Sequence record: MN563784.1
DNA length: 64,000 nucleotides
Direction: 5' to 3' (one strand)
The position numbers were made by a program, and so were the translations under genes. Positions 1-64,000 of the stretch are shown here, one piece after another. Position 1 is the first letter of the stretch; the number at the start of each line of letters is the position of its first letter. The notes beneath the pieces were generated by a model. It saw only the letters and a list, made by a program, of their open reading frames with translations, did no database searches and had not been told where the DNA came from.

Positions 1-1732
1 CATGAATGTTAAGAATGGCATTATCGGCCCTTTTAGCCAGCAGATATACATCCTCAAGAGCATCTTTATCTTTAATAGTGGATAGCTTATGTTTGTAGAT
101 ATCCCCATTGACAGATAGGTCAGGATACTGGGCTACCCAAGTGTCCGCAATAGTCTTAGTGTTGTTAGACAGAACGTCAATGATAACGTTAGCTGCTTCC
201 ACAATACCGGTAGCATCAAGCAACTTAATCTTAGCACCAGCATTATCTGGCCATTTGGGTTCTTGGAAGTTTGTCTTTACATTGGGTTTCCATTCAGCCA
301 GAAGAGTAGCGACTTTCTTAGGGTCTTGCCAATCATTCCCTTTGAACAGATTAACCACGGGGGCTAGTATCTTACTGTTCTCATCCAGAACTTTCTGGTT
401 GTGACGATCAGCTTTAGCTACAGCATTAGTGATATTGGCTTTTGCGGTCTTAGGATCATTAGACGCGAACGTCTCGTAACTCGATACTTTTACTTCGCCG
501 GTTTTAAGCTTTGCTTCTGCCACCCATTTGGCATCACCATAGGTACTTTTCAGTGTAGCAATAGCTTTCTTCTTTTTATCAAGATTGATCTCAGGGCCAG
601 AGTCGAAGATACTCTTAATGGTGTCGATAAGACCTTCATTTGAGACTTGTATAAAACCGGGAGTATTAATGATGGACTTCTCTACATACCCGCCACGAAT
701 AACTCGATTTATAAAACCATTAAGACCACTACCAGTTTCGGCCATATCTTTCATGATTTCTATATTTGTTTCACCAGCACTCTGGGCATTGTATAAATAA
801 TAAGAACCATCTTTAAATTTTAGTATAATCCAGTCATCTCCAGTTAGATATGAATCAATATTACTATCATTCATACTTTGGTATTTAATGAATTCTGGAT
901 TAGTACTTAGTACTTCTTCAATAAACTCTTCTAATGCCGCAGAATTATTAATAGCATCAACAGGTGGAATTTCACCATCAATGGGTTCAGTAGTTGGACC
1001 AGTAACAATGGCAGGTAACGGATCCTCCTCTACAATAACAGTTTCTTCCACTGGTAGAGCACCACATGAAGCATCAATTAGTTTATTAAAACTACTAATG
1101 ATCTCACCAAGTGCTACAAGAACTGCTGGCTGTTCAACTTGTTCAACTTTAGCAATACCAGTTTCTGTAAATTCTTCAGTGATTCGGTTATAAACTTCTA
1201 CTAGTTGGTTAGTAAGTTCTGCTACTTTTGGCAGAGTCTGCTTAGACAGAGGTTCAACTACAGTTGTATCTGCTTCAACAAAAATAGAATCATCTTCTTC
1301 TAAACGGCTAGTATTAGCTGAGCCAGCTGTGAAGTTATAAGGCATATCTTGAATTACTTCATTAATTTCAGATGCCTCCATATCTTCATTTAGACGACCA
1401 CTATAAGTACGCATCATACCTTCTGCTTCTTTAATAGTGGAATGCGCTAAGCGTCCCCAATCACCACGCATAATACCGCGCTCGGTAAGACCGCGTGCAG
1501 CTGAACCAAGATCAATAGGTTCTTCAATAAATGATTGTTCTTCAACCCACTCTTCATTACTGTAACATTCTTTTAGAATGGTTTTAAATTTAGTACTAAA
1601 GGGTTGTAGAATCTTTTTATCTACTTGTTCAACATTTGTTTTAAAGTGTTCTAGACTTGGTGTAGCTTTTGAAGATACTTTTTCAGTACCGCTATATAGC
1701 GTACGGTTTAGGAAGTTTAGCATTTTATTCAT
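1..1732 (-). CDS. Virion head protein (phiKZ gp303-like), runs off the window edge
   Basis: Hand translation from ATG at 1732 (MNKMLNFLNRTLYSG...) is open to base 1. Absent from the ORF track because it is truncated. Has S/A-x-E sites (SLE, ALE, SNE) of the kind cut by phiKZ head protease. Confidence 0.7.
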   Translation of the reverse strand, partial: MNKMLNFLNRTLYSGTEKVSSKATPSLEHFKTNVEQVDKKILQPFSTKFKTILKECYSNEEWVEEQSFIEEPIDLGSAARGLTERGIMRGDWGRLAHSTIKEAEGMMRTYSGRLNEDMEASEINEVIQDMPYNFTAGSANTSRLEEDDSIFVEADTTVVEPLSKQTLPKVAELTNQLVEVYNRITEEFTETGIAKVEQVEQPAVLVALGEIISSFNKLIDASCGALPVEETVIVEEDPLPAIVTGPTTEPIDGEIPPVDAINNSAALEEFIEEVLSTNPEFIKYQSMNDSNIDSYLTGDDWIILKFKDGSYYLYNAQSAGETNIEIMKDMAETGSGLNGFINRVIRGGYVEKSIINTPGFIQVSNEGLIDTIKSIFDSGPEINLDKKKKAIATLKSTYGDAKWVAEAKLKTGEVKVSSYETFASNDPKTAKANITNAVAKADRHNQKVLDENSKILAPVVNLFKGNDWQDPKKVATLLAEWKPNVKTNFQEPKWPDNAGAKIKLLDATGIVEAANVIIDVLSNNTKTIADTWVAQYPDLSVNGDIYKHKLSTIKDKDALEDVYLLAKRADNAILNIH

Positions 1733-1787
1733 GTCTACTCTCTCGTTGATGACTGTTAATAAGAGTGCTATAGAATTGTTAGCATAA

Positions 1788-1809
1788 ACCCTCCCAATTA
1801 AGGGAGGGT
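1788..1809 (-). terminator. Hairpin downstream of the nrdB operon, likely terminator
   Basis: accctccc-aattaa-gggagggt stem-loop; short U-run on the minus strand. Confidence 0.55.
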
Positions 1810-1817
1810 CATTATGT

Positions 1818-2231
1818 CTACATTATATCTCGTGTACCATCATTCATTTCAACAACAGTGACTTTATCACCAACCTTTGGTTTTTCATTGGTAACTGTTT
1901 GAACCATGTACTGCTTGCCATCTGTATTAACAATCAGTTTACATTGAAATGTTTCAGTAGCACTAACATTATTACCGACTGCGCCGCCTGCGGCACCACC
2001 GATTAAACCACCTACCCAACCTCCAGATTTACCAAAGATTGCTCGACCTAATACAGCGCCTGCGGTGGCTCCAACCGCACCTCCAACAGTAGTGCCGACA
2101 ACACTACTATCTTTAGCAACTAGCTGACATTCTGAATGTGCAATAATACCATCTGTAGTTGATTTTACTTCAGTTGCTGCAAATAGGACAGTGGACCACA
2201 TTAAAACTACGAATGCGATAATCTTAATCAT
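1818..2231 (-). CDS. Glycine-zipper envelope protein with signal peptide
   Basis: Hydrophobic N-terminus, then repeated GxxxG (VGGAVGATAGAVLG...GGLIGGAAGGAVG); overlaps nrdB stop. Confidence 0.7.
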   Translation of the reverse strand: MIKIIAFVVLMWSTVLFAATEVKSTTDGIIAHSECQLVAKDSSVVGTTVGGAVGATAGAVLGRAIFGKSGGWVGGLIGGAAGGAVGNNVSATETFQCKLIVNTDGKQYMVQTVTNEKPKVGDKVTVVEMNDGTRDIM

Positions 2232-3391
2232 AAGAAGTCAACCTCAAATTCTTCTTCTTCACCAACATCATTTACAACGTTGACCATGTAATCAGGCTTC
2301 TCTTCTTCCTGAGGAGATGCTTGGGTTGATGAAATATCTAGGTAGTCTTCCATATAAAGAAGTGGGTTCTTCTCTGGCCAAACAAAATCAAATCCAGCTG
2401 ATTCTTTAAACTCCACTTGATACTGTTCTACAACATCATTTTCAATACTTAGGAATGTTGCTGCGGCATTAGCATTGAAAAGTACCCAGTTAATAAGTTT
2501 AGTCGCATTAACACCAGTTAGTTCACGACCTTCAGAGAATAGATAATTAATCCAGGTAACTTCAGTCTTTACAATTTCCCATAGTAGTTCAATGATTTTA
2601 TCTTTACATTGACTGTAAGCGAGTTTACCGCGTTCAGTTGCCAGTAGTGCACGAATAACTTCTTGTCCATATTGTGCATGGATTTCGAATTCGTCTTGGG
2701 CAATTTTCTTAACAGCGGCTGCAATTTGCTGGAATGCACCAGTACGACCAATAGCAAAGGTTACTGCAAAGGATGCCATGAACTGGATACGTTCTAGGAA
2801 ATATAGAGCGATGAAGAACATGAATACTTTATTGTAAAGTTCTTGATCATTGGGTACCTGATTAAGAGCATACGCATGAACTGCGTCATGTGCTTCACCC
2901 ATAGTGCGGGCTACTGCAACCATTCGTTCTTGTGCTTCTTCTACCCTAAGAATTTCATCTAGAATAACTTTAGGATCTTTAAAGCTATTACGTACAATTT
3001 CAGAATAAGTTAAAGCATGTACGTCTTCATTATCATTAATACGTACATATCCCGCCCATACTCGTGAATCTGTCATGACAGGTGATAGAATATTAACAAT
3101 GGAACGACTGGCTACAGAGTCAGCTTCCCATTGCCAGGCCAGTGTCTTAATCATCATGTCATAAGTTGATTTATCACACGTTTCAAATTCTACTAGACAA
3201 GTGGAAAAGTCAAATTCTAGCTCATCCCAATCAAGCATCTTTAGACGCTTATATAGCTCCCACATTTTAGGATAATGAGTGTGGATTGAATCTAGTAGAC
3301 CTGGATCATCTCCAAGAATAATTTCCGGTAGATGATAATCACTCTTAGCAACATTGAAGATTTTCTTTGGTAGTTGAGATTTAGTAGACAT
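2228..3391 (-). CDS. nrdB: Ribonucleotide reductase class I beta subunit
   Basis: Di-metal ligand motifs EDVH-ALTY (radical Tyr), YFLERIQFMASF, DEFEIH; next to nrdA. Confidence 0.93.
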   Translation of the reverse strand: MSTKSQLPKKIFNVAKSDYHLPEIILGDDPGLLDSIHTHYPKMWELYKRLKMLDWDELEFDFSTCLVEFETCDKSTYDMMIKTLAWQWEADSVASRSIVNILSPVMTDSRVWAGYVRINDNEDVHALTYSEIVRNSFKDPKVILDEILRVEEAQERMVAVARTMGEAHDAVHAYALNQVPNDQELYNKVFMFFIALYFLERIQFMASFAVTFAIGRTGAFQQIAAAVKKIAQDEFEIHAQYGQEVIRALLATERGKLAYSQCKDKIIELLWEIVKTEVTWINYLFSEGRELTGVNATKLINWVLFNANAAATFLSIENDVVEQYQVEFKESAGFDFVWPEKNPLLYMEDYLDISSTQASPQEEEKPDYMVNVVNDVGEEEEFEVDFL

Positions 3392-3491
3392 ATCAGTTCC
3401 TTTACAATTTAAAAATATTTCTTACAATAAATAATAGAGGTTAGTATAAATTGGGAATAACACCCTCCCAATTAAGGGAGGGTGTATACAC

Positions 3492-5780
3492 TTAAAGAGT
3501 GCACGAACCGCCTGCACACCCAACTTCAGTATTAGTTACCTCAACAGCACGTTCAAGTGATTTAATATCAAGTCCTGCTGCTGTTTCTAGATTTACATAA
3601 TACCGGGTTTTCATTCCACGTTTCACCATGTAGAAGTGATTACCTAGCATTTCATTAGAAGAGATCTTTTCAGAACCTACAATGCGTCGGTAGAGGTCCG
3701 CACTGATTGTTTGATCAGTCCACTTTTGAATAATGGCATAGCAATCAATAAGATCTTTAGTGGGGATATCATAAGCTGATTCATACACATAGGAGTCATC
3801 ATCTCCATATGGAGCAGCCCATAGCACACGTGCACCATTATCAGTCTTATTAAGAATTAGGCGACGTACCGGGTATGGACCATTAGTTGACCCTAGTGCC
3901 TTAGATGATGCTTCACCAGGCATGTATGCAGCTAGTACGGAGTGTGCAATACCACCATTCTCCTTAATTTCTTTCTCTAGCTCATCCCATGGATAAAGTT
4001 CTTCAAAGCCACCTTCAATGATAGTATCCACTGACTTATTATAAGTCTTACGTGGAGTCCATCCCTCTGGCCATTTAGTCTTATGAATCCAAGGCGCATT
4101 CCCGCGTTCTTTAGAAATCTTAAGTGACGCCTTGATAAGGAAGTACATATGCCGTTCAGCAATGAAGTGGATTTCAGCTTTACCAGCATCGCTGCTATAT
4201 TTAAGGCCAGCACGTGCCATATGTGTGGCTAGACCCATGATACCAACACCAGCACTCATTCGATTCTTAGCGGTTAGTGCAAGGTGTGGGAAAGCATACT
4301 CTGCATTAAGGATACAATAGTCAATCATCTTAAGTGCGTAGTAAGCCGCCATTTCATAAGTTTGCTTATCAGGAACGTTATCCACTGCAATAGCAGCCAG
4401 TGAACAAGTAGCAATCTCACCGCGCCCGTGATCCTCACTAGAATAAAGATCTTCCATTCGATAGTAAGGCTTAGTGGGTTCTGCGATTTCAAGGCATAGG
4501 TTAGAACTGTAAATAGGTTCTTTAAATGGTGTATGATGATTGAGTTCATCAATTTGAGCTGAATAGATGGTTCCAGTCTCATATGCTTCAACTAGCATTG
4601 ATTTGAGAAGATCCCGAGCATTTACATAAGTTTTCTCAAATTTAGGATCCGCTTCATATTTTTCATAAAGCTTAATAAACTTATCAATATCACCACTATA
4701 GAAAGCATCATGTAGATCTGGAGCAGTAAATGGATTGAATACAAAGATCATGCCATCTTTCTGAGCCGCTTTCTTAGCAAAGAACTTATTACTTAGGAAT
4801 GCATAGTGAAGATCACGGTTCTTCCTATCCTCAGTAGAACGTGGATTACGTAGCTGAGTAATCATATCTGCTTCAGGATCGAAAGCACTGTAGTAACACG
4901 TAACAGCACCACCTCGACCATTTTGTAGGTTAGCCCTTACTGCTTTACCAATTACATCGATGTATGGTTTCTTACCTTGGTGAATGATTAGGCCATTACG
5001 GATAGGATCACCAATTGACCTAGTCATTAAGTTAACACCAATGCCTGCTGATGATTGGGTCATGATGTTAGCAATATAATCGCCCATTGCCAGTGATACA
5101 CCATTATCACCAGAAGCAAATAGGCAACATGATGCAAAACCACGAAGCTTAGTACCTAGGTTAACGTAGTTAGGTGTTGGCGCACTAAGAATTTTATTAG
5201 AAAGTAGTTTATAGTAATTCTCCACATGAGTCATGCGAGTTTCAGCTGGCTCTTTTTCAGCTAGAGCCATTGCCATTCGCATATATACAAACTGGGCAGT
5301 CTCATATTCTTGACCAGTTTTACGATTACGTAGAGCATACTTTCCACGAATGTGATGAAGTGAAAAATGCGGACAAAGTAGGTCAAGATCGTGATCAATG
5401 ATCTTTTCAATCTGAGTGTATTCTTTACTACTATAATCTAATTTAACAATGATACCATCTTTACGCATCCTGGTTTGAAGCGCTTTAACAGTTGGGATGC
5501 CATTTAGACCATAGAACTTCTTACGAAGATAAATCGCATATAGTCTACCAGCCATTAGATAATAAGACCATGTCTTACGATTTAAACATTCTTCAATAAG
5601 TTGTAATTGTAGTTCTTGTGATGAAGTTTTATCACCAAGAGCTTGAACAGCATCCATCACAACACTACTCCAATCCACCTTATCGCCAAGATGTTGGGCT
5701 GCCCATTCACCCCAACCATTAATCTTAGCAGGTGAGTATGCTTCTTCAGTACCGTCTAGTTTAATGATAGTTTTTAACAT
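3492..5780 (-). CDS. nrdA: Ribonucleotide reductase class I alpha subunit
   Basis: N-terminal ATP-cone-like (IIKLDGTEE), TPNYVNLG, ASCCL, SSNLCLEI, C-terminal CxxxxC. Start placed at ATG 5780 instead of track start 5831. Confidence 0.95.
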   Translation of the reverse strand: MLKTIIKLDGTEEAYSPAKINGWGEWAAQHLGDKVDWSSVVMDAVQALGDKTSSQELQLQLIEECLNRKTWSYYLMAGRLYAIYLRKKFYGLNGIPTVKALQTRMRKDGIIVKLDYSSKEYTQIEKIIDHDLDLLCPHFSLHHIRGKYALRNRKTGQEYETAQFVYMRMAMALAEKEPAETRMTHVENYYKLLSNKILSAPTPNYVNLGTKLRGFASCCLFASGDNGVSLAMGDYIANIMTQSSAGIGVNLMTRSIGDPIRNGLIIHQGKKPYIDVIGKAVRANLQNGRGGAVTCYYSAFDPEADMITQLRNPRSTEDRKNRDLHYAFLSNKFFAKKAAQKDGMIFVFNPFTAPDLHDAFYSGDIDKFIKLYEKYEADPKFEKTYVNARDLLKSMLVEAYETGTIYSAQIDELNHHTPFKEPIYSSNLCLEIAEPTKPYYRMEDLYSSEDHGRGEIATCSLAAIAVDNVPDKQTYEMAAYYALKMIDYCILNAEYAFPHLALTAKNRMSAGVGIMGLATHMARAGLKYSSDAGKAEIHFIAERHMYFLIKASLKISKERGNAPWIHKTKWPEGWTPRKTYNKSVDTIIEGGFEELYPWDELEKEIKENGGIAHSVLAAYMPGEASSKALGSTNGPYPVRRLILNKTDNGARVLWAAPYGDDDSYVYESAYDIPTKDLIDCYAIIQKWTDQTISADLYRRIVGSEKISSNEMLGNHFYMVKRGMKTRYYVNLETAAGLDIKSLERAVEVTNTEVGCAGGSCTL

Positions 5781-6124
5781 TGTTAATTTCCAATTGTGAG
5801 TCGTAAGTTCATGTGAAAAAGTATTCAACATATCTTTAGATCAACTAAGTATTTTTACGACCCATTTTAAATGAATTTAGTTGATCTATTGTAAAAGCAT
5901 ATTATGGTACATTGGATATCTTTATCTTAAAAACCTCTGTAGCCTTAGTGCCTTAAGGGTTACAGCTATATAGTCCAATATCGTTCTACCATGCTATTTA
6001 AGAGCTTTAAATAATAACCCACTATGTACCCTTAGGTTTTATTTTATCAACAATATAGCTTAAAATAGAAATATACCTAAGTGCTTTTTACTATACTACT
6101 ATTATTTATCGGAGTTAATTAAGA

Positions 6125-6514
6125 ATGTCTTTTTATCTACCGAAATACACCGATCCAATTGAAGCAATCGAATGGAAAAAGAACGGTGATATACCTGGTG
6201 ATGGCGTTATCAATAATATCAACCAAGGTGCTATTGTTGGTTATGCTATACCTACTAAAGAGTCTACTCTTAGTAATGCGATTTGCCCATTATGTAATCT
6301 AACTGAATCTAGTCATGGTATTTTACGTGTAGGCCCAGATAAAGATAAAATTGTCTGTCCGGGTGATTTTATTATTTTAATTCGTAAAAATAATGGGCGT
6401 ATACTAGATTACAAATTAATGCGTCAACGTGAATTTAATAAACTTTATCAACTGGTAACAAAAGAGGAAGCTAAACAATGGGTAATGATGTTGGATCCAG
6501 AAAAGAAGGACTAA
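6125..6514 (+). CDS. Hypothetical phage protein with putative Zn ligands (CPLC...HG...VCPGDFII)
   Basis: SD ggag upstream; motif pattern. Confidence 0.7.
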   Translation: MSFYLPKYTDPIEAIEWKKNGDIPGDGVINNINQGAIVGYAIPTKESTLSNAICPLCNLTESSHGILRVGPDKDKIVCPGDFIILIRKNNGRILDYKLMRQREFNKLYQLVTKEEAKQWVMMLDPEKKD

Positions 6515-7062
6515 AGTTATATGAAGCTTTAGTTGAGGATATAATCATCACCAATGATCTTGGTACTGGTCTTCGACCATCTCTTAATATAACCACTAAT
6601 GATGGTGTAACTAGGAATGTTACATTTGATCAACTTGAGAATTTTATTAAAGTTATAAAAGCCACGCATGATACGCAAACTGTTGGCACTCCATTACAAT
6701 GGTGTATTTACAGGTATGCTCCTAATTTAGTTAAAGCTCGGTATATTGCAACTAGTTGGAAAATAACTGTAGACCATGTTAAAAAGACTTTGAATTTTCA
6801 AGGTACTTTAAATCACGAAGGTACTGTAATTGATCATCCTAACTATGATCCAGATATTACCGCAAGAGAACTAATGTTCGATGAAACTATTACTGATTTT
6901 AGTCGATTTGAACAAATTGCTCTGTCTGGAAATATCGCTAACTTTAAAGAAGAATTCAAAATGATGAAATATAGTTTTGACTTTAGTTACATTATTGAAG
7001 TTAGTAATGGCATGACTAGACTCAAGGAGTTAGCTAATGATCAAACTGGATTATCAGATTAA
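6478..7062 (+). CDS. Probable nuclear-shell-associated protein ChmB (phiKZ gp2-like); start uncertain
   Basis: Position equals phiKZ gp2 (two genes before DHFR), size about 190 aa, LQWC motif; assignment from memory. Confidence 0.5.
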   Translation: MGNDVGSRKEGLKLYEALVEDIIITNDLGTGLRPSLNITTNDGVTRNVTFDQLENFIKVIKATHDTQTVGTPLQWCIYRYAPNLVKARYIATSWKITVDHVKKTLNFQGTLNHEGTVIDHPNYDPDITARELMFDETITDFSRFEQIALSGNIANFKEEFKMMKYSFDFSYIIEVSNGMTRLKELANDQTGLSD

Positions 7063-7543
7063 ATCAGAAGTCAATCATCTATTAAATAGATTATTAGTTA
7101 AAAACTTAGATGGCACTGTTTATTTTAGAACAACTATTAAAGAAGACGATTTAAAAGACTTACCTGTTAATCTGATTAGCCTACAAGTACTTATAAATCT
7201 ATTGATAGGTTATGAAGGACTAGATATTACAACTAATATTGAGGAATTCACACAGCAGATTAGTCTGATTCTTTGGGACATGCCCATACTAGAAAAAGGC
7301 GAAGTGGAATACCTCTATATTGAACAAGATATTAAGTTGAATGAATTAGTTATTAAACATAAAAGACCTGGTGTATTAATTGATGAGAAAGTATATGGTG
7401 AATTAACGCTATTACAAATGGCTCAAATTAATTACCTATTAGCGTCTACATTTAAGTTTAAAACTAATTTCACTTGCTGTAGTTGGGCTATTGAATTTAA
7501 AGATAATGAAGTATCTTGTAAATTCTGGCCTAAGGAAAATTGA
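7037..7543 (+). CDS. Hypothetical protein
   Basis: 168 aa ORF coupled to neighbours. Confidence 0.7.
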   Translation: MIKLDYQIKSEVNHLLNRLLVKNLDGTVYFRTTIKEDDLKDLPVNLISLQVLINLLIGYEGLDITTNIEEFTQQISLILWDMPILEKGEVEYLYIEQDIKLNELVIKHKRPGVLIDEKVYGELTLLQMAQINYLLASTFKFKTNFTCCSWAIEFKDNEVSCKFWPKEN

Positions 7544-8064
7544 TGGCTATTAAATTAATCGTTGCCCATGACCTAAATGGTGTCATTGGATATAATAATC
7601 TATTACCTTGGCATATACCTGAGGATTTAGCTTTCTTTAAAGAAATGACAACTGGTTGCTGTGTTATCATGGGTAAAAATACTTTCTTATCCTTAGGTAG
7701 TAAACCGTTACCTAATCGTAATAACATTGTTGTATCATCAAGTTTATATCGTAACGGTAATTACCCAGTATCCTGTGATAATAAATTAGGTGTACTCCCT
7801 AATCTAGATGCGGCTCTTGTATATGCTGATCATTTTAGTAAAGAAACTAAAAAGGATGTATGGGCCATTGGTGGTTCTCAACTTTATAAAGAAGCCATTA
7901 AAAAGGATATTTTAGACGAAATGTACATTACTACTGTCAAGATGGAAATCGATAATAGTAGTTGTGTTTATTTCCCTAAAGAAATCATTAAATGGGATAA
8001 ATGGAAATCAACCATTATTAAAGAAACAGATTTGTGTAAATATACACGTTGGATTAAAACATAA
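7540..8064 (+). CDS. folA: Dihydrofolate reductase
   Basis: IGYNNLLPWHIPEDLAFFKEMT, VIMGKNTF, PLPNRNNIVVS, IGGSQLY. Confidence 0.95.
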   Translation: MMAIKLIVAHDLNGVIGYNNLLPWHIPEDLAFFKEMTTGCCVIMGKNTFLSLGSKPLPNRNNIVVSSSLYRNGNYPVSCDNKLGVLPNLDAALVYADHFSKETKKDVWAIGGSQLYKEAIKKDILDEMYITTVKMEIDNSSCVYFPKEIIKWDKWKSTIIKETDLCKYTRWIKT

Positions 8065-8068
8065 TAAT

Positions 8069-8094
8069 AGCCTTCCCTAATGGGAAGGCTTTAT
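8069..8094 (+). terminator. Intrinsic terminator
   Basis: agccttccc-taat-gggaaggct-ttat right after DHFR stop. Confidence 0.7.
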
Positions 8095-8101
8095 GTCATG
8101 T

Positions 8102-8136
8102 ATTCAAACCTATTTAAAGGGTATATTACAAAAGTG
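8102..8136 (+). promoter_or_regulatory. phiKZ-type early promoter
   Basis: TATATTAC at 8122-8129 with upstream attcaaac..tttaaa; matches the published phiKZ early motif. Confidence 0.8.
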
Positions 8137-8181
8137 TAATTAAATATAGATTATTCTATTTATTATTGGAGAGTACAGTCC

Positions 8182-8586
8182 ATGAAGAAACCTAAGAAAA
8201 CAACTTATAATGCTATCGATCTAAGTAAATTAAATAAAGATATGTTCAGTGGTAGTAGGACCTGGGCAGCGGTTGAGTTTGCAATAAGTTGTGCAAATGA
8301 GTTAATGGAATTAAATAGTAAAGGAAATATTATTTTATTTGATAACGATATTGTCGACAAAGTTGAATTTGAACTTAAGATCTATGATTGGTATGATGCA
8401 CCACACGGATGTTATCTTTATAGATCTTTATGGAAAAATACTCAGGAAATTGTCTTTGGTGATAATGTAAATAAAGATGGAAGACTTGTATTGACTAAAG
8501 AAGAAGTACGTGAATACTTTTCAAGATTCAAAATTTTCCGTAGTGTCATGTACTTATCCAACAGTATTAAAAAGTTAAAAGGGTAA
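8182..8586 (+). CDS. Hypothetical early protein
   Basis: SD ggag; follows early promoter. Confidence 0.75.
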   Translation: MKKPKKTTYNAIDLSKLNKDMFSGSRTWAAVEFAISCANELMELNSKGNIILFDNDIVDKVEFELKIYDWYDAPHGCYLYRSLWKNTQEIVFGDNVNKDGRLVLTKEEVREYFSRFKIFRSVMYLSNSIKKLKG

Positions 8587-8606
8587 CCCTCCCCTACCGA
8601 TAATAC

Positions 8607-8670
8607 ATTCAAACCATTTTAAACAGTATATTACTAACTTGATATTTAACCTTCAATTAATGTAAAAAGG
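8607..8670 (+). promoter_or_regulatory. Early promoter plus RBS cassette, copy 1
   Basis: TATATTAC at 8627-8634; 8618-8670 identical to 10469-10521. Confidence 0.85.
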
Positions 8671-8680
8671 AATCTATACC

Positions 8681-9196
8681 ATGTTCGAAATTAAATTTTC
8701 TAAAAAAGAACAATTCCCTGGCCGTGGTCACTGCATCGAACTTTATGGTGATTATGTCACCGAGCGTGTATGGCATGCAGTGAAACAAATGGTTGAATGT
8801 AACATTACCAATCACGAGTTTTATAAGGCAAAAGAAGGTTTCTGTGTATTCTTCCAAGGTGGGCATGATAACCCTCATGGGAAATGGATCCTTCTGGAAT
8901 TCTGGGTAGACGACATCGAGAAGACTCGTGAGTTCGTTCGTCTCTTGACCATCACTATTAATCGAGTATTGACGGAGCGTTTTACTCAAATCTGCGTTAA
9001 CCCTAATCAAATGGGTTATGCAGATGGGGCAGGTGCATATACTGTACTTGGCGAAATCCATAAAGAAACTGGATGTCGTGTTAATTGGGGTAGTCCGACT
9101 ACACCCATTACCTTCTATCCAGAAAATAACTTGGAACATCGTAAAGTACTCGACTTGTGTGAAACCTTCGAACTCCCAGTAACTAAATGGGTATAA
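8681..9196 (+). CDS. Hypothetical early protein
   Basis: SD aagga; 171 aa. Confidence 0.8.
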   Translation: MFEIKFSKKEQFPGRGHCIELYGDYVTERVWHAVKQMVECNITNHEFYKAKEGFCVFFQGGHDNPHGKWILLEFWVDDIEKTREFVRLLTITINRVLTERFTQICVNPNQMGYADGAGAYTVLGEIHKETGCRVNWGSPTTPITFYPENNLEHRKVLDLCETFELPVTKWV

Positions 9197-9213
9197 TTAG
9201 AGGATAAAGTACC

Positions 9214-9450
9214 ATGTACATCGTTATCCACAGAGACGAGTCTGAAAGACATGAATTGACTGTAGGTGATCCTAAAGATCTTATCGCGATCTTAGTCATT
9301 CTGGAGAATAGTGATAAAGTCATTGAATATAAGGTTATCGATTCGGATGTTGGTGTAATCAAGGACTTTAGATACTCATTTGGTTGGGGTAACGGGTTCT
9401 TCACTAAAAATGCAAAAGATAATTTTAACTGGAATCAATCGAGGAAATAA
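9214..9450 (+). CDS. Hypothetical early protein
   Basis: SD gagga; 78 aa. Confidence 0.75.
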   Translation: MYIVIHRDESERHELTVGDPKDLIAILVILENSDKVIEYKVIDSDVGVIKDFRYSFGWGNGFFTKNAKDNFNWNQSRK

Positions 9451-9452
9451 TA

Positions 9453-9665
9453 ATGGCTAACAGTAAAATCAGTGGCGAAGCTGTAATGAAATATCTACGT
9501 TCTCGAAATGACCACGTGGATTTTATGCGAGATAAACTGTCGGTTTACATTGAAAATGATGAAGTGGTAGTTAAGATTATAGATACTACTTCAGGTGGTT
9601 CTGCAACACACCACTCAGGTTATGATGTAAACAACTTTGAAAGAACGTATGGTCAAACTAACTAA
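9453..9665 (+). CDS. Hypothetical early protein
   Basis: SD gagga; 70 aa. Confidence 0.7.
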   Translation: MANSKISGEAVMKYLRSRNDHVDFMRDKLSVYIENDEVVVKIIDTTSGGSATHHSGYDVNNFERTYGQTN

Positions 9666-9766
9666 ATAAATTAGTAACACTTATTGGCGACATACACCCT
9701 CCCTTCGGGGAGGGCTTTATTTTCAATATAGACATATTTTTTTAATACATTAGTTGGAGTTTAAAA

Positions 9767-10099
9767 ATGTTTAATAAAAATTTTATCAATGGTATTCAAA
9801 TTTTTGTTGCCGCAACTACTGTTGCTACAACTATTGTTAAGTTAGTCGAATCATACAACAAATTAAATGAAGAAAAATCGGCTAACGATGTATGTAAGAA
9901 AATCCATATGGAAATCCATAAATTAACTAGCCTGTTTATCGAACAAGATATACCTAATGAAGAACGCTGTGTTAGGTTACGTAAAACTGTTGATACATTA
10001 GTTAATAAACACTGCTCTAAATTAACTGGCCGGCGGCGACTCAGGGCTGTTGCAGAAATCACTCGACATGTAGATGACTATTGTCGTCTGTGGAAATGA
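9767..10099 (+). CDS. Hypothetical protein with hydrophobic N-terminus
   Basis: SD ggag; 110 aa. Confidence 0.7.
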   Translation: MFNKNFINGIQIFVAATTVATTIVKLVESYNKLNEEKSANDVCKKIHMEIHKLTSLFIEQDIPNEERCVRLRKTVDTLVNKHCSKLTGRRRLRAVAEITRHVDDYCRLWK

Positions 10100-10107
10100 A
10101 ATAATAC

Positions 10108-10142
10108 ATTCAAACCATTTTAACCAGTATATCACAACAGTG
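10108..10142 (+). promoter_or_regulatory. Early promoter (TATATCAC variant)
   Basis: attcaaaccattttaaccagTATATCAC, same spacing as the copies at 8607 and 10458. Confidence 0.75.
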
Positions 10143-10180
10143 TAATTAAACCTATTAAATCAGTAAAAAGGAATCAAACT

Positions 10181-10441
10181 ATGACAACTTTCCTGACTTT
10201 TAAATCTGACGAAGACTTGGAGAAAGAAGCAATCCGTCGTGCACGTGCTATCATGGGTTTCCGTGGTGACCGTGATGCAGCTACTCGTCAGGTATGCATC
10301 AATCCTGTACGAGGTAAGGATTACCGTAACTGGTTATCCCATAGCGCTACCTGGAAAGATGGTAACATTGTTGTTGATGAAGATAGTCTCATTGAGCTAG
10401 CCCGTGCCATCATTGATGAGACCTACCTGCACGATATGTAA
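10181..10441 (+). CDS. Hypothetical early protein
   Basis: SD aagga; 86 aa. Confidence 0.75.
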   Translation: MTTFLTFKSDEDLEKEAIRRARAIMGFRGDRDAATRQVCINPVRGKDYRNWLSHSATWKDGNIVVDEDSLIELARAIIDETYLHDM

Positions 10442-10457
10442 TAACTACTACTCCCTT

Positions 10458-10521
10458 ATTCAAACATATTTAAACAGTATATTACTAACTTGATATTTAA
10501 CCTTCAATTAATGTAAAAAGG
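10458..10521 (+). promoter_or_regulatory. Early promoter plus RBS cassette, copy 2
   Basis: TATATTAC at 10478-10485; 53 nt identical to 8618-8670. Confidence 0.85.
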
Positions 10522-10531
10522 GACTTTAAAA

Positions 10532-10681
10532 ATGAAAGCATTCGCACTAGTGGTTATTGGTTTGACTTTTGGTGGACTGTTTGTAAACGCTAAGTTTGAA
10601 GAGCAAACTATTTCTAATGAAACTGTTATCCTCGGTCATCGTATCGGTCCCAATGGTCAAGAAATGCTCGTAACTAAATAG
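10532..10681 (+). CDS. 49 aa small membrane/secreted protein (below ORF-track cutoff)
   Basis: MKAFALVVIGLTFGGLFVNAKFEEQ...LVTK; first ORF after early promoter, SD aaggga. Confidence 0.65.
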   Translation: MKAFALVVIGLTFGGLFVNAKFEEQTISNETVILGHRIGPNGQEMLVTK

Positions 10682-10691
10682 AGAAATAAAA

Positions 10692-11033
10692 ATGGAAAAG
10701 TCCGTAGCAGTTAAAGTAATCGACAACATGTGCCGTCCGAATATCGTTGCTCGCATGAATGGTAAACTGGTCTACCATGCTCGTAATGTAAAAATAGTAG
10801 AAGGTAAGGATCTATGGCCGAACCGCACTGACGTAGATGATGTTCGTGTACTGGTCGGTGAAGCCTTCCGTAACGGTGAATGGGTACCCATGCGCAGTTC
10901 TAGCCTGGTTAACGTAGATGCTGTTACCGGTGTATACGAAACCCTCAACTCTGTTTACATTGCTCCGGATCTTCTGGGAAGTCTCTCGGTGGGTCCTGAT
11001 ATCTTCAATGATGATGCAACTTTGAAAGGATAA
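10692..11033 (+). CDS. Hypothetical early protein
   Basis: 113 aa, host-like codon usage. Confidence 0.8.
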   Translation: MEKSVAVKVIDNMCRPNIVARMNGKLVYHARNVKIVEGKDLWPNRTDVDDVRVLVGEAFRNGEWVPMRSSSLVNVDAVTGVYETLNSVYIAPDLLGSLSVGPDIFNDDATLKG

Positions 11034-11038
11034 TCAAT

Positions 11039-11431
11039 ATGAACTTCATCAAAGAAAACGCACTTGGTCTTATTGCACTGGCAGTTGGCGCAACAGCCGT
11101 TGCTGCCATCCTCGCGGTCAAAGCTACCGTAAAGGAAGACGGTCAGGCTGTAGCCGAACAGATCGAAAGCAGTATCTCTGATATTCTTATCGATAAGATC
11201 TCCACCTACCGCAACAGCGAACAACATCGCAAGCTGGTAAGTCGTATTCGTCGTGATCGAAATATCACAACGGAAGAGTTCATCAGCCGTATCCAGTTGG
11301 ATATCGCCATGAACGTCCTGCCGGAAGTAGAAGTACTTCTGGAATCGCATCGTGACCAGGTAACCGAAGAAGAATTCGAACGCCTGGTAGCCAACCTTCA
11401 ACACTTCGTACAACGGATCATTGCCAAATGA
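11039..11431 (+). CDS. Hypothetical membrane-anchored protein
   Basis: N-terminal TM segment LGLIALAVGATAVAAILAV; SD aagga. Confidence 0.8.
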   Translation: MNFIKENALGLIALAVGATAVAAILAVKATVKEDGQAVAEQIESSISDILIDKISTYRNSEQHRKLVSRIRRDRNITTEEFISRIQLDIAMNVLPEVEVLLESHRDQVTEEEFERLVANLQHFVQRIIAK

Positions 11432-11604
11432 AAGTAAAGATCGGAATGGGATTCATTGCAGTACTGATGGGTATCGCTGCCGCAGGTGGTGAGTTCTATT
11501 ACGATCTCACTAAACCTGAGGGCAAGGTATCTAAAGAGTGGTGCCAACACCCGGCTAAGCCGAAATGTACCATGTATGCATTCAACGTCAAAGAGGACAA
11601 GTAA
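11428..11604 (+). CDS. 58 aa membrane/secreted protein (below ORF-track cutoff)
   Basis: MKVKIGMGFIAVLMGIAAAGGEFYY...WCQHPAKPKC...; ATGA overlap upstream, abuts next ATG. Confidence 0.7.
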   Translation: MKVKIGMGFIAVLMGIAAAGGEFYYDLTKPEGKVSKEWCQHPAKPKCTMYAFNVKEDK

Positions 11605-12207
11605 ATGGAACAGCGTCTCCTGAAAGCTTTCAAGAACATAGATCCCGTGTTCACGCAGAAACAGCACAACGAGTTGATCGATCGACGCGGTGCCGACATG
11701 GGTTTGACTGTCAAGGTCGACGCCATGCTACTGTTGATCAAGAACGACCCGGTCAAGTACAAAGACCTGGAAACCAAGATCATCGAAGACGCCATCGCCT
11801 TCATAAAAGGTGAGCGTTCCTCCGATATCGCCCTGGGCCTGTTCAACAAGATGGTTTATCAGGACAACGGTCCCGATGCCGTCGGCCTGCTGGAATACGC
11901 CAAGGTTTCCGAGTACAAGAACATCCACGTGGATGAGTCCTGTGCTTGGGTCAACGTCTACCGTGGCAAGCTGAAGACCTTCATGGTTACATTCATCTCC
12001 CAATGTGCCGGTAACGCTCTGGTACGTTCGGAACTGAAGACTCTTCAACATCAGCGTTACAATATCGCTAAGCAGAACTTCCGCGACATGAACAAACCTG
12101 TGCCTGAAGGTACTGTGAAAGAACTGGCCAAAATGTACGGTAAATCCATCTCGGAAATCCGTCGCATGAAAGCCGAAGGTCGTCTTGGGGAACTGACCCA
12201 AGAATAA
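11605..12207 (+). CDS. Hypothetical protein with C-terminal HTH-like segment
   Basis: TVKELAKMYGKSISEIRRMK at C-terminus. Confidence 0.75.
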   Translation: MEQRLLKAFKNIDPVFTQKQHNELIDRRGADMGLTVKVDAMLLLIKNDPVKYKDLETKIIEDAIAFIKGERSSDIALGLFNKMVYQDNGPDAVGLLEYAKVSEYKNIHVDESCAWVNVYRGKLKTFMVTFISQCAGNALVRSELKTLQHQRYNIAKQNFRDMNKPVPEGTVKELAKMYGKSISEIRRMKAEGRLGELTQE

Positions 12208-12301
12208 TAGATGGGTCTCTTCGGAGACCCCATCTCAATGCGTCTTGAAAAGGATGCATTGAGATGTACTCAACCCAATCAATCGTAAAAAGGAAATTAC
12301 C

Positions 12302-13414
12302 ATGAAACAGTATCGTGAACCCGTAACCCGTCTGACCAAAGAAAAACTGGAATGGGTTATCAGCCGTCGTAAAGAAAGAAAGGCCGAACAACCTTTCGGT
12401 CGTGCCCATTTCCCTGCCGGTACTCGTGCTATCTTCGAATCCTGCTCCCTTCGTTACCTGGATGAGAATGAACGTGTGTATCCTGGACAGCGCTACGAGA
12501 CATTCGAAGCTACTGTTCTCGGCGTTGTGGCCAATGGTCATAACAGTTATGTCGCTATTCTGGACATGCCCTGTGATCTTACTGAAAGCCGTAACAAGGC
12601 AATCAACGTCAGTTGGTGCCGTGGTATTGTATCGCGCGGTGAAGGTAATTTCACCTGGTTCAAAGAAGAGTCAACCGAGTATGATCGCAATCATGGTTGG
12701 AACATCCGTGAGAAACATCCGACTGTTCGTTGGGCAGAAGGTCCTCGTCCTACTAAAGTACGTAGCCTTACCTGGGCAGAGGAATTCGATTATAACCGCG
12801 CAGTAGATCCGGTATACATCGAAATCAACAAACATCACAGTCAGTACTATATCACTGACATGCGTTCGTTTGTGATGTTCACTCTTCGGGAACATCCTGC
12901 TTATGCAAACTCGTTTAAAGATCATCTGCACAAACTGGACAAGCTAGTCATGGCGCTGTACTCCGATCCGACTATCAAAGCAGCTGAAGTAAAGCTGTCT
13001 CGCTACTCTGTTAGCTGGTTGATCAGCAAGAAGAAGTTCCATAAAGTCCTGCAACGCCTGCTTCCGTTCTACAAGACTTCTCGTCGTAAGGCGCAAGAAG
13101 AAGACGATAAAGCAATTAGCGAGATGTATGAGGCTGAACTGGACCGTGACCTCAGTGAACAGTATGGTGAGTCTGATGATACCTCGGATGAATCAAGCTA
13201 TTCATGGAATGACAGCACGCCCCTGGATGATGATGATCTGAATGTGTTTGATATGTACGACGACTCGGCATGCTCGCGTGAAATCAGTGATGATGTTCAA
13301 CCCAAAACTATTGGTGAACTCCTGCGTGAAGCAATGGGGAACCCTGAAGAAGAGAAATCCAAATTAGTTATTGGAAGTATGGAAACTCTTTCTAAAGCGG
13401 TTATCATCAAATAG
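12302..13414 (+). CDS. Early protein, probably the ribosome-binding phiKZ gp14 homolog
   Basis: 370 aa with acidic disordered tail; size and position fit my recollection of PhiKZ014; not verified by alignment. Confidence 0.5.
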   Translation: MKQYREPVTRLTKEKLEWVISRRKERKAEQPFGRAHFPAGTRAIFESCSLRYLDENERVYPGQRYETFEATVLGVVANGHNSYVAILDMPCDLTESRNKAINVSWCRGIVSRGEGNFTWFKEESTEYDRNHGWNIREKHPTVRWAEGPRPTKVRSLTWAEEFDYNRAVDPVYIEINKHHSQYYITDMRSFVMFTLREHPAYANSFKDHLHKLDKLVMALYSDPTIKAAEVKLSRYSVSWLISKKKFHKVLQRLLPFYKTSRRKAQEEDDKAISEMYEAELDRDLSEQYGESDDTSDESSYSWNDSTPLDDDDLNVFDMYDDSACSREISDDVQPKTIGELLREAMGNPEEEKSKLVIGSMETLSKAVIIK

Positions 13415-13429
13415 ATTACACGCAATAAT

Positions 13430-13456
13430 GGGAGTCTTCGGACTCCCTTTTATTTT
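13430..13456 (+). terminator. Intrinsic terminator, UUCG loop
   Basis: gggagtc-ttcg-gactccc-ttttatttt. Confidence 0.85.
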
Positions 13457-13518
13457 CTACATCGTATTATTTTTTTATTTAGCAATATATTCATAAACTG
13501 TAAAAAGGAAGATATCTC

Positions 13519-14520
13519 ATGATCATCAATGCAACCATCACTCGCGCAATGTTGAGTGCTCAAACTACAGAATCATCGCTTCTGTTTATTCTGACACACC
13601 TACATGGCAGTCCAGATGCTACTTCGTCGGATATGAACGACACCAAGCGCATTCTCGCCTCTAACGATCCTCTAAGTACCCTGTGGCAATGTGGTTGCCA
13701 TTTGGTCGTATCGGAAGACGAACGCTGGTTCATTTCTCCATTCGGTGATACTGTACGCCTGGCATACCAGCACAAAGTACGTGGTAGCTGGATTACTTTC
13801 GGCATAGACCTGTTCGATCCGGAAGAATCCGAATCGGTACTATTGGCTATCCGTAGGCGGCTCCGCACCGGTTTCCCAGCAGATGAACTTGAAGTTAACT
13901 GTGGTATCAAAGGTTACCTAGAAGAAAGTTACGAGGTCAACGGGACCGGTTTGTGGAGCGTAGGTCGGATCATTCTGGCTCTGCATCCCACCAGCCCTTT
14001 CCGTTTTGCTGCTCTGGAACGTTTGTACGAGATTGCTAAGTTCCATAAGAACTACGCTGACATCGTGGATAATGTCGGGATCAATCATGATCGTAATTAC
14101 CTGAATAACATCGTTGATGGAAAATGGGTGGTCGAAGAGAAAGATGCTCAAGCTGTATTGAACAGCTACTTCACTTCGATGCTGAAGTTATTCTTCGACC
14201 GTGGTTTCTACTATCAGGATACTATCGATGGCGGCAGGATCGATGTTCGTAGCAATGAAGGATCGTACTACCTCATTGGTGGTAATGCCACTGTAAATAC
14301 CATCAATATCACTTACCTCAGTGCTAACAAAATAGAGATTCGTGATGGTGAATGGGAGTTCGCTTGGGACTGCAACAACACTGAATACTTCTTCGCTGAA
14401 CATCCAGTAGATGCACTGCTTGCATATCACAAGCGTGTTGATCAGGAACATTCTTACAAAGCCACTGGTCTTGGTCATAGCCTGGAAGACATCCACAAGG
14501 TTCAACATATTCTAAAATGA
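13519..14520 (+). CDS. Hypothetical protein
   Basis: 333 aa, SD aagga. Confidence 0.8.
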   Translation: MIINATITRAMLSAQTTESSLLFILTHLHGSPDATSSDMNDTKRILASNDPLSTLWQCGCHLVVSEDERWFISPFGDTVRLAYQHKVRGSWITFGIDLFDPEESESVLLAIRRRLRTGFPADELEVNCGIKGYLEESYEVNGTGLWSVGRIILALHPTSPFRFAALERLYEIAKFHKNYADIVDNVGINHDRNYLNNIVDGKWVVEEKDAQAVLNSYFTSMLKLFFDRGFYYQDTIDGGRIDVRSNEGSYYLIGGNATVNTINITYLSANKIEIRDGEWEFAWDCNNTEYFFAEHPVDALLAYHKRVDQEHSYKATGLGHSLEDIHKVQHILK

Positions 14521-14532
14521 GGAAGATTAATT

Positions 14533-15012
14533 ATGTCGTATAACCTAGGCATTGTCACTCGCAATAAGTCGGCACTGATTGTCACCAATGATTACAAATA
14601 TGATGAGTTCGTTCTACTAAAACCGACCAGTGGTCTCAAGGTAGAAGGTCAGTTGGTGCAATTGGTCTGTATCTGTTTCGGTGACAAGGAAAAGCGTTCT
14701 CTGACTCACAAGATCATGACCAATGCTGAACAAGCAGATTACACCAAGGAAGACATCCTGGCTATGATGAAGGAACACGGTGTAGAACTTCGAGTGATCA
14801 CTGATAAGGCAGTTCATGTATTTCAGTACATTCGTGATGTGGCTATCCATGGTGTGGTTGATTCCAATAACACCACCTTCTGGTTCGGCGACACGGAACA
14901 CCGAAAATTGTTTTATCCGTATTGCGGTATTGAAGGTAAATCTTTTCATCATGCCCATCGTGATAAAGAATTGTGTCGGGTATTTGAGTTTGTCGCTGTA
15001 ATCAATTGGTAA
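14533..15012 (+). CDS. Hypothetical protein
   Basis: 159 aa, SD gagga. Confidence 0.8.
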   Translation: MSYNLGIVTRNKSALIVTNDYKYDEFVLLKPTSGLKVEGQLVQLVCICFGDKEKRSLTHKIMTNAEQADYTKEDILAMMKEHGVELRVITDKAVHVFQYIRDVAIHGVVDSNNTTFWFGDTEHRKLFYPYCGIEGKSFHHAHRDKELCRVFEFVAVINW

Positions 15013-15018
15013 CGATAT

Positions 15019-15049
15019 AAATACCCTCCTTCGGGAGGGTATTTATTTT
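15019..15049 (+). terminator. Intrinsic terminator, UUCG loop
   Basis: aaataccctcc-ttcg-ggagggtattt-atttt. Confidence 0.85.
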
Positions 15050-15068
15050 GTGATTAGAGGAATAAAAA

Positions 15069-15212
15069 ATGGTAGGTTATCGTATTATTGCTTTTAATGG
15101 TACTCAGTGGGAATCTCCGAGTGGGTACACCATTCAGCAAGCGGTGAATGAGTTCCTAAAGAAATATGATTTACATGAATTAGATATTCGCAGTATTACC
15201 GCATTACACTAA
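15069..15212 (+). CDS. 47 aa hypothetical protein (below ORF-track cutoff)
   Basis: SD gagga; MVGYRIIAFNGTQWESPSGY...ALH. Confidence 0.6.
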   Translation: MVGYRIIAFNGTQWESPSGYTIQQAVNEFLKKYDLHELDIRSITALH

Positions 15213-15240
15213 ATCCAATTTTAAATAGGAATACGTATTA

Positions 15241-15633
15241 ATGAATTATAATGCAGAGAAATATGCCGCACTGCTAGTTTCAATTGCAGCAAACATTGAC
15301 ACTGTAAATAAACTCACCAAAGAAATTTTATCGTCTTCTGATAATAGGGATTTTCTCTATAATGTGCATCAAATGACTGACATGTCCCTCGCCAGTCTTC
15401 ATACGCATCTAACTAAAGAAGTCGAAAAGTTGGTAGAAACAATGGATCTAGTTAAAGATGGTCTATATGTCCAGGATGTTGAACTCATTAAGGGTAAGGG
15501 AAACTGGCGACATATCGCGGATAATGAACCTACCATCAACGCTATTAAAGCACTGCGTAAACACATTGGCGAAATCAGTGCATTAGAAGCTAGAACTGTT
15601 GTTAAAGGTTACAAGGCAGGTGTCTTAAAATAA
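15241..15633 (+). CDS. Hypothetical protein with a C-terminus resembling the ribosomal protein bL12 (L7/L12) CTD
   Basis: TINAIKALRKHIGEISALEARTVVK resembles bL12 [24 protein letters not shown] (by-eye match). Confidence 0.45.
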   Translation: MNYNAEKYAALLVSIAANIDTVNKLTKEILSSSDNRDFLYNVHQMTDMSLASLHTHLTKEVEKLVETMDLVKDGLYVQDVELIKGKGNWRHIADNEPTINAIKALRKHIGEISALEARTVVKGYKAGVLK

Positions 15634-15695
15634 CATCGAATAGTATTAAGTCTATCTTCTAGGAGGTATACTTAATAAATCATGAGGAAAATATA

Positions 15696-16025
15696 ATGTC
15701 CAATATGAAAAAATCTAGTTTGAAAGAATTCTTCGAACATATCACTCAGGCTGATCCATTTAATCCTTATTCCTTCATCTACTCCAGACCTATGCAATAC
15801 GCTGGTGAAGATAGCGAGTACGCACTACATGTTACGTATGTGCATGGTGCAGCTTACATTGAAGGTCTTGTTGGCCATGAAGGAATCAGAATCAATGTAT
15901 TCTACAATAAACTCCAAGGTATTCAACTTTGGACATACTTTGATAACGAACCTCGTGTTGATTCATGGCCGTATTATCAAGTTGATGCAGCTTTAGAAGA
16001 AATCATCCGCCTAACTAAACTATAA
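15696..16025 (+). CDS. Hypothetical protein
   Basis: SD gagga; 109 aa. Confidence 0.75.
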   Translation: MSNMKKSSLKEFFEHITQADPFNPYSFIYSRPMQYAGEDSEYALHVTYVHGAAYIEGLVGHEGIRINVFYNKLQGIQLWTYFDNEPRVDSWPYYQVDAALEEIIRLTKL

Positions 16026-16054
16026 ACTCTATTTATAAAAAATAGGTGAAGAAA

Positions 16055-16264
16055 ATGATCTATCTGGGATGGTTTACCATTATCTTTGTTACAATGAGTC
16101 TATGTCTGTTTTATGTATTTTGTCACCGTAGTATTCGTGAATCACACCCAGGTGTAATAGAAAAACAGACTACTCGAAAAATTGTTATTTGGGCTGGTAT
16201 TCTATTGGCACTCGCTTACTTAAATGAAATCAGCCGAGTCTATATAGAGCAGATGGTAACCTAA
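16055..16264 (+). CDS. Two-TM membrane protein, paralog A
   Basis: Start moved to ATG 16055 (SD aggtga); 69 aa, same length as and clearly similar to 18743-18952. Confidence 0.75.
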   Translation: MIYLGWFTIIFVTMSLCLFYVFCHRSIRESHPGVIEKQTTRKIVIWAGILLALAYLNEISRVYIEQMVT

Positions 16265-16315
16265 ATATTCAATAACTCCGAAATAATCAAAACTATTTAA
16301 TATATCAAAAGGAAT

Positions 16316-16357
16316 ATTTCAATGTTCGAAACCCAAGTCGCTCTTACTGATGAACTC
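16316..16357 (+). repeat. 42 nt exact direct repeat, copy 1
   Basis: atttcaatgttcgaaacccaagtcgctcttactgatgaactc, also at 17411-17452. Confidence 0.95.
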
Positions 16358-16609
16358 AAACAGACTTTTGATCAGATGACTCAAGAATTCATCCGTGAAA
16401 AAGGTTACATCACTTGTGAATTCTCGATTCAACAAAAATACCTCGTGGCAGCGCACGACTACGTTTATGTGAAAAACCGCGAGCTGCCTTCGTATGGAAT
16501 GTGGCGTATCTTCAAATGCGAGGCATGTATCAGCCATAATGTGGATCATCCTTATCATGTCGAAATCTTGGCACTGGCGGCCATCGATACGAAGGAACAC
16601 AATATCTAA
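16322..16609 (+). CDS. Hypothetical protein
   Basis: SD aagga; 95 aa. Confidence 0.75.
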   Translation: MFETQVALTDELKQTFDQMTQEFIREKGYITCEFSIQQKYLVAAHDYVYVKNRELPSYGMWRIFKCEACISHNVDHPYHVEILALAAIDTKEHNI

Positions 16610-16659
16610 CAACTGGAAGATAATCATAATGTCCAACATACTAAATGTGAGCCCACCGT

Positions 16660-16965
16660 GTGGGAACAAGAGAAGTGATTAACATTAATCATGATCTACC
16701 TATCTGGATATTACTACTGTTAAGTACAGCTACATCATTCATCTATGCCTTTGTAAAAACCTTTCAACAAAGAAACATCTTTCATGGGTACAAAAAAGCT
16801 GCTTTCTTCACCTCATGGGGTATCAGTACCCTTGAGTTGACCACCATTGGACTATTTGTAATAGTGGGTCTTCCTGCTATCATATCCAGCGGTCTAGGTG
16901 GTTCGATAGGCGTCGTGTTGGCAATGACGTTCCATGATAAGATTTTTCGTAAAACAACAGAATAG
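16660..16965 (+). CDS. Multi-pass small membrane protein
   Basis: Three or four hydrophobic segments, FQQRN and GLGGSIG motifs; GTG start uncertain. Confidence 0.65.
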   Translation: MGTREVININHDLPIWILLLLSTATSFIYAFVKTFQQRNIFHGYKKAAFFTSWGISTLELTTIGLFVIVGLPAIISSGLGGSIGVVLAMTFHDKIFRKTTE

Positions 16966-16976
16966 GAAAAAACATA

Positions 16977-17315
16977 ATGTCTAGGAAACTTGGAAAGAAA
17001 CATCCTCGCAATCATCACGAAGATGCAAAGAAATACGAAACTCGGCTACGTACCGAGAAAGCTGAGTTGGCTAACTGCCGGCTTGGTCAACTGTACTCGG
17101 TTCGAATCCTGAATGATAACTGCTTCTTGCGTAATCGATTCATGTGTCAGGAACAAGATATGTTCGATCCTCTTCGCTTGACCCGTGCTAAACGAGAACG
17201 TTATTTCAAAGGGGAGCGTTACTGGCTAAATGCCGCCGGCGCTAAGTTCATCCGTTCCGATTATGAAAAGAACTGGGCCAAAAACAAACGTAAGGAGATG
17301 GCCAATGAGCAGTAG
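16977..17315 (+). CDS. Basic hypothetical protein
   Basis: SD agga; 112 aa, K/R rich. Confidence 0.75.
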   Translation: MSRKLGKKHPRNHHEDAKKYETRLRTEKAELANCRLGQLYSVRILNDNCFLRNRFMCQEQDMFDPLRLTRAKRERYFKGERYWLNAAGAKFIRSDYEKNWAKNKRKEMANEQ

Positions 17316-17445
17316 TTATAATCCACCGGTGGACACCGTTGATGTCCTCCATATCGACTGCGAGTATGAAAAGTTCTCGTTTGGCAAGTTGTTCCAACGA
17401 ATGATCGATCATTTCAATGTTCGAAACCCAAGTCGCTCTTACTGA
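17305..17445 (+). CDS. 46 aa hypothetical protein
   Basis: SD aaggag at 17292-17297, ATG 17305 inside track ORF 17230-17445. Confidence 0.55.
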   Translation: MSSSYNPPVDTVDVLHIDCEYEKFSFGKLFQRMIDHFNVRNPSRSY

Positions 17446-17452
17446 TGAACTC
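17411..17452 (+). repeat. 42 nt exact direct repeat, copy 2
   Basis: Identical to 16316-16357. Confidence 0.95.
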
Positions 17453-17702
17453 TAACAAGCTACGAGGGATACTGACTGACCTCGGTATACTCCCACCTCG
17501 CTTTGTTGAGAGCACCGATATCCGTGTCGGCAACTTCCGATTTCAGCGCTGGAAAACCCAGGTCCTCAAACCTGCTGCTCCTGGTTATCGGAAGTGGATT
17601 GACGTGGGTAGGTTAGAATGGGTGGAGGTTAAATACCACCTCAACAAATTACTTAAAGAGAATAATCTCAATATCCAAGAAGAAAGTAATCGGTCTGGAT
17701 AA
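17445..17702 (+). CDS. Hypothetical protein (possibly frameshifted near its 3' end)
   Basis: 85 aa, TGATG overlap with upstream stop. Confidence 0.6.
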   Translation: MNSNKLRGILTDLGILPPRFVESTDIRVGNFRFQRWKTQVLKPAAPGYRKWIDVGRLEWVEVKYHLNKLLKENNLNIQEESNRSG

Positions 17703-17848
17703 CCTCCGGAAGCTCCTGTCAGATCAACTCAACCCGCCACGTCAGTTAACAGACGCTGTACGCGAGAAAAATCTTCACAGCAAGTAACGATATAAGGCCC
17801 CTCCCTTCGGGTAGGGATTGTCTATTCATTTCTTAACAGGAAATTCTA

Positions 17849-18184
17849 ATGGAAGACTTCAAAGAAATCGAGATTTACAGTATGACGTTCATCGACCATT
17901 CGGAAAATGCTTCTCGTGTAGTGATTGCACAGATCACTACTTTGGATGATCGTACTGTTTACGGGGTAATGGAGGTCAATGGTTTCGGCGGTCAGGCCAC
18001 TACTAATCTGCGTCGATTCGAACAGAACCGTCAACACGCTCGTTACTTCTTCACCAAGTCGGTAGCCACTGCTCACGCCGAGGCTTACGTCAAGTACCTG
18101 AATGACGACATGGTCGAACAAGACTACCTCGATATGAATACCGGCTACAACTACACCGAATTTATGAACATGGTAAATATCTGA
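17849..18184 (+). CDS. Hypothetical protein
   Basis: SD agga; 111 aa. Confidence 0.75.
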   Translation: MEDFKEIEIYSMTFIDHSENASRVVIAQITTLDDRTVYGVMEVNGFGGQATTNLRRFEQNRQHARYFFTKSVATAHAEAYVKYLNDDMVEQDYLDMNTGYNYTEFMNMVNI

Positions 18185-18191
18185 GGTCATC

Positions 18192-18746
18192 ATGGACAAA
18201 AAATTGAAGGAATTCCAAGCAGTGACCCCTGGTGTTGATCGTTTCGTTTACTGTGAGAAGACTGACACCTGGCTTCCGAAGGCTACTCATCCTCTGGATT
18301 GTCACCGTAATAAAAACGCGATAACAGCATTCGATAAAGCCAACGAAGAAATTCAAGAACGTTGGTTCTACTGGTGCATTGCATGGGAGAAAGCTTCTGT
18401 TCGCCCTACAATGGAAACCGAACTCTGGAAGAACCCGTTCATCTCTGTTGAAGAACGACTGGAGATTGCAGAAGGCGCCATCGCGTTCCGTAACGAGGTC
18501 ATCAGAAATCTCCAGGGGCGTTTAGTTTCGCCAACGATTGCCGAGTTCAAACTTAACGACGAAATGGTGGAAGCTATCTTGGATAGCAGTTACACTGTAA
18601 AAGATTTCGATCGGAACTCGGAAACGGGCGAAGTAGAGCTTCAGTATCAGATTTCCAATAACTTCCACAATCGCGAGTTGGCACGTGATACTGTTCACCG
18701 TATCATCAATGCCCTCAAACAACTTACCCCGGTGCAACAGCAATGA
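18192..18746 (+). CDS. Hypothetical protein
   Basis: SD gagg; 184 aa. Confidence 0.8.
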   Translation: MDKKLKEFQAVTPGVDRFVYCEKTDTWLPKATHPLDCHRNKNAITAFDKANEEIQERWFYWCIAWEKASVRPTMETELWKNPFISVEERLEIAEGAIAFRNEVIRNLQGRLVSPTIAEFKLNDEMVEAILDSSYTVKDFDRNSETGEVELQYQISNNFHNRELARDTVHRIINALKQLTPVQQQ

Positions 18747-18952
18747 TCTACCTTGGTTGGTTCACCATCATCTTCGTGGCGATGGGTCTTGGTTTATTCG
18801 GTGCTTTCTGTCATCGAATAGTTAATTCCACTAATCCTGGATTGGAAGAGAAGCGTACTACACTGAATATCGCTATCTGGACAGGTATTCTTCTAGTGCT
18901 CGCTTATCTCAATGAAATCAGTCGAGTCTTTATTGTAGGAGTAGTTACATGA
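18743..18952 (+). CDS. Two-TM membrane protein, paralog B
   Basis: MIYLGWFTIIFV...LAYLNEISRV shared with 16055-16264. Confidence 0.75.
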   Translation: MIYLGWFTIIFVAMGLGLFGAFCHRIVNSTNPGLEEKRTTLNIAIWTGILLVLAYLNEISRVFIVGVVT

Positions 18953-19191
18953 CATTACAAGAGCTGCGTGAACTTCTTTATAAAGAAGCTGGTATGGAAT
19001 CAATCCATGCTAAAATTAAGCAACGGGCGCTCGCTGGTGATTCAGAGGTAAACTTCGATTACAGCAACGAGAACACGCCAGTTGAAGGGAAGATGAATAA
19101 TCGTCAAGCGGAAATCCTCCGTAAAGACGGTTACATTGTTGAATACAATAGTGCCTGTCTCTGGTACGAAGTAAAAGGATGGGATGAATAA
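18949..19191 (+). CDS. Hypothetical protein
   Basis: SD aggag, ATGA overlap. Confidence 0.75.
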   Translation: MTLQELRELLYKEAGMESIHAKIKQRALAGDSEVNFDYSNENTPVEGKMNNRQAEILRKDGYIVEYNSACLWYEVKGWDE

Positions 19192-19457
19192 TGGGACTCC
19201 GTTACATGGGTTATTCCGTTAAAGCAACTGTGACTGACCGTGAAGGCGAGTCGCATATCTTTGACGGCTTTGCCAAGCCTGGCGAGGGTAATTCGGTTTA
19301 TCCCGGAGCTAATGGTGAAGGTGATAAGCGTCTTGCAGCTCGCCGCGCACTGGAAGCCTTCATGGATAGTCCAGTCTTCGAGGAACTAACATCGGATATG
19401 TACGATACGTTCGATGTTCGTTTCAATTCTCTTGTGCACACTGGAATGCCGGAGTAA
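19191..19457 (+). CDS. Hypothetical protein
   Basis: TAATG overlap; 88 aa. Confidence 0.75.
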   Translation: MGLRYMGYSVKATVTDREGESHIFDGFAKPGEGNSVYPGANGEGDKRLAARRALEAFMDSPVFEELTSDMYDTFDVRFNSLVHTGMPE

Positions 19458-19462
19458 TAAAA

Positions 19463-19900
19463 ATGTCGATGTATACCAAAGACAACGCTGAACTTTACAC
19501 CCACAAAGAAGATGGTGGTATTTACTACTACCATGGCTTGGCTCATGGTACCGGTGATCAACGTGGAGAACTGCTGCACATCTACAGTGATTACTTCACT
19601 GACATGATGTACTACCGTAACCACACCTGGTCTACTCGGATGGAACGCGTTTCTGCTCCAGGGCTTCGTCTGAGTCGTTCCTTGCATCCACGTCTATGGA
19701 TCACCACTCTGATCGGTTTGATGATCATTATCATTACTCAGGTTGTTTTCGGCACCGAGTTCAATGCAATCACTCTCCAAGAGATTGTCGGTACAGCCGT
19801 CGCTGGTGTACTGGCACTGGGTCTTCCGAGTTTCATCCTGCACCAACTGTACAAGTGGAAGTACAAGAAACCTGTTAAACAGAAGTCCGAAGCGGCATAA
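19463..19900 (+). CDS. Hypothetical protein, soluble N-domain plus two C-terminal TM helices
   Basis: SD ggag; hydrophobic LWITTLIGLMIIIITQVVF and IVGTAVAGVLALGLPSFIL. Confidence 0.75.
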   Translation: MSMYTKDNAELYTHKEDGGIYYYHGLAHGTGDQRGELLHIYSDYFTDMMYYRNHTWSTRMERVSAPGLRLSRSLHPRLWITTLIGLMIIIITQVVFGTEFNAITLQEIVGTAVAGVLALGLPSFILHQLYKWKYKKPVKQKSEAA

Positions 19901-20153
19901 AAGGAAATCCCCATTGGCCGCTAAACCAATGGGGTTCCAAACAGTGCATTCGCGACTACACTGTCAGCAGGTGTCGTCCAAGAGAACTGCGGATTAGCTA
20001 CTTACCCCTCGTGGGCATTTTCACTAGCAGTATTATAACAACACCGTACGTTCTGAAAAGATTAGCCCTCCTGTGCAACCAGGAGGGCTATATGTCGTCA
20101 AGTTTAAGCTTGACTTTTTGCCCAAATGGGCCCACTTGCAGAGGAGACTCCTA

Positions 20154-20420
20154 ATGAAAGTCTTTGAAACAAGTTCCAGACCAGATCCCCACCACGGGTA
20201 CTTGACTGGTCTAGAGGTAACAGCATTCAATGGTAAGCCGATCGTCTATGGGCGAAATGAGCAAATCAAAGTTGCTGTATACGATGGTAAGATGTTCCTT
20301 GGTTACATTGGCAATGGTCAGCTTGTAAACAAGCTTTCCGATGCTAAATGGATTGACGGATCGTCTAACTATCATATTAATTCTAACTCCAGTAATCTTT
20401 TGTTCGCTAGAGTTGCTTAA
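20154..20420 (+). CDS. Hypothetical protein
   Basis: Start moved to ATG 20154 (SD gaggag at 20141); the track start 20073 lies within a hairpin. Confidence 0.6.
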   Translation: MKVFETSSRPDPHHGYLTGLEVTAFNGKPIVYGRNEQIKVAVYDGKMFLGYIGNGQLVNKLSDAKWIDGSSNYHINSNSSNLLFARVA

Positions 20421-20427
20421 CTTCAAA

Positions 20428-20452
20428 TACCCTCTTCATTGCGAAGAGGGTA
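20428..20452. terminator. Hairpin between convergent genes, likely bidirectional terminator
   Basis: taccctcttc-attgc-gaagagggta. Confidence 0.7.
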
Positions 20453-20473
20453 ACGTATTATTATTTTTTTTGT

Positions 20474-22627
20474 TTAATACCAACTATTTCTAGAATATCT
20501 GTTAATACGCACTCTACGTGTACGCTCTGCACGAGCTTGATTTAACATGGCATCAATACCTACACCACTGCTATCATCAATATTAACACGTTTAGACAAT
20601 TGTTTCAAACGCATTTCTAATTTAGCTGCAATCATCGGGTTCTTTTCACCGCGAAGCTGCTCAATTATCTCTTCAAATTCTTTGCGACCTTGCTGTTCTT
20701 TCTCTTCATGATATTTTTCAAGTTGACTTGGTTCTTTATCACGTAATTTTGATTTACCTAAGATGGGAACATTGATACCATAATAAGATAAATTCTTACC
20801 TTGTATTAATAACCAGTGGGCTAATAATAATGATACCACTAAGTCGTCATGGTTCCCCTTAGCATGGTCAATTCTACCATTACGGATAGTAAGTGCTAAT
20901 AACTCCGTGCTAAGTGGTTTATCATAGATGGTCCTTACCCCATAATGCATTGCTGATGGTAATGCCACCTTAAATAGATTATCACGAGAATACTCACCAG
21001 TACCTGACGTTGCATAACCAAAATAACGTTTAAACCTATCATAGAACGATGGTTGTCTTGCTGATAGCGGAGTCTGAATGTCTCTGAAATCATTTTCTCT
21101 TTCTGATGATTCATTGACAATTCTGTTAAAGATACGCCGGAATGGATCTACTCCTTTAGTATGTAGAATCAAGATAACATGGTCAATTAACGATATACCT
21201 ATTGATTTACGTTCTGGTATCCAAAGAATATTAGGATATCTCAATAGCATTGTTGCAAAGAAATTACCCATTGATGGCACTGATGATTCATTGTATCTAC
21301 CAACACACATAACCTCATGTGTTTCTACGTCAACTACAACTGTGCCAGTGGCGTCATTATCTTCACCAAGAAGTTCAGATGGGTCGGTACCCATAACGAA
21401 CCTACCCTTCATCATCCGTGAGGCTACTTCATCTTTTGGTATATACCAACGAAGTGTATAACCATCATCCGTGATTTCTGTCCAGCTTGGCTCACGCATA
21501 TTGTTTTTAAGTTTATCTTTCTCATCTGATGATAAGGGTGAACCTTCACCACCAACTGTCCAAATATTGAAGAAGTCCCTATCGGCAATTTCACCGAATG
21601 AACCTGATTCACGAAGTGTGTTATATAACCACTCATCGGTACGTCCTAATTGACGGTGGTTAAATGCACCATAAACTAGAGGTTTCTTTCCAGTAGTGCC
21701 TTTTTCTACAACACGATGTAGAGTTTTCTGATCTGGTAGATCAAAGAATTCCTCTGACCATGGGCAGCCACCTGTTAAGAAGTGATATGCAAATTCACCA
21801 TCACGGGTAGTGATGTTACCAGCTGTAGTTGTATAGATGTTACCATAAGGCTGGTTCTCACGGCGAGCTTCATCACGAGCTGCTGAACCTGACGCAAGTG
21901 CAACAGGTAGTGAAACACCAATTAAATTAATATATGCAAGTTCGTCAAAGTGCATATTTGGTACTGTAAGACCACGACCTAATTTATCAGCTGCGTTAAC
22001 ATCATTTCGACCAACAGCTGTTAGATACCTATTACCTAATCTAATACATGTCATCAATTCGGAGTTATCCGCATCTAATGGATCAGTATAGTGGATATAC
22101 TCTGGTAACAAATCACGCATTACTTTTAGACGCTCGATGTTAGCATTGCGTAGTTTGTTATCTTTAGTAATAAGGTTAATCTTAGTGTTCTCACCCCAGA
22201 TATACATCATGCCTGTATTGAGCACGTCAGTTGATACGGACTTACCTGTCTGACGAGGCTGTAATAAACCAAAATCTACGTGATTGAAATAACACCAGAA
22301 TAAAGCAATATTACCACGGTTAGCTTGGAATGGAATTGGATTATTACCCGAGTTAGGGGGGATTCTTGCCACTTCCCTAAAAAAATACCAAGGATTATAT
22401 TTGCATTCCATGTTAATACGAAACTTCATTTCTTCGCTAAGATTAGGGTCATATGGATCCACCCCAATTAAACCTTGGTCCAATATAGCTAGTATAAATT
22501 TGTAATTTTTAATACCCATCTTTTTATAAGTCAAGGCTAACTTTATAAAAGATTTATTTTTAGTAGTAAGATCAACACTAGCGCTGTAGTATTTATCCCA
22601 ATCGCTATTGAAAAGTATAACGTCCAT
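20474..22627 (-). CDS. terL: Terminase large subunit
   Basis: Walker A RQTGKS, Walker B HFDE, RuvC-like nuclease GTDPSE and HDDLVVS; phiKZ gp25 position. Confidence 0.93.
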   Translation of the reverse strand: MDVILFNSDWDKYYSASVDLTTKNKSFIKLALTYKKMGIKNYKFILAILDQGLIGVDPYDPNLSEEMKFRINMECKYNPWYFFREVARIPPNSGNNPIPFQANRGNIALFWCYFNHVDFGLLQPRQTGKSVSTDVLNTGMMYIWGENTKINLITKDNKLRNANIERLKVMRDLLPEYIHYTDPLDADNSELMTCIRLGNRYLTAVGRNDVNAADKLGRGLTVPNMHFDELAYINLIGVSLPVALASGSAARDEARRENQPYGNIYTTTAGNITTRDGEFAYHFLTGGCPWSEEFFDLPDQKTLHRVVEKGTTGKKPLVYGAFNHRQLGRTDEWLYNTLRESGSFGEIADRDFFNIWTVGGEGSPLSSDEKDKLKNNMREPSWTEITDDGYTLRWYIPKDEVASRMMKGRFVMGTDPSELLGEDNDATGTVVVDVETHEVMCVGRYNESSVPSMGNFFATMLLRYPNILWIPERKSIGISLIDHVILILHTKGVDPFRRIFNRIVNESSERENDFRDIQTPLSARQPSFYDRFKRYFGYATSGTGEYSRDNLFKVALPSAMHYGVRTIYDKPLSTELLALTIRNGRIDHAKGNHDDLVVSLLLAHWLLIQGKNLSYYGINVPILGKSKLRDKEPSQLEKYHEEKEQQGRKEFEEIIEQLRGEKNPMIAAKLEMRLKQLSKRVNIDDSSGVGIDAMLNQARAERTRRVRINRYSRNSWY

Positions 22628-22729
22628 ACACTGCCCTTTAAGGTACTTATTTTAATGTGCCATAATAAAGCCGTATTGAACGGCAATTGTAAAGTATAGT
22701 CTCATATGGATAATGTGTTAAAAGACGTT

Positions 22730-22764
22730 ATAAAGCCCCCTAGGAACCACCTAGGGGGCTTTAT
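22730..22764 (-). terminator. 15 bp hairpin terminator after the virion protein operon
   Basis: ataaagccccctagg-aacca-cctagggggctttat. Confidence 0.8.
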
Positions 22765-22766
22765 AT

Positions 22767-28097
<5,331 letters not shown>

Positions 28098-28174
28098 TAC
28101 CGCTACTCCTTAAATGGATAGTAAAAAATAACTAGTATGGTCAACTATGATTAATATCTATGATTGACTGTTAG

Positions 28175-30313
<2,139 letters not shown>

Positions 30314-30341
30314 GTGGGTGGCTTTCAGAATGAGGAAAAGT

Positions 30342-31225
<884 letters not shown>

Positions 31226-31226
<1 letters not shown>

Positions 31227-31408
31227 TGGCAAAAGTATATCCGATGGTCCCACCTGGGAAGACTCGCAACCAAGATCAGAACTTTGATATCAATGCATTC
31301 TTTTCTCCCGATGTAGTTGCGGCTGGCAATGGTCTGGTTAGTCAACTTCGGCGAAATGCTCAAACTGAAAAGAATGAGCAGACTGTCGGTACTAACCAAA
31401 AAAGCTAA
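31226..31408 (+). CDS. Small hypothetical protein
   Basis: TAATG overlap with tube, followed by terminator. Confidence 0.6.
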
Positions 31409-31416
31409 AGCATATC

Positions 31417-31438
31417 GCCTCCCTTCGGGGAGGCTTTA
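31417..31438 (+). terminator. Intrinsic terminator, UUCG loop
   Basis: gcctccc-ttcg-gggaggc-ttta. Confidence 0.75.
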
Positions 31439-31454
31439 TGTTGTTAAAAACTAT

Positions 31455-31489
31455 GCTAAAAAATAATTAAGATATATATTACATGTTTG
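31455..31489 (+). promoter_or_regulatory. Early promoter
   Basis: aaaaaataattaagataTATATTAC (31475-31482). Confidence 0.7.
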
Positions 31490-31535
31490 CTTATTCAATA
31501 AGTAAAACTAGATTGTAAATTTTAGAGAGGTTAAA

Positions 31536-32732
31536 ATGAAAATTAATGAACTTACAAATACTGATTTATTATTAGAAAACCACACTATTAATAAAATTGA
31601 TTGTTTACTAGGATTACTTTATAAACATAACTTCGATAAAGAATTTACATCTAAAATTAATTTTGGTATTCTAACGCAAATGACATATCAGAAGGATGAT
31701 GTCAGTTTCGTAGTGAAGCCTAGCTTTGAACAAGGTTTTATTAATATCACTTTTAGTAATGATACATCATGGAATGTTAATTTTGCACTCATCGATGGTA
31801 AACCTAAATACATTGGTTATACTGATCAAGAAGTGACAATTGAAGAGCCGCATAGCAGGGAATATTACACTCTAACAAGTGAGAGTATTCGGCAATTAAC
31901 AATTCAAGTATTAATTAATACATGGTATCAAGTAAATAATATTCCAAGCGAAGTATACGAGTATCAACATCACTGGAAACTGGATAAAAATATTCTTAAC
32001 GATGATGATATTATTCGATACTATTATCGTTTCATTTTAGCTACCTATTGGGGAATGCCAACACCTGATAGACAAGCTACATTTGAAAAGTGGTTAGAAA
32101 ATGACATTGCAAATGGGGAAGGTGATGACACAACTAATAGTCATTTAAAATGGCTATTCAAACAGGATCATTCTAATATTACTGAAACAACTAATGTTAG
32201 AGATGAAATTAATGCATGTAGCATCCACCACATTTATCCGTCAGGCAATATTACGTGTGTTTTAACTGATAATAAGAAACCCACACGTTGGCGAGAATAT
32301 GTAATGCATGCCTTCTATAAAACCATTGGGTATACTTGGGTTAATCCAATTGAACTATATTGGCATAAAGGTACTTCTGTGGAGTATGTTAGTTTAGAAA
32401 CGGTTAATGCCAACCTTTTACTAGCTGCAAATATTTTCACTGTATACAGTAATTGGAATATTACGGAAAATAGCCATACTTCAGATAACTCTGTATCTAT
32501 CCCAGCTATTAACCTATTTTGCATCAATAGTGAAAATAGTCAATATGCAGTATCCTTTAAGAATAAAAATAATAACTCTTATGAATTATTTGATTCATTA
32601 TCCTTAAGTGGAAATCAAATAATTTCATACACTGAAACCGCTATTGAGAAATCTAATTGTTCTGGTCCATTGAAATTTGTAAGTGATCACGTTATCAAGT
32701 TTATTTGTAAGGAACTAACAACGTGTCGATGA
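31536..32732 (+). CDS. Hypothetical protein
   Basis: 398 aa, SD gagg, very AT-rich. Confidence 0.75.
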   Translation: MKINELTNTDLLLENHTINKIDCLLGLLYKHNFDKEFTSKINFGILTQMTYQKDDVSFVVKPSFEQGFINITFSNDTSWNVNFALIDGKPKYIGYTDQEVTIEEPHSREYYTLTSESIRQLTIQVLINTWYQVNNIPSEVYEYQHHWKLDKNILNDDDIIRYYYRFILATYWGMPTPDRQATFEKWLENDIANGEGDDTTNSHLKWLFKQDHSNITETTNVRDEINACSIHHIYPSGNITCVLTDNKKPTRWREYVMHAFYKTIGYTWVNPIELYWHKGTSVEYVSLETVNANLLLAANIFTVYSNWNITENSHTSDNSVSIPAINLFCINSENSQYAVSFKNKNNNSYELFDSLSLSGNQIISYTETAIEKSNCSGPLKFVSDHVIKFICKELTTCR

Positions 32733-33085
32733 AGAATGAAATTGATAGTTTAACTAAAATTATTAATGATTTATTAAAAGAGCACTTTACTAATCGTAAA
32801 GAATTTATTACGAAGATTGGTAATAAACGTATAGTCGTTCCGGGTGCTCTAGTTTTCTTCAAAAAGTTACGTGGAGAAATTACGGCTAAGGTTTATGCAA
32901 AGCGTAAAGTAGATGGTGGCTATCATGAGCCAGCTATTAGCACTGTATGCGTTAGTAATACAAATGTATCATGGGGTGGATTCAGTGGTACCCCGCGTAA
33001 GGAAATTAAAGATAGTTTAACTATTTTTACTTATGTGGCTATTTACGATGCTCTGAAAAATTTATGTAATGATCAATCTAGCTAA
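32723..33085 (+). CDS. Hypothetical protein
   Basis: About 120 aa, overlaps upstream stop. Confidence 0.65.
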   Translation: MSMKNEIDSLTKIINDLLKEHFTNRKEFITKIGNKRIVVPGALVFFKKLRGEITAKVYAKRKVDGGYHEPAISTVCVSNTNVSWGGFSGTPRKEIKDSLTIFTYVAIYDALKNLCNDQSS

Positions 33086-33097
33086 TGTTACTTAACA

Positions 33098-33130
33098 GCA
33101 TAAGCCCTCCCATTGCGGGAGGGCATTATG
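33098..33130. terminator. Hairpin between convergent genes; twin of 42801-42833
   Basis: gcataagccctccc-attgc-gggagggcattatg. Confidence 0.75.
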
Positions 33131-33131
33131 T

Positions 33132-34370
33132 TTATTTTGTTTTTGTATAGTAATTCTTAGTCATAGCACGTAGAATTAAATACAACATCAACCCAGTCCT
33201 AGTTGCTGCGATATATGCAGGTACCCTAGAATTAGTCGCATCCCTAACTAACTTCTCACCTTCTTCACGCATGAAAATAACTTGAGCATTTTCTGTTTTA
33301 GATGCCATTATCTTTGCTCGTATTTTTACAAGCAATGTTTGTAGATCATTATTTCTAGCAACCATTGTACGGAGTGATTGCATATAATCGAAAGCATACA
33401 ATAAGCACTCATCTACGAGTTTCTCAAGCTTTTGTGCCCTAGGTTGACCGATGTTACGGGAAAGGTGTCTAAGTGTCGCCATGAACATTTCTGGTGGCAT
33501 TGTGGGCATTATCTTTTCAATAATACCGACTAACTCAGGTCTAATGAAATTTTGTTCTTGTTGCGCAACTTGATGGATATAAGTAAGATATGAGCGATAC
33601 CCAGTAGACTTATCGCGTAGAATCTGCTCACCATCAGAATTAATAGCCATGTCTGATGAAATAACTAATTTACCACCTGATTGCAGTGTTCTGATATAAA
33701 CATCATAGTACTTGTTGATTAATTCACGTAGACGTGTTTGAGTATCAGATACTACACGACCAGACCAATAATCCAGTTCTTGTGTTTTACCAGTTAAGAA
33801 AGGTGCATAAATAGAATCAGGTGCAATGATACCTTCAGCCCGTTGCCTAAATAGTTTCTCCCATGACCCAATTGTCTTAATGTCAAATCGATAATTGAGT
33901 GCGGCGAATGCAGCTTCGGCTACTTCTTTACGTGCAGGATATTTAAAGCGTGGTACAAGTAAAGATGTTAGATATTTAAAATGCAACACCATGAAACAAC
34001 TAACCATTGCTTCATGTCTAATATTCAAAGGAACATTAGTTGTTTTTAAAAGCCTAGAACAAATATAGGCAGGAAGATGATTGAATACATCTGACATTAC
34101 ACGATGGTTAGGGTCAATGAATTCAACTGACTTAAAATCTTGGACTAACAGCGCTTCATCAATTCGTAAAACATCATCATACCAAATCTCACGATCCGTA
34201 TCGAAGAATTTAACTTGTTGTACACCTAGTAATACACCACCAAAGAAAGCAGAGTGATCAGCATTCCTATTCATAAAACTGATAGTAAAGTCAATAATTC
34301 TTTTACATAAATCGCGATCAAATTGAACATCCTTAAAATTTCTATCAAGGACTTCTTTAATAGTTGCCAT
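33132..34370 (-). CDS. Conserved virion-associated protein (gp32-like)
   Basis: Start moved to ATG 34370 (MATIKEV, SD ggagg); synteny. Confidence 0.7.
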   Translation of the reverse strand: MATIKEVLDRNFKDVQFDRDLCKRIIDFTISFMNRNADHSAFFGGVLLGVQQVKFFDTDREIWYDDVLRIDEALLVQDFKSVEFIDPNHRVMSDVFNHLPAYICSRLLKTTNVPLNIRHEAMVSCFMVLHFKYLTSLLVPRFKYPARKEVAEAAFAALNYRFDIKTIGSWEKLFRQRAEGIIAPDSIYAPFLTGKTQELDYWSGRVVSDTQTRLRELINKYYDVYIRTLQSGGKLVISSDMAINSDGEQILRDKSTGYRSYLTYIHQVAQQEQNFIRPELVGIIEKIMPTMPPEMFMATLRHLSRNIGQPRAQKLEKLVDECLLYAFDYMQSLRTMVARNNDLQTLLVKIRAKIMASKTENAQVIFMREEGEKLVRDATNSRVPAYIAATRTGLMLYLILRAMTKNYYTKTK

Positions 34371-34460
34371 TGGGAAAACCTCCTGGAGAATCAAATCATA
34401 AGTCATAAAAGTACTTATGTTATTTATTCCATGTAATTACATAAATTAGAGGATAATAAA

Positions 34461-35330
34461 ATGGTTTATAAAATGATTAGTTTATTAAACCTAGCTAACC
34501 CTAGTTTAATTCAGCAATTAAGTCAATCGGTATCTAATGAAAAAGATCTAGAAAATCTTAGAACTAGTGGTTGGCTAAAAGATGATCTTAACAATAATGT
34601 GTTTTTCATTTATTCTGAAACATCTTCTGATATTCTAGCTAGTCTAAGGATTAATTTAACTATTGACCCATGGATAGATAGTGATAATCCCTATCAGAAA
34701 CTAGATGTTGGTCAAGTTAGTCGATACATGACAACTGCACTTGCTTGTACTAATAATGATTATGAAGTTAATGTTATTAAAACTATTTCTAAACTATTAT
34801 TATCGTTTATTAATAATCAGATATGTTCAGTTAATAATATTAAGTTTAACAATAGTGGTAATGAAACTCAACTATCAGTTGGATTAATACATAACTCTTA
34901 TACCCTGGACATAGATTTAAATATTGGAATGAAATCATTTATTGATAATAAAACTATTATTGATAAATATAAATTATTTGAAACATCGTTGAGTAAAACT
35001 AAGAGTGAATTTAATTTTTCTATAGTCACTAATGACAAAGTTAATAAAGTTGCATCCATATACAAGACCGCATCTACATGTGAATATGATGATGCAATTC
35101 TATTTAACAAAGATTCGCTAGTAAGTATAAAACCATTTATTGATGGTCATTCACTTATTACTACTGATCTTATTGAATCACTTATCAAAGAAATTCAAAA
35201 TAAAGAAACTAAAAAATTAAAGTTAATCAAAGTTATGTGTTCCAACCATTATCAGAGAACTCATGGAGATTTAATCACAATTGTCTTATGCAGCCCTGTT
35301 AATATTTGGTCCATAACTATCTATGTATAG
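34461..35330 (+). CDS. Hypothetical protein
   Basis: 289 aa, SD gagga. Confidence 0.75.
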   Translation: MVYKMISLLNLANPSLIQQLSQSVSNEKDLENLRTSGWLKDDLNNNVFFIYSETSSDILASLRINLTIDPWIDSDNPYQKLDVGQVSRYMTTALACTNNDYEVNVIKTISKLLLSFINNQICSVNNIKFNNSGNETQLSVGLIHNSYTLDIDLNIGMKSFIDNKTIIDKYKLFETSLSKTKSEFNFSIVTNDKVNKVASIYKTASTCEYDDAILFNKDSLVSIKPFIDGHSLITTDLIESLIKEIQNKETKKLKLIKVMCSNHYQRTHGDLITIVLCSPVNIWSITIYV

Positions 35331-35337
35331 GTAACAT

Positions 35338-35541
35338 ATGGATTTAAATCCTCATGACATCGATAATCAAGCAATATTTAATTATTTAGAAATGTTGCCA
35401 TCTACTTTTAAGATAACTGAATCTACTTTTGTTGCTGCTGATTTTGATAGTAATGGCGATGTCATCATACAACTAGAGCAATCATTAATTTATACTGGTT
35501 GCTCTTTATCTAAATTTAATGCGTGTTTTAACACTATGTAA
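35338..35541 (+). CDS. Small hypothetical protein
   Basis: 67 aa, followed by terminator-like hairpin 35549-35570. Confidence 0.55.
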   Translation: MDLNPHDIDNQAIFNYLEMLPSTFKITESTFVAADFDSNGDVIIQLEQSLIYTGCSLSKFNACFNTM

Positions 35542-35627
35542 ATATAATGCCCTCTCCTTATGGAGAGGGCTTATGATGTATTTTCTCTTTTATCATCTGT
35601 AGTACAATAACTCAAATATAATTGTAG

Positions 35628-36407
<780 letters not shown>

Positions 36408-36416
36408 GGTACAACC

Positions 36417-37232
36417 ATGGCTAAACGAAAAACTCGCGCAGTAAGTGCACCAGTAACATTATCAGAAATTAGTGAAATCCCTAATGAAGTAACTAATGCA
36501 GAGGATAGTGTCAATGAACTTGAAACCACTCCTACTGAAATTGTTTCTACTGAATCAAGTGAAAATGAAAATACCACTGCCGATTCAGAAAACACAGCCG
36601 CAACTGACTCGACAACAGATGAAGAATCAGAAGACACGTCTTCTACTGAAGCAAATGGAGATGGGGAATCAGAAGAGCCCGATCTATCGGAGAATCAGGA
36701 AGATCCGAAGGAGCCTATAGAAACGCCTGAGGAGCCCGTTGAAGATGATGATGGTTCAGGTGACCCTGATGGTGGCACATCTGAAGAAAAGCCAACAGAA
36801 GGCGATCCAGAGGATCCTGAAGAGCCTACTGAACCTACTGGCCCTGAAGAACCCACTGATCCAATTGATCCGGTGGAACCGCCGCCTGAAGAACCTAAAG
36901 CATTCCAATTAAACCTAGCTACAGTGAAATCACAGTTTGGTGATTTACCAACGTATTGGGCTATTGAGTTAATTAAACGTTATTTCAGTGCGCCACCTGG
37001 TATCTATATCCCAGATGTAGTCGATAACCCTGATTTCAAAATAATGGTTCAACAAGTGAAATTCTTTGGTAATGGTCTACGTCCGATATATAACTCTAAG
37101 AACATGATTACTTTCACCACTATGTTAGAAGGTGCAAGTGAAGCAACAATCTTAGAGGATATGAAGAAACAACAACCGGCACTACTAAGTTTATTACCTT
37201 GGTATGATCCAAACGCTGAAATAGATAAATGA
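36417..37232 (+). CDS. Acidic Glu/Asp/Pro-rich protein, probably virion/capsid associated (gp35-like)
   Basis: About 165 aa of low-complexity acidic N-terminus with PEEP/PTEP repeats, then a folded C-domain. Confidence 0.65.
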   Translation: MAKRKTRAVSAPVTLSEISEIPNEVTNAEDSVNELETTPTEIVSTESSENENTTADSENTAATDSTTDEESEDTSSTEANGDGESEEPDLSENQEDPKEPIETPEEPVEDDDGSGDPDGGTSEEKPTEGDPEDPEEPTEPTGPEEPTDPIDPVEPPPEEPKAFQLNLATVKSQFGDLPTYWAIELIKRYFSAPPGIYIPDVVDNPDFKIMVQQVKFFGNGLRPIYNSKNMITFTTMLEGASEATILEDMKKQQPALLSLLPWYDPNAEIDK

Positions 37233-37267
37233 ACATATCGCCTCCCCTAGGGGAGGCTTTATGCTGA

Positions 37268-37302
37268 GTTAAAAAAAGTTTAAGATCTATATTACTAATT
37301 TG
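37268..37302 (+). promoter_or_regulatory. Early promoter just after terminator 37240-37260
   Basis: aaaaaaagtttaagatcTATATTAC (37288-37295). Confidence 0.75.
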
Positions 37303-37335
37303 CAATAATAAACAATATTCAAATAGGTATCTATA

Positions 37336-38151
37336 ATGACTGAATCAACTACTTTTAGTTTTACCCCTAATCCACATCTAAAAGAAATATACGATAATTT
37401 TAAAAATAAATATCCTAAAAACAGTGTAATCTACGGTTGGATAAATAAAGAAAATAATAAATGGGGAATTACCGGTAATACGAAATATAATTCAATTACC
37501 GGTACTGGCCATAATGTTCAATACATTAATCATCTAATTTCTAGACTACTAGAAGAAGAACAACATTTTGAGAATACACGTATTGAAAGAGCATGGCTTA
37601 ATTTAATTGAGTCATATGAAGACAGTTATAAAAGCGATGTATCTCACTATACTAATCTGCCATTAAAAGCCACCTTACCAATTGGTAAGCTCAATGTATT
37701 TCAAATCGGAAGAGCACACTCAGATGAACTAGGTATGATTACACTAAAATCTGCCAATGTATCAGAAATCATTATTGAGTCTAAATCAGCTCTTGATGAA
37801 GCTCTTAATTCTATTGATTGCATTATTCATGAAAACATTAAAACTGATTTTAAAGTACTCATGCATGAATTTTATAAAAATGAACCATATAGGCCTGATT
37901 GGTTAAAAGAAAATGGTACATGCAAATTTATTCAATCAACCTTTAACATTGGTTCATCATTTGATTTAATTTACTATGGATGGAAGTGGGAAGGTGTAAC
38001 CAGAATTAAAACAAGTGATCGAGATGCAGCTGATATGCTGTATTCTGGTATTATTATTAATACATCAAAATTAGTTAATGATCCAGATAATGAACCGTTA
38101 TTTGAACAATTAGTTAATGTATGTGAAGTATCAACTGCTAAAGTAAAATAA
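37336..38151 (+). CDS. Hypothetical protein
   Basis: 271 aa after early promoter. Confidence 0.75.
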   Translation: MTESTTFSFTPNPHLKEIYDNFKNKYPKNSVIYGWINKENNKWGITGNTKYNSITGTGHNVQYINHLISRLLEEEQHFENTRIERAWLNLIESYEDSYKSDVSHYTNLPLKATLPIGKLNVFQIGRAHSDELGMITLKSANVSEIIIESKSALDEALNSIDCIIHENIKTDFKVLMHEFYKNEPYRPDWLKENGTCKFIQSTFNIGSSFDLIYYGWKWEGVTRIKTSDRDAADMLYSGIIINTSKLVNDPDNEPLFEQLVNVCEVSTAKVK

Positions 38152-38187
38152 GTGTATTATTTTTAATAAATGAAGAGGTTAGAAAAA

Positions 38188-39009
38188 ATGACTCAATTTA
38201 ACATCACCTGGGAAGAACAACTCCAAGCCCTATCTAAGCTAGATGGTTTACATCATCCACATAAATTAGAGGATATCTCCGTTCATTGGGTATTTAATCC
38301 AGTAGATATTTCAGTTTTTGTTACATGTGCGACCATGAGTAGTCATAACACCCACTATACTTTTAAACCGCAGTCAAGTCCAGATGATGCCATGGTGCGA
38401 GAATATGTACTATCTCGCATTATTGCCGATAATCTGAAATATGTTGATAATTTATATCTAGCGGCTGGTGCCGTTATTTGCGGTAATGACGAATACATTA
38501 GTGATGGTAATGTGATTGGAATTCATATCGCTGACGGCGTAGGAGGTAACAAGCTTATTCTACCAGTCATTGAATTTATGCCAGGCGTTCATGTTGATGA
38601 TATCAGTGATGAACTAATCGAGTCGTCATCTTATCAAGGTATTTTCAAAACAGATAACCTTGAAGAGTTTGAATTCCTTGTTGATAAGAAGAATGCAATT
38701 AATGTAAAAGAATTAATTCTAGCCCATACTGATTATTTCGCTAATAAGCTGGCCTTTAAAGATCCAGCTGAACCAGCTGTAGAAATGTATCAGTTTATTG
38801 ATCGGACTGAAGTATATTTTAGTTTCGAAGGATGTCATTCAGATGTTGAAGAAGTTCTATTTACTATTAAGATCACACGTTATAATCAACCGCTCAATTC
38901 AACCGCGATGCAAGTATTTTTGAAAAACCCGCTATTACCGCACATCCGGACCATCGTCCGGCAGGCCAATCCGACGCAACGGACGCGCGGTGTACTATTT
39001 AATTTTTGA
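38188..39009 (+). CDS. dip: Dip, RNase E/degradosome-inhibiting protein (gp37)
   Basis: MTQFNITWEEQLQALSKLDGLHHPHKLEDISVHW recognised as phiKZ Dip; 273 aa from ATG 38188 with SD gaggt. Confidence 0.9.
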   Translation: MTQFNITWEEQLQALSKLDGLHHPHKLEDISVHWVFNPVDISVFVTCATMSSHNTHYTFKPQSSPDDAMVREYVLSRIIADNLKYVDNLYLAAGAVICGNDEYISDGNVIGIHIADGVGGNKLILPVIEFMPGVHVDDISDELIESSSYQGIFKTDNLEEFEFLVDKKNAINVKELILAHTDYFANKLAFKDPAEPAVEMYQFIDRTEVYFSFEGCHSDVEEVLFTIKITRYNQPLNSTAMQVFLKNPLLPHIRTIVRQANPTQRTRGVLFNF

Positions 39010-39256
39010 GAAATTCATTACTTTAATAGACTGTATTTCTCTTATTTATCTCTTTTCTTCTAAAAAGAAAATTATATAAATAGTATATTATGTGGGGGGG
39101 ACCCTTTGGGGGGGTCCCATATAATATTCCTTATTATTAGAGAAGGGGTATAACCCATCCTTAGTTCGAGAATCTATTACTTTTAGTAATAAGGGATTGG
39201 CTATAAAAAGCCAATACCGTTTAATTTGAAAATAGAAAAATTGGAAAAAATGAAAA

Positions 39257-39769
39257 ATGACTGAACAGAAAGATTACACTCTAGTACGTACTCCACTAAC
39301 TCATGATGAACTAAAGAAAGCATTTAAAGAAGATAACATTCATGCATCTGATGTTCAACTAGATAGGTTAGTTAAGTTATCTGAAGAAGTATGCAGTGTT
39401 AAAGGTAATTATAACATTCGTCCTTTAGCTAACTCAAAAGGAATGGTATTTGAATTCACCAACAAAGATGGTGAGATCATTGCACTAATTCCTTTTGATA
39501 TTTCAAAAGAACGTAAAAATGCCAAAATCCCAAAAACGAAATGGCTTACTGAACTTCTAAACGTTTATCGTTATAAAGTTAGTAAGATTGAAGTTAAGAA
39601 TGTACTTAACATGATTATTGATTGTGTTAAGTCTGGTGGTACTTGGCAAACATACATGTGTCGAGATAAGATGGTAATCGAATTTAAATCTGATACTGGT
39701 AAAGTGGTTAATGAATTAATTGTTCATCAAGAACGAACTCATGAAGAGATCGTTACTTTTAAGCACTGA
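39257..39769 (+). CDS. Hypothetical protein
   Basis: 170 aa. Confidence 0.75.
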   Translation: MTEQKDYTLVRTPLTHDELKKAFKEDNIHASDVQLDRLVKLSEEVCSVKGNYNIRPLANSKGMVFEFTNKDGEIIALIPFDISKERKNAKIPKTKWLTELLNVYRYKVSKIEVKNVLNMIIDCVKSGGTWQTYMCRDKMVIEFKSDTGKVVNELIVHQERTHEEIVTFKH

Positions 39770-39819
39770 TACCATTTACAAGTTGGTATATGAATTTATA
39801 TTAAACACAATGAGGTGTA

Positions 39820-40803
39820 ATGATGTCTAAAGTAAAAACTCGAATTTACTTTTGTGGTGGTGCTGGTTTCCGTATTGGTGAACTATTCCATGGTTATCAT
39901 GAGGATGTTTGCTACATTGATACCAGTGTACAAAATAAACACAAACACAATACTGACGATAATACGATCATTATTGAAGCGGATACTAAGCTAGCTGACC
40001 AGACCGCACGTAAACGTGCTATCGGTATGGGTAAAGATCGTAAGGCAGCCGCAGAACTAATCTCTTCACACATTCCTGCCATTGCCCATCATTTCCCAGC
40101 AGGGGATGCTAACATTGTAGTGTATTCAATGGGTGGTGCTTCTGGTTCAACTATTGGTCCTTCCCTTGTCAGTCATCTACAACAACAAGGTGAAGTAGTT
40201 GTAAGTGTGGTCATTGGATCTTACGACAGTGATATTAGTCTTCGAAATAGTAGTGGTAGCCTTAAGACGTTTGAAGGGGTTTCCTCTGTTAGTAAAGTTC
40301 CGATGATTATTAACTATCATGAGAATGTTGAAGGTGTACCGCAGTCAATGGTGAACCAAAACATTCTTGAAGTACTAGATGCACTAGTAACTCTATTTAA
40401 TCAAGAACACCAAAGTCTTGATCTAATGGATATCACTAACTGGGCACACTTCCATAAACACCATGATGTACCTGTACAGACTGTCCAATTACACGTGTGT
40501 TTTGATCGTCAAGAAGCCCAGGCTATTCTGGACCCAATTTCTATTGCTTCGCTATACACTGACCCTGATCGCGAAGTATCCATTAACACTGTTTTAACTC
40601 GTACCACTGGTTATGCTGATCCCGAGAAATATGATTTCGATCAAATGCATTTTGTGATCACTAGTCTATCTGTTGAAGATATTCGTAAACGATTAGAAGA
40701 ACGTCGTGAAATGATGAATCGAGCCAAAGCTAATATGCGTAAGCGTCAGTCTACTCTAGATGTGGATGACCAAGCAACTAGTAGTGGTCTTGTATTCGAT
40801 TAA
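39820..40803 (+). CDS. phuZ: PhuZ phage tubulin
   Basis: CGGAG, tubulin signature variant SMGGASGS, C-terminal SSGLVFD tail; 327 aa. Confidence 0.95.
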   Translation: MMSKVKTRIYFCGGAGFRIGELFHGYHEDVCYIDTSVQNKHKHNTDDNTIIIEADTKLADQTARKRAIGMGKDRKAAAELISSHIPAIAHHFPAGDANIVVYSMGGASGSTIGPSLVSHLQQQGEVVVSVVIGSYDSDISLRNSSGSLKTFEGVSSVSKVPMIINYHENVEGVPQSMVNQNILEVLDALVTLFNQEHQSLDLMDITNWAHFHKHHDVPVQTVQLHVCFDRQEAQAILDPISIASLYTDPDREVSINTVLTRTTGYADPEKYDFDQMHFVITSLSVEDIRKRLEERREMMNRAKANMRKRQSTLDVDDQATSSGLVFD

Positions 40804-40811
40804 CCTATACT

Positions 40812-40842
40812 GGAGCCCTTCGGGGCTCCTTTTATTTTTTTT
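40812..40842 (+). terminator. Intrinsic terminator, UUCG loop
   Basis: ggagccc-ttcg-gggctcc-ttttatttttttt. Confidence 0.9.
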
Positions 40843-40857
40843 GTAACGAGGTGTAAT

Positions 40858-41340
40858 ATGAAGCCAGTAAATACAGTTACTTATATTCCTTTGCATGTAG
40901 CTGAATCATTTTATTCCCCTAGAAATATGATCTGTCTACTGGAGAAAGGTAGAGTCCCACTTTATTCAGCAAAACATCTTAATTATTTACGTATCAATGT
41001 TGATGACATTGAGGATTATGTTGATTCTTCTTATGATCTATTTGATCATCGGCATGCACAACGTATTATTTCCTTCTGTGAAGCTCTTGGTAAGGGTCAA
41101 CACCTATTCGTACACTGTGAGGCAGGTATTAGCCGATCGGCTGCTGTAGCTAAGTTTCTGTGCGATAAAATGGGATTCATTCATGTACCGCATAATCCAT
41201 CTTTATTTAATTTTGATGGTTACAATGGTCACATTTATGGAGTTTTATGTAATGCTAAAGCAGGGAAGCTTTATTATGACGATAGAGCCGATGGTATTTT
41301 TATGGGTAAAGTAAATCAGAATTTTGCAGATATTAAATAA
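40858..41340 (+). CDS. Cys-based (CX5R) phosphatase, dual-specificity-like
   Basis: VHCEAGISRSAAVA P-loop and upstream LRINVDD acid loop. Confidence 0.75.
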   Translation: MKPVNTVTYIPLHVAESFYSPRNMICLLEKGRVPLYSAKHLNYLRINVDDIEDYVDSSYDLFDHRHAQRIISFCEALGKGQHLFVHCEAGISRSAAVAKFLCDKMGFIHVPHNPSLFNFDGYNGHIYGVLCNAKAGKLYYDDRADGIFMGKVNQNFADIK

Positions 41341-41379
41341 CTAGCGATAATTAATAATCTGTATATTAGGAGATAACCG

Positions 41380-41853
41380 ATGGCAAAGAACACTGCTAAA
41401 AAGCTCGACGAGCAAATGGCAGCTGAACTTGATCTGACGTTATCTCCGTTTACTATGGTTCTGAAACACGTAGTTCGTCTCCCCAACATAGTTGAGGGAT
41501 TTATCTTTGTAATGGTTAAGGATGGAATTATTAGCTATGATCGGGTAGACAAATGGGCTGAAGTAAACGGGATGCGTTTGCGAGTTCCTCGTTTCAAATC
41601 GCATTCGGTTATTGAGAAGCGGTTAAACGATAAGCTGTATAGACGTTGGTATGTTTGGGGGAATGGTATTTTATATCCATTACAAACATCCAAGGTTGAA
41701 GATTTAAAAGATAATTTCTATTTCAAGATTGACAGTAACCCCCACTGTTGTACCATCCACATTCCAAATATTGATGCAGACAGTATACGAAATAATACAT
41801 TACCATTTTTCGAAAGAGTCCACCCTGGATGGGGTGTTATATTAACTAATTGA
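41380..41853 (+). CDS. Hypothetical protein
   Basis: SD aggag; 157 aa. Confidence 0.75.
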   Translation: MAKNTAKKLDEQMAAELDLTLSPFTMVLKHVVRLPNIVEGFIFVMVKDGIISYDRVDKWAEVNGMRLRVPRFKSHSVIEKRLNDKLYRRWYVWGNGILYPLQTSKVEDLKDNFYFKIDSNPHCCTIHIPNIDADSIRNNTLPFFERVHPGWGVILTN

Positions 41854-42182
41854 GATTTACGTATATGCTATTATTGATTGATTATCCTGAGGTTAAGGAA
41901 CTGGCAGATTATGTAATGTCTGAATTTGAACAATATCCTAAATTAGTTAGTGGTTCTATTCTTTCACTTGAACACCACACTAAAGGATCATTTGATTTTA
42001 TCTGGAGATATGACGGATGTGTTGATATTAGATATAAAAATCATATCTGTGGGACTATTACATTTATGGGTTCATATCCAACTTATTTAACTTATAAAAA
42101 TGTTATTACCATCAATGTCCAAGATATGATTATTTCATTAACAGATATCGAGAAATCATTATGTCAACAGTTGCTCAGTTAA
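41850..42182 (+). CDS. Hypothetical protein
   Basis: 110 aa, TTG start uncertain. Confidence 0.55.
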   Translation: MRFTYMLLLIDYPEVKELADYVMSEFEQYPKLVSGSILSLEHHTKGSFDFIWRYDGCVDIRYKNHICGTITFMGSYPTYLTYKNVITINVQDMIISLTDIEKSLCQQLLS

Positions 42183-42448
42183 GTATTTATGTAAAACAGT
42201 TTGTTCGTCTTAATCTTAAAGATGAGGATGTTATTTTAGCCGATGGCGAGAAATGGAATATTTTTGTTTTAAATAAAAATAAACTATTGATCCGTGATAG
42301 TGATCGAATAGCAGTTACAACTATCGATTATGATTCATTCGGTAAGATTATTAAGATTGATCATTCTGATTTTGTCAATAGTTCCATGGCAACTGATAAG
42401 GCATATGAGGTATTAAAAACATATATAGCTCATCGCTATGGGGTTTAA
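42161..42448 (+). CDS. Hypothetical protein
   Basis: 95 aa. Confidence 0.6.
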   Translation: MSTVAQLSIYVKQFVRLNLKDEDVILADGEKWNIFVLNKNKLLIRDSDRIAVTTIDYDSFGKIIKIDHSDFVNSSMATDKAYEVLKTYIAHRYGV

Positions 42449-42453
42449 TAAAT

Positions 42454-42488
42454 ATTTAAATACATTTAAAGGCTATATTACAAACATG
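42454..42488 (+). promoter_or_regulatory. Early promoter
   Basis: atttaaatacatttaaaggcTATATTAC (42474-42481). Confidence 0.7.
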
Positions 42489-42515
42489 ATAATAATCCAT
42501 GTTAAAGGAATAATC

Positions 42516-42743
42516 ATGAATAGCCTTGCATATAAAACAACTGTTGTATTCGGTAAGACATATCGCGTAACAGGTAACAAAGCATTTATATCCATTCTAG
42601 ATTCACGTGGCAATATTTGCTTTGAATTAAATATCGTTGAAAAGAAAGCATGTCAACCGTGTAATAACTTTAGACGGTATTGTTCAGGTATTGGTATTGC
42701 ACCTGGTGATCTCATCAAAAAGATTCTCAACAGTATTAATTGA
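42516..42743 (+). CDS. Hypothetical protein with CxxC
   Basis: Start moved to ATG 42516 (SD aagga, downstream of the promoter). Confidence 0.6.
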   Translation: MNSLAYKTTVVFGKTYRVTGNKAFISILDSRGNICFELNIVEKKACQPCNNFRRYCSGIGIAPGDLIKKILNSIN

Positions 42744-42800
42744 TGATGGGTTATACCAGTATGTTTTTAAATATAGTGTTATTTAGATATTATCTTAATG

Positions 42801-42850
42801 GCATAAGCCCTCCCGCAATGGGAGGGCATTATGTCTTTTTTTTTTATTTT
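42801..42850. terminator. Terminator between convergent genes; twin of 33098-33130
   Basis: gcataagccctccc-gcaat-gggagggcattatg then a long T run. Confidence 0.8.
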
Positions 42851-42853
42851 TTT

Positions 42854-43663
<810 letters not shown>

Positions 43664-43790
43664 CTATAATGCGCTGTACGCGTTTTTTCGATGGAGATAA
43701 TACCCAACTAAGGTATAATATACATCGGCTTACCACGAACAGATTTGACTAAAAATATTTTTAGATCTATATCATGTTCCTGAACATTTA

Positions 43791-44219
43791 ATGAGAGATT
43801 GTACTGTGACTACTCCCCAAGTAGCTGACCTGTATGTAATAGATGTAACGAGGGTGATAGCCAAGTTAGTACCAAGATCGCCAAAAGAGCTAATAAATGC
43901 TCGTTTAGCAATTAGGTGCCAAAGCTTTGGAATACATCCAGATGACTATGGTACATTAGAGCATATATTTAAATCAGTAGAGGACAGCTTAATTGATGAC
44001 TTCTTTAAATATTCTATTGACTCTTTTGAATTCATGTATACTACTGGATATAATCCAATAAATAACACCCCTCAAGAAATCCAATGGTTTCATGATAATC
44101 ATGAGGCCGCATCTGATCTTTGGGATATATTAAAAATTATACCTAGAGTAAATGCAGGTAAGTTTGTAATATTTTATCGGTTAAAGAACACAGTTTGGAT
44201 CGCTATTCCAAAAAATTAA
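43791..44219 (+). CDS. Hypothetical protein
   Basis: 142 aa after promoter variant TATATCAT at 43768; start uncertain. Confidence 0.65.
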   Translation: MRDCTVTTPQVADLYVIDVTRVIAKLVPRSPKELINARLAIRCQSFGIHPDDYGTLEHIFKSVEDSLIDDFFKYSIDSFEFMYTTGYNPINNTPQEIQWFHDNHEAASDLWDILKIIPRVNAGKFVIFYRLKNTVWIAIPKN

Positions 44220-44232
44220 TTGGAGAAATATA

Positions 44233-45306
44233 ATGTCGAATAAGCTCATTGTACTTGATACGCGCCACCAAGAAAAAGCAATATACGATTTACTAGGTCA
44301 GCTTACAGCTTCAGCTTCAATTGATGAAGCGATTGGGGTGAAATTGAGTAAAGATGTGGCTCAACAGTTTTTACATCTAATGGTTGAAAATATAGTAGAG
44401 AGTTTAGTTTCATATAAAACAGCCAAAGACCAGTACACCAATCTTAAGATGGCAGCAGCTATTTTTAATTGTGCTGTAACTGACGTAGATAGTAATAAAG
44501 TTGCTTGGGTAGAAAATCTAATGAAACTACCTTATCTAGAAACTATCTATCTAGATATCTATAAACAAGTAGCTAAATATATCGATAGCGGTACATGGAT
44601 CCAATGGGATGTAGTTAAAGCTGGTTCAGTTATAACTTTAATCAGTGGCAAAGATTATCGTATCGCGGAATATGATCGTGTCCATGGGATTGATAATGGT
44701 GATGATCATGCAGTGGTATCACTTAACCTACTGAACCCATTAAACTATTTATTTAGTGAATTTCTCCGTACATTCTTCCATGGCTTTGACAGAATTAATT
44801 TACAAACATTAGGTTATAGTATCTACGAATCTAGGCGTAAAACTCAGCTATCTCTTGCTAATGGTGGTAGCTATACTTTAAATAAAGACCACATCACCAC
44901 TAACCATGCATATAACATCGCAGTAGAATATATTCAAGAACAGTTAACTGCATTACTTATTGGTGTAATTGTTAAACAATATAGTAATATTAAAGTATCT
45001 TATCTAATACCTAAGGTTAACCATGATTTCTTTGCAAGTTTAGGACTTGATAATTTATTACTATTTGAAGAGAAATATATTAGCCCTCTAGTTAGTTCTA
45101 TTAACATGGCATATTTTTCAACCAGAATTGAGCATGACGTTAAGTATGAACTAGAGTATCATAGCTATGTAATTTCTGTATACAAGAATAAGAATGCAAC
45201 TTATCCTATTGAGAAATTAGTATTTGAATATCAACGTGGTGATTATTTACCTGATGATCAGCGAGCGCAAGCTGAGCGATACATTTTAGAAAATAATCTA
45301 TACTAA
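44233..45306 (+). CDS. Hypothetical protein
   Basis: 357 aa, SD ggag. Confidence 0.8.
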   Translation: MSNKLIVLDTRHQEKAIYDLLGQLTASASIDEAIGVKLSKDVAQQFLHLMVENIVESLVSYKTAKDQYTNLKMAAAIFNCAVTDVDSNKVAWVENLMKLPYLETIYLDIYKQVAKYIDSGTWIQWDVVKAGSVITLISGKDYRIAEYDRVHGIDNGDDHAVVSLNLLNPLNYLFSEFLRTFFHGFDRINLQTLGYSIYESRRKTQLSLANGGSYTLNKDHITTNHAYNIAVEYIQEQLTALLIGVIVKQYSNIKVSYLIPKVNHDFFASLGLDNLLLFEEKYISPLVSSINMAYFSTRIEHDVKYELEYHSYVISVYKNKNATYPIEKLVFEYQRGDYLPDDQRAQAERYILENNLY

Positions 45307-45355
45307 ATAAAGCCCTCCTTATGGGGGGCTTTATACCGATTATAAGGTTTTTATA

Positions 45356-45745
45356 ATGAACATATCTAATGATAAAGACACATCAATGTGTATCAGAATG
45401 GAAGTAAGATCTTTTGTACAAGATCAACATTCTGATATTTGGAAATCTATAAAAAATAGTATTGGTGCAGAATATGCATTAACAATTGTATTGGCAGCAG
45501 CGTCTGAGAGGGCATCGGGTAGCACATCTAATGATGTCATAGAACTAATTAATCAGATGCTGGGTTATAGGGATATTTGTGATATTAATTTAACAACTTA
45601 TCTGTATAATTGTTCTAACCGGGTAGTTCTACCATCAGCTGGTAACATCCAGTTAAATAGGGTTATTTATGATACTGAGAAACCAGAAGATCTATACGTC
45701 ACCATTACCCACACCACAACCTCGTTTTTTACTAAGAGCGACTAA
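45356..45745 (+). CDS. Hypothetical protein
   Basis: 129 aa. Confidence 0.65.
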   Translation: MNISNDKDTSMCIRMEVRSFVQDQHSDIWKSIKNSIGAEYALTIVLAAASERASGSTSNDVIELINQMLGYRDICDINLTTYLYNCSNRVVLPSAGNIQLNRVIYDTEKPEDLYVTITHTTTSFFTKSD

Positions 45746-46121
45746 AAGTAAACTTATTAAAGATGATAACTATCTAAGATTTGTATTGGACTTTTTAGAT
45801 ATTAGTTATATCGAAGCAATGCATTTGCTTGTTGCATTGGCAGAACAGAAGCTTATGCAAATGGTCGTTAAAGAAGAAATGTTCTATGAATATGCTAAAG
45901 ACATTCATTTCATGCATAAACTAATAGAACTTCTCGATGAGGGTGCTGAGCAGATCATGCACCTCATTCCAACAAATACTAAGGAACTGTGGTATGAAAC
46001 AGAAGCACGAGATGGATTGTACATCGGAGGAAGTACAACGTCTGGTATATGTATTGCCAATCGAAGTGGTATTCCCACAATTAATCACATTGATAAAGAA
46101 ATTTACTTACCTAACAAATAA
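45669..46121 (+). CDS. Hypothetical protein, start uncertain
   Basis: Overlaps both neighbours. Confidence 0.55.
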   Translation: MILRNQKIYTSPLPTPQPRFLLRATKSKLIKDDNYLRFVLDFLDISYIEAMHLLVALAEQKLMQMVVKEEMFYEYAKDIHFMHKLIELLDEGAEQIMHLIPTNTKELWYETEARDGLYIGGSTTSGICIANRSGIPTINHIDKEIYLPNK

Positions 46122-46452
46122 AGATGAAGCTACAGTCATCGTCTTATTAACTCAATGGGTTGTTAAGATGATGTCTAAATTACAACAGGATAATACGGTT
46201 ATTCCTTTTGTGGATATATCAATACAACTAGGAAATGGTCCAGATTGGGATGAGTTCATTAATTTGTTCTATACAACTGGAATCCAATTACTACATAGAA
46301 CACCGAAGAATTTAATAGACTATAAGTTCATTAGTGTAATAGATAACAAAGTTGTTCTATTAACTATAGTCACTGGTAAAGAGTGGAGTCAATATGCAAT
46401 TGTTGCTAATTTTGAAACCGCGTTCTTTTACGGAAGAGCTAGGTGTAGATGA
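45937..46452 (+). CDS. Hypothetical protein, start probably downstream of track start
   Basis: Only the part after about 46120 is non-overlapping. Confidence 0.5.
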   Translation: MRVLSRSCTSFQQILRNCGMKQKHEMDCTSEEVQRLVYVLPIEVVFPQLITLIKKFTYLTNKDEATVIVLLTQWVVKMMSKLQQDNTVIPFVDISIQLGNGPDWDEFINLFYTTGIQLLHRTPKNLIDYKFISVIDNKVVLLTIVTGKEWSQYAIVANFETAFFYGRARCR

Positions 46453-46828
46453 ACCGACTGACTTTGTACTGTGGTGTATCAATAGACTTCTAGCAGCATA
46501 TGTAGAATACTTTAACCACTGGCAGAGATTAGATTGGCCTACCTTTTTAGAGCAATGGTTAGAAGATTACTTAAGCGATACCTATATAGAACCAGATAGA
46601 CCGATGAGCATGATGGTATTTGATCATCAGGGAAATCCTAATACTATCAATTGGCACTTAAGATCTGCTGAGATTATCGAAAGGGTATTGGATTTATTTG
46701 GAACTGATTTCTTAGAGATAATCCAAAAACAAGTTATTCAAGCAGGTAATCTTATTACTAGTCTTAAATGTATAGAAGTAGATAAATATAAGATGGTAAC
46801 TAAATTAGTTATGAGGTCTCAAACATGA
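46394..46828 (+). CDS. Hypothetical protein
   Basis: 144 aa, SD ggag. Confidence 0.6.
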   Translation: MQLLLILKPRSFTEELGVDEPTDFVLWCINRLLAAYVEYFNHWQRLDWPTFLEQWLEDYLSDTYIEPDRPMSMMVFDHQGNPNTINWHLRSAEIIERVLDLFGTDFLEIIQKQVIQAGNLITSLKCIEVDKYKMVTKLVMRSQT

Positions 46829-47361
46829 TGCATCCACTTCTTTATAGACAACAAGAAATGCAGCGGATAAATGATGCTAATAACATAACTCCAGGCCAAC
46901 AAGGAATGACGAGTTTCGTAGTTATTAACATCAGTGATATCTGGCCCATTGTTAATAAAATGGCTGATGTAGTTGTCAATAAGTCTTACAATACTCCTTA
47001 CCCATATACTGAACACCAATCTATAGAACAGTTATGGTATCAGGCGATTAATGCATATATTGAATTTCTAGCACAACAGCCTACTCAACCAATTATAGGG
47101 GTTGACTATTATTTACAAGAATACTTTCCATCAGTAGCGCCTGTGATTATGCAAGATAAATATGCATTGAGTATTCTTAATATGTGGTTTGCAGCTGTGT
47201 GTAAAACACTGGCTAGTAAACTACAATCTGAAATAGCGTATCTTTATCAGAATGGATATGGTGTAGAAAGAATCCAATCAATAGCAGTTGATCAACATAA
47301 TCAAGGTTATATTCTAGAAGGTGAAGACTTTGGTATGGACTGCTACAATGATGTGGATTAA
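46825..47361 (+). CDS. Hypothetical protein
   Basis: 178 aa, SD gagg, ATGA overlap. Confidence 0.7.
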   Translation: MMHPLLYRQQEMQRINDANNITPGQQGMTSFVVINISDIWPIVNKMADVVVNKSYNTPYPYTEHQSIEQLWYQAINAYIEFLAQQPTQPIIGVDYYLQEYFPSVAPVIMQDKYALSILNMWFAAVCKTLASKLQSEIAYLYQNGYGVERIQSIAVDQHNQGYILEGEDFGMDCYNDVD

Positions 47362-47433
47362 GTGACACATATTAACAATTGACGTAAATAGGAAAGCCTA
47401 TCGGTTCACATAGGCTTCCTACTAGGAACCGAT

Positions 47434-47817
47434 ATGGAAAAACGAGTATTTATCGTATTTAAATCTAAAGAGTCAGAAATATATTCGCAACATTTGCTTC
47501 GTGAATATACAAAACGAATGATATATCCAGATTGTCCAACACCACTTGATTTATTTGAAGAATCACGTAAGTTAAGTTATATGGATACGCTTAATAATGA
47601 CATATATATCCATATGCTGATGTATGGACATGACTCATTTGATGATCCTGATGAAGATATTGAGTTAGAGAATTATTCTACTAAAGGATATGTTATTGAA
47701 TATTGTACCGACTTTATCAATAGCTTTAAAGAAAAATATCCAAATGGACATGTATTAATTACAGTGCCAATGGATACAAAAGGTCTGTTTGGTGTAGTTG
47801 TATTACTAGATGAGTAA
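47434..47817 (+). CDS. Hypothetical protein
   Basis: 127 aa, SD agga within a structured leader. Confidence 0.7.
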   Translation: MEKRVFIVFKSKESEIYSQHLLREYTKRMIYPDCPTPLDLFEESRKLSYMDTLNNDIYIHMLMYGHDSFDDPDEDIELENYSTKGYVIEYCTDFINSFKEKYPNGHVLITVPMDTKGLFGVVVLLDE

Positions 47818-47842
47818 TACCCTATGTAACCAACTATTTTAG

Positions 47843-48268
<426 letters not shown>

Positions 48269-48468
48269 CTATAAAGGAGCCATTATGGCTCCTTTTATGT
48301 TGTATTATTTTTACTTGCTTACATCATCTAATGTGAATGTAAGTTGATGTGCTACCTCTCAATTTAGGGTGCCCGTATAGGGTACCCATTCTTTCCTTTT
48401 CTTTTTTAGTTAAAGAGAGAGAAATCATTCACTATAATTAAAAATAAGTATACTGAGAGATATGTGAA

Positions 48469-50664
48469 ATGACCGCATTTGCCCAACCAAATCCGTTTTT
48501 AAAAGATGTCAATGATTACCATCGTGATATTGATATCATTAATGCATGTCTTGATGATAATGCCAAATATCTTCAATTAATGACAAAAGATGAATTAAAT
48601 ATTAGTTTAGAAGAATGTAAAGAATTTGTTAAAGAACAATTACGTCAAAATGGCGAATATGCACTTCGTAATCCATTAGCAACTATTCTAGATAAAAATA
48701 AGTTTGGTGATAGGGAATTAAAGACGGTTTCATTTATGGCTTTTCTTAACCGTGTTAAGAAACAGAATCTATTATTATCTCCATCAATGACCGCATATTT
48801 ACCAGAGTCTGTTAGACAGTCTACGCACTCCATCTATATTGCCGAAGGTGTGAAAAACCGTAAGCGTGTTAAAGGTGAACAGATGCAGGCTGAACGTGAA
48901 GCAGCTGCTTTCCTACAGGCCGGCGATAAAGAGAATTCACAAATTAAAACAGAACTTGCACAAGTACGTAAAGGCGAGCAAGAAAACTTCAAAATTAACA
49001 ATAACTCATATTCAGGCGGTACTGTATCTGCTGCCACTATTCTTTATTATAAGTCCACACACTCTAGTTTAACATCTACCTGTAGAACTGGTACCTCTTA
49101 TGCTAACTCAAATAATGAAAAATTCATTATGGGTAATAGGCATTATTATACTCCAGAAATCACAAAAGCTAATTTAGTAAACACTATTAATGTAGTTGAT
49201 ATGGAGTTAATTCAAAAAGCAGTAACTAATTTTAATCTACATTGCCCAACGCCAGAAGAAGTAGTTGATATGGTTCTTTATTCAACTAAACACTATTGGC
49301 AAAATAAGTACTACACGGCGCAGATTTTAAAACTAGCTACTGGGATGACACCAGTCGAACGAGCAGCAGTTATGTACGTAGGTGATCTATATCACTTATA
49401 TAAATACAATAAAGAATTAATCAAGAGCTTTCTAATTAAATTAAGCCAGGTTGGAACAAAAGAACAAATCATCACTGAAGAAGAATATTCAACTTATGAT
49501 GGTGATATGGATCTATTGGCTAGCTTTATTTGCTTTGATACTGTTAAAGGTCGATCTAAAGCTAAACTAAAAGAGTCAGATCCAGATACATTAAACCAAG
49601 TTTATGCCACTGGTCGAAATATCGCTGAAACTCTTAATGAATATCGTCTATTGATTGAAGCTTTCTTCTTGACTAAATGTGTACCATCAAGCATTCATGC
49701 TTTTCCAACTGTGTATAGACGAGCTGCTGTTATTTCAGATACTGACTCCACTATGTTTACATTACAATGGTGGGTTGAGGAATTCTTTGGTAAAGTAACT
49801 TTTAGCAATGAAGCTAAGCGACTAGTATTCGCACTAGTGTTTCTAGTGTCTGAAGTAGTTATGCATATCTTGGCGATTCAATCCGCTAATATGGGTGTAT
49901 CTAAAGATAAGCTTCGTCTATTTGCAATGAAGAACGAATATTATTTCGCAGTACTGGCCTTAACTACTCGTTCTAAACATTACTTTGCATCACAGGATGC
50001 CCAAGAAGGGGTAATGTTTAATGAGTCACGAATGGAGATCAAGGGTGTAGGACTAAGGGATAGTAAAGTACCTAAGAAGATTAATAGTCGTGCTAAAACA
50101 CTCATGGAAGATATCATTAAAACTGTAAAGACTGAAGAGAAAATCGACTTGGCTTCAATTCTAAAAGAAGTTGGTGATATCGAAAGAGAAATTATTGAGT
50201 CTGTTAGAAGTGGTAAAGCTGAGTATCTGACAAGTGGTCAAACTAAACGACCTGAGTCTTATAAATCTGAAGATAACTCAACCCATAAAAAGGGATTAGT
50301 GTGGAAGACTGTATTTGCTCCATCATTTGGTGACGCTGGTGATCCACCTTATTCACATGTAAAGATCTCAGTTACTCTTAATAATAAAACTGCGATCAAA
50401 GAATGGATTGATGGTATCGAAGATAAGAAATTAGCTGCTCGTATTCAAGCATGGGTTACTGAAGAAAATAAAACCAGTATTGGTGATTTCCATATCCCGA
50501 GTACAGTAGTAGAAACTGGTCGTATTCCAGAAGTTATTACGCGTGTTGCTGACGTTAGAACTATCATTGGAAATACTATGGGTGTATTCTATCTAACCTT
50601 AGAGTCCCTAGGTATTTTCCTTATTGATAAAAATAACGATCGACTCATCTCCGACTTCTATTAA
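48469..50664 (+). CDS. Family B DNA polymerase, polymerase subunit (gp50-like)
   Basis: Motif B-like KINNNSYSG, motif C ISDTDS, KHYF and EIKGVGL; split PolB is known for phiKZ-like phages. Confidence 0.88.
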   Translation: MTAFAQPNPFLKDVNDYHRDIDIINACLDDNAKYLQLMTKDELNISLEECKEFVKEQLRQNGEYALRNPLATILDKNKFGDRELKTVSFMAFLNRVKKQNLLLSPSMTAYLPESVRQSTHSIYIAEGVKNRKRVKGEQMQAEREAAAFLQAGDKENSQIKTELAQVRKGEQENFKINNNSYSGGTVSAATILYYKSTHSSLTSTCRTGTSYANSNNEKFIMGNRHYYTPEITKANLVNTINVVDMELIQKAVTNFNLHCPTPEEVVDMVLYSTKHYWQNKYYTAQILKLATGMTPVERAAVMYVGDLYHLYKYNKELIKSFLIKLSQVGTKEQIITEEEYSTYDGDMDLLASFICFDTVKGRSKAKLKESDPDTLNQVYATGRNIAETLNEYRLLIEAFFLTKCVPSSIHAFPTVYRRAAVISDTDSTMFTLQWWVEEFFGKVTFSNEAKRLVFALVFLVSEVVMHILAIQSANMGVSKDKLRLFAMKNEYYFAVLALTTRSKHYFASQDAQEGVMFNESRMEIKGVGLRDSKVPKKINSRAKTLMEDIIKTVKTEEKIDLASILKEVGDIEREIIESVRSGKAEYLTSGQTKRPESYKSEDNSTHKKGLVWKTVFAPSFGDAGDPPYSHVKISVTLNNKTAIKEWIDGIEDKKLAARIQAWVTEENKTSIGDFHIPSTVVETGRIPEVITRVADVRTIIGNTMGVFYLTLESLGIFLIDKNNDRLISDFY

Positions 50665-50762
50665 GAAATATAGCCTCCCCTAGTGGGAGGCTTATATACT
50701 AAAAAATAATTAAGATTTATATAGTCTGATTGCCAATTACTAACTTAATATGGTTCAATATA

Positions 50763-50939
50763 ATGACAAATCATACCGAATTTAATTTTGACTTAGATCG
50801 GATGAAGAAGGCAATTAATAGCGGCACTATCACATTACCAACAGTACCATCGGGATTAACTCGTGAAGAGAAACGAGCTTTTATCCGAAAATATATTAAA
50901 GATAAATTAAAAGAGGTAGATGATAATGGAAAAGACTAA
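50763..50939 (+). CDS. Small hypothetical protein
   Basis: ATG 50763 downstream of promoter variant TATATAGT at 50718. Confidence 0.55.
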   Translation: MTNHTEFNFDLDRMKKAINSGTITLPTVPSGLTREEKRAFIRKYIKDKLKEVDDNGKD

Positions 50940-51645
50940 TGAAGTTCGTGTAATCACTTGGAATGATTATAGTAAATTAGTAAATGATAATCGTATTAGG
51001 ATCCATGGATTAGCCCCTGATGATTCCACCAAAGCAACAGCCTATGTTCTTTTGGATGATGGTACTGAGGAATTGGTATATGTAACTTATTCTAATGAAT
51101 TAAAAGAAGCTGATGTTACTACTGAAACAACTGCAATTACTAGTGATAAAAGTTCACTAGATGATGTTCAACCAATTGGTTTAATTACCTCTAGTAACGA
51201 ACCACCAAAGTTAATGAGTCTAAATGACTATATTGATGAATTCAATTGGCACTCAAGTGCTGACAACGATTACAATAATGTCTCACTTGAATTAATGCTA
51301 AATACCCATCATACAACTCTTTGGGAATGTGATAATATTCTAGTAAAAGACGTAACTATTAAACAAGCTCTTAAAGAAGGTGTTGATAAACAACTTATTA
51401 ATACTGATAGTTCATTCGATGAACTGGTTACGCATCTAAGGCTAACTGCTAAAACTATTATGGATCCATTAGATGAAATGGATAATGGAGTTAAAAGCAG
51501 TGACCAAGCTGTAGTTGATCAATTACTAAATCATGACCGTCGACCAGGTAAGTTTAGTAATAAAATGCTATTGCCAGCTATCCCAGGAATTAACCGAGCT
51601 GAACGTAGAAAATTACTTTCTAAAATGAAGAAAGGTAATTTCTAA
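50920..51645 (+). CDS. Hypothetical protein
   Basis: 241 aa, SD gagg. Confidence 0.75.
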   Translation: MIMEKTNEVRVITWNDYSKLVNDNRIRIHGLAPDDSTKATAYVLLDDGTEELVYVTYSNELKEADVTTETTAITSDKSSLDDVQPIGLITSSNEPPKLMSLNDYIDEFNWHSSADNDYNNVSLELMLNTHHTTLWECDNILVKDVTIKQALKEGVDKQLINTDSSFDELVTHLRLTAKTIMDPLDEMDNGVKSSDQAVVDQLLNHDRRPGKFSNKMLLPAIPGINRAERRKLLSKMKKGNF

Positions 51646-51688
51646 TAAAACGGCATATAACCCCCTCCAATTTAGGAGGGGGTTTATG

Positions 51689-52780
51689 TCACATTTCTTT
51701 TCTTTTAAGTGCATCTATCATCCAATCAACTTGTGCCTGTTGAGCTTTTACAAACTCGCTATTTGCTTGTTGCTTAAATGCTTGATCATTAGATGCTTCT
51801 ATAAGATCAATTAATACAGCGTTAACAGAAGATTGATCATAACCAGTGTTCTTTAAAAGCTGTCCTACAAGATACTTAATGAAGGGTGTGCGAGCCAATA
51901 CATAAGCCCATTCATTATTCCTATTAATAGGTTCTCGTGGGAGTCGCATCATATCGAACAAATTAGATTGTACGATAGCTGGTGTTATCCATGATAAACC
52001 TTCCATGTCTACACCCTTTAATATGGATTCTCTATTGATAGTTGTACATAGTTTATCAATACGTGGATTCATATCAGTGATGTAAAATGGATGCGGTATA
52101 GGGAATGTTGGATTTTTAATATCTAAAGCATTCCTTGCTAATCTGTTAAAGAAAGAAATATCTAAATAAGAGTCAACCATATTTGGCAATACAAATGATC
52201 CTATAAACCTATATGTATCTTCAACTTCATCAGGATTCTTCTCAACTTGCCATCGATACCAGTAACGGTACATCACAAGAAGCATTGGTATATTTACTAG
52301 AGTTACACCATAGCCTCTACCCTGCGTGGTATTGTTCATGATAGGTAAATTAGTATCAGTACGTGTATGATACAGATACGTAACAGGGGAAAGTTTATAC
52401 CATGTTTTATTTAGATCTTTTAGATCAAAGCTCTCTGATGTGGATACTAAAACTTCTTCAGTCTGAGGGCCAAGTGTAACACCACCTACATGAACCTTAC
52501 CTTTATTTAAAGATGATGTAATACCAAATGAACGAATAATAGCACGTGAACGATCGTCCACGTTCTTTATAAAAGTAGCATCATCACTTAGTAACTCTAC
52601 GTTAAAATGTCGAATCATTTGTGCTAATATGTTTTTAGATTCAACATACTTCGGTGCCCGTCTATAATAACTTTTAACGTCCCTAATTTGCTCAGCGTAG
52701 ATTCGTCGGATATAATGGATGTTAGGATCAACCACCTGCCCCAATTTACGTGACGGAGCATTCTTAAATAAATTATACAT
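51689..52780 (-). CDS. Conserved virion-associated protein (gp52-like)
   Basis: 363 aa; synteny upstream of chmA. Confidence 0.7.
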   Translation of the reverse strand: MYNLFKNAPSRKLGQVVDPNIHYIRRIYAEQIRDVKSYYRRAPKYVESKNILAQMIRHFNVELLSDDATFIKNVDDRSRAIIRSFGITSSLNKGKVHVGGVTLGPQTEEVLVSTSESFDLKDLNKTWYKLSPVTYLYHTRTDTNLPIMNNTTQGRGYGVTLVNIPMLLVMYRYWYRWQVEKNPDEVEDTYRFIGSFVLPNMVDSYLDISFFNRLARNALDIKNPTFPIPHPFYITDMNPRIDKLCTTINRESILKGVDMEGLSWITPAIVQSNLFDMMRLPREPINRNNEWAYVLARTPFIKYLVGQLLKNTGYDQSSVNAVLIDLIEASNDQAFKQQANSEFVKAQQAQVDWMIDALKRKEM

Positions 52781-52861
52781 GGTTATTATCCGATTAAAAA
52801 TTAATTGAGATCTATATCATAGTTTGGTAACAACAGTAGTAATTACAAATAGGAATATACA

Positions 52862-53227
52862 ATGGCTAAAAATAATGTTGAAGATCCGCCACTATATTTA
52901 GGTAATAACAAAGATCTTACTGTATACATGACTAGCAAAGAAATTGTAGTAAACTTTTTCAATGTCGAGCGTAGGATTAAGATAGATCCTAATGATCCCA
53001 ATCCATTAGCAACTGCTACTAAACTCCATGAGGAATTAATAAAGGTATTAGTCGCATATCGATTTGGTAGTGTAGTTAAAGTAAATGAAACATCTGCTTC
53101 GGCACATTCACCATTTATTGCTAAATTTGATACAACTGATAATAATAAAGTTGATCCAGTTAGTAAACTATACAAACTGTATCATTCTCTTTTTGGAACA
53201 GTTCGTAAGTATATGCGAAGTAAATGA
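52862..53227 (+). CDS. Hypothetical protein
   Basis: SD agga; promoter variant TATATCAT at 52813. Confidence 0.7.
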   Translation: MAKNNVEDPPLYLGNNKDLTVYMTSKEIVVNFFNVERRIKIDPNDPNPLATATKLHEELIKVLVAYRFGSVVKVNETSASAHSPFIAKFDTTDNNKVDPVSKLYKLYHSLFGTVRKYMRSK

Positions 53228-53439
53228 TAACTGCATTTTATAAAAATACTGATAGTTATTATTTAATACAGGACTGACGTAAATTAGTTTCTGGATTCAA
53301 ACTTTATACCCATAAACTCAAAAAAGAAGATATGGAAATTGTAAGATGAAAAATAAATAATACTCAGATTGTAATAATATGTAGTGAACATAGTGTTCGT
53401 TACGATCTGCTATCAGCAGATTATAGCGTCTATGTTGTA

Positions 53440-53473
53440 ATGAAAAAAATTTGAGATTTATATTACTAAATTG
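53440..53473 (+). promoter_or_regulatory. Early promoter of chmA
   Basis: aaaaaaatttgagattTATATTAC (53459-53466). Confidence 0.8.
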
Positions 53474-53538
53474 AATCTAGTATACTAAGTACTTAGGTTC
53501 TTCTTGATCAAGAAACCATAATCGTAAAGGTATTTAAA

Positions 53539-55419
53539 ATGGCTGTTAACGAAAACGAAATCGGCACCGTTCAAACTCAAGCTACCGCTCCGGCTCCGCA
53601 ACCCACTGCACAGCGTCAAGCTCAACGTCCTACTGGCGCGCCTGGGTCTACTACTGGCATTAACCATCTAATGCGTCGCTCTGGTCGGCTAGATGGCTCT
53701 GATGCTCGTTCAGCAGATGCCCTACAAGTATTCACTAAAGTAAAAGAAGAAGCAATCCGCCATCAGGACCTACCTGATGACTTCGATATCCATCGTTTCG
53801 ATCGCGATGCACAACAAGTGGGTATGGCTGGTCTACTCATTGTTAAACTAGCTAAAGATATCAATGGTTCCATGAAGGCATTCGTTCGTACTCTAGTACT
53901 CGATAACCTACCTGGTACTCGCATCCGTCCCCGTACCCACAAAATCAACAATGGTCTAACTGATGACATCATTGAAGAGAAGGTACTACCGCGTGATGTA
54001 TTCACTGCTCAATACTGGAGCAAGATCGGCGAGTTCCTACGGAACCGTTACAACATCCCTGGTCTAGAAGTACTATCTGCCGGTCCACGTGCAGTGTATG
54101 CTGACTTCGACTTCAAAGATGAACTAGCTGTTAAGAACCTACTAGTTGAATCCGTTAATATCTGTGAAGATGCTATTGCGCGTCGTAACAATGAGACTCC
54201 GTTCTCTATTGCGACCCACATCAAAGCAGAAAACGAACAGCTTACCTGCAATCTAGACTACAATGGTATTCCGGTTAAAGATAGCTGTGGTAATCCGATC
54301 CGTTCTGACCTGGTCATCTCCACTAGCCGTGGTAAGAAAACCAACGTACCTGAGAACGAGTTCTATGATACCGATAGCCAGCTAAACCAAGTTAGTCTAT
54401 TCGTAGATCTACATTGGACTCCGACCACTGGCCAGCAACAAGGCATGTTTGGCGTAACTCTACCTGGTGCAGTTCTACCTCCGCAGTTCACTCCTTACAT
54501 CGTTATCACTGACGTTCGTAAGGCATCCTGGATCCAAGCATGGACTCTAGAAATGTGGCTGTTCGCGCTTGGTAACGCGTATCGTGCAACTGCATCTCAG
54601 GCATGGGCTCGTACTCTAATGCCGAAGATCGCTACTAGTAAGATGCGTGATATTGGTGCACTTGGTTATTACTCAGAGCTAGGTAAAGCGATTGAAACTC
54701 GCACCGAAGCATTCATGGCAGACGACAGCAACTTCGTAATGCTAATGAACAAGATGGTTAACCAGAACCCTGCATTCCAGATCGATATCGATCCAATGGG
54801 CGACAACTCAGCTATTGAGCAAGTCATCCTAGATGCAGCTGGTGGCGTAAACCAAGCTCGTGCAGTTAGCCTGATCTTCCAAGCTCTAACTAACCTATAC
54901 GGCACTGATTTCCGTCAGTTCTATAACCTAGCTGAAGCTGGTCCGATTATCTTTGACAACCATCATGAAGTAGACCTCGGTCACTACACTGATGAGCATG
55001 GCGAACTAAGCGACCGTCGTGATCTTGACGTTCTAGGTGCCATGAACATGTCTGAAGGTAATGACCAAGAGTGGAAGACCTGGTATGCTACTCAGGTAGG
55101 TAATGACCACATTGTGCGTCGTATGAATAACAGTAAAGGCTTCGACAAGATGTACCTAGGTAACGTTACCTATACTGGTCGTGCTCGTCGTCTAACCTTT
55201 AACCCGAAATTCATCACCGCAATGGATGCCGCAGCAGCAGCCGCTGGTGTAACTGTAACCATGGAAAACCTAATTACCAACTTCGGTCAACAGCGCTTCG
55301 CTGGTTACACCGGTATGGGTAACATGGCTGTTTCTGGTAGTGCACAAGTTGGTATGGCTGGCAGCATGGGTCAAACTTACGGCGCTCCTTCCTATAATGC
55401 ACCGGGTACCTGGTACTAA
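53539..55419 (+). CDS. chmA: Chimallin, phage nucleus shell protein (gp54)
   Basis: [22 protein letters not shown]-terminus recognised; 626 aa; highly expressed codon bias; precedes nvRNAP beta-prime. Confidence 0.92.
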
Positions 55420-55420
55420 T

Positions 55421-55745
55421 AGGAAATACCTCGGTAGATAGGGATGTTAAATAAGTAACATCCCGATTCTAATACTGCGACCCTGGTTCACTTCGGTGAT
55501 AACGGTTAGGAGTAGGTTCCGTGAAGTAATCGACTAGTGGACTTAGTCTAGGTCGACCTATCACTACACGAGGATGATAGATCACTTAACCGAAAGGAGT
55601 TACTCAAAAGGTGACGTGTGATCAAAAACTACAATGGATGGTAAATGATACTAGTGCCGGTATGCTACAGAGAAGAGCGGAGGTTAAGCTTTGTAGATGA
55701 CGCTAGGATCGGGCCAGGCTCCGTTGGTGGTCCATTGTAAAAACT
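55421..55745 (+). ncRNA. Candidate structured non-coding RNA (or chmA 3' UTR), family unassigned
   Basis: No ORF of 60 aa or more on +; at least six stems including a 9 bp long-range helix; closed by terminator. Confidence 0.55.
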
Positions 55746-55789
55746 GATATAGCGGCTCCTTCGGGGGCCGCTTATATCTCCTTTTTTTG
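55746..55789 (+). terminator. Intrinsic terminator, UUCG loop
   Basis: agcggctcc-ttcg-ggggccgct then ttttttt. Confidence 0.85.
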
Positions 55790-55813
55790 TTAATCGATAA
55801 ATAGGAGTTTGGT

Positions 55814-56950
55814 ATGGGTCTTTATGCCAAAGTTGTTGATCATAATGAAGTTCATGATCAATTTACGGGTAAACGAATTTATGCCAATGATTACAATACG
55901 AGTAACTCAGATGAGAAAGAAGAATTTGATAGGCATTTCTATTCTCATTTCCAAGATTCAGAAGCAATTGAAAGTAGTGTAAGCTGTGATTGTCGAGCAA
56001 TCGAAGACGCACATAAACTCGGAGTAATCTGTGATATTTGTAATACTCCAGTTGTCAATACTTCTAGCCGTCCTATCGAACCATCAATGTGGGTTCGTAC
56101 ACCAAAACATGTACGTAGCCTAATTAACCCACGTTTAATCATTATGCTAACCGGATATCTAGTAACTAAAGAATTCGATTTCTTAGCATATCTAACTGAT
56201 ACTTCTTATCGATACGATGTAGAATCTATTGGTTCTAAGGAAACACGCAGGAAAGTAGATAGGCTACTGCATCGAGGATTTGAAAGAGGATTAAATCACT
56301 TCATTGATAATTTCAATGAGATCTTCCAATTCCTACTAGATGCAAATATTATCTCTAATAATAAATCCGAATTCGCTCAATTCGTTGCTCAGAATAAAGA
56401 TAAGTTATTCCCTAAATATTTACCAGTTCCTTCTAAACTCTGTTTCGTAGCAGAATCAACCACATCTGGTACTTACTTAGATAAACCAATTGAAGCAGCA
56501 ATTGATGCTACCTTAACCTTCGCTAGTATTGATGCATCATCTGTACCACTTAGTCCAATTAAAGCTCAGAATAGGACTATGCGAGGACTAAGACTATATG
56601 GCCAGTTCTACGAGATCTACGCAAAATCACGAATTGCTCAAAAGCCTGGTCTTGCTCGGCGTCACATGTTTGGTGCTCGTCTCAACGCTACGGCACGTGC
56701 AGTAATCACTTCTATTAGTGACCCGCATGATTATGATGAACTACATATCCCTTGGGGGGTAGGTTGTCAATTATTAAAGTATCATCTAACCAATAAACTA
56801 AAAGCAAAGTTTAACATGACAACTCGTGAAGCATTCTCATTTGTATATGAGAATGTACTTCAATATAACCAAATCATTGCAGATCTATTTAAAGAGCTAA
56901 TTGCAGAAGCAGCCCCTTATAAAGGGATGGGTTGTACTTTTCACCGAAAT
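55814..56950 (+). CDS. Non-virion RNA polymerase beta-prime-like subunit (gp55), exon 1
   Basis: Zn-binding CxC...CxxC, RRHMFGAR..ATARAVI (beta-prime region C); ends at FHRN with TAA immediately after. Confidence 0.9.
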
Positions 56951-58144
56951 TAATTTAGTTAGGAAAAAAAGCATTTGACTAGGGTGTGGCGCCTGATGTC
57001 ACTAACAGTGAGGAAATATGGATGAAGAATTAGACTGGCGAAAAATACCTGGTTTTAGTCGTTATGAAATTAATCAGTTCGGTATAGTGCGTAACTTAAA
57101 CCATGATATTATCTCACAACATGAGAATAAATCATCTAAAGGTACATACTTGACTGTTAACATCATTAACGATAAAGGTGAGAGAAAGATAAGATATCCG
57201 CATAGATTTGTATGTATGGTATTTAATGGATTGCCAGATAATCCTGATGATTGGGATGTAAACCATAAAGATACGAATAAGCATAATAACTATTATCGTA
57301 ATCTGGAATGGATAACACATAGTGGCAATGTCAAACATGCTTTTATAACAGGTGCGAATAAACATGCCCTTTCTGTAAAATGTACAGATGTAATAACTAA
57401 GGAAGTATGGAACTTCATCTCAATGAAAGAAGTTGCAGAATTCCTTGAACTGAAACATAAGAAAGGTTTACATGTAGTTCTTGCACACACTGAAAAACCA
57501 TATAACGGGCGTTATATTTTTGAGGTAACGGGTGAATACCATCCGCAACAAAGAAAGAATGCAATTGAAGTTTATTGCATTGATTTTAAAACAGGTACAT
57601 TCTATCGAGCAGTAAACCTTACTGATCTCCAATTAAAAACAGGATTGATTAAAGGTACTATCCAAGATATCCTGAAGAAACGCGATCTTCGAGTTTTTAA
57701 TGGAGTAGTTGTCTGTAAGGTTGAGGATAAGGAACGGTTATTCGAATACGTTTCTAAACTCACCCAAACTGAGATAGATGAATCTATAGAGAAATACAAT
57801 CGTTATCAAATGCTTAAAACACTACGGTGCGCCACCAAGAGCCGTAAGTGACCCTAACCAATGGTTTCCTTGTAATAGAAATATTACTCGACAAAACTCC
57901 TTTAATTGCTGGAACATCTCACTGAGACAATCAGCAGCGAAGCCTATTAGAAATAATAGGAACGTTCAACGACTATCGAAAGGCACGAAAGTGAACCGAG
58001 TAGAGTAGAGTCAAGTGACTCGAAATGGGGAGCACCTTACTGGGTAATGCCAAAGGTGAAGATATAGTCTGGTCTGCATGGTGACATGCAGCTGTCTATT
58101 ATTAATAGACGGGATAAGCTTAACGAACTTATCTGAACACAACG
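56951..58144 (+). mobile_element. Group I intron 1 (1194 nt) carrying an HNH endonuclease
   Basis: Follows exon U, ends in G; P aattgctggaa 57904, Q aatcagcagc 57929, R gttcaacgacta 57964, S aagatatagtc 58059; splicing restores HRN|PTLQRGS. Confidence 0.9.
57018..57851 (+). CDS. Intron-encoded HNH homing endonuclease (NUMOD4-HNH, I-HmuI-like)
   Basis: WRKIPGFSRYEINQFG (NUMOD4-like), HRFVC...VNHKDTNKHNNYYRNLEW (HNH); SD gagga. Confidence 0.9.
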   Translation: MDEELDWRKIPGFSRYEINQFGIVRNLNHDIISQHENKSSKGTYLTVNIINDKGERKIRYPHRFVCMVFNGLPDNPDDWDVNHKDTNKHNNYYRNLEWITHSGNVKHAFITGANKHALSVKCTDVITKEVWNFISMKEVAEFLELKHKKGLHVVLAHTEKPYNGRYIFEVTGEYHPQQRKNAIEVYCIDFKTGTFYRAVNLTDLQLKTGLIKGTIQDILKKRDLRVFNGVVVCKVEDKERLFEYVSKLTQTEIDESIEKYNRYQMLKTLRCATKSRK

Positions 58145-58252
58145 CCGACCCTTCAACGTGGATCTACTCAACAATTCTTTATTACTAAAGTAAAAGATGA
58201 CATTAATGATAATTCAATCAGCATGTCAGTATTATGCCTTAAAGCGCCTAAT
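58145..58252 (+). CDS. nvRNAP beta-prime exon 2 (36 codons; not in ORF track)
   Basis: PTLQRGSTQQFFITKVKDDINDNSISMSVLCLKAPN, equivalent to the NRxPTLHR region leading up to NADFDGD. Confidence 0.88.
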
Positions 58253-58750
58253 GGACAAGTAACTAACTAAATAAGGTAAAAACAATGGAACAAAACGGAG
58301 TAGTGTCCGTCTTTGATCCGGCTTTATTTAAAATTGAATATGAAGTGCTTGATAAATACCTTATTAAGTTAATCAAGTCTAGTTCCCCCAGTGAGTAATC
58401 ATTGGGGTGAGTTCTCTCTAATTGCTGGGATATCCTGTTAAACTAATCTACCACTGCGAGTCGAAAGACAAAGCCAAGGTTTGAAAAAAGATTAGGTAGG
58501 GCCAATCAGCAGCCAAGCTCCGTAACATTCCATTTAGGAATAGGAGAAGGTTCAACGACTATTACGGTATCAGGTGCACCGGTCCTAGAAATAGGATGTA
58601 GGGTCAAGTGACTCGAAATGGGAGACACCCCACTCCGAAAGGAAGGGTGAAGATATAGTCTGGTCTGCATGGTGACATGCAGCAGGTGGTAATTATCATG
58701 TGGTAATTATACTACCGGGTATGGATTAACGACCCATACTGAACATAACG
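58253..58750 (+). mobile_element. Group I intron 2 (498 nt), no endonuclease
   Basis: P 58420, Q 58504, R 58550, S 58650; ends gaacataacg like intron 1 (gaacacaacg); splicing restores N|ADFDGD. Confidence 0.88.
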
Positions 58751-58969
58751 GCGGATTTTGACGGCGATCAATTGAATTTAACGTTAATGCCTGACGTGTA
58801 TTTAACTAAAGCAACTGAACGCATTGCTCCACATACATGGGTTCTATCTATTGATGAACCACATGAAATCTCAGGTAACCTTGAATTACAGGGTCCTGTT
58901 GTAGAAACAATTATTAACTGGGCACATGAGAAGTATTTACCACCATTAGAAGAGTGGTTGAAGTCGTAA
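58751..58969 (+). CDS. nvRNAP beta-prime exon 3 with catalytic ADFDGD
   Basis: GCG GAT TTT GAC GGC GAT CAA, in frame with track ORF 58772-58969. Confidence 0.9.
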   Translation, partial: ADFDGDQLNLTLMPDVYLTKATERIAPHTWVLSIDEPHEISGNLELQGPVVETIINWAHEKYLPPLEEWLKS

Positions 58970-59109
58970 TAATAAACTTGCCCCTACCACTTATGTAGTA
59001 GGGGCTTTATTTCCTGTTATGGCAGCGCCTAACTATGGATGTAAAGTTCCACTGGATTTAATTTCAGATTTATATCACTAAGATGCAATAGTGATAAGGG
59101 GAATACCCA

Positions 59110-59298
59110 ATGTCTAATATTCGTGAAATTATTCGACGTAACCCGGAATGTTTATCACAAGTCGAACGAGATGAACGTGAAGCCAGATCGGTAGCCGTAT
59201 TAACTAAGAGATATATTACTCGCGGGAATGGTGATGTAGTGGTAAACAGAAGGTTTGTCGATGCATATGTCGAAATGATCTCTAAGCTTAATGATTAA
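59110..59298 (+). CDS. Small hypothetical protein
   Basis: SD aagggga; promoter variant TATATCAC at 59071. Confidence 0.65.
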   Translation: MSNIREIIRRNPECLSQVERDEREARSVAVLTKRYITRGNGDVVVNRRFVDAYVEMISKLND

Positions 59299-59358
59299 AA
59301 GCAAAATAAATTAATAGGGGAGTTTGAATCCACCTATTAATTCTTTGAGGCTGGTAGT

Positions 59359-59742
59359 ATGCATGATTTAGTTATCTATTGGAAAGCCCATGATGGTTAC
59401 TACATACAAGATGAATATGGCGAACATCCTGTAACCTTCCAATTCGCAGAAATTAATTGGAATTTCACCGGAGCTTATGAGTACGGTGGTTCTGAATTAA
59501 TTGATGATCACTTAAGGTTTGGTATAGATTTCAAAGTACGTGATATTGAATGGCAAATTAGGTTTGATTTAGACGGTAAATTTACTCTGTACAATATGTC
59601 AAATAATGATCGGGATGATACCTTTGTAATTCCAGCTACTTCAAAATTTGCCCAATTCTTTAAAAAGACAGGCAAACATGTAGTTACTAATGAAGTTATC
59701 ACTATCCCAATTAACTGCTCTTTTGATAAGCAAATTTATTAA
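59359..59742 (+). CDS. Hypothetical protein
   Basis: SD gagg; 127 aa. Confidence 0.7.
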   Translation: MHDLVIYWKAHDGYYIQDEYGEHPVTFQFAEINWNFTGAYEYGGSELIDDHLRFGIDFKVRDIEWQIRFDLDGKFTLYNMSNNDRDDTFVIPATSKFAQFFKKTGKHVVTNEVITIPINCSFDKQIY

Positions 59743-59754
59743 AGGTAAATAAGG

Positions 59755-60180
59755 ATGAATAGTAAATGTAATGAATGTACTAAGCAAATCGATAATTCCC
59801 ATGATGTACCAAAAACACTTGGTATCTGCCATAAGCATTATCGATTCAATGTATTTGGGGATAATGGTTTACTTAAAGATTCAGATAAACTAGTTACATT
59901 TAAACTTAATAAAGAAACTAATCTATTTGAATGTATTCTAGAAAATACTAAAGGTGAATATACTGGATTCCATCATCCTAAGTTTGGATTCCGTATTAAA
60001 CATGATGATCCAATCACTATTGTGGTGACTGCACCTGAACATGATATCCATGTTGAATTAACTGTAACTGTTGAAGGTGTTACAAAAGCTGTCAATTGGT
60101 GCGGTCAGGAACTAGACACATTTAACTTACCTATGCAACATCCGTTTAATCTATGCTGGTCATATACGGCCAATAACTGA
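59755..60180 (+). CDS. Hypothetical protein
   Basis: 141 aa with CxxC...C..H. Confidence 0.7.
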   Translation: MNSKCNECTKQIDNSHDVPKTLGICHKHYRFNVFGDNGLLKDSDKLVTFKLNKETNLFECILENTKGEYTGFHHPKFGFRIKHDDPITIVVTAPEHDIHVELTVTVEGVTKAVNWCGQELDTFNLPMQHPFNLCWSYTANN

Positions 60181-60188
60181 GGTGTATA

Positions 60189-60800
60189 ATGATTGTAGAT
60201 GCACATGGTGTAGACCTCTTGGACATCTGTGCAGGTGGCCATCTTACACAGCAAACAACTCAATGGTTGGGTGAGCGTAGTCAGGCACTTCGTTCAACTA
60301 TGTCAACTGCTGCTGCTAGTTTTTTTAATACTGCTCAAAATATGTACAGTATGATTAGTGAATCAGCTGCTGTTCAAGCACTGCGGAATCTGACCACAAA
60401 GAAAGATAACTTATGGCAGTCGAACAACATTGTGTATCTTGAGACATTAGCTGAACTACAAACAGCTGGTCCAATTATGCAACGTTGGGTTATGGCGCAT
60501 GAGCGTCTAAGAACTATGTATCTTAATAATGAAGTTGATGGATATGGTGGTTCTTATAATAACATCCAAGGTGATGCTGTAGGTGAACGACAGTTTGATT
60601 ATCGCCGCGTGATGGATGGAGTTATGTATACCGATAAGAAAGAATTCGGTTATAAAAACTATCACGAAGATATCAAGAGCGATCGTAAACTTAGTCTGCA
60701 CGAGAAAGTTGACATCATCCGTATGTGGAATGCTATTGATGAACATCTGGACGCAGGTGAAGAAGATCCAACTTCAGTCGTAGGTAATCTTCTAGGTTAA
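60189..60800 (+). CDS. Conserved chimallivirus protein (gp59-like)
   Basis: 203 aa, SD gaggtg; synteny from memory. Confidence 0.65.
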   Translation: MIVDAHGVDLLDICAGGHLTQQTTQWLGERSQALRSTMSTAAASFFNTAQNMYSMISESAAVQALRNLTTKKDNLWQSNNIVYLETLAELQTAGPIMQRWVMAHERLRTMYLNNEVDGYGGSYNNIQGDAVGERQFDYRRVMDGVMYTDKKEFGYKNYHEDIKSDRKLSLHEKVDIIRMWNAIDEHLDAGEEDPTSVVGNLLG

Positions 60801-60851
60801 ATAAATGAGAGTCCCTACATGGGGCTCTCTTCTATCGTTTAGGAGAGATCT

Positions 60852-61187
60852 ATGTCAATTGATCTACTCGTACCAAATAAACTAAAGATGTTTCAAAAAA
60901 GTCCAGATGGTACGGGATATATGTACTTTAATAGTACAGATGGAATAGAACTTAAATACGATAATCAAACACGACTATTGTATCTTCCCGATAATGACTA
61001 TGTAACTGGTGATTATGTTTCACCTGATACTAAATTTATTTTCACAGTCATTGAAGGTGAAGTGGTCTCTATTAAATTAGATACTGGCGAGGAAATACAT
61101 AGTTATAGTTTTTGTGATGAGAGTCCATTGTGGAACCATCCACATATTGCTTTTTACGTTAAGGAAAATACCGATGCTATTAATTAA
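60852..61187 (+). CDS. Hypothetical protein
   Basis: SD aggag. Confidence 0.7.
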   Translation: MSIDLLVPNKLKMFQKSPDGTGYMYFNSTDGIELKYDNQTRLLYLPDNDYVTGDYVSPDTKFIFTVIEGEVVSIKLDTGEEIHSYSFCDESPLWNHPHIAFYVKENTDAIN

Positions 61188-61638
61188 GAATAATAACTCA
61201 TCAAGGCCACTACACCCTATTCTTAAATTAACTACTGCTGTGGTTGATTCAATTCGTTTTAATTTTGAAGAATATTCTTATCTTAAAGAAGCATTTAAGA
61301 ATGGCGCTCTACGTATCTATGTAACTGGATATGACTATGCTTACCCATCTGAAGATGGTCATCTTGTTATTAAAAACGACCATCCTAATGTTTCTAGCAG
61401 GCCACCATTTGTACATGTTGGTAGGGATCCAAATGGGTTAGTTGATGATACCCAGTTATATGTAGCTACAACTCATTTTTCAGGGACAAGTAGTGAAATT
61501 ACTACCAAACCCATTAGTGTACATGCATGTGTTACTGAACACGATATCGTTTTAACAAGCACACTCAAGAAAAAAGAAGGTGCTGTTATCGTATATCACA
61601 TTGAATTAATTGCAAGTAAATATTTATATGCTAGTTAA
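61174..61638 (+). CDS. Hypothetical protein
   Basis: Start moved to ATG 61174 (SD aagga). Confidence 0.65.
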   Translation: MLLIKNNNSSRPLHPILKLTTAVVDSIRFNFEEYSYLKEAFKNGALRIYVTGYDYAYPSEDGHLVIKNDHPNVSSRPPFVHVGRDPNGLVDDTQLYVATTHFSGTSSEITTKPISVHACVTEHDIVLTSTLKKKEGAVIVYHIELIASKYLYAS

Positions 61639-61704
61639 TGTAAGTATTTAACTGTATGTATCAAGCAATATAAAGGGAGCCATTTGGCTCCCATCTTAAC
61701 TTAA

Positions 61705-62142
<438 letters not shown>

Positions 62143-62700
62143 ATGACTAGTGAAGTTGAGAAAAATGAAAGCGAAGCTATGAACTCCATGCTATTAAAAC
62201 GAATTCATATGCTAGAAGTAACAGTTAGGAATCTAACAAAACATGCTAATGTTGTAGATGAGGCTTTCCAACAATTGGTAAAAGCTAAAGCTGAAGAAAC
62301 TGCAACATTTAATATTCGCGTTAGTCGAGTTCTTGCAGATATTCTTTGCAATATGGGTGAAAGTATTCGGCATGAAGTTGATGACGCATTGCGAGCTATC
62401 CATGGTGATACTAAACCAGTATTCTCACTAGCTGAAGTAGATGGGGTTAATCAGAAAGAACATATGGAATCAGTCATTGTTCGTAAGGGCGGTGATAAAG
62501 GTTATATGTTTGCTACTGTTGGAACGCCTAATAAGTTCACTACTGAAAACTGCGATGCGTTGATTGATTACCTAAATAGTAATCCTCAACTAATGGAAAA
62601 TAAAGAAGAAGCTCGTTTTAATATCATCACTACTCTGACTAAACAACAGATTGAACAAGTTATGGGTAAAGAAGATGGCAACTCCGGAACCGAACACTAG
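62143..62700 (+). CDS. Conserved hypothetical protein
   Basis: 185 aa, abuts upstream stop. Confidence 0.75.
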   Translation: MTSEVEKNESEAMNSMLLKRIHMLEVTVRNLTKHANVVDEAFQQLVKAKAEETATFNIRVSRVLADILCNMGESIRHEVDDALRAIHGDTKPVFSLAEVDGVNQKEHMESVIVRKGGDKGYMFATVGTPNKFTTENCDALIDYLNSNPQLMENKEEARFNIITTLTKQQIEQVMGKEDGNSGTEH

Positions 62701-63283
62701 AGTTACAGATAGCGATAACATGATCATGGATGCAATGCAAGCCATGGTTAACATTCATCAGAAAGAGACACCTATTGTTCATGAGGACGTTTTTGTAAAG
62801 AATATATTACCGTTACTTGAATGTCCATGGGCACCTGGTGCATTAGATGAATATCGTAAATATGTTCGTGAGCTATCAAATCCGTTACGCGTAGCAAGTG
62901 TAAATACCAAAGAAGCAGTTGTGCTTTTTACAGTTCCAGCACTCTATCCTCGTCCAAGTGTTGCAATCTCATCTGGTGAGAATGTTGCTAGCATTTCTAA
63001 CGTAATGGATTATTATAATAAAGAACATAACCGTAATCCACGTGGTGGGTTTGCTAAAGAAGCGGCTCAATTCCTAGAGCGGTGTATTTATAATGAACCA
63101 TTAGAAAAACAACTTCTACAAGTGTTAATCCAAATCTTAGCAGCATATGGTCGGGTATTAAAAAATACTGATGGTACTCCGTTATATGAGTTACCGAATG
63201 CATCTTCATCTAAATCTGGAGGTGTGCAAGTAGATACACCTGAGAATGATGAATGTGTTTACGGTGACGAATATGAAGACTGA
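62675..63283 (+). CDS. Conserved hypothetical protein
   Basis: Start probably ATG 62675 (MATPEPN). Confidence 0.7.
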   Translation: MATPEPNTRVTDSDNMIMDAMQAMVNIHQKETPIVHEDVFVKNILPLLECPWAPGALDEYRKYVRELSNPLRVASVNTKEAVVLFTVPALYPRPSVAISSGENVASISNVMDYYNKEHNRNPRGGFAKEAAQFLERCIYNEPLEKQLLQVLIQILAAYGRVLKNTDGTPLYELPNASSSKSGGVQVDTPENDECVYGDEYED

Positions 63284-64000
63284 TAAAACAAAGAAACCTG
63301 GCATATTTCGATATTTAACAGTAGGCGATGTCCATATGGGGCATCGCCAAACCCCTACTGAATTAATCATCAATAACTTTTGGAAAACTGTCCCTGATAC
63401 AATTTTAAAAGATATTGATATGTTGATTATTACAGGGGATTTATTTGATCGCCAATTAAACAATGGTGATCCAGCTGCATACGCAATTGATAGATTTATT
63501 ACAATACTTCTCTACAAATGTGAAATGTATAATGTAATGATCCGTATTGTTGAAGGGACTCCATCACACGATCGTGGGCAAATGCAGTTTTTCGTAGAAC
63601 AAAAGAATAATGCTAATATTAAAGTTGATTTGCATTATTCAAAGATTCTCGATATCGAGTATATTGAGAAACTAGATGCATATTTCCTTTATGTCCCTGA
63701 TAAATGGAATCCATCCACATCAGAGACTTTAAATCAAGTAAAAGATTTAATGCATAAGAAAGGTATATCTCAAGTTGACTTTACTATTTTACATGGTGCA
63801 TTTAAACACCAGCTACCTAGCATTGTTGAAGAGCCAACACATGATCCAGATGAATATTTAGCATTAACTAAATATATGATCAATGGTGGACATGTTCATG
63901 AGATGTCTATCTATGAACGCATTTTAGCTGCCGGTGGATTTGACCGATTAAGTCACAACGATGAAATTCCAAAAGGATTATTTGATGTTGTGGTGAAAGA
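63273..64000 (+). CDS. SbcD/Mre11-type metallophosphoesterase nuclease, runs off the window edge
   Basis: Hand translation MKTDKTKKPGIFRYLTVGDVHMGH...ITGDLFD...EGTPSHD...LHGAF...GGHVH; not in ORF track. Confidence 0.85.
   Translation, partial: MKTDKTKKPGIFRYLTVGDVHMGHRQTPTELIINNFWKTVPDTILKDIDMLIITGDLFDRQLNNGDPAAYAIDRFITILLYKCEMYNVMIRIVEGTPSHDRGQMQFFVEQKNNANIKVDLHYSKILDIEYIEKLDAYFLYVPDKWNPSTSETLNQVKDLMHKKGISQVDFTILHGAFKHQLPSIVEEPTHDPDEYLALTKYMINGGHVHEMSIYERILAAGGFDRLSHNDEIPKGLFDVVVK

Follow-up and report, generated by a model that had tools for sequence, protein, structure and literature searches.

A modular structured RNA between chmA and the nvRNAP gene represents an undescribed RNA family of Pseudomonas chimalliviruses

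The 394-nt intergenic gap between the stop codon of chmA and the ATG of gp55 (55814) in a phiKZ-like phage holds a structured RNA of ~330 nt, the first representative of an RNA family that has not been described before and has a narrow distribution in Pseudomonas chimalliviruses. It is built from three separable modules (M1, M2 and M3) that are exchanged among relatives; its fold is conserved, its strand and its position are fixed, and it is absent from the known families. We consider it highly probable that the region is a selected, functional RNA fold. The family is new within a known kind, that of phage 3′-UTR structured RNAs, among which it is unusual in its size, its modular exchange and the conservation of its loops. 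Its role can be proposed more tentatively: the account that we favour, with a confidence that falls somewhat short of even, is that this structured 3′ UTR of chmA gives rise to a stable RNA that binds a factor.

No gene of nucleus-forming jumbo phages comes earlier or is more critical than chmA, and the product of gp55 is a polymerase subunit essential for the remaining phage programme. Both genes flank the gap (Table 1) in the window, that is, in the whole stretch of 64,000 nt from record MN563784.1 that was analysed, and positions 55300-55900 of this window match Pseudomonas phage KTN4, as well as ten more phages of the phiKZ type, at 100% identity, and phiKZ at 99%. The stop codon of chmA (55417-55419) is directly followed by a TAG. 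The original prediction described the gap as noncoding, and this description stands, as only short, unconserved ORFs were found in it, namely one of 31 aa on the + strand (55645-55740) and one of 38 aa on the minus strand (55469-55585). The ATG of the former is confined to the KTN4/phiKZ subgroup and is missing in SL2, PA7 and Pawinskivirus, the latter is crossed by a 1-nt deletion in PA7, and scattered 1- and 2-nt indels are found along the gap in close relatives. A small protein-coding gene was consequently ruled out, given the lack of in-frame conservation, the loss of the start codon and these indels. Small coding sequences have been annotated here in KEN51, HPP-Temi, Psa21 and other GenBank records, with a place and a strand that vary by record; the small proteins called in several of these records are almost certainly not genes.

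Table 1. Coordinates in the window of the flanking genes, the RNA modules and the terminator
Feature	Coordinates	Strand	Details
chmA (gp54, nuclear shell protein)	53539..55419	+	ORF; 100% identical to KTN4, 99.7% to PHIKZ054
M1	55429..55573	+	Four-way junction (closing helix, three arms); 48 pairs
P1 of M1	55429-33/55569-73	+	
P2 of M1	55435-38/55468-71 plus 55441-49/55456-64	+	
P3 of M1	55473-76/55511-14, 55478-82/55504-09; cap 55488-91/55496-99	+	Cap with UUCG loop
P4 of M1	55521-26/55558-64, 55530-35/55551-56, 55538-42/55546-50	+	
M2	55580..55623	+	Three-way junction
P5 of M2	55580-85/55618-23	+	
M2 hairpins	55590-97; 55599-604/55610-15	+	The first is CC-GAAA-GG
M3	55630..55739	+	Conserved ~110-nt core; three stacked helices, 16-nt terminal loop
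P6 of M3	55630-38/55731-39	+	7/9 pairs with compensatory changes
P6′ of M3	55639-42/55713-16	+	
P7 of M3	55647-56/55701-10	+	8/10 pairs with compensatory changes
P8 of M3	55663-72/55689-99	+	5/10 pairs with compensatory changes
Candidate pseudoknot, 5′ strand	55676..55682	+	AGCGGAG in the P8 loop; complementary to 55719-55725
Candidate pseudoknot, 3′ strand	55719..55725	+	CUCCGUU in the P6′-P6 joining strand, inside the invariant 17-nt block CCAGGCUCCGUUGGUGG
chmA intrinsic terminator	55746..55788	+	Hairpin 55746-55778 with UUCG loop, then 7 U at 55782-88
gp55 exon 1, nvRNAP beta′-like gene	55814..56953	+	RBS 55803-07

Fold, z-score and covariation agree with the earlier proposal that the + strand encodes a large structured RNA with several domains. 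The minimum free energy of this strand is -122 kcal/mol, as compared with -100.4 +/- 5.5 kcal/mol for shuffled sequences (z = -3.96), and none of the 100 shuffles was as good. The many G-U pairs and the changes between A-U and G-U are compatible only with an RNA of the + strand. Seven of the nine stems that had been listed hold where they were placed. For instance, the stem at 55441-49/55456-64 is kept in relatives with compensatory changes, which are also seen in the stems at 55530-35/55551-56 and 55665-72/55689-96, and the long-range helix at 55630-38/55731-39 covaries in a distant clade. The stem at 55581-85/55618-22, with its CC-GAAA-GG hairpin, is present and varies only in an alignment fitted to a covariance model (see below), and the UUCG-capped stem (55488-91/55496-99) lies where it was predicted. 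There is little or no variation in this last stem and in the CC-GAAA-GG hairpin, so covariation says nothing about either. The two remaining stems, acgg/ccgt (55502-05/55519-22) and ctatca/tgatag (55558-63/55575-80), are outcompeted by other pairings: each is paired in ~90% of the aligned cells and is broken in Pawinskivirus, W10-2 and HPP-Temi, whereas P3 and P4, which compete with them, are 98-100% paired and include one compensatory change from U-A to C-G. The terminator, which had been placed after the folded region, was missed by a simple terminator scanner but is evident from both the fold and the alignment.

No other stretch of the locus is conserved as well as the noncoding element. 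It is 96-100% identical among phiKZ-like phages and, in Pawinskivirus (PA1C, HPP-Temi, PS119XW, HHBS36_1 and others), it is still ~85% identical across 95% of its length, with a ChmA that is just 48% identical to that of the window. In a comparison with PA1C by 100-nt bins, identity is 0.82-0.90 in the element, 0.47-0.67 in chmA, 0.57-0.66 in the next 700 nt, within gp55, and 0.71-0.77 in two later bins of that gene. Between the window and PA1C, 12 pairs have changed and are still paired and three are not, two of which are terminal P6 pairs lost through a 2-nt deletion.

Covariation among relatives, which the original prediction had proposed as a check, is positive and strong, with compensatory changes in all three modules. 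M1 is 98.4% paired and five of its 48 pairs show compensatory changes, while controls in which the partner strand was slid give 30-45% pairing. In close relatives, M2 and M3 are 99.6% paired. When distant members are included, in an alignment of 14 sequences that was fitted to a covariance model and thus favours the structure, 99.4% of the cells are paired and 30 of the 54 pairs of these two modules show compensatory changes; sliding the 3′ partner by 1-3 columns leaves 31-50% paired and at most five compensatory pairs. As the distant members (the uncultured phages L056, L066 and L134) represent one further clade, many of the compensatory cells trace to few events. Once they are added, five of the six P5 pairs show compensatory changes, although in L056 and L134 the stem aligned with P5 consists partly of chmA coding sequence. 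The distant clade also settles an ambiguity in M3. RNAalifold, when applied to close relatives alone, paired the 5′ strand of M3 with a UCCGUUG repeat close by and connected M2 with the tail of the terminator, an alternative that the distant members reject, since in them it is with the outer strand, as originally predicted, that the 5′ strand of P6 covaries.

The helices of M3 (P6/P6′, P7 and P8) are nested, with internal loops between them, and it is in the loop and junction nucleotides that conservation is most pronounced. When the two clades are compared, identity is 38-41% at paired positions but 86-89% at unpaired ones, as measured on the model alignment, since a global MAFFT profile against L066 misaligned the core; 34 of the 44 unpaired columns are invariant. 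In another MAFFT alignment, the 3′ strand of P7 was displaced in the distant clade. Two of the unpaired segments, one in the P8 loop and the other in the strand that joins P6′ to P6, are complementary and could form a 7-bp pseudoknot (Table 1). Both are invariant in all 14 sequences, so this candidate pairing cannot be addressed by covariation.

This pattern bears on the simplest alternative, according to which the region would have no function, being the leftover of a decayed gene or a hitch-hiking spacer that folds by chance. The site does tolerate deletion and replacement (see below), as such a spacer would. Nevertheless, the element is better conserved than anything around it, substitutions in its stems nearly always preserve pairing, with 30 compensatory pairs, its loops are far more similar between clades than its stems, and no frame holds a conserved ORF, all of which make this alternative hardly credible.

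Regarding known families, the original prediction could not match the RNA to any, and the searches agree. None of the 4227 covariance models of Rfam 15 reached its gathering threshold in the window locus, where the top matches cover the terminator hairpin only (e.g., STnc130, 21.8 vs 55 bits), and nothing was found at E <= 0.1 in the loci of seven relatives. As a positive control, the same library detects two group I introns in the window (57846-58091 and 58361-58682). These introns are located ~2 kb downstream, in the same operon, which also includes an HNH homing endonuclease. The element itself is not a group I intron, as RF00028 has no match in 55421-55800 and the region is intergenic. ARAGORN detected no tRNA or tmRNA in 55000-56200, and the four-way junction of M1, with 145 nt, is about twice the size of a tRNA.

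It could also be considered that M3 is a self-cleaving ribozyme, or the relic of a mobile RNA, that processes the 3′ end of chmA. Its compact nested helices, its many invariant nucleotides and its candidate pseudoknot between a loop and a junction are reminiscent of small ribozymes, and the operon also holds the two introns and the homing endonuclease. By contrast, no ribozyme or intron model matches M3, although the same search detects both introns, terminal repeats and a target-site duplication are absent, and the locus of phage D6, which lacks the element, resembles a simple deletion that retains part of the 3′ strand of P6. A ribozyme or mobile relic is, therefore, very improbable.

The range of the family was established with two covariance models, R1 for M1 and R2 for M2 plus M3. 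R2 matches M3 directly after chmA in two uncultured genomes of IMG/VR (314-317 kb), L066 (93.7 bits) and L056 (77.7 bits), and a motif scan of metagenomes added L134, where M3 is found at the same place (84.1 bits). These three are kin of Psa21 and D6, two phages of Pseudomonas syringae; the flanks are 83-87% identical, and their ChmA is ~43% identical to that of the window. R1 also matches PhiPA3 (42 bits), in which the hairpin of P2 equivalent to 55441-49/55456-64 has a third set of pairs and the tip of P3 is CUC-GAAA-GAG in place of UCAC-UUCG-GUGA; the R1 alignment of this phage closes M1 on an internal near-repeat and takes the tip of P3 as an insertion, so that its P3 and P4, as read by eye, are probable assignments. 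R2 scores 19 bits on PhiPA3, mostly from M2, with no recognisable M3, and is marginal on Phabio (15 bits). Each module occurs once in the 64-kb window.

Motif scans point to the same narrow range. In IMG/VR, an M2 motif gave 28 loci, of which nhmmer left only PA7 and PhiPA3 as genuine, and a two-block motif of M3 gave four, of which those in the PA7 genome, L056 and L066 are true and that in L076 is due to chance. The latter motif found 31 loci in metagenomes, one of them true (L134), and 55 in 185,579 genomes (596 Gb), a number that a rough estimate places close to the chance expectation; none of these 55 scores with R2 and none comes from Pseudomonas, and the element was not found in bacterial genomes. 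All members are located between the stop codon of chmA and the terminator that precedes the nvRNAP gene, and the scans of IMG/VR, metagenomes and the 185,579 genomes gave only chance-level matches outside this context.

Within Pseudomonas chimalliviruses, the site between the chmA stop codon and the terminator has at least seven different fillings, in which the modules appear in varied combinations. M1, M2 and M3 are found together in phiKZ-like phages and Pawinskivirus. phiHQ has a distinct 5′ part of ~300 nt followed by M2 and M3, PhiPA3 has an expanded M1, M2 and a divergent 3′ part, L066 has a variant M2 plus M3, and L056 and L134 have M3 alone, which begins at the chmA stop codon. The element was not found in Noxifer, D6, Psa21, 201phi2-1 or Viktualia. 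Psa21 carries another noncoding module, a homologue of the 5′ part of phiHQ: blastn gives 73% over 156 nt, and ~300 nt of the two can be aligned. The minus-strand ORF annotated in Psa21 is not preserved in phiHQ. L051-type contigs have a further distinct cassette, protein-coding inserts occupy the site in 201phi2-1, Phabio and Viktualia, and in D6 and Noxifer there is a gap of ~85 nt with the terminator only. D6 retains TGGTTGA, which is part of the 3′ strand of P6, beside the same terminator as L056, so its gap looks like a deletion derivative.

Because the element is dispensable in close relatives such as D6, any function that it has must be accessory; it is an accessory of some Pseudomonas phages and no general part of the phage nucleus. 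The original prediction linked it to nucleus assembly, shell-localised translation or mRNA export, and as a core device of this kind the link does not survive, since the element is missing from several chimalliviruses and its modules are exchanged. Module swapping of this sort is usual for accessory or counter-defence functions. Another explanation would have it as an accessory trans-acting RNA of the arms race, an exchangeable cassette at a recombination-prone site that lures away or soaks up a host RNA-binding protein, a nuclease or an RNA-sensing defence, as decoys and sponges do. The diversity of fillings and the recombination of modules at one site suit this explanation, as do the differences in presence and absence between phages with 83-87% identical flanks and the strong sequence constraint wherever the element occurs. 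However, the element was never seen away from chmA and its terminator, no target is known, and GGA motifs are not enriched over base composition (by a rough manual count), which led us to reject an RsmA- or Crc-type sponge. On balance, we regard an arms-race role as rather improbable.

An early-promoter-like motif, TATATTAC, is found at 53459-53466, upstream of chmA; we take this to be the early-promoter consensus, which was checked only against this exact occurrence. No similar motif (<=1 mismatch) is present in 53466-57872, that is, to beyond gp55, although middle and late promoters are poorly defined. Of the start sites of PHIKZ054, the primary one is early and the secondary one is middle (PMC8244752). 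As the element precedes the only terminator between chmA and gp55 and no early-promoter-like motif intervenes, co-transcription with chmA, as originally predicted, is the simplest reading. The element also has the position that characterises 3′-UTR-derived sRNAs, between a stop codon and the intrinsic terminator of the parental mRNA (55417-19, 55746-78 and 55782-88, respectively).

According to the account that we favour, the element would be the structured 3′ UTR of the chmA transcript, read from the + strand and ending at the intrinsic terminator of chmA, where transcription from the chmA promoters would halt in most rounds. The compact fold and the terminator hairpin would then allow it to persist as an abundant 3′-UTR-derived RNA, which may stay on the chmA mRNA or be cut from it near the A-rich stretch past the stop codon. 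Its invariant unpaired nucleotides would offer a specific binding surface to a protein or to some other factor, with a presumed effect on the phage. The candidate partner is ChmC, a phage RNA-binding protein, and it is the only candidate with experimental support: eCLIP of ChmC in PhiPA3 gave high-coverage peaks between chmA (gp53) and gp54, for which small regulatory RNAs were suggested (Enustun et al. 2024, PMC11077065; data set GSE243675). The corresponding regions are 41,455-41,969 of HQ630627 for PhiPA3 and 47,530-47,909 of AF399011 for phiKZ. PhiPA3 carries M1 and M2, and, as it has no recognisable M3, the binding of ChmC is not yet assignable to the M3 core.

The main rival of this factor-binding 3′ UTR is a leader or attenuator of the nvRNAP gene, which, by acting in cis on the phage RNA polymerase or by sensing a ligand, would set read-through into gp55 and hence the ratio of ChmA to nvRNAP. 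The arrangement of the locus is suggestive in this regard, as gp55 starts 25 nt beyond the U-run, which leaves no room for a promoter between the terminator and the gene, the nearest early-promoter-like motif upstream is that of chmA, and M3 stops 6-12 nt short of the terminator in every member. Published data on transcription point in the same direction: PHIKZ054 is described as heading an operon of six genes (PMC8244752), and no promoter was found for gp107 of 201phi2-1, the homologue of gp55, the nearest early promoter being ~3 kb upstream (PMC11512511). Additionally, conserved loops within covarying stems resemble the aptamer of a riboswitch. Against all this, no alternative anti-terminator pairing was seen by eye in the sequences of phiKZ, Pawinskivirus and L066, and Rfam revealed no similarity to put, EAR or riboswitches. 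Moreover, in the aligned states, the terminator is the same in relatives with M3, with unrelated cassettes or, as in D6, with none, so that M3 is not needed for read-through and there is no classical riboswitch platform. We thus consider a leader of this type unlikely, though deserving of attention.

Comparison with known RNAs helps to place the family. The closest parallels are 3′UTR_PHIKZ298 of phiKZ (PMC8545117) and ncRNA1 and ncRNA2 of PAK_P3 (PMC10914365), which lie between a stop codon and the intrinsic terminator of their own mRNA, lack a mapped start site and are presumed to be products of processing. The chmA element shares this placement with them, and 3′UTR_PHIKZ298 is a precedent from phiKZ itself. 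However, those RNAs are ~90-210 nt long, with two simple stem-loops and conservation at the level of the genus, whereas the chmA element has ~330 nt in three modules rich in junctions, with a candidate pseudoknot, and covaries across genera. The published dRNA-seq, Grad-seq and ONT-cappable-seq studies of phiKZ list ncRNA candidates but do not name the chmA-gp55 region, and we found no account of the fold, family or distribution of the element in the literature.

More distant parallels can also be drawn. The put RNAs of phage HK022 and EAR of the Bacillus eps operons are structured RNAs located within an operon upstream of a terminator that has to be passed, and the chmA element may be likened to them, as it is also found in an operon just before a terminator ahead of essential genes. 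Nevertheless, there is no match in sequence or structure, relatives without the element keep the terminator and the polymerases involved are encoded by the phage. As in riboswitch aptamers, highly conserved unpaired nucleotides are set among covarying stems, a pseudoknot can be drawn and the next features are a terminator and a gene start; unlike in them, an ORF and not a promoter precedes the element, and the platform is constant. GOLLD and ROOL are, likewise, multi-domain orphan RNAs carried by phages and backed by covariation, but the chmA element is smaller, has a fixed position in the 3′ UTR of an mRNA and is narrowly distributed, being found in Pseudomonas chimalliviruses. Finally, the modular, pseudoknotted folds and the exchange of modules may recall the 3′ UTRs of RNA viruses, such as exonuclease-resistant RNAs, tRNA-like structures and 3′ translation enhancers. 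As these belong to eukaryotic RNA viruses and meet different enzymes, this last analogy would be functional only.

A conserved, pseudoknot-capable RNA between chmA and gp55 provides a mutable handle on post-transcriptional control, and it is a defined RNA with which the ChmC eCLIP peaks of PhiPA3 in the same gap can be followed up. phiKZ on PAO1 is tractable for this purpose, as antisense oligomers and Cas13-based engineering are established. It is conceivable, although we consider it unlikely, that M3 founds a new class of functional RNAs with a pseudoknot and works as a sensor, or as a switch that binds the polymerase or ChmC, to fix the fate of the chmA transcript, the most important early one of a nucleus-forming phage. 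If this were true, M3 could set the read-through of the phage polymerase from chmA into the nvRNAP gene, or it could govern the handover of chmA mRNA to ChmC-dependent RNA handling at the early vesicle or the phage nucleus. In any case, a single intergenic site exchanges whole structured-RNA modules across phage genera.

The site downstream of chmA, which in the window carries the structured RNA, occurs in empty and filled states among the relatives. For instance, only about 20 nt separate the chmA stop codon from the terminator in phage D6, where TGGTTGA, a fragment of the outer helix of module M3, is retained, and contigs of the L051 type have a distinct cassette, about 130 nt long, 5′ of the same terminator. 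A second non-coding module is common to a phage of P. aeruginosa (phiHQ) and one of P. syringae (Psa21), with 73% blastn identity over 156 nt and conserved blocks spanning about 300 nt; an Rfam search with this module returned no match, and the 89-aa minus-strand ORF that the Psa21 copy contains (annotated as gp057, 4341-4583) is not preserved in phiHQ. Additionally, the non-coding stretch of Phabio holds several hairpins with GNRA and UUCG caps, and none of the modules found here matched it, except for a weak score of 15 bits with R2, our covariance model of M2 and M3.

In PhiPA3 (L002:2600-2760), about 150 nt are inserted within arm P4 of module M1; part of this insertion nearly repeats the 3′ closing segment of M1, and the covariance-model alignment of PhiPA3 M1 was misled by it. 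Two Shine-Dalgarno-like strings lie within the RNA, neither with an ORF downstream. The one in the P8 loop is one base shorter (GGAGG-G) in L056, a contig from an uncultured phage, and its GGAG belongs to the candidate pseudoknot, opposite CUCC. Small hypothetical proteins have been annotated automatically inside the RNA (KEN51, HPP-Temi, HHBS36_1 and others; L003:549-820, L004:574-1015, L006:574-1014 among the chmA loci of relatives); their positions and strands vary from record to record, and they are most likely false calls.

Features of the chmA-gp55 region and of related loci (window positions unless a locus is named)
Feature	Position	Location	Remark
chmA-downstream site, empty and filled states	L016:4259-4345 (D6); L056:4397-4560; L051:4180-4460		
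Second non-coding module, ~300 nt	L007:494-800 (phiHQ); L014:4256-4625 (Psa21)	same chmA-downstream site	
Phabio non-coding stretch, 284 nt	L017:4253-4536	between chmA and gp83	
AAGGAG	55594-55599	M2	absent at L066 (uncultured phage)
GGAGGU	55679-55684	P8 loop of M3	same in every member but L056
HNH endonuclease ORF	57018-57851	3′ of gp55 first ORF	Pfam HNH_3
Group I intron 1	57846-58091		Rfam, 95 bits
Group I intron 2	58361-58682		Rfam, 78 bits

The nvRNAP gene that follows, gp55, is interrupted, its first ORF ending at 56953, at the residue aligned to PA1C 366 of 476. Its annotated length varies among phiKZ-like records (379, 419-423 and 437 aa), which suggests that its exons have been annotated inconsistently. 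Upstream of chmA, at 53459-53466, there is an exact copy of TATATTAC, which we take to be the early-promoter core; the next exact copies on the + strand are at 59212 and 62803. Allowing up to one mismatch, no copy was found between the one upstream of chmA and 57872 and, consequently, early expression of gp55 probably relies on read-through of the chmA terminator.

Follow-up and report, generated by a model that had tools for sequence, protein, structure and literature searches.

How does a phage obtain an active RNA polymerase from a gene whose reading frame stops before the catalytic aspartates are encoded? The question is raised by sequence record MN563784.1, from the phiKZ-like Pseudomonas phage vB_PA32_GUMS (GUMS), of which we analyzed a stretch of 64,000 nt (the window). 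In the window, the homolog of phiKZ gp55, which is the N-terminal half of the β′ subunit of the non-virion RNA polymerase (nvRNAP) and contains the catalytic double-psi β-barrel, is split into three pieces; all features described below lie on the plus strand. A first-pass annotation, made from the letters alone, had proposed that two group I introns separate the pieces. We consider it highly probable that the gp55 homolog is interrupted by two mobile group I introns, is spliced to a 487-residue subunit, and owes these introns to homing.

Three Exon Pieces Tile the Catalytic Chain of the phiKZ Polymerase

Exon 1 (55814–56950, taken from the ORF list) encodes 379 residues with the C terminus CTFHRN and is followed directly by a TAA stop codon at 56951–56953, just as the first-pass annotation had described. 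Exon 2 (58145–58252) comprises 108 nt, or 36 residues, PTLQRGSTQQFFITKVKDDINDNSISMSVLCLKAPN (PTLQRGS...LKAPN), and has neither a start codon nor a ribosome-binding site of its own. Exon 3 (58751–58969) encodes 72 residues (58751–58966) plus the stop codon, starts with ADFDGDQLNLTL (ADFDGDQ...), and carries all three Mg-binding aspartates; 417-DFDGD-421 is the catalytic motif of the phiKZ nvRNAP structure (PMC8287921). When searched separately, the three pieces are each 100% identical to PDB 7OGP chain A, which is phiKZ gp55 (label 'PHIKZ055 ... PHIKZ056.1'), at residues 21–399, 400–435, and 436–506, respectively, and they tile the chain with zero gap and zero overlap. The proposal that removal of 56951–58144 and 58253–58750 yields a protein of 379 + 36 + 72 = 487 residues is thereby borne out, and the calculated mass of this protein is 55.6 kDa. 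Indeed, in the intronless homologs from 201phi2-1 (gp107) and BRkr, the sequence ...FHRNPTLQRGST...CLKAPNADFDGDQLN... (HRNPTL...KAPNADFDGDQ) runs unbroken across both junctions, in agreement with the claim that splicing rebuilds the HRNPTL segment and the NADFDGD loop, and exon 2 is contiguous with exon 1 in phiKZ, T2P, and PA7. The intron-less alleles and the PDB chain provide independent definitions of the intron boundaries. Without splicing, as also anticipated, the RNA gives only the 379-residue protein, which has no catalytic aspartates.

None of this is apparent from the public annotation. In MN563784, exon 1 by itself bears the label 'putative non-virion DNA-dependent RNA polymerase subunit', and neither an intron nor exon 2 was found in this GenBank record, in line with the expectation that standard ORF callers would miss exon 2. 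The other records inspected likewise list the gp55 pieces as separate small genes.

The protein made by phiKZ itself offers a point of reference. Native phiKZ nvRNAP contains gp55 at 56 kDa (PMC4666361), to be compared with calculated masses of 55.6 kDa for the spliced product and 47.9 kDa for an unspliced read-through of the phiKZ type; this agreement gives indirect support for self-splicing, at site 2 only (the N415|A416 junction, see below). An earlier RNA-seq study is cited in PMC11512511 as revealing the gp55 intron of phiKZ, and ONT-cappable-seq of phiKZ gave no spliced reads for the predicted introns under the conditions used (PMC10914365).

Both Insertions Contain Complete Group I Ribozyme Cores

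Both insertions cover positions 1–253 of the 253-position Rfam model RF00028 (Intron_gpI), intron 1 at 57846–58091 with 95 bits (E = 3e-23, window-wide) and intron 2 at 58361–58682 with 78 bits (E = 4e-18), scores that are far above the gathering score of 50 bits. The P, Q, R, and S elements named in the first-pass annotation could be located in both, at 57904–57912, 57929–57938, 57964–57975, and 58059–58069 within the catalytic core of intron 1 (P2 to P9, 57846–58091), and at 58420–58428, 58504–58513, 58550–58561, and 58650–58660 in intron 2. Also as first described, each intron follows a U (T56950 for intron 1, T58252 for intron 2), ends in a terminal guanosine (ωG; G58144 and G58750), and is in phase 0. 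The 3′ ends of the two introns are near-identical to each other. In the Rfam alignment, both carry an insertion of 48–55 nt between P7 and the 3′ strand of P3; extra P7.1/P7.2 helices in this position mark subgroup IA2, which is typical of phage group I introns. The first hairpin of the Rfam alignment contains many non-canonical pairs in both introns and was rejected as P1 or P2, and direct duplex searches were therefore used instead. A P10 pairing was sought by eye, and no convincing one was seen for either intron. We rejected an intein, a programmed frameshift, and separate subunits as explanations of the split gene, given that exon 2 is startless and that the inserted segments are RNA ribozymes in which every relevant frame contains stop codons.

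Intron 1 Harbors an HNH Endonuclease Gene in the Loop of P1

Intron 1 (56951–58144; site 1, N379|P380) is 1194 nt long, and exactly this segment is absent from phiKZ and T2P. Its P1 helix is formed by a 5′ strand at 56946–56963, made up of the last five exon bases (GAAAU) and the first 13 intron bases, and a 3′ strand at 57853–57868 that holds the internal guide sequence GUUUC (57864–57868), with a duplex energy of −11.3 kcal/mol (RNAduplex). G56946–U56950 pair with C57868–G57864, placing a U56950-G57864 wobble at the splice site, and the helix extends through 56951–56963 against 57853–57863. ORF-less versions of the site-1 intron, 305 nt in length, occur in Bobae and KEN19; in the Bobae allele, 14 nt stand in place of 56957–57859 and the same P1 is a simple hairpin. 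Furthermore, the P2 and P9 hairpins show compensatory changes between GUMS-type and KTN4-type site-1 alleles. This comparison, an RNAalifold prediction from five site-1 alleles, was used solely for P2 and P9 as local hairpins, and the overall consensus was discarded because MAFFT misaligned the middle (at the KTN4-lineage insertion) and the predicted structure does not reproduce the actual pseudoknotted group I fold.

Within L1, the terminal loop of P1, lies a gene (57018–57851) for a 277-residue, I-HmuI-like HNH protein, preceded by its own GAGG ribosome-binding site. The protein matches Pfam HNH_3 (E = 3.5e-7, 30.2 bits with a cutoff of 24.8) and PDB 1U3E (E = 2e-5), the structure of I-HmuI, which is the endonuclease of the phage SPO1 DNA polymerase intron. 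The HNH nuclease module of I-HmuI aligns with the N-terminal 110 of the 277 residues, whereas overall similarity is low and the DNA-binding C-terminal part is not recognizably shared. Identity is 73% to the KTN4 site-1 endonuclease and 35% to phiKZ gp56. The NUMOD4 N-terminal motif, matched by the KTN4 homolog, falls below the Pfam threshold in the GUMS protein, and no NUMOD1, which gp56 has, was detected in it by Pfam. The gene is intact, and its product would presumably be an active homing endonuclease.

The site-1 introns of KTN4, SL2, OMKO1, fnug, ANB1, and fMGyn-Pae01 share the insertion point and the architecture of intron 1, with the endonuclease gene in the P1 loop and the core downstream. 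These KTN4-type introns form a second lineage, with about 81% nucleotide identity to the GUMS intron and an extra insertion in the P5/P6 region. Every record inspected is without an intron annotation of the site-1 element, and a limited literature search found no published description of it, which need not mean that the literature holds none. The first-pass annotation had equated the known HNH-containing intron of phiKZ with the first intron of the window. This assignment is wrong: the phiKZ gp56 intron is at site 2, and phiKZ reads straight through site 1. Intron 1 is the additional element, absent from phiKZ and, as far as we found, previously undescribed.

Intron 2 Corresponds to the phiKZ gp56 Intron

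Intron 2 (58253–58750; site 2, N415|A416) is a 498-nt, ORF-less intron located one codon ahead of the DFDGD aspartates. The phiKZ gp55/gp56/gp56.1 intron lies in the same gene at the same insertion point and has the same ribozyme, with about 92% identity in the core and 94% over exon 2 and the intron's 5′ end; it scores 75.6 bits with Rfam, and its ligated product is the PDB 7OGP chain. The phiKZ copy is 1372 nt long and includes gp56, whereas the copy in the window has lost about 890 nt of the HNH gene. A 37-residue mini-ORF (58285–58398) remains, whose first 13 and last 15 residues correspond to the two termini of phiKZ gp56; Pfam recognizes no domain in it, although MN563784 mislabels it as 'HNH homing endonuclease', and its stop codon sits in the GUAA loop of the intron 2 P2 hairpin (58386–58407). 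The mini-ORF is what an internal deletion, in frame, has left of a gp56-type HNH gene, and intron 2 is the known phiKZ gp56 intron in a reduced form. A long-range 14-bp helix (58264–58278 with 58357–58371; RNAduplex, −14.4 kcal/mol) closes off the ORF remnant. The candidate P1 of intron 2, next to this helix, is weak, with three exon base pairs read by eye (U58252-G58382, A58251-U58383, and A58250-U58384) and a tentative continuation, also by eye, of 58253–58256 with 58377–58380. A match to Spot 42 at 58332–58416, inside the intron, is attributed to chance (20 bits, with the gathering score at 80; E = 0.66).

Intron Occupancy and Exon Mosaicism among Relatives

Presence or absence of the introns across relatives, which the first-pass annotation had named as a check on its proposal, proves to be polymorphic. 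Of 44 Phikzvirus genomes, about 17 have an intron at site 1 and the other 27 or so do not; the lengths at this site are 0, 276–350, or 1194–1250 nt, with and without an ORF, and those at site 2 are 0, 481–498, or 1372 nt. Relatives have a third insertion site just after NADFDGD, which PA7, OMKO1, and fnug use in place of site 2, and KEN49 has an intron at each of the three, with an exon of 18 nt between two of them. phiKZ is without intron 1, PA7 is without introns 1 and 2, and 201phi2-1 and BRkr have no intron in this gene; for every site, empty alleles occur in phages with gp55 proteins that differ by 0–3 residues. Further insertion sites are present in LucasX and Goslar. In the phiPA3-like phages phiLBG22 and PS119XW, identity of the site-3 intron is 92%, as against only about 81% for the segment of protein encoded. 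The HNH endonucleases linked to the gp55 sites fall into at least three distinct lineages, introns are found both with and without endonuclease genes, and one intron is common to different genera. With at least three group I sites in Phikzvirus, the 43-codon stretch around NADFDGD is an insertion hotspot.

The exons themselves are mosaic. Compared with KTN4, PA7, and KEN49, the window has no differences in the 3′-terminal 337 nt of exon 1 and 9–11 in the 108 nt of exon 2; compared with T2P, Bobae, and KEN19, it has none in the 108 nt of exon 2 and 9–10 in 100 nt of the exon 1 tail. The gp55 proteins across these mosaics differ by only 0–3 residues, and a recombination breakpoint is located at intron 1. 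Clusters of synonymous changes at sites 2 and 3 co-vary with intron occupancy: alleles without a site-2 or site-3 intron have such clusters exactly at those sites. At site 1, the intron-less alleles of phiKZ and PA7 keep the same flanks, and the T2P junction has AAC instead of AAT. Because the sites are empty in near-identical phages, the endonuclease is variable, and the exons are mosaic, the pattern points to selfish homing elements and not to a conserved regulator.

Discussion

We propose that the GUMS gp55 homolog harbors two mobile group I introns that are related to each other but were inserted independently, intron 1 being a complete ribozyme whose P1 loop holds an intact I-HmuI-like HNH gene. 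The pre-mRNA would self-splice twice in vivo, each reaction being initiated by guanosine and the internal guide sequence holding the 5′ exon via a U-G wobble, and would thereby join exons of 379, 36, and 72 residues into the 55.6-kDa subunit. The introns would be present in gp55 because their endonucleases target the conserved DNA of the active site, and they would have been moved by homing during co-infection of P. aeruginosa.

The public annotations, with their separate small genes, could instead be taken at face value, the insertion or insertions not being spliced and gp55 being either a pseudogene or a subunit built from separately translated pieces. The long-read phiKZ transcriptome mentioned above (PMC10914365) would fit such a reading, as would PaZh_1, which has a 29-nt deletion in the site-1 core and no Rfam match there. 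Yet both cores in the window are complete, with scores like those of phiKZ and other viable phages, and exon 2 offers no start codon or ribosome-binding site for translation by itself. The exons are moreover under strong purifying selection (0–3 amino-acid changes against up to 10% synonymous change), and the catalytic loop would be split in two in an essential polymerase whose native phiKZ subunit has a mass of 56 kDa (PMC4666361); we regard a broken or divided gene as scarcely credible. A regulatory role, as suggested by the first-pass annotation, would have the introns retained as a gate, with the efficiency or timing of splicing setting the appearance of active nvRNAP and thus middle and late transcription. 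The introns do interrupt an essential early gene whose product is required for late transcription (PMC10612078), and conditional splicing of T4 introns and the idea of a 'molecular on-switch' have been discussed for phage introns (PMC10914365; PMC11878797). In a variant of this reading, skipping of exon 2, which is in frame as the first-pass annotation had calculated, might add a catalytically dead, possibly dominant-negative subunit. Skipping between adjacent group I introns is known in phages Twort and SIOphi and in Bastillevirinae (PMC11878797), the two introns here share near-identical 3′ ends, and a figure legend in PMC10612078 reports phiKZ gp55 as two migrating bands. A timing device would be expected to be conserved, however, whereas the endonuclease is present or deleted or the site is empty altogether, and every site has empty alleles in phages of the same lifestyle whose gp55 protein is essentially identical. 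The proposed control of middle and late transcription is accordingly unsupported by the comparison of relatives, and we judge the gate to be improbable. A related thought is that, because transcription and splicing are separated from translation in a nucleus-forming phage, the two ribozyme reactions (three in KEN49) could be a checkpoint on nvRNAP production. Skipping of the 108-nt exon could then yield a catalytically dead 51.6-kDa subunit that competes for assembly, and intron load could tune the early-to-late switch or the life history of a strain; to this, too, we give little credence.

A role in interference competition deserves more weight, although we still think it rather unlikely. On top of selfish homing, the intron 1 endonuclease would benefit its phage by nicking the nvRNAP gene of co-infecting intron-less phiKZ-like phages, and recoded exon flanks would confer immunity. 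There is a precedent in PhiPA3 gp210, an intron-encoded HNH nickase in the virion RNAP (vRNAP) gene that cripples phiKZ (PMC11620839), and the endonuclease in the window belongs to the same I-HmuI-like class. The synonymous clusters lie exactly at empty sites 2 or 3, and at site 1 some intron-less alleles (phiKZ, PA7) have unaltered flanks, with AAC for AAT at the T2P junction. Nevertheless, co-conversion with divergent donors predicts such clusters equally well, and the enzyme would need access to the phage nucleus of the competitor, which was a barrier in the PhiPA3/phiKZ case (PMC12908238). Competition of this kind would supplement splicing and homing of the two introns, our preferred explanation, and not replace it.

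Several known systems resemble this locus. Two or three group I introns per gene are reported (PMC11878797; Landthaler & Shub 1999) for Twort orf142 (three introns) and for the DNA polymerase, terminase, and RNR genes of Bastillevirinae, likewise with short exons between the introns and potential exon skipping as a side product; those are other genes and hosts, whereas the target here is the active site of a multisubunit RNAP in a nucleus-forming jumbo phage. The PhiPA3 gp210 intron, like that of GUMS, places an HNH nicking endonuclease beside the catalytic aspartates of a jumbo-phage RNAP gene (PMC11620839). It does so at another site, in the β-subunit gene of the virion RNAP, and a competitive function has been shown for gp210, that of the GUMS protein being hypothetical.

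The introns leave the understanding of group I intron mechanism unchanged, and offer an opportunity to study how group I introns would splice when exons are very short (108 nt here and 18 nt in KEN49). In every phiKZ-like record inspected, the annotation of the catalytic nvRNAP subunit is wrong, showing a shortened 'RNA polymerase' ORF with stray small ORFs and no exon 2; these records include OMKO1 and KTN4, phages used or proposed for therapy, and the error affects the design of gene knockdowns, proteomics databases, and comparative genomics. Following the result with PhiPA3 gp210, the gp55 introns offer a natural system in which to study the effects of endonucleases on competition and recombination among co-infecting jumbo phages.

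The gp55 gene and its predicted spliced product

The region 55700-59100 of the window is 100% identical to Pseudomonas phage vB_PA32_GUMS (MN563784; GUMS), a Phikzvirus, and the gene starting at 55814, with the nuclear shell protein gene immediately upstream, is a homolog of phiKZ gp55, the N-terminal half of the beta-prime-like subunit of the non-virion RNA polymerase (nvRNAP). Both the catalytic double-psi beta-barrel and the motif that binds Mg, 417-DFDGD-421, are part of gp55 (PMC8287921). As the first-pass annotation had proposed, the exon 1 ORF ends in ...CTFHRN at 56950 with TAA directly after it, and removal of two introns restores HRNPTL and NADFDGD in a 487-aa protein. Queried singly against solved structures, the translations of exon 1 (55814-56950, 379 aa), exon 2 (58145-58252, 36 aa) and exon 3 (58751-58966, 72 aa) match residues 21-399, 400-435 and 436-506 of 7OGP_A (phiKZ 'PHIKZ055 ... 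PHIKZ056.1') at 100% identity, with neither gap nor overlap. Residues 1-20 of 7OGP_A, upstream of the exon match, are presumably a tag, and native gp55 would thus be 487 aa long. In 201phi2-1 gp107 and BRkr, which are full-length homologs lacking introns, the sequence runs ...FHRNPTLQRGST...CLKAPNADFDGDQLN... uninterrupted. Unspliced RNA would encode a calculated 43.4-kDa fragment only, lacking the catalytic aspartates as had been predicted. The suspicion that exon 2 and the second intron might have escaped annotation was also correct: none of the GenBank/RefSeq Phikzvirus records inspected marks exon 2 or any gp55 intron. Downstream of gp55, a 332-nt segment (58958-59289) found in T2P and Bobae and missing from phiKZ contains a 62-aa ORF (59110-59298), preceded by a terminator-like hairpin at ~58980-59010.

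Two group I introns

The Rfam group I intron model (gathering score 50 bits) gives full-length plus-strand matches at 57846-58091 (95 bits) and 58361-58682 (78 bits), bearing out the group I assignment, and detects no other group I intron in the 64-kb window. Both introns contain P, Q, R and S blocks, follow a U, end in G and are in phase 0. Their P7-P9 segments (58005-58092 and 58598-58683) share ~86% identity. A 38-45-nt piece around the S element is matched at 95-97% in the unrelated Pectobacterium phages phiTE and CB7 and Escherichia phages 18-1-2 and TH18, at unannotated sites that are presumably also group I introns. Megablast with the intron region returned one additional match per genome, in phiKZ as well, elsewhere in the record and outside the window; it probably represents the related intron of either the gp71-73 nvRNAP gene or a vRNAP gene.

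Intron 1 (56951-58144, 1194 nt) interrupts the gene between N379 and P380 (site 1), and exactly this segment is missing from phiKZ and T2P. It carries a 277-aa HNH_3 ORF (57018-57851) matching I-HmuI (PDB 1U3E). The assumption that this HNH-bearing intron is the one known from phiKZ has to be reversed: site 1 is empty in phiKZ, intron 1 is the additional element, and its protein is only 35% identical to phiKZ gp56. In a duplex prediction, P1 pairs exon nucleotides G56946-U56950 with the guide G57864-C57868, including the diagnostic U-G wobble, and the helix extends into the intron, so the endonuclease gene occupies the terminal loop of P1. In Bobae and KEN19, 14 nt replace 903 nt including the ORF, and the same P1 forms a simple hairpin.

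The phiKZ gp56 HNH gene and its ribozyme lie at site 2, between N415 and A416, where the window has intron 2 (58253-58750, 498 nt). The annotated phiKZ gp55 is a 420-aa ORF of exon 1, exon 2 and five read-through codons. With ~92% core identity and a comparable Rfam score, intron 2 is, by sequence, the same element as the gp56 intron, from which ~890 nt of gp56 have been deleted in frame. The deletion leaves a 37-aa mini-ORF (58285-58398) built from the two ends of gp56, and the mini-ORF stop codon falls within the loop, GUAA, of the P2 hairpin.

Occupancy of three sites among relatives

Presence or absence across relatives, proposed as a check, varies at every site. We scored occupancy by exon-anchored comparison of 13 loci and record spans for all hits; the site-1 totals, for ~44 distinct Phikzvirus genomes, derive partly from record spans, and AttikonH10 was assigned by analogy with KEN19. 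Site 1 is empty in ~27 genomes (phiKZ, PA7, T2P and others), holds the window's endonuclease gene in two (GUMS and Churi) or a second-lineage endonuclease with 73% aa identity in six (KTN4, SL2, OMKO1, fnug, ANB1 and fMGyn-Pae01), and is ORF-less, at 276-350 nt, in ~9 (Bobae, KEN19, KEN49, PaZh_1 and others). No homolog in the sample listed outside Phikzvirus is interrupted there. The PaZh_1 intron (locus L010, MN871489, flagged 'UNVERIFIED_ORG', 4001-4276) has a 29-nt deletion removing the P element and part of P4/P5, and has no Rfam match; if the deletion is not an assembly error, an essential gene here contains a ribozyme that would be expected not to splice. Site 2 among Phikzvirus holds either a 1372-nt intron with gp56 or an ORF-less form of 481-498 nt, and is empty in PA7, OMKO1 and fnug.

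These three phages (loci L012 5109-6650, L008 and L013, respectively) instead have a third related intron of ~1524 nt (Rfam 74.8 bits), inserted as GAT/...G/CAA directly after NADFDGD, between D421 and Q422 (site 3). Site 3 lies 18 nt downstream of site 2, and an I-HmuI-like HNH gene follows the intron core. As read from the sequence, GGAGAU in PA7-type alleles shows full complementarity, a U-G wobble included, to a GUCUCC immediately within the site-3 intron. In KEN49 (locus L011, PP456877, 5501-7737), all three sites are filled and give three Rfam matches: intron 1 (5501-5850), exon 2 (5851-5958), intron 2 (5959-7331), an 18-nt exon encoding only ADFDGD between two predicted group I introns (7332-7349), and intron 3 (7350-7737). 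No Phikzvirus genome examined has all three sites empty.

Footprints of probable mobility

The gp55 proteins differ at 0-3 of 487 residues, and their DNA is mosaic. Over the 3'-terminal 337 nt of exon 1, the window shows no differences from KTN4, SL2, KEN49, PA7 and fnug, but 9-11 of 108 in exon 2; against T2P, Bobae, KEN19 and PaZh_1, exon 2 is identical and the 3'-terminal 100 nt of exon 1 differ at 9-10 positions. These opposite affinities indicate a recombination breakpoint coinciding with intron 1. Furthermore, synonymous codons beside sites 2 and 3 vary with occupancy: exon 2 ends in CCTAAT in all site-2-occupied alleles and CCAAAC in empty ones, and site 3 reads GGAGAT/CAACTT when occupied and GGCGAT/CAATTG when empty.

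The site-3 intron is 92% identical to copies at the equivalent gp55-homolog position in the phiPA3-like phages phiLBG22 (OU343167, 44671-45006) and PS119XW (MN103543/NC_070882, 44613-44948), both with genomes of ~302 kb; their relative BRkr is intronless. Because the encoded protein segment is only ~81% identical, this suggests recent transfer between Phikzvirus and phiPA3-like phages.

Splicing and its possible roles

Most likely, production of the 55.6-kDa subunit requires the early gp55 pre-mRNA to be spliced twice, in group I reactions that are independent of each other. Splicing at site 2 is supported by gp55 at 56 kDa in native phiKZ nvRNAP (PMC4666361) and by the use of the ligated sequence for structures. 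For site 1 the support is indirect: the ribozyme is complete, and phages carrying it are viable.

Splicing had also been proposed to time middle and late transcription by regulating the appearance of nvRNAP. We found nothing in support, and each intron is freely present or absent among near-identical phages, which argues against a conserved regulatory role. What keeps this proposal open is that spliced phiKZ reads went undetected in one long-read study (PMC10914365), that exons are skipped in other multi-intron phage genes (PMC11878797), and that, according to a figure legend, phiKZ Gp55 gives two bands in Western blots (PMC10612078, Figure 1). One possible explanation for the bands is the spliced 55.6-kDa product and an unspliced 47.9-kDa read-through product. 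Interference competition, demonstrated for PhiPA3 gp210 (PMC11620839), would by analogy be a more plausible added function than such timing.

The site-2 intron was already known from the paper on the phiKZ genome, according to citations in PMC10914365 and PMC11512511. At least in the literature searched, the site-1 intron appears undescribed, as does the view of the NADFDGD loop as a hotspot with three insertion sites. It is well known that conserved phage genes can harbor group I introns encoding HNH endonucleases, and there is equal precedent for several introns per gene, for short internal exons and for derivatives that lack the ORF.

The same loop is interrupted in distant chimalliviruses at yet other positions, between ...LKA and PNADFDGD in Xanthomonas phage LucasX (locus L017 1845-2268, Rfam 54.7 bits) and after ...GYNADF in E. 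coli phage Goslar (locus L016 1857-3267), where an HNH gene accompanies an Intron_gpI feature annotated in the record. The catalytic loop looks like a recurrent target across genera. Homing driven by their HNH endonucleases most likely maintains these introns. The states among relatives match the classical homing cycle, with invaded sites, introns that have lost the endonuclease gene, and sites that are empty.
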